Source: Synechococcus sp. A15-24 (GTDB lineage Bacteria; Cyanobacteriota; Cyanobacteriia; PCC-6307; Cyanobiaceae). From it: a stretch of 32,000 bases of DNA. Positions 1-32,000 of this stretch are shown here, in pieces. Under the pieces are notes generated by a model. That model did not search any database. It saw only the letters and a list, made by a program, of their open reading frames with translations, and was not told where the DNA came from. The DNA lies in assembly GCF_014280195.1 (NCBI RefSeq), contig NZ_CP047960.1, positions 1,350,001-1,382,000 on the forward strand, read 5' to 3'. Made by a program: the position numbers and the translations under genes. Numbering within the stretch: the first letter of the stretch is position 1; every line of letters begins with the position of its first letter.

Positions 1-1
1 C

Positions 2-1624
2 AAGGTGATCGGCATCCAGTACATCGCCACCTCGCTGTTTTTCCTGCTGGTTGGAGGTCTGCTGGCCATGATCGTGCGCGGTGAACTGATCACACCGCCG
101 GCCGATCTTGTTGATCCCACGGTTTACAACGGGCTCTACACCATGCACGGAACAGTGATGCTGTTCCTCTTTTTGTTCCCGATTCTCAACGGCTTCAACA
201 ACCTGTTGATCCCCACGATGATCGGTGCGCCGGACATGGCGTTTCCGAAGCTCAACGCTGCAGCCTTCTGGCTGGTGCCGGTGTTCGCCGTCGTGCTGAT
301 GGGCAGTTTCTTCGCCCCCGGCGGTCCAGCCTCCTCGGGCTGGTGGTCCTATCCGCCGATGAGTCTGCAGAACCCCCTGGGGCACTTCATCAACGGTGAG
401 TTCCTCTGGATCCTGGCGGTAGCGCTGTCGGGAATCTCCTCGATCATGGGCGCCGTCAATTTCGTGACGACGATCATCCGCATGCGCGCCCCCGGCATGG
501 GCTTTTTCAAGATGCCGGTGTTCGTGTGGACCGCCTGGGCCGCCCAGACGATTCAATTGATCGGCCTGCCGGCCCTCACCGGTGGCGCTGTGATGTTGCT
601 GTTTGACCTCAGCTTCGGCACCAGCTTTTTCCGGCCTGAGGGCGGTGGTGATCCGGTGCTGTTCCAACACTTCTTCTGGTTCTATTCGCACCCCGCCGTG
701 TATGTGCTGGTGCTGCCGGTGTTTGGCATCTTCTCTGAGCTGTTCCCCGTTTATGCCCGCAAGCCGCTGTTCGGCTACCGGTTCGTAGCCATCGCCTCCT
801 TCGGCATCACCTTCCTCAGCCTGATCGTGTGGGCGCACCACATGTTCTACACAGGCACACCGAACTGGATGCGCCATATCTTCATGTTCACCACGATGTT
901 GATCGCGGTGCCCACCGGCGTGAAGGTGTTCGCCTGGCTGGGAACGCTGTGGCAGGGAAATTTGAGGCTGAACACGCCGATGTTGTTCTGCCTCGGAGGC
1001 CTGTTCAACTTCATCTTCGCCGGCATCACAGGCGTGATGCTGGCCACGGTGCCGATCGACATTCACGTGGGTAACACCGCCTTTGTGGTGGCCCATTTCC
1101 ACTACGTGATCTTCAACACGATCGCCTTTGGGGTGTTCGCCGGCATCTATCACTGGTTCCCGAAATTCACCGGCCGCATGTACTACGAGGGCCTCGGCAA
1201 GGTGCACTTTGTGCTCACCTTCATCGGCGCCACCTTGAACTGGCTGCCGATTCACTGGGCCGGCCTGCTCGGCATGCCCCGCCGAGTGGCCTCCTACGAC
1301 CCGGAATTCGCCATCTGGAACGTACTGGGCAGCATCGGCGCCTTCATGCTCGGCGTTGCCTCGATCCCTTTCATTCTCAACATGGTGAGTTCCTGGGCAC
1401 GCGGCCCGAAGGCCCCTGCCAATCCCTGGCGGGCCATCGGTTTGGAGTGGTTGCTGCCCTCCCCGCCACCGGCTGAAAACTTCGAGGACGACATCCCCAC
1501 CGTGATTAGCGAGCCCTACGGCTACGGCCTGGGCCACCCCCTCGTCGAGGACGAGGAGTTCTACGTCCGCCGTTCCCAGGAGGCCTTAACCGATGACCAG
1601 CGTCAACCCCGACATTCAGCTTAA
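2..1624 (+). CDS. ctaD: cytochrome c oxidase subunit I (5' end truncated by window edge)
   Basis: The frame is open from base 2, and ..KVIGIQY.. is the conserved N-proximal region of heme-copper oxidases, so the GTG at 5 is not the real start. Polytopic hydrophobic protein with histidine motifs WAHHMF and HFHYV. Subunit III follows directly. Confidence 0.95.
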   Translation, partial: KVIGIQYIATSLFFLLVGGLLAMIVRGELITPPADLVDPTVYNGLYTMHGTVMLFLFLFPILNGFNNLLIPTMIGAPDMAFPKLNAAAFWLVPVFAVVLMGSFFAPGGPASSGWWSYPPMSLQNPLGHFINGEFLWILAVALSGISSIMGAVNFVTTIIRMRAPGMGFFKMPVFVWTAWAAQTIQLIGLPALTGGAVMLLFDLSFGTSFFRPEGGGDPVLFQHFFWFYSHPAVYVLVLPVFGIFSELFPVYARKPLFGYRFVAIASFGITFLSLIVWAHHMFYTGTPNWMRHIFMFTTMLIAVPTGVKVFAWLGTLWQGNLRLNTPMLFCLGGLFNFIFAGITGVMLATVPIDIHVGNTAFVVAHFHYVIFNTIAFGVFAGIYHWFPKFTGRMYYEGLGKVHFVLTFIGATLNWLPIHWAGLLGMPRRVASYDPEFAIWNVLGSIGAFMLGVASIPFILNMVSSWARGPKAPANPWRAIGLEWLLPSPPPAENFEDDIPTVISEPYGYGLGHPLVEDEEFYVRRSQEALTDDQRQPRHSA

Positions 1625-2189
1625 TCACACCCCGGGCCATGTGAAGCACGACGGTCACAACATGACCGGTTTCGTGATCTTCCTCTGCTCCGAGAGCGTC
1701 ATCTTCCTGGCCTTCTTCGCCGGCTACGCCGTGCTCAAGCTCACGGCTCCTCAATGGCTACCGGATGGCGTTGAGGGGTTGGAGGTACGCATGCCTCTGA
1801 TCAACAGCGTGGTGCTGGTGAGCTCCAGTTTTGTGGCCTATTTAGCCGAGCGCTATCTGCACAAGGGCAACCTCTGGGGTTTCCGGGCGGTGTGGTTCCT
1901 CACCATGGCGATGGGGTCCTACTTCGTCTACGGGCAGTACGTCGAATGGTCGGAACTCACCTTCAGCCTCAGCAGCGGTGTGTTCGGCGGGATGTTCTAT
2001 CTGCTCACGGGTTTTCACGGCCTGCATGTGATCACCGGCATCCTGCTGATGGGCCTGATGCTGGCCCGGTCGTTCCGTCCGGGAAATTACGACAAGGGCG
2101 AAATGGGCGTCGCTTCGGTGAGCCTGTTCTGGCACTTCGTCGATGTGATCTGGATCCTTCTTTTCCTCCTTATCTACGTCTGGCAGTAA
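1593..2189 (+). CDS. ctaE: cytochrome c oxidase subunit III
   Basis: 198 aa membrane protein with subunit III-like motifs (FHGLHVITG, WHFVDVIW). Overlaps the ctaD 3' end by 32 nt. Confidence 0.9.
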   Translation: MTSVNPDIQLNHTPGHVKHDGHNMTGFVIFLCSESVIFLAFFAGYAVLKLTAPQWLPDGVEGLEVRMPLINSVVLVSSSFVAYLAERYLHKGNLWGFRAVWFLTMAMGSYFVYGQYVEWSELTFSLSSGVFGGMFYLLTGFHGLHVITGILLMGLMLARSFRPGNYDKGEMGVASVSLFWHFVDVIWILLFLLIYVWQ

Positions 2190-2193
2190 TCCC

Positions 2194-3699
2194 ATGATTA
2201 TCGACGACCGCCACTACGACGTCATCGTCATCGGCAGCGGCGCTGGGGGAGGCACTCTGGCAGGTGCTCTGAGCCGCAAGGGCAAAACCGTGCTGGTGCT
2301 CGAGCGCGGCGGGGCGATGGCCCTGGAGGATCAGAACGTCGCCGATGTGGATCTGTTCCGCAAGGACCGCTATCACCCCAAGAACGAACGTTGGTTTGGT
2401 CCCGACGGCGATCCCTTCGCCCCCCAGACCACCTACGCCCGCGGCGGCAACAGCAAGATCTGGGGCGCGGTGCTGGAGCGCATGCGCGAGAAGGACTTCA
2501 CCGAAGTCCCCCTGCAGGAAGGTGTGTCACCCGCCTGGCCGTTCGACTACGCCGAACTGGCCCCGTACTACGAACAGGCTGAACAGCTGTACAAGGTGCA
2601 TGGCAAGGCCGGCGTGGACCCCACCGAGCCAGGGCGCCATTGCGACTACCTGGCCAAACCGAAGGCGGTGGAACCGTTTCTGGAACCGCTTCGCGCCGCT
2701 TTGCAACGCCAGGGATGCCAGCCCTACGACATCCCCATCAGCTGGTCTGACGATCGTGAGGATCCGAGCGGCGATGCCCAGCTGTTCGGTCTCGAGGCCG
2801 GAGATCCGGAGCGGCTCACCCTGCGCGATAACGCCAGAGTCTTGCGACTGCATGTGAACCCCAACGGTCGAGAGGTGAAGGCCGTGGAGGCGGAGCTGGG
2901 TGGAGACATCTGGCTGTTCCGCGCCGATGTTGTGGTGTTGGCGGCCGGGGCTGTGAATACTCCTGTGATCCTTCTTCGCTCGGCCAATTCCCATCACCCC
3001 AAGGGCATCAGCAACGGCTCCGATCAGGTGGGCCGCAATCTGATGAATCTGCAGCTCACCTCGATTCTGCAGCTGGCCACCGAACGCAACAGCGGTCGCT
3101 ACGGACGATCCCTGGGCATCAACGACTACTACTGGGGAGACAAGAACGTCAGCTTTCCCCTGGGGCACATCCAGACCGCCGGCGGTGTGCTGCAGGACGC
3201 GCTGTTCGCCGAGTCGCCACCTGTGCTCTCTCTGGTGAGCAAGATGATCCCTGATTTCGGCCTCGAGCAACTGGCGTCCCGCTCCGTGGCCTGGTGGGCG
3301 ATGACGGAGGTAATGCCGGATCCCCACAACAAGATCTGGCTGCACAACGACCAGATCCGCATCAACTACATCCACAACAACCGCGAAGCTCACGATCGAC
3401 TTGTTTATCGATGGATCGACACGTTGAAAGAGGTGGAGAAGGACCCGATCACCAAAGTGGTGCTCAAGGCCCCCACCCATGCCCGCGGTGAAGCGCCCCT
3501 GAGTGTGGTGGGCTACGGCTGCGGCAGTTGTCGAATGGGCGACGACCCCGCCAACTCCGTGGTTGATGCTCACGGCAAGTGCCATGAGCTGGAGAACCTC
3601 TACCTCGCGGACGCGAGCATCTTCCCCAGTTGCCCCAGTGTGGGACCTGGTCTCACCGTGATCGCATTGGCCCTGAGATTGGCGGACAAACTCGGCTGA
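2194..3699 (+). CDS. GMC-family FAD-dependent oxidoreductase
   Basis: N-terminal Rossmann FAD motif DVIVIGSGAGGG. C-terminal GMC-type region ..CHELENLYLADASIFPS... Starts 4 nt after the ctaE stop. Confidence 0.85.
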   Translation: MIIDDRHYDVIVIGSGAGGGTLAGALSRKGKTVLVLERGGAMALEDQNVADVDLFRKDRYHPKNERWFGPDGDPFAPQTTYARGGNSKIWGAVLERMREKDFTEVPLQEGVSPAWPFDYAELAPYYEQAEQLYKVHGKAGVDPTEPGRHCDYLAKPKAVEPFLEPLRAALQRQGCQPYDIPISWSDDREDPSGDAQLFGLEAGDPERLTLRDNARVLRLHVNPNGREVKAVEAELGGDIWLFRADVVVLAAGAVNTPVILLRSANSHHPKGISNGSDQVGRNLMNLQLTSILQLATERNSGRYGRSLGINDYYWGDKNVSFPLGHIQTAGGVLQDALFAESPPVLSLVSKMIPDFGLEQLASRSVAWWAMTEVMPDPHNKIWLHNDQIRINYIHNNREAHDRLVYRWIDTLKEVEKDPITKVVLKAPTHARGEAPLSVVGYGCGSCRMGDDPANSVVDAHGKCHELENLYLADASIFPSCPSVGPGLTVIALALRLADKLG

Positions 3700-4173
3700 T
3701 CAATCACCGAGCAGATACGCCCGCAAGGAGCCGATCGGCCCCTGCTGGGGGGCCTGCTGCACCAAGCGCCCTGCCAGGAGAGCACCGCCGATCACTTCAT
3801 TCGGAACAAGACGTGACATCAGGCGAGCCTCCAGCTCACTGTTGATTTCGTCGCTTGGGTACAGGCTGATCACAGCCATCACCTCGCGGTCATCCATGAA
3901 GCGATGGACGAGAACGGTGATCTGACTGTCACTGAGAAAACTGCGGCCGTCCCGACCGAACAGGTGCTGCACGGCATGAAACAGTTCATGCCGTACGACC
4001 TCATCGATGGAGCGACCTTTGGAGCGGATGCGCTCCGTGCAGAGGGCAATTTCGGACCGCTGGGGGTCGTAGCTGCCAACCCCCGCCGGCTGAGCGTCAC
4101 ACCAGGCACCACCCTGAACCGTTCCCACCCCCAACCAAGCCGCGAAAAGCAACAGGAAGGGAATGGGCATCAA
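3700..4173 (-). CDS. small secreted protein with HExxH motif (putative minimal zincin-like metallopeptidase)
   Basis: 157 aa with an N-terminal hydrophobic signal-like segment MMPIPFLLLFAAWLGVG and the motif RHELFHAVQH. AT-rich upstream region at 4174-4267. Family not identified. Confidence 0.6.
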   Translation of the reverse strand: MMPIPFLLLFAAWLGVGTVQGGAWCDAQPAGVGSYDPQRSEIALCTERIRSKGRSIDEVVRHELFHAVQHLFGRDGRSFLSDSQITVLVHRFMDDREVMAVISLYPSDEINSELEARLMSRLVPNEVIGGALLAGRLVQQAPQQGPIGSLRAYLLGD

Positions 4174-4267
4174 GAATTAACGCATCCTTAATTTCACCAT
4201 AACTATTGCGTCTCACGGTTCCTGTGATGGATACGACAGATCTCAAGATTTCTTCAGACTCTTTTGA

Positions 4268-5635
4268 TCAACCCATCGTCACGAATTCCTCGGACACCGA
4301 GGGATGCAAGGCCATCGTGCGATCGAAATCCGCCTTGGTGGCCCCCATACCGACGGCAATAGCTGCCATCTGAATGATTTCGGCGGCATGCTCCCCCACC
4401 ATGTGGCACCCGAGCACACGATCCGTCGAGATCTCCACAACCAGCTTCAACAAACAACGGGACCCGGTGGCCGGGAGGGCGCGCGACATCGATCGGAACC
4501 GGGCCCGATGGATCACCACACCATCCACACCATGGCGGTCGATGGCCGCCTCTTCAGAAAGGCCCACCGTGGCCAGTTCGGGATCACTGAACACCGCGCT
4601 GGCCACAAGGTCGTGGTTCACCTGTCGAGGCCGACTGCCAAAGGTGGCATCGGCAAAGGCGCGGCCTTCATCGATCGCCACCGGCGTGAGATTGACTCGG
4701 TCGGTGACATCACCAACTGCATAGATGTGGGCAACCGAGGTGCGTGAGTCGGCATCAACGCTGATCCGTCCCTGCTCCACGGCCACACCAGCAGCATCGA
4801 GACCCAGGCCATCCAGCCATGGGCGCCGGCCAGTGGCCATCAACACCCCACCGCAGGGCAAAGCCAACCCATCCGACAGCTGAACCATCAAGTCACCGGG
4901 CTGACCGCTCACTGCCGACACCGTGCGTTCCAACAACACGTGGATTCCCTGCTCCTGCAGCCCCTCCAGCACGGCGTCCGCCAGCTCCCGGTCAAATCCC
5001 CTGAGCAGGCCTGAGCCCCGCACCACCTGGGTGACTTCCACTCCAAGGCCACGCAGGATGCAGGCGAATTCACAGGCGATGAAGCCCGCTCCCACCACCA
5101 CCACCTCCTTCGGCAACTGCTCCAGGTTGAACATGTCATCGCTGATCCAGGTGTGCTCAATCCCGGGAATATCCGGGCGTACCGGCCGCCCTCCAACAGC
5201 CACCAAATAGTGCGCAGCAGACAGCTCCCGTTGGATCGGGCCACCCCGTTCGGGCGCGATGCCGATGCACTGGTCGGACAGAAACCTGCCCCAGCCATCG
5301 ATGCGCTCAACACCCGCCTTCTCCAGAAAGCCGAGATGCAGATGATTGAGCCGATCCACCTCGGCCCTCACCCGGCGAAACAGTTCCGCAACGTTGCTCT
5401 CAACGGAACCCAGGGTGAGGCCATAGGCCGGTGCATCGTTGAGCTGATGCCGCGCTTGAGCGCCGTAGACCAACAGCTTTTTGGGGACACATCCCCGGAT
5501 CACACAGGTGCCGCCGACGCGGTCTCCCTCAACAATGGCCACCTTGGCGCCATGGCGTGCCGCCCGCTTGGCAGCGGCCAACCCTCCAGACCCTGCACCC
5601 AGAACAATCAGATCAAAGGTCGACTCGATGGCCAT
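4268..5635 (-). CDS. gor: glutathione reductase (pyridine nucleotide-disulfide oxidoreductase class I)
   Basis: FAD motif LIVLGAGSGG, redox-active disulfide GGTCVIRGCVPKK, and a C-terminal HPSVSEEFVT close to the glutathione reductase HPTSSEE signature. Confidence 0.85.
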   Translation of the reverse strand: MAIESTFDLIVLGAGSGGLAAAKRAARHGAKVAIVEGDRVGGTCVIRGCVPKKLLVYGAQARHQLNDAPAYGLTLGSVESNVAELFRRVRAEVDRLNHLHLGFLEKAGVERIDGWGRFLSDQCIGIAPERGGPIQRELSAAHYLVAVGGRPVRPDIPGIEHTWISDDMFNLEQLPKEVVVVGAGFIACEFACILRGLGVEVTQVVRGSGLLRGFDRELADAVLEGLQEQGIHVLLERTVSAVSGQPGDLMVQLSDGLALPCGGVLMATGRRPWLDGLGLDAAGVAVEQGRISVDADSRTSVAHIYAVGDVTDRVNLTPVAIDEGRAFADATFGSRPRQVNHDLVASAVFSDPELATVGLSEEAAIDRHGVDGVVIHRARFRSMSRALPATGSRCLLKLVVEISTDRVLGCHMVGEHAAEIIQMAAIAVGMGATKADFDRTMALHPSVSEEFVTMG

Positions 5636-5795
5636 GGCGACGTTGGCAACAGATCAATTCTCATGACGCGGAGGATGCCTGTCGACGTGCCACTAGACAC
5701 ATGCCGGAAAGTAAAGGCAGCGTTATGGTTTGAGCAAGATTGGCTCAAGGACACGTGAAGAGACGTGGAAGCGAGAGCCTTACCACCGTTGACCC

Positions 5796-6035
5796 ATGAA
5801 AAAAACGCAACGTTCCAGGCCCCAACCCCCTGATCTTGAGCAGCAGGCGCTCCAGCGTCGGGACATCGTGATGCTGCTCACCTCCGATGACATGAGTCTT
5901 CGTCTCAAACAGCTGGCACGCGAGGGTCGCCAGGACGACTGTCTAGCGCTGATGCAGGAATTGGGGGACTGGCAGTCCTATGGACGAGGCGATCTGTCCC
6001 CGATCCTCCATGCCCCCTACATCGGTTCTGTCTGA
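5796..6035 (+). CDS. hypothetical small protein (uncertain)
   Basis: 79-aa ORF in the gor/GST intergenic space with no recognisable motif. Overlaps the 5' end of the next ORF. Confidence 0.3.
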   Translation: MKKTQRSRPQPPDLEQQALQRRDIVMLLTSDDMSLRLKQLAREGRQDDCLALMQELGDWQSYGRGDLSPILHAPYIGSV

Positions 6036-7242
6036 AGCACTCTCCTGGTCAGACCTGGAGGGTCTGACCGCTGACGAACCTGACCGCACGCAGGGGCCGA
6101 CTAATGCCCAGGCGGTTCTTCGCTTGTTCGGCCAGGAGGAAAGCGCTGTTCGCGTCACCCTTTACCGCGATCACCATGCCTGGTGCCCGTACTGCCAAAA
6201 GGTGTGGTTATGGTTGGAGTTCAAACGGATTCCGTACCGCATCCGCAAGGTGACGATGCGCTGCTACGGCAGCAAAGAGCCCTGGTTTCTGCAGCGTGTT
6301 CCGAGCGGAATGCTGCCGGCCCTTGATCTCGATGGCCGGCTGATCACCGAAAGCGATGAGATCCTCATGCAACTGGAGGCGACTTTCGGGCCCCTCGGCC
6401 AACCGATGACCACTCCGGACGTGTGCTCGCATCGGCAGCTGGAACGGCTGCTGTTCCGGGCTTGGTGCCTGTGGCTGTGCACCCCTGGCCTCAGCCCGAA
6501 GGATGACCAACGGGCCATGGAGCAATTCCGGCGCGTCGCCGGGCAGTTCGAGCAAGCCCTGCGTCAATCACCCGGCCCCTTTCTTGATCCCGCTGCACCG
6601 GGAACCGCTGATCTGGTGTTCGTGCCTTATGTGGAACGGATGAACGCTTCTTTGGCTTATTACAAGGGATGTCGACTCCGCCATGAGCATCCGGCCATCG
6701 ATGCCTGGTTCCGGGCTCTTGAACAGCTGGCCACCTATCGCGGCACCCAGAGCGATCACCACACCCATGCCCACGACCTTCCCCCACAGATGGGCGGCTG
6801 CTGGTCCAACCATTCCGACGCGGCACGGACCATGGCCGATCAAATCGACCGCGGTGACGGACTCGCTGACGATGAAGCCTGCTGGGACGCCGACCACAGC
6901 ATCAACGCGGCGGCCATCGCCCTGGGCCGGGTGCTGCGTCACCGCGAGCGATTGATGGAGCGAAACCCACTGGGCCGCACCGGCTTTGATCAACCACTCC
7001 GGTGTGCTCTCACCAACCTGATGGGCCAAGGCTCACCGTGCCCCGACCGCGGCAGTGCCCTTGCGCTTCGCCACCTCCGCGATCGGATCTCAGTTCCTCG
7101 GGACATGCCCCTGCCGGCCGCTCGGCTGTTGCGTCAGGCGCTTGAACGGACAGCGGAACTGGATGGCCCAGATCAGCCCCGACCACTGCCGATCCGGGAC
7201 CGATTCGATCAGGACCCAGCGCCTTTCGTGGGTCGGCCATAG
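5980..7242 (+). CDS. glutathione S-transferase-like protein with glutaredoxin-type CPYC N-domain and long C-terminal extension
   Basis: Thioredoxin-fold segment VTLYRDHHAWCPYCQKVWLWLEFKRIPYRIRKV..PALDLDGRLITESDEIL. The start is ambiguous, with ATG at 5980 or ATG at 6010 (MPPTSV..). Confidence 0.8.
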   Translation: MDEAICPRSSMPPTSVLSEALSWSDLEGLTADEPDRTQGPTNAQAVLRLFGQEESAVRVTLYRDHHAWCPYCQKVWLWLEFKRIPYRIRKVTMRCYGSKEPWFLQRVPSGMLPALDLDGRLITESDEILMQLEATFGPLGQPMTTPDVCSHRQLERLLFRAWCLWLCTPGLSPKDDQRAMEQFRRVAGQFEQALRQSPGPFLDPAAPGTADLVFVPYVERMNASLAYYKGCRLRHEHPAIDAWFRALEQLATYRGTQSDHHTHAHDLPPQMGGCWSNHSDAARTMADQIDRGDGLADDEACWDADHSINAAAIALGRVLRHRERLMERNPLGRTGFDQPLRCALTNLMGQGSPCPDRGSALALRHLRDRISVPRDMPLPAARLLRQALERTAELDGPDQPRPLPIRDRFDQDPAPFVGRP

Positions 7243-7264
7243 TGAAGGTCTTGACACCTGCGGT

Positions 7265-7933
7265 GTGGCTCTCGACCTGTCTGGCTACCAACCGATCCCG
7301 GAAGCTGGACGCAAGACCGAGCTGACCGAGATCCCCATCGCCAGCCTTCAGCCGACCCAATGGTGCGTGGGTCTTGCGGAGGTATGGGCCCGGCAGGAGG
7401 ACTTCGCCAGCGAAACCCGCCAGCAACGGCTCGACTATCTCAAGGGCAAGCCCGTGCCCCTGGTCCGCAGTGCTGCCGGTGAGGTCTGGATGGTGGATCG
7501 CCACCACCGACTGCGGGGTCTGCTGGGTCTGGATCCCCAGTCCACGACCTGGGGTTATGTAATTGCCGATCTGCACTGCAGCGACCGCAGCGAGGTGATG
7601 CGGTTCCTCGAACAACAGGGTTGGTTGTACCTGATCGACGGACGGGGCTCTGGGCCACGTCAGCCGATGGAGTTACCCCGTACCTTGCTCGATCTGGAGG
7701 ACGACCCCTACCGCAGCCTGGTGTGGAAGCTGAAGAAGGAAGGCTTCATCAAGCCGCAGCCGCAGATCCCATATCACGAATTTCGCTGGGGTGCCTGGTT
7801 GCGTCGAAGGCCCTTGCCACCCTTCAGTTCCCGGCAGCTTCAGCCAGCACTGGCCCCGGCTCGCCGCCTGGTGTGTTCCCAGGCCGCCAGCACGATGGCG
7901 GGATGGAAAGGCGATAAGAAGGCTTGCCGCTGA
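7265..7933 (+). CDS. ParB/Srx-like nuclease-domain protein
   Basis: ParB-like N-domain pattern IPIASLQPTQ..VPLVRSAAGEVWMVDRHHRLRGLL. The ORF is open from 7055, but that would overlap the upstream gene by 188 nt. GTG at 7265 is the first start after the upstream stop, and ATG at 7163 is an alternative. Confidence 0.7.
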   Translation: MALDLSGYQPIPEAGRKTELTEIPIASLQPTQWCVGLAEVWARQEDFASETRQQRLDYLKGKPVPLVRSAAGEVWMVDRHHRLRGLLGLDPQSTTWGYVIADLHCSDRSEVMRFLEQQGWLYLIDGRGSGPRQPMELPRTLLDLEDDPYRSLVWKLKKEGFIKPQPQIPYHEFRWGAWLRRRPLPPFSSRQLQPALAPARRLVCSQAASTMAGWKGDKKACR

Positions 7934-9331
7934 TCAGCGTTTGCGCCGGGAATCGATCTGAAGCAGGTCCTTGACCTTCTGCACCTGGCCTGCCAGCTGG
8001 GGGTCGCTGGCCAGCTTCTTCTCCACCTGTTCGATCGCGTACATCACGGTGGTGTGGTCCTTGCCGCCGAAGGTGTCGCCGATCCGCGGCAGGCTCAGAT
8101 CCGTGCCCTGCCGCATCAGGTACATCCCCACCTGACGGGCCTGGCTGACGGCACGCCGGCGGGTGCTGCTCAGCATCTCCTCTGCGGTGACATCAAACAC
8201 CTCCGACACCTTGTCGATCACTTGCTGCGGTGTGACGTCAACGCCTTGTCCGGTCGGATCAAGCATCGGCGCCACCGACTCCACCGTCATCGGCAGGCCG
8301 GTGATCGAGGCGAAGGCCACGGCACGGGTGAGGGCCCCCTCAAGCTCTCGGATGTTGGAGGTGAAGCGCCCCGCCAGGTAATGGATCAGATCCCGGGGCA
8401 GGGCCATGCGCTCCTGCTCCGCTTTCTTCTGGAGAATCGCCATGCGGGTCTCGAGATCAGGGGCCTGGATATCAGCGATCAGGCCCATCTGGAAGCGGGA
8501 GATCAAGCGCTGCTGCAACCTGGGGATCTGACTGGGGGGCCGATCACTGGCGATCACCACCTGTTTGCCGGCTTCGTGCAAGGCATTAAAGGTGTGGAAG
8601 AACTCCTCCTGGGTGTATTCCTTGCCTTCGATGAACTGGATGTCATCCACCAACAGCAGATCCGCCGCGCGGTAACGGTCTCGGAAGGCCTTCATGCCGT
8701 CCTTGCGGATGCTGTCGATCAGATCATTGGTGAAGGTTTCGGTGGAGACGTAGGACACTCGAGCAGAGGGATCGATCTCCAACCGGTAGTGACCGATGGC
8801 CTGCATCAAGTGGGTCTTGCCCAGACCGACTCCGCCACAGATGAACAGGGGATTGAATTCACGGCCGGGAGCCTCCGCCACCGCCAGGGCTGCCGCATGG
8901 GCCATCCGACTGTTGGGACCCACAACGAATCGACCGAACACATAACGGGGGTTGAGCCCCGGCAGCACCCGTCGCGGCGATCGCGACGGCGCGGACTCCC
9001 GGGCAGCCGCCGAGTATCCGGGGGCCAAGGCGGGCTCCGGCGGGTCAGCGTCCTGGTTTGTCACCCCGGGGGAGACGACAGCGGGATCAGCCAGAACCAC
9101 CACCTGCACCGGGCCACCGCAGGCTTCGCTGGCCAACTGGGTGATCGAAGGCAGAAGCTGCTCCCTCAACCTGACTCCGGCAAAGGGATTCGGGGCGAGC
9201 AGGCGCAGTTCCCCGTTGGCAAAGCCACTGCAGGCCGTTGGCCGGATGAAGGTCTCGAAGGTGGGCTTGCTCAGCTTGGTCTGCAGCCCCCCACGCACCT
9301 TGCTCCAGAGCTCCTCGCCCGTCAGCACCAC
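7934..9331 (-). CDS. dnaA: chromosomal replication initiator protein DnaA
   Basis: AAA+ Walker [11 protein letters not shown], Walker B LLVDDIQF, and a C-terminal DNA-binding domain (..[13 protein letters not shown]..). Confidence 0.97.
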
Positions 9332-9412
9332 ACCGCCATCCCTTGAATACTGAATCTACGCACGCTGCTCGGAACAGTCCGCTTTTAATGAATCAGCAGA
9401 CACCAAGCTTCG

Positions 9413-10546
9413 ATGCCGCCTTCGCTGCGTCTGATCGGGTTCACCCTGATCGCCACCAGCCTGAGCTCCTGCAGCCTGTTTCGAGACCTGAGGGGAGGAT
9501 CGGAAGCTCCGAAGGTGGAACCTCCACCTGTGGTCCACGATCGGCCGCGCTCAGCCCCTCTGCAACCGGGGGAGAACGTGATCGTCAAAGCCGTCGAGCG
9601 GGTCGGGCCTTCGGTGGTGCGGATCGATACGGAGAAGGACATCAACAACCCAATGGGTCAGCTGTTCGGCCTTGGCCCCTCCACCCAGCGGCAGCAGGGC
9701 CAGGGGTCGGGGTTCATCACCCGTGCTAACGGCCTTATCTTCACGAACGAGCACGTGGTGCGCGGGGCGGATCGGGTCAATGTGACCCTGCCCGACGGGC
9801 GCCGGTTCCAAGGCACCGTCCTGGGCGGCGACCCACTCACGGACGTGGCTGTGGTGAAGGTGGTGGCAGAAAATCTGCCGGTGGCGAGCCTCGGCAATTC
9901 CGACCAGCTGCGGCCAGGGGAATGGGCGATTGCGATCGGGAATCCCTTTGGCCTGAACAACACCGTCACCGCCGGCATCATCAGTGCGGTGGATCGGACC
10001 GATGCCAACATCGGGGAAGGGCAGCGAGTGCCGTATATCCAGACGGACGCTGCCGTGAATCCAGGCAACAGCGGTGGACCGTTGATCAGCGCAGCCGGTG
10101 AGGTGATCGGCATGAACACGGCCATCCGCAAGGCCCCAGGGGCTGGGTTGAGTTTTGCGGTGCCGATCAACCTCGCCAAACGGATCGCTCAGCAGATCGT
10201 GAGCACCGGGCAGGCCTCGCACCCCTTCATCGGTGTGCAGCTGCGCAGCCTCACCCCGCAACTGGCACGGGAGATCAATGCCACCAGCACCCGCTGCACC
10301 GTGCCCGTTGTGAACGGTGTTCTCGTGGTGGACGTGGTGCCCGACACCCCGGCTGAATCGGCAGGGATCCGCCAGTGCGATCTGATCCGGGCCGTGAATG
10401 GAACCTCAGTGGAGAATCCATCCGAAGTGCAACTGGCCGTTGATCGAGGCCGTGTAGGGCAACCGATGCAGATCACGATCGAACGCGACGGCCTGGAACA
10501 AACCCTGGAGGTTCTGCCCAAGGAACTGCCACGACGCCAGCGCTGA
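9413..10546 (+). CDS. HtrA/Deg-family serine protease with PDZ domain (probable lipoprotein)
   Basis: Trypsin-like catalytic motifs (TNEHVV, GNSGGPL) and a C-terminal PDZ-like region. Lipobox-like LSSC in the N-terminal signal. Confidence 0.9.
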   Translation: MPPSLRLIGFTLIATSLSSCSLFRDLRGGSEAPKVEPPPVVHDRPRSAPLQPGENVIVKAVERVGPSVVRIDTEKDINNPMGQLFGLGPSTQRQQGQGSGFITRANGLIFTNEHVVRGADRVNVTLPDGRRFQGTVLGGDPLTDVAVVKVVAENLPVASLGNSDQLRPGEWAIAIGNPFGLNNTVTAGIISAVDRTDANIGEGQRVPYIQTDAAVNPGNSGGPLISAAGEVIGMNTAIRKAPGAGLSFAVPINLAKRIAQQIVSTGQASHPFIGVQLRSLTPQLAREINATSTRCTVPVVNGVLVVDVVPDTPAESAGIRQCDLIRAVNGTSVENPSEVQLAVDRGRVGQPMQITIERDGLEQTLEVLPKELPRRQR

Positions 10547-10547
10547 G

Positions 10548-11198
10548 GTGACCACTCCCGCTGCCCTGGTGCTGATGGCCCGCTGGCCCGCGCCGGGGCG
10601 ATGCAAACGACGACTGGCTGCGGACATGCAGTCACAGCTGAGCATCAATCACAGCAGCGAACGCAGTGCCCGTCTGCAGGCGCAGCTCACCCATCACACC
10701 ATCGCTGTGGCCTGCACATTGCATCGAGAAGGGTGGGTCACCCCTGTATTGGCCGTCAGTGGACTGGGTCCCAGCCGTGCCCGGCATTGGGGCCGGCAGC
10801 AGGGCATCGAAGAGATCGGACTGCAGGGCGATGGCAACCTCGGAACACGCTTAAAACGGCAACTGCTGCGCCTGCGCCATCGCCGCACACCTGTGCTTGT
10901 GGTGGGCAGCGACCTACCGGAGTTCAACCGCCGCGACCTGCTGATGGCACTGGAGAGCCTGCACAGCCATGACCTTGTCCTGGGGCCCGCCGCTGACGGG
11001 GGCTACTGGCTGATGGCTCTGTCCGCAGCGCTGATGCAGACACCGGAGCGATGGCCACTGGTCGGCATCCCCTGGGGCAGCTCCGAGGTCTTGGACACCA
11101 CGCTGGAGTCGGCCGAATGCAACAACCTCACCGTGGGACTCCTGCCGCAGCGACAGGACCTGGATCACCTGCGTGACCTCAAGCGATGGCAAGGCTGA
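10548..11198 (+). CDS. DUF2064 / TIGR04282-like glycosyltransferase
   Basis: Pattern ALVLMARWPAPGRCKRRLA .. VVGSDLPE .. VLGPAADGGYWLMAL is typical of DUF2064. Starts 1 nt after the htrA-like stop. Confidence 0.7.
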   Translation: MTTPAALVLMARWPAPGRCKRRLAADMQSQLSINHSSERSARLQAQLTHHTIAVACTLHREGWVTPVLAVSGLGPSRARHWGRQQGIEEIGLQGDGNLGTRLKRQLLRLRHRRTPVLVVGSDLPEFNRRDLLMALESLHSHDLVLGPAADGGYWLMALSAALMQTPERWPLVGIPWGSSEVLDTTLESAECNNLTVGLLPQRQDLDHLRDLKRWQG

Positions 11199-11872
11199 GC
11201 ATCCTGATCCCGACGCTGAACGAAGCGCGACGGCTTCCCCTGCTGCTTGCCGATCTGGCCCGCTGGCCCCATGGGGCCCAGGTGATCGTCGTTGATGGAG
11301 GGAGCCGAGATCGAACAACAGTTGTGGCCAACCTGGCTGGCGTGGCTCGACTGAGCAGCCCAGAACGGGGCCGTGGGCAGCAACTCATCCACGGCATGGC
11401 CGCTGCTATCAATGACTGGACGCTGGTGCTCCACGCCGACAGCCGTCTGCCGCCCCGTTGGTGCAGCGCCGTTCAACGGGTGATTGAGAACCCCCAGGCG
11501 AAACGCGATGCCTGGTTCTTCGACTTTCGTGTGGAGGAGAGGGGGCCGATGCTGTGGCTGCTGGAACGCAGCGTCGCCCTGCGCAGTCGGCTCGCACAGC
11601 GACCCTACGGCGACCAGGGGCTGCTGATCCACCGCAGGCTTTATGAAGCCAGCGGCGGTTACAGCCCGATCCCCTTGATGGAGGACCTGGACCTGGTGGA
11701 GAGGATTGCACGTCACCACAGGCTGCGGCGACTTCGCTGTCCGCTGGTCACCAGCAACCGGCGCTGGCAGGAGCAGGGGGTGATCAGCAGGGCCTGGGGC
11801 AACTGGAGGCTGCGACGCCGTTGGCAGCAAGGCATTGCCGCTGATCAACTGGCAGGTGACTACGACCGCTGA
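11186..11872 (+). CDS. family 2 glycosyltransferase (TIGR04283-like partner of DUF2064)
   Basis: GT2 N-terminus LSILIPTLNEARRLP..VIVVDGGSRD. Overlaps the upstream gene by 13 nt. Confidence 0.75.
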   Translation: MARLSILIPTLNEARRLPLLLADLARWPHGAQVIVVDGGSRDRTTVVANLAGVARLSSPERGRGQQLIHGMAAAINDWTLVLHADSRLPPRWCSAVQRVIENPQAKRDAWFFDFRVEERGPMLWLLERSVALRSRLAQRPYGDQGLLIHRRLYEASGGYSPIPLMEDLDLVERIARHHRLRRLRCPLVTSNRRWQEQGVISRAWGNWRLRRRWQQGIAADQLAGDYDR

Positions 11873-11884
11873 ACGGCACGCAAC

Positions 11885-12391
11885 TCAGCTGGCGTACCAG
11901 AACGCGCAGCGATGCTGCTGCGGCTCGAGCTCCCAACCCTGGCGCTGATAAAAGTTGACCACGCCTGGATCGGCGAACAGGCTCACCCGCTCCGTGCCCA
12001 TGGCCTCCAGAGCCTCCAGCACGTAGACCATCAGCTGACTGCCCAAGCCACTGCCCTGGTAGAGCGGGTGCACGGCCACGTCCCAGACCGTGGCTTCGAA
12101 GACACCATCACCGGTGCAACGGGCGAAGCCCACCAGGCGGGGGATGCGGGGATCGTGCCGCCACAGGCCAACGGTGAGCAGGCTGTTAGCCAGGGCTTTG
12201 CGCACCCGCCGCACCGGCCGCCGACTCCAGCCCACCGCTTCCAGCAACTGCTCCAGTTCCACCAGGTCAAAGGGATGACGTCGACTGAACACCAGGGTCA
12301 GCTGATCGTTGGCACAGGAGCAGAGACGGGCCTCCTCGCCGTACTGCTCAAGCAGCGGCGCAGCCGGCAGGACGAGGGGGGAGGTCATCAC
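11885..12391 (-). CDS. GNAT-family N-acetyltransferase
   Basis: Acetyl-CoA binding pattern VAVHPLYQGSGLGSQLM. The start is GTG at 12391 or ATG at 12388. The ATG forms a TGATG 1-nt overlap with the stop of the upstream ABC gene. Confidence 0.8.
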   Translation of the reverse strand: MMTSPLVLPAAPLLEQYGEEARLCSCANDQLTLVFSRRHPFDLVELEQLLEAVGWSRRPVRRVRKALANSLLTVGLWRHDPRIPRLVGFARCTGDGVFEATVWDVAVHPLYQGSGLGSQLMVYVLEALEAMGTERVSLFADPGVVNFYQRQGWELEPQQHRCAFWYAS

Positions 12392-14166
12392 AAGCGAGCC
12401 AACCCCTTTTCCTGCAGCTCCGCCAGCTGGGCGTAGAGCCCACCCCGGGCTCGCAACTCCAGGTGCGTGCCCTGTTCGATCAACTCACCGCGGCGCAGCA
12501 CCAGAATCCGATCCGAGGCTTCCACCGTGGCCAGGCGATGGGCGATCACCACAGCCGTGCGTTTCTGCAGCAACCGATCAAGGTCGCGTTGCAGGGTGGC
12601 CTCTGTGGAGGGATCCATGAAGGCGGTGGCCTCGTCCATCACCAGCACCGTGGGGTTACGGATCGCAACCCGTGCCACCGCCAGCAGCTGACGTTCACCG
12701 GACGAGAGATTGCCGCCACGCTCCCGCAACTCTGTCTCCAACCCATTAGGCAGCCGTTGCAACAGGTCGTTCAGGCCCAGATCACGGCAGATTCCAGCCA
12801 GCTCCTGATCGCTGATCTCGGCATTGAGCCGAAGGTTATCGGCCACGTTGCCGCTGAACAGGAAGGTGTCCTGCAACACCACCCCCAGCTGACGTCTCAG
12901 ATCGGCGATCGAAATCAAACGGATATCACGACCATCCAGAAGAATCCGGCCCTGCTGAGGTTCATACAACCGGCAGAGCAGACGGATGACGGTGGTTTTT
13001 CCAGACCCCGTCGGTCCCACCAAGGCCACGTGCTCGCCAGGAGCAATACGGAAGGAGAGGTTGCGCAAGATCGGCTCATCCGGCCGGTAGCTGAAGCTGA
13101 CGTTCTCGAAAATCACCTCCCCCAGCCCGGCCGAACGCAGCGGAGTGGCGTTGGGATCCTCCACGATCTCCAGAGGCTGCTCCATCAGCTCACCGATGCG
13201 CTCCACAGCCGTCAGACCACCCTGAATCTGGGTGAAACGTTCCGCCAACTGACGCAGCGGATCAAATAGACGCTGGGAATAGAGGATGAAGGTGGTGAGG
13301 ATTCCAAGCCCCATGGAACCCGATGTCACCAGCCATCCCCCCAGGGCCAACACCAGGGCAACAGCCCATAGGGACACCCATTCGAGGAAGGCAGAAATGC
13401 TGCTGTCGAAGAAAATCGTTCCATTCACAGCGCGCCTGTAAGCGGAACCGGTGCGCTGAAAGCGCTCGCCGTTCACCTGCTCGCGCCGAAACATCTGGAC
13501 CACCTCCAGGCCCTGAAGGTTCTCCTGAAAATCAGCATTAAGCTGGGAGAGCTCCTCTCGTACCCGGTAGTTGGCCTTTCGGTAACGGCCCTGCAACCAG
13601 ATCACCATCAAGGTCACGGGAATCTGTGTGCAAAGCAGCAACAGACCAAGCCGCCATTCGATCAGCAACATCGAGCTAGCGATCACCACCAGGCTCACCA
13701 GATCGCCAAGAACACCAACGGCCCCGCTGCCGAAGACCTCCGACAAGGCATCGACATCACTGGTGAGCCGGGTGAGCAACTTGCCCACAGGCATGCAGTC
13801 ATGGAACCGAAGCGACAGCGACAGGGCATGACGGAACAGATCATCCCGGATCCGTGCGGTGAGTCGCTGACCCACGGCCTGAATGTTGAACAGCTGAACC
13901 CCCTGCAGCGCCAGACGCAACAGCACCGACATGAGCAGCAGCGACACGATCAAGCGGATGGCGGCCCCGGTGGTCAGACCCTCCAACCAGGGCAGGCTGG
14001 GTTCGTTGCGCAAAACGCTGATGGCCTGGCCCACTAACAGGGGCTGAATCGCTCCTGCCACCGCCAACGGCACGAGCAGCACAAGGGTCAGCAGCAGACG
14101 GCGGCGGTCATGAGCGAGATAACGGCCCAGCCGACGCACCCGTTTCCAGTCACTGATGACGCTCAT
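12388..14166 (-). CDS. ABC exporter, fused permease/ATPase (MsbA/MdlB-like)
   Basis: N-terminal six-helix TMD. Walker [10 protein letters not shown], signature LSSGERQL, Walker [10 protein letters not shown]. Confidence 0.9.
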
Positions 14167-14816
14167 CCGGCGGCTCCAGCAGCGGCTGAAGCCGTGCGGA
14201 CCGCCTCAACAATGGCGTTCAGAGACCCACCATCCAGCCGCATCGACAGGGGGTGACCAACCAAGCGGGCCGTGGTGTGGAACAGGTCCTCGATGGCCAC
14301 AAGCCCGTTGTCCCGCAGGGTGCGCCCCGTCGCCACCAGATCCACGATCGCTTCGGACATGCCGGTGATGGGCCCGAGCTCAACGGAGCCATTTAGATGC
14401 ACCAGCTCCACCGGTAGATCGAGCCCATCGAAGTATTCACGGGCGCAATGGGTGAACTTGCTCGCCACCCGGCAGTGGGGCGGCAGGTCCGCCGCCCGTT
14501 CGTACCCACTGCTGGCCTTGACGGCAACGGACATGCGACAGCCTCCGAACCCCAGATCCACCAGCTGCGCCACTGGCAGTTGGTGCTCTCGCAGCACGTC
14601 GTAGCCGACCACACCAAGCTGGGCCTGGCCGTAGGCCACGTAAGTCGGCACATCACCATTGCGCACCAGCAGTGCCCGGGCTCGACCGCAGGGGGTGGGC
14701 AGCATCAGCTGGCGGTTGTCTTTGTCCAGAGCCGCCGAAAAATCAAGACTTGCGGCCGCGAAACGAGCCACGGAATCCTTGAGCAGCGCTCCTTTGGCCA
14801 ACGCGACGGTGATCAT
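14163..14816 (-). CDS. hisG: ATP phosphoribosyltransferase, short form
   Basis: 217 aa with conserved [36 protein letters not shown] overlap with the downstream ABC gene. Confidence 0.93.
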
Positions 14817-14855
14817 AGGTCCAGCGTTGACCGTCTATCAAGCAGGACTTTAACG

Positions 14856-15605
14856 ATGCAATCCTCCCTTCATGCCCTGCCGGTGCTGCAGGACAACGTC
14901 CTGTGGATCTGGGTGCGGGGTGATGAAGCCGCTGTAGTGGATCCTGCCGTGGCCGAACCAGTCATCGACTGGCTGCAACAACGGCAGCTGCAGCTGAGTG
15001 CGGTGCTGCAGACGCATCACCACGCCGATCACATCGGTGGAACTCCTGGCCTGCTGGAGCGATGGCCGGATGCGGCCGTGGTAGCGGCTGCAGCGGATCT
15101 ATTGCGCATTCCCTTTCAGACCATCTCCGTCAGCGACGGCGATCAGGTGACCGTGCTGGGCCGATCACTGCAGGTTTTGGACGTGGCCGCCCACACCTCC
15201 GCCCACATCGCCTTTGTGATCACCGATCAGGAGGATCCGGATCTCGGCCCGGTGGTGTTCTGCGGCGACACGCTGTTTTCCGGGGGCTGCGGACGTCTGT
15301 TCGAAGGAACCCCGGCCGACATGCACCGAGCCCTGAGGCGGCTATCGCAGTTGCCTGAATCCACCAAGGTTTGTTGCGCCCACGAATACACCGAAGGGAA
15401 CCTGCTCTGGGCCACCCAACAGCAACCGCAGGATGCAGCCATTCGCCAGCGCTATGAAGCCGTGGTGGAACTGCGTCGCCGCGGGGAGTTGAGCCTGCCC
15501 AGCAGCATCGGAGAGGAACGCCGCAGCAATCTGTTCATGCGGGCGGCATCGGCCGAACAGCTGCAACGCCTTAGGCAGCACAAGGATCAGTGGCGCGCAG
15601 CCTGA
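14856..15605 (+). CDS. gloB: hydroxyacylglutathione hydrolase (glyoxalase II)
   Basis: Metallo-beta-lactamase motif [13 protein letters not shown] at 14856 ([14 protein letters not shown]..) is chosen because the longer ORF from 14448 runs antisense through hisG. Confidence 0.9.
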
Positions 15606-16695
15606 TCCGCTGCGGGAAGAGAATCACCTCGGCTCCAGGCTGAAACGCCAGTCGACAGCGGGTACCGCGCGGCACATCCAACGCCAGGGCAGCGTTGACG
15701 CGGAGGTCGCAGGGACCCTGCTGCACGCGGTACTGCCAGGCCTGTCCAAGGAACTCCCGTCCCATGACCGTGGCCTTCCCCCGTGGATCGGGGTGAAGCC
15801 TGATCAAGGCCGGGTCCACCAGGAGCAGTTGCTCATCGGGCCCAGGTTCAGACCCTGGCAGTGGACTGTCACCCTCCAATGGACCGATCAGGCAGTGCAT
15901 CGGACCATCGAGGGGCACAAGATTGCCTTGAAGAACAAAGCGACCGACAAACGGTGATGCGGGGGCGTCAACGAGGGCTCTTGGGGTGGCGCATTGATGC
16001 AACTCCCCGTCGCGCATCACCGCCACACGATCACAAATGGCCAGAGCCTCGCCAGGGTCGTGGGTCACGATCAGCCCCGTGGCTCCGCAAACCTGCAGAA
16101 CGGAACTGAGTTCACTGCGCAGCCGCAGCCTCACCTCCACATCCAAATTGGAGAAGGGCTCATCCAGCAGCACCAGCTTCGGCGCTGGAGCCAGAGCTCG
16201 GGCCAGGGCAAGGCGTTGCTTCTGGCCGCCAGAGAGCTGATGGGGATAACGCAGCTCCAGCCCCTTCAGACCCAGCAACTCCAGCAACCAGGCCGCACGG
16301 CTGTCGTCCTGACCGGGACGCAGACCGAAGCAAGCGTTCTGCCACGCCGTGAGATGGGGGAACAGGGCGTAGTCCTGAAAGACCATGCCGATCCCGCGCC
16401 GCTCAGGCGGCAGCCAATGGCCGTTCCCCGCCACGGGGCGCTGCTGAAGGTGCACCGACCCCTGCGAGGGTCGCTCAAAGCCGGCGATCAATCGCAACAG
16501 GGTGGTTTTCCCGCAACCGGAAGGGCCCAGCAGTCCCACCAGCTCACCCGCTGCAAGCTCCAGGTCAATCCCCCGCAGCGTCCAGGGTCCCGCAGGGCCG
16601 TCGTAGCGATGCCAGAGGTCTCGAACGGCAACGGTGGCCTGGGACTGCGACAACAGCGAAACGCGATGATCGATTCCATTCTGCGATCCGGCCAT
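15571..16695 (-). CDS. ABC transporter ATP-binding protein (FbpC/PotA-type importer ATPase)
   Basis: Walker [10 protein letters not shown], signature LSGGQKQR, Walker [10 protein letters not shown], and a C-terminal TOBE-like domain. No permease or binding protein lies nearby. An alternative TTG start 42 nt downstream is possible. Confidence 0.85.
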
Positions 16696-17101
16696 GACTG
16701 CTCAAGCCGTAACGACCCCAGCAGCACCCGCTCCGGTGGGGCCCTACAACCAGGCGGTGCTGGCCGGTGGCTGGCTGTACTGCTCAGGCCAGATCCCGCT
16801 GGATCCGGAGACGGGGGCCATGGTGGGCGATGGAGATGTGGCGCGTGAGACGCGACAGGTGCTGAAGAACCTCAGCGCCGTCCTCGAAGCCGCTGGAGCG
16901 ACCGCAGCCCAAGTGGTGCGGACAACGGTTTTTCTGGCTGATCTTGGGGATTTCCAGACCGTCAACGGCATTTACGCAGAGATGTTTGGCGCTGGCACAA
17001 GCCCAGCCAGAGCCTGCGTGCAGGTGGCAGCGCTGCCGAAGGGGGCACGAGTCGAGATCGACTGCGTGGCCTGGCTCGGTGATGATTTGCAGACCAGGTG
17101 A
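16694..17101 (+). CDS. ridA: RidA/YjgF-family reactive intermediate deaminase
   Basis: APAPVGPYNQAV..GQIPLDP..ARACVQVAALPKGARVEIDCVA is a typical RidA pattern. Confidence 0.9.
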   Translation: MTAQAVTTPAAPAPVGPYNQAVLAGGWLYCSGQIPLDPETGAMVGDGDVARETRQVLKNLSAVLEAAGATAAQVVRTTVFLADLGDFQTVNGIYAEMFGAGTSPARACVQVAALPKGARVEIDCVAWLGDDLQTR

Positions 17102-17135
17102 TCTGATCAACAGCAGCGGTGAGACGCAAGGCGTT

Positions 17136-17164
17136 AAAGCTCTCTGAGATGTTTGGAGAGCTTT
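17136..17164 (+). terminator. perfect 9-bp stem-loop downstream of ridA (possible terminator or RNA-stability hairpin, no U-tract)
   Basis: AAAGCTCTC (17136-17144) pairs with GAGAGCTTT (17156-17164) across an 11-nt loop. It begins 35 nt after the ridA stop. Confidence 0.3.
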
Positions 17165-17215
17165 GGTCAGCGTTCGCCGGCACCCCTCACCAATGAGAAC
17201 CAAGGGGCTGTGGCC

Positions 17216-17641
17216 ATGCAGCAGCTGGCCCTCCGGGATCAGGCCTCACAACCTTTGCTCAACAGTGGCTGGACGCTGCTTTATTCCGGCCTGACCCCAT
17301 CAAGGGCAAGCGTGACTCTGTTGGATCCGAGTGAAAGCCTTCAGATCAGCCTCCAGATTCCGACAGGCGAGACCGCTGACGACTGGGATCTGTGGCTGGA
17401 AGCCTGCAACCGACAGCCCAGCGTGCCACTCAGGCAATGGCTGGAATCCCAAGGCATTGAACAGATCACCCTCAGCCGCCTGACAGGAGCTGAGTCAGGT
17501 GGTCAGGAGCCTCTCAAGATCAGCAACATGCTCCAGGTGGCACGTTGGTTGCAAAGCCCAATCGAAGCAATCGAAGCCCTGGCGGAGTCCAACGGATCCC
17601 AGCTGGTGCTCCACCTGGCAGGACTGGGAACCAACAGCTGA
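17216..17641 (+). CDS. hypothetical protein
   Basis: The ORF is open from a TTG at 17153, but that codon lies inside the hairpin. ATG at 17216 (MQQLALRDQ..) is preferred. No motif recognised. Confidence 0.5.
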   Translation: MQQLALRDQASQPLLNSGWTLLYSGLTPSRASVTLLDPSESLQISLQIPTGETADDWDLWLEACNRQPSVPLRQWLESQGIEQITLSRLTGAESGGQEPLKISNMLQVARWLQSPIEAIEALAESNGSQLVLHLAGLGTNS

Positions 17642-17693
17642 GGGGGCCGATCCCGCGCCGGCATAGGTTATAGGGCATCAGGGGGATGAACCG

Positions 17694-17927
17694 ATGACCC
17701 AGGCCAAGCTCACCATCGGTGAACTGGAAGCGGGATACCCGCTCTATTGCAAAGCCCTGAGACGACTGCTGCAACAAGGCAAGACAGCCAAGGACATCGA
17801 GCGCACCGTCTGCTGGGGACACCTTGAAACCCTCAACCGTTGCTTACCGACGCGCTACAAGGCACCGTCCTATCTGCTGGCCCTGATCCGCAGGGATCTG
17901 GAAAAAATCAAGGAAGGGAGGGTCTAA
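17694..17927 (+). CDS. small conserved-looking hypothetical protein
   Basis: 77 aa (MTQAKLTIGELEAGYPLYCKALRRLLQQGK..). The sequence looks protein-like and GC is still core-like. I cannot name the family with confidence. Confidence 0.55.
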   Translation: MTQAKLTIGELEAGYPLYCKALRRLLQQGKTAKDIERTVCWGHLETLNRCLPTRYKAPSYLLALIRRDLEKIKEGRV

Positions 17928-17971
17928 TCAGTCTCAGACAATTCCAAGACGCTTCTCTCCCTGCATTGAGA

Positions 17972-18238
17972 GTGATTGCCTTTTCTTTCAGCACACTGTT
18001 CGAAGAAGCGAGTCAATTGGTGCGCACGATTTTTCGGAAGCCACAACGCCGCTGGAATGCATCATCAATTCTGATGATGATGTTCATTTTTTCCGCCTCA
18101 GTGATCGGGCTTGAGTGGAGTGATTCCGTAGCCCTCAGCCAGCAACAGACCATGGGAATGTCATCCGCAGGGCAGAGTCAGCCATCTCCACGGACCAGCG
18201 AGTTAGACAATTCACGATTACGAGGTCATTCCGTATAA
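17972..18238 (+). CDS. hypothetical protein (weak call, start uncertain)
   Basis: The ORF at 17840-18238 overlaps the previous gene. Possible starts are GTG at 17972 or ATG at 18074. Lower-GC region, one hydrophobic segment. Confidence 0.25.
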   Translation: MIAFSFSTLFEEASQLVRTIFRKPQRRWNASSILMMMFIFSASVIGLEWSDSVALSQQQTMGMSSAGQSQPSPRTSELDNSRLRGHSV

Positions 18239-18265
18239 AGTCATGCGAACGCGAAACGGCACACC

Positions 18266-18529
18266 ATGGAGTTCTCGATTGTCATCCTGAGCAAACACAT
18301 TTATAATTATCCCAAGATCGCGTGGACAGATTGGAAAGATACGAACAGAAAAAAAATGAAGAGCGAAGTCGATCATTGGTCAAGGGCAACCTTGTCTGGT
18401 GCCGATATCTGGGATTGCCTGGACACTAACAAGATTGATCGTCTGCACCTTGTGCAGTGGAAGCGCTCTTGTGATGACCTGCACAGCGTCAGCCTTCCGG
18501 ATCATCCGCATCCCGCCGAGAAATACTGA
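18266..18529 (+). CDS. hypothetical protein
   Basis: 87-aa ORF in a low-GC patch with no motif. Confidence 0.35.
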   Translation: MEFSIVILSKHIYNYPKIAWTDWKDTNRKKMKSEVDHWSRATLSGADIWDCLDTNKIDRLHLVQWKRSCDDLHSVSLPDHPHPAEKY

Positions 18530-18577
18530 TCTTTAAGGCCCCGCAATCAGACCAGAGCCTGTTGAAGCGCCAAAAAA

Positions 18578-18823
18578 TCAGCCATCCATCAGCCAATCAT
18601 CATCGATGGTGTCATCACTGGCATCGCTTTGAACGCCCGTCGGTTTCACACGTTCCGCCTGTTGAGGAGCCAGAGGTGGAGGGGGTGGAGGCATCGCGGG
18701 CCCGGAAAATTGATTGATCGGAATTCTTTGGCTGCCCCAACCGGCCTGATAGGGGATGACGAGCAGACGGACTGGCTCACCAGCAAAAACTGCCGTAGGA
18801 CTGATCAAGAACGTGAACACCAT
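18578..18823 (-). CDS. small secreted proline-rich protein (weak call)
   Basis: The track ORF at 18578-19123 overlaps the fibrillin gene. Internal starts at 18874, 18841 or 18823 give a signal-like N-terminus (MVFTFLISPTAVFAGEP), a PPPPPP run and an acidic C-terminus. Confidence 0.3.
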   Translation of the reverse strand: MVFTFLISPTAVFAGEPVRLLVIPYQAGWGSQRIPINQFSGPAMPPPPPPLAPQQAERVKPTGVQSDASDDTIDDDWLMDG

Positions 18824-18825
18824 CC

Positions 18826-19398
18826 ATGTCGAGGCTCGCATCCAACACCTCAATGACAAACGAACAGGACGCATTGGTTTCACTATTGCAGAGAAACCCC
18901 AATGACAAAAGCATCTCTGGGCGTATTGCGTCGCTGGAGGAGGCACAACCCGCCGACTTAAATCGTGATGCATCCCTTCTTGAGGGTGTGTGGGATTTGC
19001 GATGGAGCAGTTCAAGCCAGCCCTGGCTTCGTCAAGCACCTTGGTTGGAGAATCTTCAGGCACTGGACCTGAAGCAGAACAAAGGTTGCAACCTGCTGCG
19101 CTTGCGTGGTCCGCTCGGAACATTTGGAGCCATCAGCGTCCAAGCAACTCTGAACGTGATCAACACAAAGCGGGTTGAGGTGAAATTCTTCAAGGGGGGC
19201 TGGCTGGGGCCGACGTTGCCTGGTCTTGGCCAAATCAAGTTATTGCGTGACGTTCAACAAAGCTTTCCCGCCTGGCTCGACATCACAGTGTTGAATCAAC
19301 AACTACGAATCTGTCGAGGCAACGCGGGAACAACATTTGCGTTACTCAAACTTGATACGATCGACATCAAGGATCTGATTGAGCAAGACAACAATTAG
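18826..19398 (+). CDS. PAP/fibrillin-family protein
   Basis: Fibrillin-like pattern LLEGVWDLRWSSS .. VEVKFFKGGW .. WLDITVLNQQLRICRGNAGTTFALLK. An alternative start at 18853 is possible. Confidence 0.75.
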   Translation: MSRLASNTSMTNEQDALVSLLQRNPNDKSISGRIASLEEAQPADLNRDASLLEGVWDLRWSSSSQPWLRQAPWLENLQALDLKQNKGCNLLRLRGPLGTFGAISVQATLNVINTKRVEVKFFKGGWLGPTLPGLGQIKLLRDVQQSFPAWLDITVLNQQLRICRGNAGTTFALLKLDTIDIKDLIEQDNN

Positions 19399-19416
19399 CC
19401 TGCTGCCGTAGTCGAA

Positions 19417-20205
19417 TCAATTCCTTCCCACAATGACAGGTGGAGTCGTTCCGCCATTGAAGGACGGAACTACTTGTGTTTGCCCATCCCATTTATCAAG
19501 AAACAGCTTATACAGAACGCTGTTATTGAGGGACTGACTCAACGTTTCAAACTTGATTGCTTCCTGCTCGGCAATCTCAACTTCTGTCTTTGCGCGCAAG
19601 AGCTGCTGTTGTGCGATTTGCTTCTGTTCAATGGCAGCCCTGTACTCTTCAGCGATCTGCAGTCCAGTGATGTCAAGACCTCTCACGACAACATAATCAA
19701 ATTCACTGAGCTCCAGTGAGACGCTTTCCTGCACAAGGGAAGATATGGTGTTCCAATCCGTCGCGATCGTATCCAGCTCATACTTTGAAAAGACTGACTT
19801 CAGTGATTTCAGCAGCGATGGCTGGATCACCCTTGCATAGATTGCAGAGTCGTCAGTAGCGATCGTGCTGTAAATCCTGGGAGCCTCAGATGGCTTAACG
19901 GCATATTTAACCGTTGCCGTTGCCTCGATCACCTGGAGATCCTTCGTCAGCGTCGAGAACTTTTCAGGTATGACCTGCGTTCTTACACTGAAGGAATGCG
20001 TGCTCTGCAGGAATGGAATCTTGAGGTTCAACCCAGGCTGCCTTGGCTCATCCGAAACCTTGCCAAGCGTCGTCACAACACCCACCTCACCCGCAGGGAC
20101 GACAAACAAACTGGACAGAGCCGCAATACCTCCAAAGAATATTGACGACGCAGTGATGACTATTTTCGAAACATTCTCAGGATTTTGATAAGAGCGCATT
20201 ACCAC
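19417..20205 (-). CDS. SPFH/band-7 (prohibitin-like) membrane protein
   Basis: N-terminal TM helix, then an SPFH domain (VPAGEVGVVTTLGKV..PGLNLKIPF) and a coiled-coil-like tail (AEEYRAAIEQKQIAQQQLLRAKTEVEIAEQEA). Confidence 0.85.
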   Translation of the reverse strand: MVMRSYQNPENVSKIVITASSIFFGGIAALSSLFVVPAGEVGVVTTLGKVSDEPRQPGLNLKIPFLQSTHSFSVRTQVIPEKFSTLTKDLQVIEATATVKYAVKPSEAPRIYSTIATDDSAIYARVIQPSLLKSLKSVFSKYELDTIATDWNTISSLVQESVSLELSEFDYVVVRGLDITGLQIAEEYRAAIEQKQIAQQQLLRAKTEVEIAEQEAIKFETLSQSLNNSVLYKLFLDKWDGQTQVVPSFNGGTTPPVIVGRN

Positions 20206-20497
20206 AAAAACTCAATGTTGTTACGGTAACAAACGAATAGTCGCGCACTCCGAAATTACACAATAAAAAAATAATAGCATTCGATTAAGGTGTAATAACA
20301 ACTTCTACGCTCAAGCAACAGTCGATTCAGCCATCACCAGCGCCCATAGCACCAGCCACAGAAATCGATGGGCAGCGCAATAGAAACCCGAGGAATGAAT
20401 AGCGCTAAATTTTGCACTTTGGTGCGCGATTGGCTTGTACTTGTGAAACCCAGTGCAATTTGTGCAGGTGTGGGAAATCCACCGGCTGAAAACCTAG

Positions 20498-20570
20498 TGG
20501 AGCCAAGGAGACTCGAACTCCTGACCCCCTGCATGCCATGCAGGTGCTCTACCAGCTGAGCTATGGCCCC
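20498..20570 (-). tRNA. tRNA-Ala (anticodon GGC)
   Basis: The reverse complement folds as a 73-nt cloverleaf: GGGGCCA-TA-GCTC-AGCTGGTA-GAGC-A-CCTGC-ATGGCAT-GCAGG-GGGTC-AGGAG-TTCGAGT-CTCCT-TGGCTCC-A. The G3:U70 alanine identity pair is present. CCA is not encoded. Confidence 0.95.
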
Positions 20571-20635
20571 ATGAACGCCGGTGATGCCCTCGGGCTCGTG
20601 CCGTCGTCGTATTCAAGCTTACACCGAGGGGGCGA

Positions 20636-21283
20636 TCACACCTGACGCCACACCGCCACCAACCGGCCCTGCACCTCCACCTGCTCCGCCGGCAGCTCGA
20701 TCGGGTCGTAGGAAGGGTTAGCCGCCTCGAGCACAACCGCCGCCCCTTTGCGGTGGAAATGCTTCAGGGTTGTGCCGCTTCCCGCCACCAGGGCACTCAC
20801 AACGGTGCCGTTGCGCAGGCGCTGCGGATCAGGCACAGGCTCCATCAACACCACGTCGCCATCAGCGATGTGAGAATCCACCATCGAATCACCGTTCACC
20901 GTCAGGGCAAACAGCCCGCGGGTCTCGAGGACCGGCGCGAGATCAAGGTGCTCCTGCAAGTCATCAAAGGCCGTCACCAGGCCACCAGCAGCCACGGCAC
21001 CCAGCACCGGGATGCCAGCAGCCGCAGCCATCTCGCCCAGCAATTGCAGAGTGCGGGCCTGACCTTCCTGCCAGGTGATCCACCCTTTCTGTTGGAGATG
21101 CCGCAAGCGGCTCTGGATCGGTGCTGGAGAACGCAGCCCCATCGCCTGCATCATCTGACGGATGGACGGGCTGTGACGATGCGTGCCGATGTACTCCGCC
21201 AGCCAGTCGTACAGCTCCTGCTGGGCGGAGGTCAATGGCTCTGGGGGTGAGCTGGTCACAGAAGAAGACAACGAACAATACAT
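20636..21283 (-). CDS. lexA: LexA repressor (S24 peptidase)
   Basis: wHTH N-domain (QQELYDWLAEYIGTHRHSPSIRQMMQAMGL) and S24 catalytic Ser in VNGDSM. The track ORF to 21406 is probably over-extended. The first ATG is at 21283, and a TTG at 21235 (MTSAQQELY) would give a typical protein of about 199 aa. Confidence 0.88.
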   Translation of the reverse strand: MYCSLSSSVTSSPPEPLTSAQQELYDWLAEYIGTHRHSPSIRQMMQAMGLRSPAPIQSRLRHLQQKGWITWQEGQARTLQLLGEMAAAAGIPVLGAVAAGGLVTAFDDLQEHLDLAPVLETRGLFALTVNGDSMVDSHIADGDVVLMEPVPDPQRLRNGTVVSALVAGSGTTLKHFHRKGAAVVLEAANPSYDPIELPAEQVEVQGRLVAVWRQV

Positions 21284-21290
21284 TTGTACC
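21277..21290 (-). promoter_or_regulatory. candidate cyanobacterial-type LexA box
   Basis: The minus strand reads GGTACAAATGTATT, which matches 13 of 14 positions of the published cyanobacterial consensus RGTACNNNDGTWCB. It contains the inverted repeat TACA-AA-TGTA and covers the ATG at 21283. Confidence 0.35.
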
Positions 21291-21338
21291 GACGGCGCTC
21301 GAGCTGCGCAAGATCCCAGCCTTGATTGCGGCCAAGAC

Positions 21339-21611
21339 ATGTGGCAGGACCAGCCGAAACACAGCGACAAGCCAGAGAAGGCCGGTGGCGAAGGCTGGCT
21401 GATCAACCCAGCACAGCAGAAGCTGGTGCAGTTTCAGCCCGGTTCAGCCACAGCCCACGCTCAGTGGGTGGCCATTCACACATTCCACCTCTTGCCTGGT
21501 GAAGCACCAACGCTGATCACAGGGCGCCGGATGCTGCGTCATAACGCCATTGAGGCCTGGCAGACCATGCTCAAAACCGGATGGACACGATGTCATCCAC
21601 CAAGGAGATGA
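21339..21611 (+). CDS. DUF1651-like picocyanobacterial protein
   Basis: GWLINP..(about 45 aa)..TGRRMLRHNAIEAWQTMLKTGWTRCHPP resembles the DUF1651 pattern. ATG at 21339 is chosen because the ORF from 21183 overlaps lexA. Confidence 0.55.
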   Translation: MWQDQPKHSDKPEKAGGEGWLINPAQQKLVQFQPGSATAHAQWVAIHTFHLLPGEAPTLITGRRMLRHNAIEAWQTMLKTGWTRCHPPRR

Positions 21612-21950
21612 TCAACCGTGTTCCTGTTCACGCAAGGCGGCAATCTTGTCGACGCTGGAGCCGATGTTGTCGACCACAAAGCCATCCATGCCGTTGTCTT
21701 TGAGTCTGTAGAGATAACCGTTCACCCAAGCTGTTTCACGGTTGTTCGTTTCATGGCCGCGGTCCACAAATCCTGGTGTTTGTTGGAACACATACAGGAG
21801 GATCTCCAAAACATCGTTTGGATCCAGTTGTTCTGGATCAATGAATGGAAATATTTCTCTCACATCCATAAAAGAAATGGTGAGCGATGTCTCCAACTCG
21901 TCTGACACGTCAAATACGTTGAATGTTCTGCAGCTTAGGAGTGAATCCAA
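21612..21950 (-). CDS. hypothetical acidic protein
   Basis: 112-aa ORF in a lower-GC segment with no motif. Confidence 0.45.
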   Translation of the reverse strand: MDSLLSCRTFNVFDVSDELETSLTISFMDVREIFPFIDPEQLDPNDVLEILLYVFQQTPGFVDRGHETNNRETAWVNGYLYRLKDNGMDGFVVDNIGSSVDKIAALREQEHG

Positions 21951-22030
21951 ACCGAGATCGATGGGGCCTCACTCAGGCCAGCGGGTGCCATGGACAGGCC
22001 GCTAGAACAACTCAAGCTTTTTGACCCAGG

Positions 22031-22270
22031 TTGAAAGACATTCAACCCCAGGATTTGGACCGGATCATCGAAATGGCCTGGGAGGACAGAACCACCTTCG
22101 AAGCCATCCACTACCAGTTCGGCGTGTCAGAACAGGAGGTGATCGCGCTGATGCGAACCCACATGAAACACTCCTCCTTCAAGATGTGGCGCAAAAGGGT
22201 GTCTGGGCGCAAAACAAAACATGGGGCCACGTCCGAATCAAACCGATTCAAAGCCAAGTGCCACCGCTGA
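22031..22270 (+). CDS. TIGR03643/DUF2805-family protein
   Basis: DLDRIIEMAWEDRTTFEAIHYQFGVSEQEVIALMR..FKMWRKRVSGRKTKH matches the DUF2805 core as I recall it. TTG start. Confidence 0.7.
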   Translation: MKDIQPQDLDRIIEMAWEDRTTFEAIHYQFGVSEQEVIALMRTHMKHSSFKMWRKRVSGRKTKHGATSESNRFKAKCHR

Positions 22271-22281
22271 ACAGGGCGCCT

Positions 22282-23238
22282 TTACAAGCCACCCATCAAT
22301 GCCGCCAGCAGTGCCTGCTGAGCATGAAGCCGATTTTCAGCCTGATCAAAGATGCGGCTGGCGGAGCTTTCCATCACCCCTGGGCTAATCTCCTCACTGC
22401 GATGGGCCGGCAAGCAATGCAGAACGATGGACTCCGTGTCAGCTGCCTCCAATAACGCTTCGTCGACGCAGAAACCGGTAAAAGCCTGTTCCCGTTCCGA
22501 TTGCTCGTCTTCCTGACCCATGGAGGCCCACACATCGGTGTACACCGCCTGGGAACCACGCACCGCTTCACGCGGATCGTGGATGACATCGATCGCAGCT
22601 CCCTGAACAGCCAGGGAACGGGCCTGCTCCAGCACACCGGGCAGGGGCTCGAAACCCTGCGGGCAGCCGATGCGCACATTCACCCCCAACAACGCTCCGC
22701 AGAGCATCAGGGAGTGGGCCACGTTGTTGCCATCACCGATGTAGGCCAACGTCTGTCCGGGCAGATCACCATGGGCCTCGCGCATCGTGAGGAAGTCGGC
22801 CAGGGACTGGCAGGGGTGCTCGAGATCGGTGAGGGCATTGATCACCGGCACAGTGGCCCAGTGGGCGTAATCCACCAACTCCTGCTGGGCGAAGGTGCGC
22901 ACGGCCAATACATCGCAATAGCGACTGAGCACTCGCGCGGTGTCTTCCAGGGGCTCACCACGACCCAGCTGCGTCACCTGGGGATTGAGGTCCACCGTTT
23001 GCCCACCCAGGCGGGCCATTGCCACCTGGAAACTGACGCGGGTGCGGGTGGAGGCCTTGGTGAAAATCAATCCCAAGACTCGGTTGCCGAGGTCGATGCG
23101 ACGGTCGCCACTCTTCAGGTGAGCGGCCAGATCGAGCAGAGCTGAGGTTTCCTCCGCCGAACAATCTGCGGAGGAAAGATAGTCACGGCCGCTGAGGGGG
23201 GAAAGAGCAGCAGCAACACCTCCAGCAGCGGTAGCCAT
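22282..23238 (-). CDS. argF: ornithine carbamoyltransferase
   Basis: Carbamoyl-phosphate motif STRTRVSF, ornithine-binding HCLPAHR, and DVWASMG. Confidence 0.95.
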   Translation of the reverse strand: MATAAGGVAAALSPLSGRDYLSSADCSAEETSALLDLAAHLKSGDRRIDLGNRVLGLIFTKASTRTRVSFQVAMARLGGQTVDLNPQVTQLGRGEPLEDTARVLSRYCDVLAVRTFAQQELVDYAHWATVPVINALTDLEHPCQSLADFLTMREAHGDLPGQTLAYIGDGNNVAHSLMLCGALLGVNVRIGCPQGFEPLPGVLEQARSLAVQGAAIDVIHDPREAVRGSQAVYTDVWASMGQEDEQSEREQAFTGFCVDEALLEAADTESIVLHCLPAHRSEEISPGVMESSASRIFDQAENRLHAQQALLAALMGGL

Positions 23239-23283
23239 CGTGACGATTCAAAGGACAGTTATCGGGGATGGGAGCGGTCAGCG

Positions 23284-25158
23284 TCAAGCACTGACGGTCT
23301 CGGGCAGCACGCTGGCCTCAAGCATCTGTTTGAGGTCATCCCCCTCTATCACCTCTTTTTCGAGGATCTTCTGGGCAATGGTCTCCAGCAAGGCCATGTT
23401 CTGACGCAGGATTGCCAGGGCGTCGTCGTGGGCTCTGTCCACCAGGCCACGCACTTCCTTGTCGATCGCCTGAGCGGTGGCATCACTCACCGAGCGGCGG
23501 GGGTTGTTGTTGCCGCCGAGGAAGCGTCCGCCCCCCTGTTTGTCGTAGGCCAGAGGGCCAAGGGTGTCGCTCATGCCATAGGTTCCCACCATCTGCTCGG
23601 CCAGGTCAGTAGCCCGCTGCAGATCATTGGCGGCACCCGTGGTGATCTTGCCGAACACGATCTCCTCGGCCGAACGGCCCCCCAGCAGCGTGGCGATCTG
23701 CCCTTGGAGTTCCTCCTTGGAATTGAGGAAACGTTCTTCGGTGGGCAACTGCAGGGTGTAGCCGAGGGCGCTCATGCCCCGGGGAACGATCGAGATCTTG
23801 GCCACCTTGCTTCCACCAGGCATCAGGTGACCGACGATCGCGTGACCCACCTCGTGGTAGGCCACCACTTTCTTCTCGTCGTCCTGCAACACGCGGCTCT
23901 TCTTCTCAAGGCCCGCCACCACCCGCTCGATGGCTTCCCCCAAATCCTGTTGCTCAACCTTGGTTCGGTAAGCACGGGCAGCGAGCAGGGCCGCTTCGTT
24001 CACCAGGTTGGCCAGATCGGCGCCGGCAAAGCCGCTGGTGGCCTGCGCCACGCTGTCCAGATCCACAGCATCAGCGAGCTTCACCTTCTTGGCGTAAATC
24101 TCGAGGATGGTCTTACGGCCGGACAGATCCGGGCGATCAACCAACACCTGTCGGTCAAAGCGGCCCGGGCGCAGCAGGGCCGCATCCAGCACTTCAGGCT
24201 GGTTGGTGGCCGCCAACACGATCACCGGTTTGTCCTGGGCGGTGAAGCCATCCATCTCGGTGAGCAGCTGATTCAGGGTTTGCTCCCGCTCGTCGTTGCC
24301 GCCGACCACGCCCATTGAGCCGGAACGGCTCTTACCGATGGCGTCGAGCTCGTCGATGAAGATGATGCAGGGGGCCTTCTTCTTGGCTTCTTCAAACAGG
24401 TCGCGCACGCGGGCAGCACCGGCACCAACGAACAGTTCCACGAATTCCGAGCCGGAAATAATGAAAAAGGGCACACCGGCTTCGCCCGCAACGGCCTTCG
24501 ACAGCAGGGTCTTGCCGGTGCCGGGAGGCCCCACAAGCAACACACCTTTGGGGATGCGTGCACCGATTTCGGCATAGCGCTCTGGGGTCTTGAGGAAATC
24601 AACGATTTCGGTGAGTTCCTGTTTGGCCTCATCGACGCCGGCCACATCAGCGAAGGTGACGCGGGATTCCTCATCCGGCACATAAACCTTGGCCTTGCTC
24701 TTGGTGAAGCTCAACGCCCCTTGAGCGCCGCCCCCCATCGAACGGCGGGCGAAGAACTGCAGCACCAGGATGAAGATCAGCGGCGGCACCACCCAGCTGA
24801 GGATGGTGGTGAAGATGTTGGGCTTCTTCGGCGGGGCAGCGGCGAACTCAACACCCTTGGTTTCCAACCGCTGGGGCAGATCCATGTCGAAGATCGGCGT
24901 GGTCGCCAGCACCGGCGGCGTGCCCTCCTCCGGATCGCTGAGCTCGTAGCGGATCTGTTCCTGGGTGATGTAGGCGCGCTTCACGGCGCCATCATTCACC
25001 TGATCGAGGAACAGCGAATAGGGCACCTTGGGCACCTGCTGCATCGCGTTGTTGGGCACGAAGCTGCTCAATAGCAGCAGCACTCCGAAGCCGATCAACA
25101 CCAGGTTGATGATTCCGAAGCGACGGTTCGGTCGGTTGTCGTCCTGTCGGATCGGCAT
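23284..25158 (-). CDS. ftsH: ATP-dependent zinc metalloprotease FtsH
   Basis: Two N-terminal TM helices, AAA Walker A GPPGTGKT, Walker B IIFIDELD, and protease motif HEVGHA. Confidence 0.97.
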
Positions 25159-25244
25159 GGCATCTGCCCTAGATCAAATCACGCTACGAGGGATGAACCG
25201 TTGCTTACGGGTGTGAGAACCGAACGCCTTCTAACGTCACGTCC

Positions 25245-25871
25245 ATGTGCAGCCGTTACAGCCTCGATACGCCATTGCAGGCGCTTCAGGCGCTGCTCCA
25301 GCCCTGGTTACGGGACGCCGATGCCGGCTGGTTGCAGCACTACGCACCACGACGGCTGATCAGCCCGGGGGAACCGGTGCTGGCCCTAAGGCGCGAACAC
25401 AGCCAAAGCATGGCCAGCCATATGCTCTGGGGCCTTCTGCCGGGATGGGTCAAAGATCCACTGGCGGGACCGCGGCCAATCAATGCCCGCGCTGAGACCT
25501 TGGAGGACAAAGCCTCCTTCCGCGGCCCCTGGCGTCATCACCGTTGCCTGTTGCCGGCGGATGGGTTTCTGGAACAGGGTGAGCAGATTCAGCGACTGGA
25601 CCAACAATTGTTCTGGCTGGCCGGGCTCTGGGATCGCTGGATCGGCCCTGACGGCACTGAGGTGGAGACCTGCTGTGTGATCACCACCAGCCCAAACACA
25701 TTGCTGGAGAGCCTGCACGACCGCATGGCCGTGATCATTCCCCGGGGCCTCGAGGAGTTCTGGCTGGAGCCGGGGGATGGAGCCCATCGCCGGGCCCTCG
25801 AGCCGATGCTGGACCCATGGCCGAGTGATGGTTGGAGCCGGCGCGGCACATCTCAACTCAGCTTGTTCTGA
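25245..25871 (+). CDS. SOS response-associated peptidase (SRAP/YedK family)
   Basis: Begins MCSRYSL with the catalytic Cys2, followed by ..INARAETL..KASFR... Confidence 0.88.
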   Translation: MCSRYSLDTPLQALQALLQPWLRDADAGWLQHYAPRRLISPGEPVLALRREHSQSMASHMLWGLLPGWVKDPLAGPRPINARAETLEDKASFRGPWRHHRCLLPADGFLEQGEQIQRLDQQLFWLAGLWDRWIGPDGTEVETCCVITTSPNTLLESLHDRMAVIIPRGLEEFWLEPGDGAHRRALEPMLDPWPSDGWSRRGTSQLSLF

Positions 25872-25914
25872 GGCCTCTGCCGGCGCACCATGCCGACAGA
25901 CAGGGATCAGGGCC

Positions 25915-26640
25915 ATGGCGCGACGGCAGAAGGGATCGCATCTGCGTCTTCTGCTGCTGTTCACGCTGCTGGTGCTGGTGGGTTTTGCCTTCCCACGGCT
26001 GATCTGGGCTAGCTATGTGGGCTACAGCCTGATCGCGCTGCTGCTGACCCAGGTGATGGTGCGCGACAGCCAGGCCCCTGACTGGAGTGATCGGATTTAC
26101 CGCGGCTTGGGGCTGTTTGCGGTGTTGACCATGTGGCTATGGCTGCTCACGCCGCTTGAACTCATATACAGCGGCGTTCCGCTGGCGCTCAGCTGGAGTG
26201 TGTTGGTGGGCTGGAGTGTGATTCGGCTGGTCAAACGCTTTGCCGATGAGCCCAAGGTGACCGAATCACTGCTGATGGGGGCGACCGCGGGCTACCTGCA
26301 CATCGGACTCACCGCTGGACTGGTGATGAGTGCCATGGAAACCATCCAACCCGGCAGCTTCGAACCGCTGACCGTTGCGCAAACCGGGGACAACAGCGTG
26401 CTGGCGGCAGCCCATGCCTTTTCCGCTATCAATTATTACGCCCCTGTGTGTCTCACCACCGTGGGCTTCGGCGACATCAATCCAATGCTGCCTCTGTCGC
26501 GGATGGTGAGTGTGCTCACCAGCATCGCCGGCCCGCTTTATCTGGCGGCGGTGATGGGGGTGTTGATCGGCCGTTTCGCCAGCAGTCTCGACCGCGATGC
26601 GAGAACAGCAGAGGAGGCTCCAAAACGCCCGTATCACTAG
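25915..26640 (+). CDS. two-TM-type potassium channel protein
   Basis: K+ selectivity filter TTVGFGD after a pore helix, with several TM segments. ATG at 25915 is chosen over the 25777 extension, which overlaps the SRAP gene. Confidence 0.8.
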   Translation: MARRQKGSHLRLLLLFTLLVLVGFAFPRLIWASYVGYSLIALLLTQVMVRDSQAPDWSDRIYRGLGLFAVLTMWLWLLTPLELIYSGVPLALSWSVLVGWSVIRLVKRFADEPKVTESLLMGATAGYLHIGLTAGLVMSAMETIQPGSFEPLTVAQTGDNSVLAAAHAFSAINYYAPVCLTTVGFGDINPMLPLSRMVSVLTSIAGPLYLAAVMGVLIGRFASSLDRDARTAEEAPKRPYH

Positions 26641-26684
26641 TGGTACCGGAGGTTCCATCGCCTGAGCATTCAGCTGCCCATGCC

Positions 26685-26909
26685 TCAAACTGCACTCTGG
26701 TCTGTTGTGCCTTGAAGCGCCTTCTCCTGAAGCTGCTGCACGGCACACAGTGCTTCGTGGGCAGGCCAGCCGTGACGGATCATCAGCTCCTCCACCAGGT
26801 AGTCGGGCGAGTTGGAGATGCGTGAATTCAGTTCTGCAATGGCCCTGTCATTGCGTGCAAGAGCTGAGAGCCGAAGCGATCGGAGTTGCTGGACGTTCGG
26901 CTGTTTCAT
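26685..26909 (-). CDS. small hypothetical protein
   Basis: The internal ATG at 26909 (MKQPNVQQLRSL..) avoids overlap with ribD. 74 aa with helical-looking sequence. Confidence 0.45.
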   Translation of the reverse strand: MKQPNVQQLRSLRLSALARNDRAIAELNSRISNSPDYLVEELMIRHGWPAHEALCAVQQLQEKALQGTTDQSAV

Positions 26910-26934
26910 GGCAGCACTCTGCACGTTGGTGGAC

Positions 26935-28032
26935 TCAGCCCCCGAGCCGCAAGGAGAGCAACCAGTCATCACCGATGGGCCGGGGAGGCTGCCACGCGCC
27001 ACTGAGCACCTGATCCATGGCGGTGAAACCCAGTTCCCCCAGAGGCGTTCGTGCTCTTGTTCCACCCATCAGTTTCGGGGCCAGCACGGCAGCCACCTCC
27101 TGCACACAGCCCTGACGGATGGCCGCAGCCGCCAGCTCTGGTCCGCACTCCCACAGCACCTGATTGCAGCCCCGGGCTGCCAGGTGTTGCATCAGCGGCA
27201 GGGGCTCGCACTGTTCCAGCTCCAGCCGTTCCGGACCGTTCGGAGCCTGCTTGCCGGCAGCCTCCGGGCCATGGGCCACCAGGGTCGCGGCGGATGCTGT
27301 GTCCCATAGCTGTGCCTCGGCGGGAAGGTCCAGACCACTGCTAAGCACAACCCGAAGCGGTTCCGGATCGCGATGGCCGCGGCTGGTGAGCAGGGGGTCA
27401 TCGGCGCGAACAGTTCCACCGCCGACGAGCACCGCATCGCATCCCGCCCGCAACTGATGCACCCAGCGACGGGAGTCGGCACCACTGATCCACTGACTGG
27501 CGCCATTGGGCAACGCGGTTCTGCCATCGAGCCCCATCGCCCACTTGAGCACCCCCCAAGGGCGACCCGTGCGGACGCGATGCAGAAAGGCCCGGTTCTG
27601 CTCTGCGGCCTCCTGCCGAAGCACACCGGTGATCACCTCAACACCGGCCTGCCGCAGCTGAGCAATCCCGCCACCAGCCACCCTCGGATCCGGATCCTCC
27701 AACGCCACCACGACCCTGACCACCCCGGCCTGCAGAACAGCGCGGGTGCAGGGAGGTGTGCGGCCGTGGTGGCAGCAAGGTTCCAGGGTCACGATCAACG
27801 TGCCACCGGCGGCGGCGGTTCCGGCCTGGGCCAGAGCCCCAACCTCGGCATGGGGCTCACCCGAGCGGGCATGGAACCCCTCCCCCACCAATCGGCCCTC
27901 ACGGTTGAGAACAAGAGCTCCCACAAGGGGATTGGGGCTGGTGCGACCTTCAGCCAGCGCAGCCAACGCCAGGGCCCGGCGCATCCAGAGATCCCACATC
28001 AGCTCAGGGGCAGGTCCTGCAATGACCGCCAC
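26935..28032 (-). CDS. ribD: bifunctional riboflavin biosynthesis deaminase/reductase RibD
   Basis: Deaminase zinc motifs HAEVGAL and PCCHHGRTPPC, plus a C-terminal reductase domain. An alternative ATG at 27999 forms a TGATG 1-nt overlap with the upstream stop. Confidence 0.93.
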   Translation of the reverse strand: MAVIAGPAPELMWDLWMRRALALAALAEGRTSPNPLVGALVLNREGRLVGEGFHARSGEPHAEVGALAQAGTAAAGGTLIVTLEPCCHHGRTPPCTRAVLQAGVVRVVVALEDPDPRVAGGGIAQLRQAGVEVITGVLRQEAAEQNRAFLHRVRTGRPWGVLKWAMGLDGRTALPNGASQWISGADSRRWVHQLRAGCDAVLVGGGTVRADDPLLTSRGHRDPEPLRVVLSSGLDLPAEAQLWDTASAATLVAHGPEAAGKQAPNGPERLELEQCEPLPLMQHLAARGCNQVLWECGPELAAAAIRQGCVQEVAAVLAPKLMGGTRARTPLGELGFTAMDQVLSGAWQPPRPIGDDWLLSLRLGG

Positions 28033-28484
28033 TCACCCACCACGTAGGGAGGCACCGGTAGCTCCGTGAAAACCCCTGGCAACATCAGACGCAGGGGTCG
28101 GTTGTTGCTGAGGTCATCCAGAAGGGGGTCGAGGGCGAATTCCGCGGCCGCCTCACGGCCATCGGTGGCCAGGGCAGGGTTAGCGAGGGTGATGTCGTCC
28201 AGGGCCCAGGTCCTGCGCCCGGCCTCCACCTGAAGACTTACCGGATGGTCGAGGCGGAGTTTGCCGGGATAACCAACGATGCGGAGCACCACGGGTTCAC
28301 CGGGCTTCCCCTCGCGGTAGGCCACCGCCTGCCAGCTGTCGTAGTCCAGATCGCGAAGGCTCTCGAGGCTGCGCACCATCCGCGTGCCGTTATCGGATTC
28401 GTGCTCATGCACCTGGGCCCATCCCTGGGGTGCCGCCGTGAACAGCACCAGAACGGCGATCAAACAGCAGAGCAGCCGGCGCAT
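27999..28484 (-). CDS. secreted conserved hypothetical protein
   Basis: 161 aa with a clear signal peptide (MRRLLCCLIAVLVLFTAAPQGWA). Tightly coupled to ribD. I cannot name the family. Confidence 0.65.
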   Translation of the reverse strand: MRRLLCCLIAVLVLFTAAPQGWAQVHEHESDNGTRMVRSLESLRDLDYDSWQAVAYREGKPGEPVVLRIVGYPGKLRLDHPVSLQVEAGRRTWALDDITLANPALATDGREAAAEFALDPLLDDLSNNRPLRLMLPGVFTELPVPPYVVGEWRSLQDLPLS

Positions 28485-28639
28485 CGGAGATCGGTCAGTG
28501 GGCGGATTCTCACAGTCCGGCTTGGAGCCCCGTGGAATTCACAGATAATTCTCCTATGAATTTTTAGTCAGCCGGGGAACTCGGCGAGATCTTCAAATCA
28601 CTAGGTATCGGACTGGGCGTCAGTCAGCTCAGTGCCGGT

Positions 28640-28960
28640 TCACTGAATGGCAGGTTTCAGTTGACCGGCAACGCTGTCCTGCCCCTGATTTCGATCAAAA
28701 CCGACCAGATGCTGGTCTGTCAGGGCGACCGCAGGCCTGGTTTTCTCTCCTTCTCCATTAACAGTCGAGGTGACCACCCCCTGGTGAGGGGTGAAGAGGT
28801 GTCGCCCCTCAGCATCCATGGCTTTCAAAGCAGCCTGAAGGACTCGTACTTCGTGCTTCAGCCAGGTTGTGAAATCCAGGTGACCATGGTCTGCAAACAG
28901 CGGTTGCAACGGCTGGCGATCGCCACCAACGAACAGCGGTCCTAATGCAAGCCACAGCAA
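28640..28960 (-). CDS. hypothetical protein (weak, TTG start only)
   Basis: 106-aa ORF. There is no ATG or GTG start upstream, and an in-frame stop lies 11 codons upstream. May be degenerate. Confidence 0.3.
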   Translation of the reverse strand: MLWLALGPLFVGGDRQPLQPLFADHGHLDFTTWLKHEVRVLQAALKAMDAEGRHLFTPHQGVVTSTVNGEGEKTRPAVALTDQHLVGFDRNQGQDSVAGQLKPAIQ

Positions 28961-29216
28961 CCAAGGGAGATTCCCGCCACGACTGAGTTCTCAAGTGTGT
29001 TCTCAGCCTTATAGAGCGTTGCAAAGCAGTTGGACTCGACAGATGACTATCTAACTAACCAAATTGAGAATGTTGTCACTAGTCAGTTGAATAGCAATTC
29101 GGTGAAGCCTCCTGTTGATACAGCGTTTGAGGCCCTCTACACTGTGGGTTGGGATCAGAGTACCTATCCATTGTCAGGGTGGATTTGAATAGACTCAGCG
29201 CATTAAATGTCTTAGC

Positions 29217-29243
29217 CTCGTCAGCAATGGCGGGTTTTTTATT
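29217..29243 (+). terminator. intrinsic terminator inside repeat copy A
   Basis: Stem CTCGTC/GGCGGG (two G:U pairs), loop AGCAAT, then TTTTTTATT. Confidence 0.55.
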
Positions 29244-29315
29244 GCCTCCTGCGCTTAGCAGGACTGCCTCTGCTTGACTGCCCTGACGGCGTGCTGGGAA
29301 GGTTTTGGCGGTGGG
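29217..29315 (+). repeat. island repeat copy A (full: terminator module plus 3' module)
   Basis: cgtcagcaatggcgggttttttattgcctcctgcgcttagcaggactgcctctgcttgactgccctgacggcgtgctgggaaggttttggcggtgg. It has 3 mismatches to copy D over about 96 nt (counted by eye). Confidence 0.9.
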
Positions 29316-29703
29316 TTAGTCGTTAGGTCTGCAGCGGGGAACAATTCAGGCAGTCACGTCTGACCCATGTTTCAAGACACCCGCATCGCTTTGTTCCTAC
29401 TGGCAGAACTGGTTGCAGCACTGCAAGCCAATGACCCTGACAAGTTCAAGCGGTGGCTGTATGGCGGCATTCAAACCTAGGAAAGCCTGCAGTGGAAGAG
29501 TTGCTGCTGGATTGGATTGACCTGTTCATCACACGAGTCGAGAGGGACAGGATGGTGGCTTGGCACCTGGGAGTGAGCCTTTGAATTTTCTTGGGAGACC
29601 AGCGCAGTTCTTTTTGGCAGTCAGGTTCAATGTTTAATTGCAGACAACTTGCTGTTCTCAAATTCGGCTATGGCTACCTTGATAACAGTTTTTCCACAGA
29701 CCT

Positions 29704-30021
29704 TTGCAGCACTACCTCATCGTTTGGAAGTTCCCTACCGTTGAAGGATCCTGGGAGTCATGCCCAGGTTTTGCCGGTTACATCAATGCAGGAGCACCTG
29801 GCGACAACTTCGATGGATTTGAATTAAAGTACCGAGTTTGCGAACCAGTCAGCGGCAGCGGTGTGGCAATCGCTGAAGCAAGCGATATCGGTAAAGTGTG
29901 GGCTCATCTTGGCCCTTGGATTAAGGGCTACGGAATAGAGTTTGACGTAAAAGCTGTCGTTTCTGATTCTCAGTTTGCTGCCATGTGGCCTGGCGTAGAA
30001 GCCGCTGCGGCTGTGGAATAA
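29704..30021 (+). CDS. DUF3303-like small protein
   Basis: 105 aa. TTG is the only available start, because a stop lies 7 codons upstream. The overall pattern (MQHYLIVWKFP..; ..WAHLGPWIKGYGIEFDVKAVV) resembles DUF3303. The family call is tentative. Confidence 0.5.
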   Translation: MQHYLIVWKFPTVEGSWESCPGFAGYINAGAPGDNFDGFELKYRVCEPVSGSGVAIAEASDIGKVWAHLGPWIKGYGIEFDVKAVVSDSQFAAMWPGVEAAAAVE

Positions 30022-30062
30022 AGAGCCTCAGTCTCCAGTCCATCTCCCGACAGAACACTCAC

Positions 30063-30089
30063 CCCGTCAGCAATGGCGGGTTTTTTATT
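30063..30089 (+). terminator. intrinsic terminator inside repeat copy B
   Basis: Stem CCCGTC/GGCGGG (one G:U pair), loop AGCAAT, then TTTTTTATT. It begins 42 nt after the DUF3303-like stop. Confidence 0.65.
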
Positions 30090-30160
30090 GCCTCCTGCGC
30101 CTAGCCGGCCTGCCTCTGTGTGACTGCCCTGATGGCGTGCTGGGAAAGCTTTGGCGGTGG
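30063..30160 (+). repeat. island repeat copy B (full, most diverged)
   Basis: Same architecture as copies A and D, with about 9 mismatches to D over about 96 nt (counted by eye). Lies between the convergent DUF3303-like and DUF1330 genes. Confidence 0.9.
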
Positions 30161-30171
30161 CTTCGGGGTAA

Positions 30172-30474
30172 TCAGTGACCAGCGTGATCGCCTTCTTCAA
30201 TGATTGACAGTGAGACTTTGGAGTGAGGCTGACGGAACTTCCGCATCTCTTGGTATTCAGGGGCGTCGTAAGCGGCCTTGGCTGAAGCTAGAGAGTCAAA
30301 CTCGATGATCACGGTCAAGTGACCTGCGTCACCTTCACGAACATCGGTTTTGAGATCTCTGCAAAGAAAGCGAGCGTTGAACTTCGCCAGGTAAGGCTCA
30401 ACAGCTTGGAGGTAAGGACCCATCCCTTCTGGGTTAGTTACAGCGCCTGAGATATTCCAGTAACCCTTAGCCAT
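30172..30474 (-). CDS. DUF1330 domain protein
   Basis: MAKGYWNISGAVTNPEGMGPYLQAVEPYLAKFNARFL...VIIEFDSLASAKAAYDAPEYQEM is a close match to the DUF1330 pattern. Confidence 0.85.
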   Translation of the reverse strand: MAKGYWNISGAVTNPEGMGPYLQAVEPYLAKFNARFLCRDLKTDVREGDAGHLTVIIEFDSLASAKAAYDAPEYQEMRKFRQPHSKVSLSIIEEGDHAGH

Positions 30475-30538
30475 TGCTCGATAGAAAGAGTATGTTTAGT
30501 ACCTCATGGTTTTCCAGCCAAACATGTGTCGATGATGA

Positions 30539-30595
30539 CTGCGTGACTGCCCTGACGGCGTGCTGGGAAGGTTCTGGCGGTGGTTGCGTGACTGA
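30539..30595 (+). repeat. island repeat copy C (partial: 3' module only)
   Basis: ctgcgtgactgccctgacggcgtgctgggaaggttctggcggtggttgcgtgactga is identical (57/57) to 31526-31582 of copy D. The terminator module is absent. Confidence 0.9.
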
Positions 30596-30719
30596 CTCAC
30601 CCAGTTAGGGGAGAAGGGCGGCCGAATAAATCCCTCAGTTAGGGGGGCGCTTTCCAGATGAAACGGCGATGGTAAGTTTTGAAGAGGCATGAGCCTCACA
30701 ATTCAATTGTCTACTATTT

Positions 30720-31445
30720 ATGTCTAATACAATTACGTTGGACTACAGGAAATTTAAGAATCCAGTGAGGATGGATCCGTCTGCACCGCCTAATTATTTT
30801 GAATTAGATAATTCTTCATTCACAGCAACTAAGCGCTCTTTCGGTGGAAATGGTACTGCGTAGATAGACGGAAACAAATTTGATGTGCGCATTTCTGTTA
30901 GAGGTAATTTCGACCTAGACTCGGAGGATGCATTTGCTAGGTCTAAGTTCAATTCTATTATTTATTCATTCAAACGGGAAGGAGCCATTACGATAAGTGG
31001 ATTTAATTCTCGTGTTGAAGATACAGATTCTGCACTTGATTCATTGTTTGAGGCAGATAACAAGATCTACGGATCAGAGTTTAATGACAAACTGCTCGGT
31101 GACGATGGCGATGACATGATTTACGGAGGTCGAGGAGATGACAAAATTAAAGGCGGTGCAGGAGATGACCTGATTCATGGTGGGAATTGGACGAAAAGGG
31201 TTAACAAGGTTTGGGGTAACTCAGGTCGTGATACGTTTGTAATTGATGATGGCGCTTGGGGAACAGTTATCAAAGACTTTGATATCACCGAGGACAGAAT
31301 AGGTTTGTCACGCATGAACGATTGGGGTAATAAGTATTCATGGGAAATACGTGGAAAAAATACTTACATCGACGACGGCGAATATTGGCAAGCAAAAATA
31401 AAAGGACGTCATGACTTAAGTCTTGCGAATACTGTTGAGATTTAG
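30720..31445 (+). pseudogene. RTX-like gene interrupted by a single in-frame TAG at 30861-30863
   Basis: ATG at 30720 opens 47 sense codons (MSNTITLDYRKFKNPVRMDPSAPPNYFELDNSSFTATKRSFGGNGTA), then TAG, and the same frame continues IDGNKFDVRISVRGNF.. to 31445. I checked this codon by codon. Confidence 0.45.
30885..31445 (+). CDS. RTX-type calcium-binding repeat protein (downstream segment of an interrupted frame)
   Basis: Tandem nonapeptide repeats LLGDDGDDMIYGGRGDDKIKGGAGDDLIHGG (GGxGxD type). The GTG at 30885 is in frame with an upstream 47-codon ORF. Confidence 0.6.
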   Translation: MRISVRGNFDLDSEDAFARSKFNSIIYSFKREGAITISGFNSRVEDTDSALDSLFEADNKIYGSEFNDKLLGDDGDDMIYGGRGDDKIKGGAGDDLIHGGNWTKRVNKVWGNSGRDTFVIDDGAWGTVIKDFDITEDRIGLSRMNDWGNKYSWEIRGKNTYIDDGEYWQAKIKGRHDLSLANTVEI

Positions 31446-31472
31446 ACGCTTCGCCCTTTCTTGGCATCTTCT

Positions 31473-31499
31473 CCCGTCAGCAATGGCGGGTTTTTTATT
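31473..31499 (+). terminator. intrinsic terminator inside repeat copy D
   Basis: Stem CCCGTC/GGCGGG, loop AGCAAT, then TTTTTTATT. It begins 28 nt after the RTX-like stop. Confidence 0.65.
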
Positions 31500-31582
31500 G
31501 CCTCTTGCGCTTAGCAGGACTGCCTCTGCGTGACTGCCCTGACGGCGTGCTGGGAAGGTTCTGGCGGTGGTTGCGTGACTGA
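31473..31582 (+). repeat. island repeat copy D (full, longest)
   Basis: Full terminator module plus a 3' module extended by ttgcgtgactga. Lies between the convergent RTX-like gene and the minus-strand gene ending at 31599. Confidence 0.9.
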
Positions 31583-31598
31583 AATGGCTCAAGCGTGG

Positions 31599-32000
31599 TT
31601 AGCTCGCTGGTTGTTGAGAATCGGGTTTAAGCCTTGCCCTTTGCTTCTCCAGCAACTGCTTGGCCTTGTCGTAGCGATGTTGAAAGTTGCTCTTGATTGC
31701 CGAGAGCTGTCTAGTCCGCATCTGCGCCGTGTCTCCGTCCTCTCTCTTGGCTTCATAAACCCGATCGCATAGCTGCCAATACAGCTCGATGATTCCGATC
31801 TCTCGGGCGTAATCCTTTTGCTTGCGCAGGATGATCGCCACCCGCTTGAAGTAAGCAGGAGCAGGGAACCAAATGTTGATCTGAGACGACTCCATCTCGG
31901 CCTTGCAACAGGCCAGCATCAAATCAAGATCGTGCTTGTTTTCCGGAGCGTCTTTGAGAACTTCCCAAGTCTGCTTCCCACCGACAAGCGTCTGAGGAAA
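31599..32000 (-). CDS. hypothetical protein, 5' end beyond window
   Basis: The track ORF starts at a TTG at 31922, but the same frame stays open with no stop up to base 32000 (..GGKQTWEVLKDAPENKHDLDLMLACCKAEM..). The gene therefore probably continues past the window. Helical repeat-like segment APAYFKRVAIILRKQKDYAREIGIIELYW. Confidence 0.55.
   Translation of the reverse strand, partial: FPQTLVGGKQTWEVLKDAPENKHDLDLMLACCKAEMESSQINIWFPAPAYFKRVAIILRKQKDYAREIGIIELYWQLCDRVYEAKREDGDTAQMRTRQLSAIKSNFQHRYDKAKQLLEKQRARLKPDSQQPAS

What the first reader, a model, noticed from the sequence alone, without database searches (positions are those of the whole stretch)
29217..31582. Cassette-like array: a bipartite direct repeat of about 100 nt sits at every gene junction of a low-GC island
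Four copies of one element lie in the same orientation within 2.4 kb: A at 29217-29315, B at 30063-30160, C (partial) at 30539-30595 and D at 31473-31582. Each of the four junctions between five consecutive small, functionally unrelated modules holds exactly one copy. The modules are a possible 52-codon ORF ending at 29188, the DUF3303-like gene, the DUF1330 gene, the RTX-like frame, and the partial minus-strand gene. Full copies consist of a canonical intrinsic terminator (CCCGTC-AGCAAT-GGCGGG-TTTTTT) fused to a conserved downstream module of about 70 nt. The only copy lacking the terminator half (C) sits in the only divergent, promoter-side junction. I saw no other copy in the remaining 29 kb. 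Repeats delimiting one- or two-gene units suggest three options: recombination or attachment sites of a cassette-acquisition system that is not integron-like in sequence, a strain-specific intergenic mobile repeat, or a multi-copy small-RNA locus.
Basis: seen in the sequence. Interest (0 to 1): 0.8.

Follow-up and report, generated by a model that had tools for sequence, protein, structure and literature searches.

The report
Gene-cassette array bounded by attachment-site repeats
The four repeats are leftover copies of the last 18 codons of a small conserved gene that seems to serve as a docking site where a picocyanobacterium has captured single-gene DNA cassettes one after another, which gives a testable route for gene exchange in organisms with few known transfer mechanisms.

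Summary
In detail: four co-oriented repeats, one at each gene junction, three of them with a terminator hairpin, and none elsewhere in the window.

It is the 3' end (…LRDCPDGVLGRFWRWLRD*) of a roughly 68-aa ORF, here called T (consensus MNRDYIDWL…). T has no Pfam family and was found only in picocyanobacterial metagenomes.

- **T as a fixed platform.** In relatives, full-length T sits upstream of variable units. Two contigs are 97% identical through T and diverge at the end of the core.
- **Discrete units.** The DUF1330 unit (423 bp) and the DUF3303 unit recur with the same ends but different neighbours in other contigs.
- **Native end of the array.** Copy D plus the last gene matches full-length T plus its flank in marine contigs.
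- **Fresh-looking insertion.** The RTX unit is flanked by perfect 57-bp direct repeats.
- **Candidate recombinases.** In marine contigs a divergent tyrosine integrase lies just downstream of T. A T fragment also ends a tycheposon-like element.

Best reading (about 0.6): these are attachment-site repeats left by serial site-specific capture of small cassettes at the 3' end of T. The logic resembles tycheposons and integrons, but the target is a protein-coding gene and the sites do not resemble attC.

The window contains no integrase and no T 5' part, and its left edge is a truncated AraC gene. The sRNA and MITE readings are rejected.

Novelty: new variant of a known kind.

The parts
28550..28943 (+). 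5' remnant (about 131 codons) of an AraC/HTH_18 family gene. The island's left breakpoint falls at 28943/28944.
   Evidence: Window 27000-28943 is 95-96% identical to sister-strain contigs L016-L020, which continue with the rest of a 326-aa HTH_18 gene and a GH116 gene. The sequences diverge abruptly at 28944, and the sister strains have no core-like sequence there.
28944..29216 (+). Unit 1: 46% GC, with a possible 52-codon ORF at 29030-29188. Its left end is missing.
   Evidence: ORF list. No Pfam hit. No homolog in any fetched locus. GC.
29217..29269 (+). Terminator module A: hairpin 29217-29234, T-run, and about 30 nt of spacer.
   Evidence: Terminator scan; repeat family D1.
29270..29326 (+). 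Core A, a T-gene 3' fragment reading LLDCPDGVLGRFWRWVSR*.
   Evidence: The RWVSR* tail followed by the leader recurs in L004, L005, L027 and L036.
29332..29547 (+). Leader module with a 37-codon ORF (29367-29480). This is a second recurrent module, at the left end of unit 2.
   Evidence: 75-94% identical copies in L004 (two copies), L005, L024 (two copies), L025, L027 and L028, and an 87% identical copy in L036.
29704..30021 (+). DUF3303 gene, the cargo of unit 2.
   Evidence: Pfam PF11746, E=3e-13. Leader, DUF3303, terminator module and core together are 93-96% identical to L024-L026, where DUF411 follows instead of DUF1330.
30063..30115 (+). Terminator module B.
30116..30178 (+). Core B, a T-gene 3' fragment reading LCDCPDGVLGKLWRWLRGNQ*. 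Its stop lies 2 nt from the stop of the convergent DUF1330 gene.
   Evidence: The same tail and junction occur in L004. Full-length T with this tail type is followed by DUF1330 in L036.
30172..30474 (-). DUF1330 gene, the cargo of unit 3. Core start to next core start is 423 bp.
   Evidence: Pfam PF07045, E=3e-23. The unit is 92% identical in L004 and 80% identical in L036, where the spacing is also 423 bp. In both it is followed by a different unit than in the window.
30539..30595 (+). Core C, a T-gene 3' fragment reading LRDCPDGVLGRFWRWLRD*. It is 57/57 identical to core D and has no terminator module.
30596..31472 (+). Unit 4, 42% GC. It has a left-end module of about 115-125 nt (30596 to about 30708) that follows full-length T in L001/L002, then an RTX-repeat gene (30720-31445) with an in-frame TAG at 30861-30863.
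   Evidence: Window 30540-30708 is 80% identical to L001 2230-2407. Pfam PF00353. The ORFs at 30720-30863 and 30885-31445 share one frame.
31473..31525 (+). Terminator module D.
31526..31582 (+). Core D, read as the native 3' end of T, contiguous with its native flank.
   Evidence: Window 31527-32000 is 84% identical to marine contigs L033-L035, where the same flank is preceded by full-length T (…RWIRD*). Homology starts exactly at (C/G)TGCG(T/G)GAC.
31599..32000 (-). 3' part of a gene of a 212-232-aa family of unknown function, convergent with T. Probably the chromosomal flank.
   Evidence: 85 homolog clusters with no Pfam family. In L033 the homolog is next to UPF0102 and a SPOUT methyltransferase.

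Best explanation
The repeats are attachment-site copies. Their 45-57 nt core is the 3' end of a small conserved gene (T, about 68 aa) that serves as a chromosomal docking site.

Small circular units recombine site-specifically with the 3' end of T. Most units carry one gene. Many also carry a terminator and about 30 nt of spacer next to their own copy of the site. Each insertion leaves one more co-oriented T 3' fragment. The array therefore reads unit | core | unit | core … and ends with the original T 3' end and its native flank, which is copy D.

The catalyst is most likely a tyrosine recombinase acting in trans. Divergent tyrosine integrases lie next to T, or travel with T fragments, in related contigs. 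None is present in this window. The array's T-proximal end has been lost at a breakpoint inside an AraC gene.

Shown here: the core's identity as a T fragment; the recurrence of the units; the positions of the breakpoints; and the association with integrases in relatives.

Inferred: that the junctions are made by site-specific recombination; that the crossover lies in roughly CTGCGTGACTGCCCTGA(CGGCG) at the 5' edge of the core; and that the units without an integrase are mobilised in trans rather than being decayed elements.
For: 1. The core is coding sequence of T.
- In metagenome contigs the core is preceded by …PLPDEIDLEHCEEMQQRWVVRD. Differences between contigs are mostly synonymous.
- There are 28 clusters of about 68-aa proteins at 90% identity and 59 clusters at 50% identity, many of them fragments.

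2. T is a stable platform with variable units downstream.
- L001 and L030 are 97% identical over 2272 nt up to the end of the core and then diverge.
- Full-length T is followed by DUF1330 (L036), the DUF3104-type junction carrying DUF3303 (L030), the C-type module (L001), the 212-aa gene (L034/35), or a 78-aa ORF plus an integrase (L010-L015).

3. Units are discrete and recur.
- Core, DUF1330 and core appear in the window, in L004 (92%) and in L036 (80%; 423-bp spacing in the window and L036, 417 bp in L004), each with different neighbours.
- Leader, DUF3303, terminator module and core appear in L024-L026 (93-96%), followed there by DUF411.

4. Junctions share no homology on the left side. The terminator module, the DUF1330 5' region and T coding sequence all join the core at the same CTGCG. 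Homologous recombination cannot produce such joins.

5. Copy D plus its flank matches full-length T plus the same flank in L033-L035. C and D are 57/57 identical direct repeats around the RTX unit.

6. Copies are co-oriented in every locus that has more than one: the window (4), L004 (2), L005 (2), L006 (2) and L036 (2).

7. Recombinases occur in relatives.
- A 414-aa protein that converges on T about 300 bp downstream hits PHROG_1 integrase at E=8e-8.
- A T fragment starting at nt 75 travels with it behind another unit in L022/L023.
- In L027, a partial tmRNA-like 3' end, a 188-aa Phage_integrase and a DUF3987 primase-helicase are followed by a T 3' fragment plus the leader.

8. The units have heterogeneous GC (42-51%), whereas the repeats have host-like GC of 57-65%.
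Against: - The window has no integrase, ParA or DUF3987 remnant and no T 5' part. Catalysis is therefore unproven for this array.
- Its left end is an illegitimate junction inside AraC.
- Other recurrent modules also sit at some junctions without a core. Examples are the leader and a terminator-hairpin variant in L024. So not all the mosaicism passes through this site.
- No clear inverted-repeat core-type binding sites were found by inspection.
- No second att copy was found downstream of the integrase-bearing marine elements within the DNA available.
- Neither T nor the core was found in 185,579 representative genomes, in viral contigs, or in phage and plasmid collections. All comparative evidence therefore rests on short metagenome contigs, which can be chimeric at repeats.
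- Polymorphisms inside the core are too few to place the crossover firmly.
Confidence: 0.6

Rival explanations
1. There is no dedicated recombinase. The T 3' fragment, the leader and the terminator module are portable patches of homology. General homologous recombination, gene conversion and illegitimate events shuffle island genes between strains. The repeats are passive scars.
For: - Several different recurrent modules occur at junctions: the leader (9 related copies) and a terminator-hairpin variant without a core in L024.
- The 57/57 identity of C and D could reflect gene conversion.
- The left edge of the island is an illegitimate junction.
- The window has no integrase.
Against: - Sequences to the left of the core are unrelated (terminator module, DUF1330 5' region, T coding), yet all join it at the same CTGCG. 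Homologous exchange needs homology on both sides.
- Copies are strictly co-oriented.
- Integrases sit next to T, or travel with T fragments, in relatives.
Confidence: 0.22
2. The bipartite element is a non-autonomous mobile intergenic repeat (MITE- or REP-like) that inserts between genes.
For: It is short (about 100 nt), intergenic and multi-copy, at 92-97% identity. Bipartite copies also exist in other metagenomes (P0045 and P0046).
Against: - No terminal inverted repeats or target-site duplications.
- All copies are co-oriented.
- Half of the element is the 3' end of a protein-coding gene, with variable 5' extents up to the full gene.
- No copy elsewhere in 29 kb, and none in representative genomes.
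Confidence: 0.06
3. The repeats encode a multi-copy small RNA or a cis-regulatory RNA.
For: The sequence is conserved across marine and freshwater metagenomes, and a terminator is adjacent.
Against: - No Rfam match at gathering or at E<=10.
- Folding is no better than shuffled sequence on either strand, with z about 0.1-0.6.
- The terminator lies upstream of the core, not downstream.
- No promoter-like site in the module.
- Variation follows codon positions of T.
Confidence: 0.03
4. The cross-contig 'shuffling' is an artefact of metagenome assemblers joining reads at the repeat. Only the window's own array is real, and it could be a local duplication product.
For: Most comparative contigs are short (1-6 kb). 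Some come from SPAdes assemblies whose k-mer size is near the repeat length.
Against: - The same junctions recur in independent samples and assemblers. DUF3303 followed by DUF411 is seen in three contigs from three samples. DUF1330 followed by the leader is seen in L004 and L036. T followed by the 212-aa gene is seen in three contigs.
- Repeat copies differ from each other, so exact-k-mer misjoins are unlikely.
- Cores within the window carry different T alleles linked to their flanks, which argues against local duplication.
Confidence: 0.05

Closest known systems
Tycheposons and tRNA-seeded genomic islands of Prochlorococcus/Synechococcus (Hackl et al., bioRxiv 10.1101/2020.12.28.424599; Grebert et al. 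2022, PMC8995045)
   Same: - Serial site-specific integration at one site, which pushes older material deeper into a low-GC island.
- Co-oriented partial copies of the target gene separate the units.
- Tyrosine recombinases are involved.
- Cargo of small genes of unknown function, in a picocyanobacterial host.
- One related contig (L027) has the typical layout of partial tRNA/tmRNA-like end, tyrosine recombinase, primase-helicase and cargo, and carries a T fragment at the replication/cargo boundary.
   Different: - The repeated site is the 3' end of a small protein-coding gene, not a tRNA or tmRNA.
- The units here are 0.4-1.4 kb, hold single genes, and have no integration or replication module.
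- Three units share a conserved terminator-containing end module.
- The described tycheposon target sites are seven tRNA/tmRNA genes.
Integrons (IntI, attI, attC cassette arrays), including chromosomal superintegrons and their VCR-type repeats
   Same: - A fixed platform followed by an array of mostly single-gene units without an integrase.
- Each unit is bounded by one co-oriented repeat of 60-110 nt.
- The same unit is found in different positions and arrays.
- Unit GC is heterogeneous.
   Different: - The repeat has no attC-like imperfect palindrome or folded hairpin.
- No IntI-type integrase. Only a 27-residue match of one fragment to the integron-integrase model, far below its cut-off.
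- The site is a gene fragment, and units carry a T 3' end.
- One gene is inverted within its unit.
Integrative elements that target the 3' end of protein-coding genes and restore it with their own copy (established for many tyrosine-integrase islands; compare the dusA-specific integrases, PMC4482086, which target a gene's 5' end)
   Same: - The target is a protein-coding gene.
- The incoming DNA supplies a replacement gene end, giving variant C-terminal tails of T.
- The displaced native end is left at the far side.
   Different: Here there are multiple tiny units in tandem rather than one large element, and no integrase within the array.
pdif modules (Xer-site-flanked gene modules on Acinetobacter plasmids). 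Recalled from general knowledge and not tested against the literature here.
   Same: Small discrete gene modules without their own recombinase, bounded by short recombination sites, and found in varied contexts.
   Different: pdif modules are flanked by oppositely oriented XerC/D and XerD/C sites of 28 bp. Here the sites are co-oriented, 45-100 nt long and derived from a gene.

Membership tests
Integron cassette array | attC sites: imperfect inverted repeats (R''/L''…L'/R') that fold as single-stranded hairpins | tested here: not met
   There are no inverted repeats within the element. The MFE of either strand is no better than shuffles (z 0.1-0.6), apart from the small terminator hairpin.
Integron cassette array | An IntI-type tyrosine integrase with an adjacent attI at the head of the array | tested here: not met
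   The window has no integrase. The integrases in related loci match generic Phage_integrase/Xer models. The integron-integrase model TIGR02249 is matched over only 27 residues at 19.8 bits, against a cut-off of 265.
Integron cassette array | Co-oriented repeats bounding mostly single-gene units that recur in different arrays | tested here: met
Tycheposon / tRNA-seeded island | Attachment site within a tRNA or tmRNA gene, with partial tRNA copies between units | tested here: not met
   The repeat is a fragment of the protein-coding gene T. The window's only tRNA, Ala-GGC at 20497-20570, is 8.6 kb away and has no partial copies.
Tycheposon / tRNA-seeded island | Site-specific tyrosine (or large serine) recombinase, with or without a replication module, on the element | tested here: inconclusive
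   Absent from the window. Present next to T or T fragments in related contigs: the 414-aa protein (PHROG_1, E=8e-8), and YR188 plus DUF3987 in L027.
Tycheposon / tRNA-seeded island | Serial integration at one site, producing co-oriented att fragments and ending with the native gene end and flank | tested here: met
   Copies are co-oriented. Copy D plus its flank corresponds to full-length T plus the same flank in L033-L035. The RTX unit is flanked by 57-bp perfect direct repeats.
MITE / REP-type intergenic repeat | Terminal inverted repeats or palindromic units, target-site duplications, and dispersed copies in both orientations | tested here: not met
   No TIRs. All four copies are co-oriented and confined to 2.4 kb. 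Genome-wide dispersal cannot be tested because the genome is unavailable; representative genomes contain no copy.
Known RNA family (Rfam) / structured sRNA | A match to a covariance model, or conserved secondary structure | tested here: not met
   The substitution pattern follows codons.
T small-ORF family (MNRDYIDWL…RDCPDGVLGRLWRW; no Pfam family) | Sequence match of the core to the C-terminal 18 codons, in frame and ending at a stop | tested here: met
   tblastn gives 83-93% identity over 14-18 residues for all four copies. Each copy ends in a stop codon in that frame.

The most novel reading that the evidence does not exclude
Picocyanobacteria have a previously undescribed cassette-capture system that works like an integron.
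- Single-gene units without an integrase carry a conserved composite site of about 100 nt (terminator, spacer, and the 3' end of the small gene T).
- The units are inserted and excised as circles at the 3' end of the platform gene T by a divergent tyrosine recombinase acting in trans.
- The same units are shared between marine and freshwater lineages.
Probability: 0.35. Interest if true: 0.8.

Novelty: new variant of a known kind. Interest (0 to 1): 0.58.

Why it matters
Marine and freshwater picocyanobacteria keep most of their flexible genes in islands, yet they lack plasmids, conjugation and competence. How single genes enter and leave those islands is only partly explained by tycheposons at tRNA genes.

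This locus points to a second docking site, a small protein-coding gene. It also points to much smaller units that look like cassettes, with a recognisable end module.

If confirmed, it gives a sequence tag (the T 3' end, and the bipartite site) with which cassette traffic could be tracked in metagenomes. It also gives a defined pair of sites and candidate recombinases for biochemical testing.

Tried and rejected
- **Rfam** at gathering threshold and at E<=10 on the window and on 12 related loci. Nothing on the repeats. Only a tRNA in the window, Cyano-2 in L006 and L030, and a weak partial tmRNA end in L027.
- **Folding** of six repeat versions on both strands: no excess stability.
- **Exact-pattern scan of 185,579 representative genomes** for the core: 0 hits. 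A protein-pattern scan for T in the same collection found 112 pattern hits, none confirmed.
- **Viral contigs** by protein and by DNA: none. **Phage and plasmid collections** by tblastn: none.
- **Exact-protein look-ups** of the window's DUF1330 and DUF3303 products: not on record. The source contig could therefore not be extended beyond 32000.
- **A second att copy** downstream of the integrase-bearing marine elements: none within the 10 kb available.
- **The terminator module** in loci L001-L023: absent. It was later found only through a protein search using a spurious antisense ORF.
- **Structure prediction of T**: pLDDT 60, helical, too poor for a fold search.
- **Pfam, NCBIfam and PDB searches** of the 414-aa protein: nothing. 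Only PHROGs recognises it as an integrase.
- **Hammerhead-like CUGAUGA in T**: considered and rejected, because the variation is synonymous and coding.
- **Frame-2 reading of the core as part of DUF3104**: considered and rejected, because there is no homology upstream of GGAR.
- **Synechococcus UW86**: has a homolog of the last gene but no T or core.
Full report
**Observation.**
- The repeat finder returns three 96-nt copies (29219-29314, 30065-30160, 31475-31570; 92-97% identical) and a four-member 57-nt family (29270, 30116, 30539, 31526), all on the + strand (alignment).
- A 25-nt core pattern allowing three mismatches hits only these four sites in 32 kb. No shuffle gave a hit.
- The hairpin CCCGTCAGCAATGGCGGG followed by T6 is called as an intrinsic terminator in A, B and D.
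- Pfam confirms DUF3303, DUF1330 (minus strand) and RTX repeats in the intervening genes.
- GC drops from about 0.62 to about 0.49.
- C lacks the terminator and lies between two divergent genes. C and D are identical over all 57 nt.

**What the core is.** A metagenome scan for the 22-mer TGCCCTGAYGGCGTGCTGGGAA gave seven contigs.
- In none of them is the core preceded by the terminator module. It is preceded by a conserved stretch that reads, in frame with the core, …PLPDEIDLEHCEEMQQRWVVRDCPDGVLGRLWRWLRE*. Differences between contigs are mostly synonymous.
- L001 carries the whole ORF of 68 aa.
- A protein search found 28 clusters of about 68-aa proteins (MNRDYIDWLTSLPNNRGVRDRQINVWMSGYAPLPDEIDLEH..EMQ.RWVVRDCPDGVLGRLWRWVR*). 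They have no Pfam domain and come almost only from metagenomes.
- An exhaustive profile search found 59 clusters at 50% identity. Nearly all are under 170 aa, and many are N- or C-terminal fragments.

I call this gene T. Each of the four window copies is the last 18-20 codons of T, in frame and ending at a stop. The window has no T 5' part.

T has no match in Pfam, PHROGs or NCBIfam. Its predicted structure is helical but of low confidence. Rfam finds nothing on the repeats, and neither strand folds better than shuffled sequence.

**T is a platform and what follows it varies.**
- L001 and L030 are lake metagenome contigs. They are 97% identical over 2272 nt, which covers the upstream genes and T, and they diverge at the end of the core (…GGCGGTG|).
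- Full-length T is followed by different things in different contigs:
  - the C-type module in L001;
  - the DUF3104-type junction carrying DUF3303 and Cyano-2, in L030;
  - DUF1330 in L036;
  - a 212-aa gene in L034/L035;
  - a 78-aa ORF plus a 414-aa protein in the marine contigs L010-L015.
- The C-terminal tail of T changes with what follows (RWVSR*, RWLRE*, RWLRGNQ*, RWIRD*, RCQEPKG…, CPDG-GSLIAS…). Each downstream unit therefore brings its own version of the end of T.

**The units are discrete and recur.**
- The stretch core B, DUF1330, core C (window 30120-30583) is 92% identical to L004 3885-4342 and 80% identical to L036 2304-2765. Core-to-core spacing is 423 bp in the window and in L036.
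- In both of those contigs the next unit is the A-type tail plus leader, not the RTX unit. The preceding sequence is T coding sequence, not a terminator module.
- Leader, DUF3303, terminator module and core (window 29334-30174) are 93-96% identical to three contigs from three samples (L024-L026). DUF411 follows there instead of DUF1330.
- These contigs were found by searching with a spurious antisense ORF that spans the bipartite repeat. A Tara peptide (P0045) shows a D-like bipartite copy as well. The bipartite form therefore exists outside this genome.
- Copies are co-oriented in every locus that has more than one.
- Unit GC is 46, 51, 49.5 and 42%, against 57-65% for the repeats.

**The two ends of the window's array.**
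- Right end. Window 31527-32000 (core D plus the convergent last gene) is 84% identical to L033-L035, where the same flank is preceded by full-length T. The homology begins exactly at (C/G)TGCG(T/G)GAC. In L033 the far side of that gene is UPF0102 and a SPOUT methyltransferase, which I take to be chromosomal core genes. I therefore read D plus its flank as the native 3' end of T with its native neighbour. This is where the displaced original gene end should lie after insertions.
- The RTX unit (30596-31525) is flanked by perfect 57-bp direct repeats, the signature of an integrated element.
- Left end. Window 27000-28943 is 95-96% identical to sister-strain contigs that continue with the rest of an AraC-family gene and GH116. 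The window diverges at 28944 with no core-like sequence in the sisters. The T-proximal part of the array has therefore been lost in a separate rearrangement, along with any recombinase it carried.

**Mechanism.** Sequences to the left of the core are unrelated to each other. They are the terminator module in A, B, D and L024-L026, the DUF1330 5' region in C, L004 and L036, and T coding sequence elsewhere. All of them nevertheless join the core at the same CTGCG.
- Homologous recombination cannot create such joins. A site-specific crossover at or near that point can.
- The marine integrase-bearing variant diverges after …CCTGACGGCG. The B-type CTGAT polymorphism goes with the downstream unit.
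- This brackets a putative crossover within about 17-21 nt, CTGCGTGACTGCCCTGA(CGGCG). That placement is an inference from few sites.

Candidate catalysts exist in relatives.
- A 414-aa protein converges on T about 300 bp downstream. It matches PHROG_1 integrase (E=8e-8) and has an R…H-x-x-R…H…Y-like C-terminus.
- In L022/L023 a T fragment starting at nt 75 travels with it behind an unrelated adh_short unit. Fragments starting at that position are common in the family.
- L027 shows a partial tmRNA-like 3' end, a 188-aa Phage_integrase, a DUF3987 primase-helicase, and then a T 3' fragment plus the leader. That is a tycheposon-like element carrying this site at its replication/cargo boundary.

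I therefore propose serial site-specific capture of small circular units at the 3' end of T. In this model the terminator module plus the core is the unit's own site when circular. Each unit would supply a T 3' end at its left side.

**Rivals.**
- Passive homology patches shuffled by general recombination (0.22). This fits the existence of other recurrent modules: the leader, in 9 related copies, and a terminator variant without a core in L024. It does not explain the one-sided junctions or the co-orientation.
- MITE/REP-like repeat (0.06). No TIRs, and the repeat is a gene fragment.
- sRNA (0.03). No structure, a coding substitution pattern, and the terminator on the wrong side.
- Assembly chimeras (0.05). 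Several junctions recur across samples and assemblers, but this caveat applies to all the comparative data.

**Comparison with what is known.**
- The logic is that of tycheposon or tRNA-island accretion (bioRxiv 10.1101/2020.12.28.424599; PMC8995045) and of integron arrays.
- It is not a member of either. The site is not a tRNA or tmRNA. It is not attC-like, and no IntI is present.
- Elements that target and restore the 3' end of a protein-coding gene are well known. Arrays of units 0.4-1.4 kb long, without an integrase and with a shared terminator-bearing end module, were not described in the papers I could search.

**Limits.**
- Neither T nor the core occurs in 185,579 representative genomes, in viral contigs, or in phage and plasmid collections.
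- The source contig could not be extended.
- No circular intermediate or recombinase activity has been shown.

**Verdict.** The cassette/attachment-site option is supported, with a sharper identity for the repeat. I rate it a new variant of a known kind, with interest 0.58.

Noticed in passing
window 30720-31445: The RTX-repeat gene is one reading frame interrupted by an in-frame TAG at 30861-30863. The ORFs 30720-30863 and 30885-31445 share a frame. It is either a pseudogene or a read-through candidate.
   Followed up: partly
window 29332-29547; L004 1089-1173 and 4360-4489; L005 2599-2725; L024 1349-1577 and 3209-3425; L025 1383-1587; L027 6383-6453; L036 2770-2900: A second recurrent module. 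This 'leader' begins at GCGGGGAACA.TTCAGGCAGTCACGTCTGACC and holds a semi-conserved 37-codon ORF (M.QDTRIALFLLAELVAALQANDPD.FKRWLYGG). It precedes different cargo genes, sometimes directly after a T fragment and sometimes without one.
   Followed up: partly
L006 2515-2712 (-) and L030 4053-4249 (-): A Cyano-2 RNA (RF01702, 183-196 bits) lies inside the unit that follows T in two lake contigs. A known cyanobacterial sRNA is thus carried as cargo in these arrays.
   Followed up: no
L006 1407-3748: A perfect repeat with 1760-bp spacing. It contains an ABM-domain gene, a T 3' fragment and the next unit, and it runs to the contig end. It could be a tandem duplication of two units, like the 'tandem repeat junctions' reported for tycheposons, or an assembly effect.
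   Followed up: partly
window 28550-28943: An AraC/HTH_18 regulator is truncated after about 131 codons. Sister strains (95-96% identical DNA) carry the full gene followed by GH116, a sulfotransferase and other genes. The island therefore replaces or interrupts chromosomal DNA here.
   Followed up: yes
window 17700-20570: A second low-GC stretch (0.50-0.55) abuts the 3' end of tRNA-Ala(GGC) at 20497-20570 (minus strand), one of the tRNA types reported as tycheposon targets. No partial tRNA copy and no integrase were seen. LexA lies at 20636-21406.
   Followed up: partly
L024 about 1590-1640 (reverse strand): A variant of the same terminator hairpin (CCCCATCAGCAATGGCGGGG) ends an SWM_repeat gene unit. 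It joins the leader directly, without any T core. The hairpin module therefore also exists independently of the core.
   Followed up: no
L010-L015, upstream of T: A ParA-like ATPase (231 aa; CbiA/AAA_31) is divergent from T in the marine contigs. In L014 it is preceded by a 187-aa Phage_integrase fragment, which suggests T may itself sit on or beside a larger mobile element there.
   Followed up: no
window 30590-30645: Two 22-nt direct repeats (GACTGACTCACCCAGTTAGGGG and GAATAAATCCCTCAGTTAGGGG) lie just after core C, each with a small CCC…GGG hairpin. They are partly conserved in L001/L002 and L005.
   Followed up: no
window 21183-21611: An ORF whose C-terminus (…RRMLRHNAIEAWQTMLKTGWTRCHPPRR) resembles an ORF at L006 1067-1387. 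By eye it looks like the DUF1651 proteins annotated next to the T-linked integrases in L008, L022 and L023. This was not tested with Pfam.
   Followed up: no
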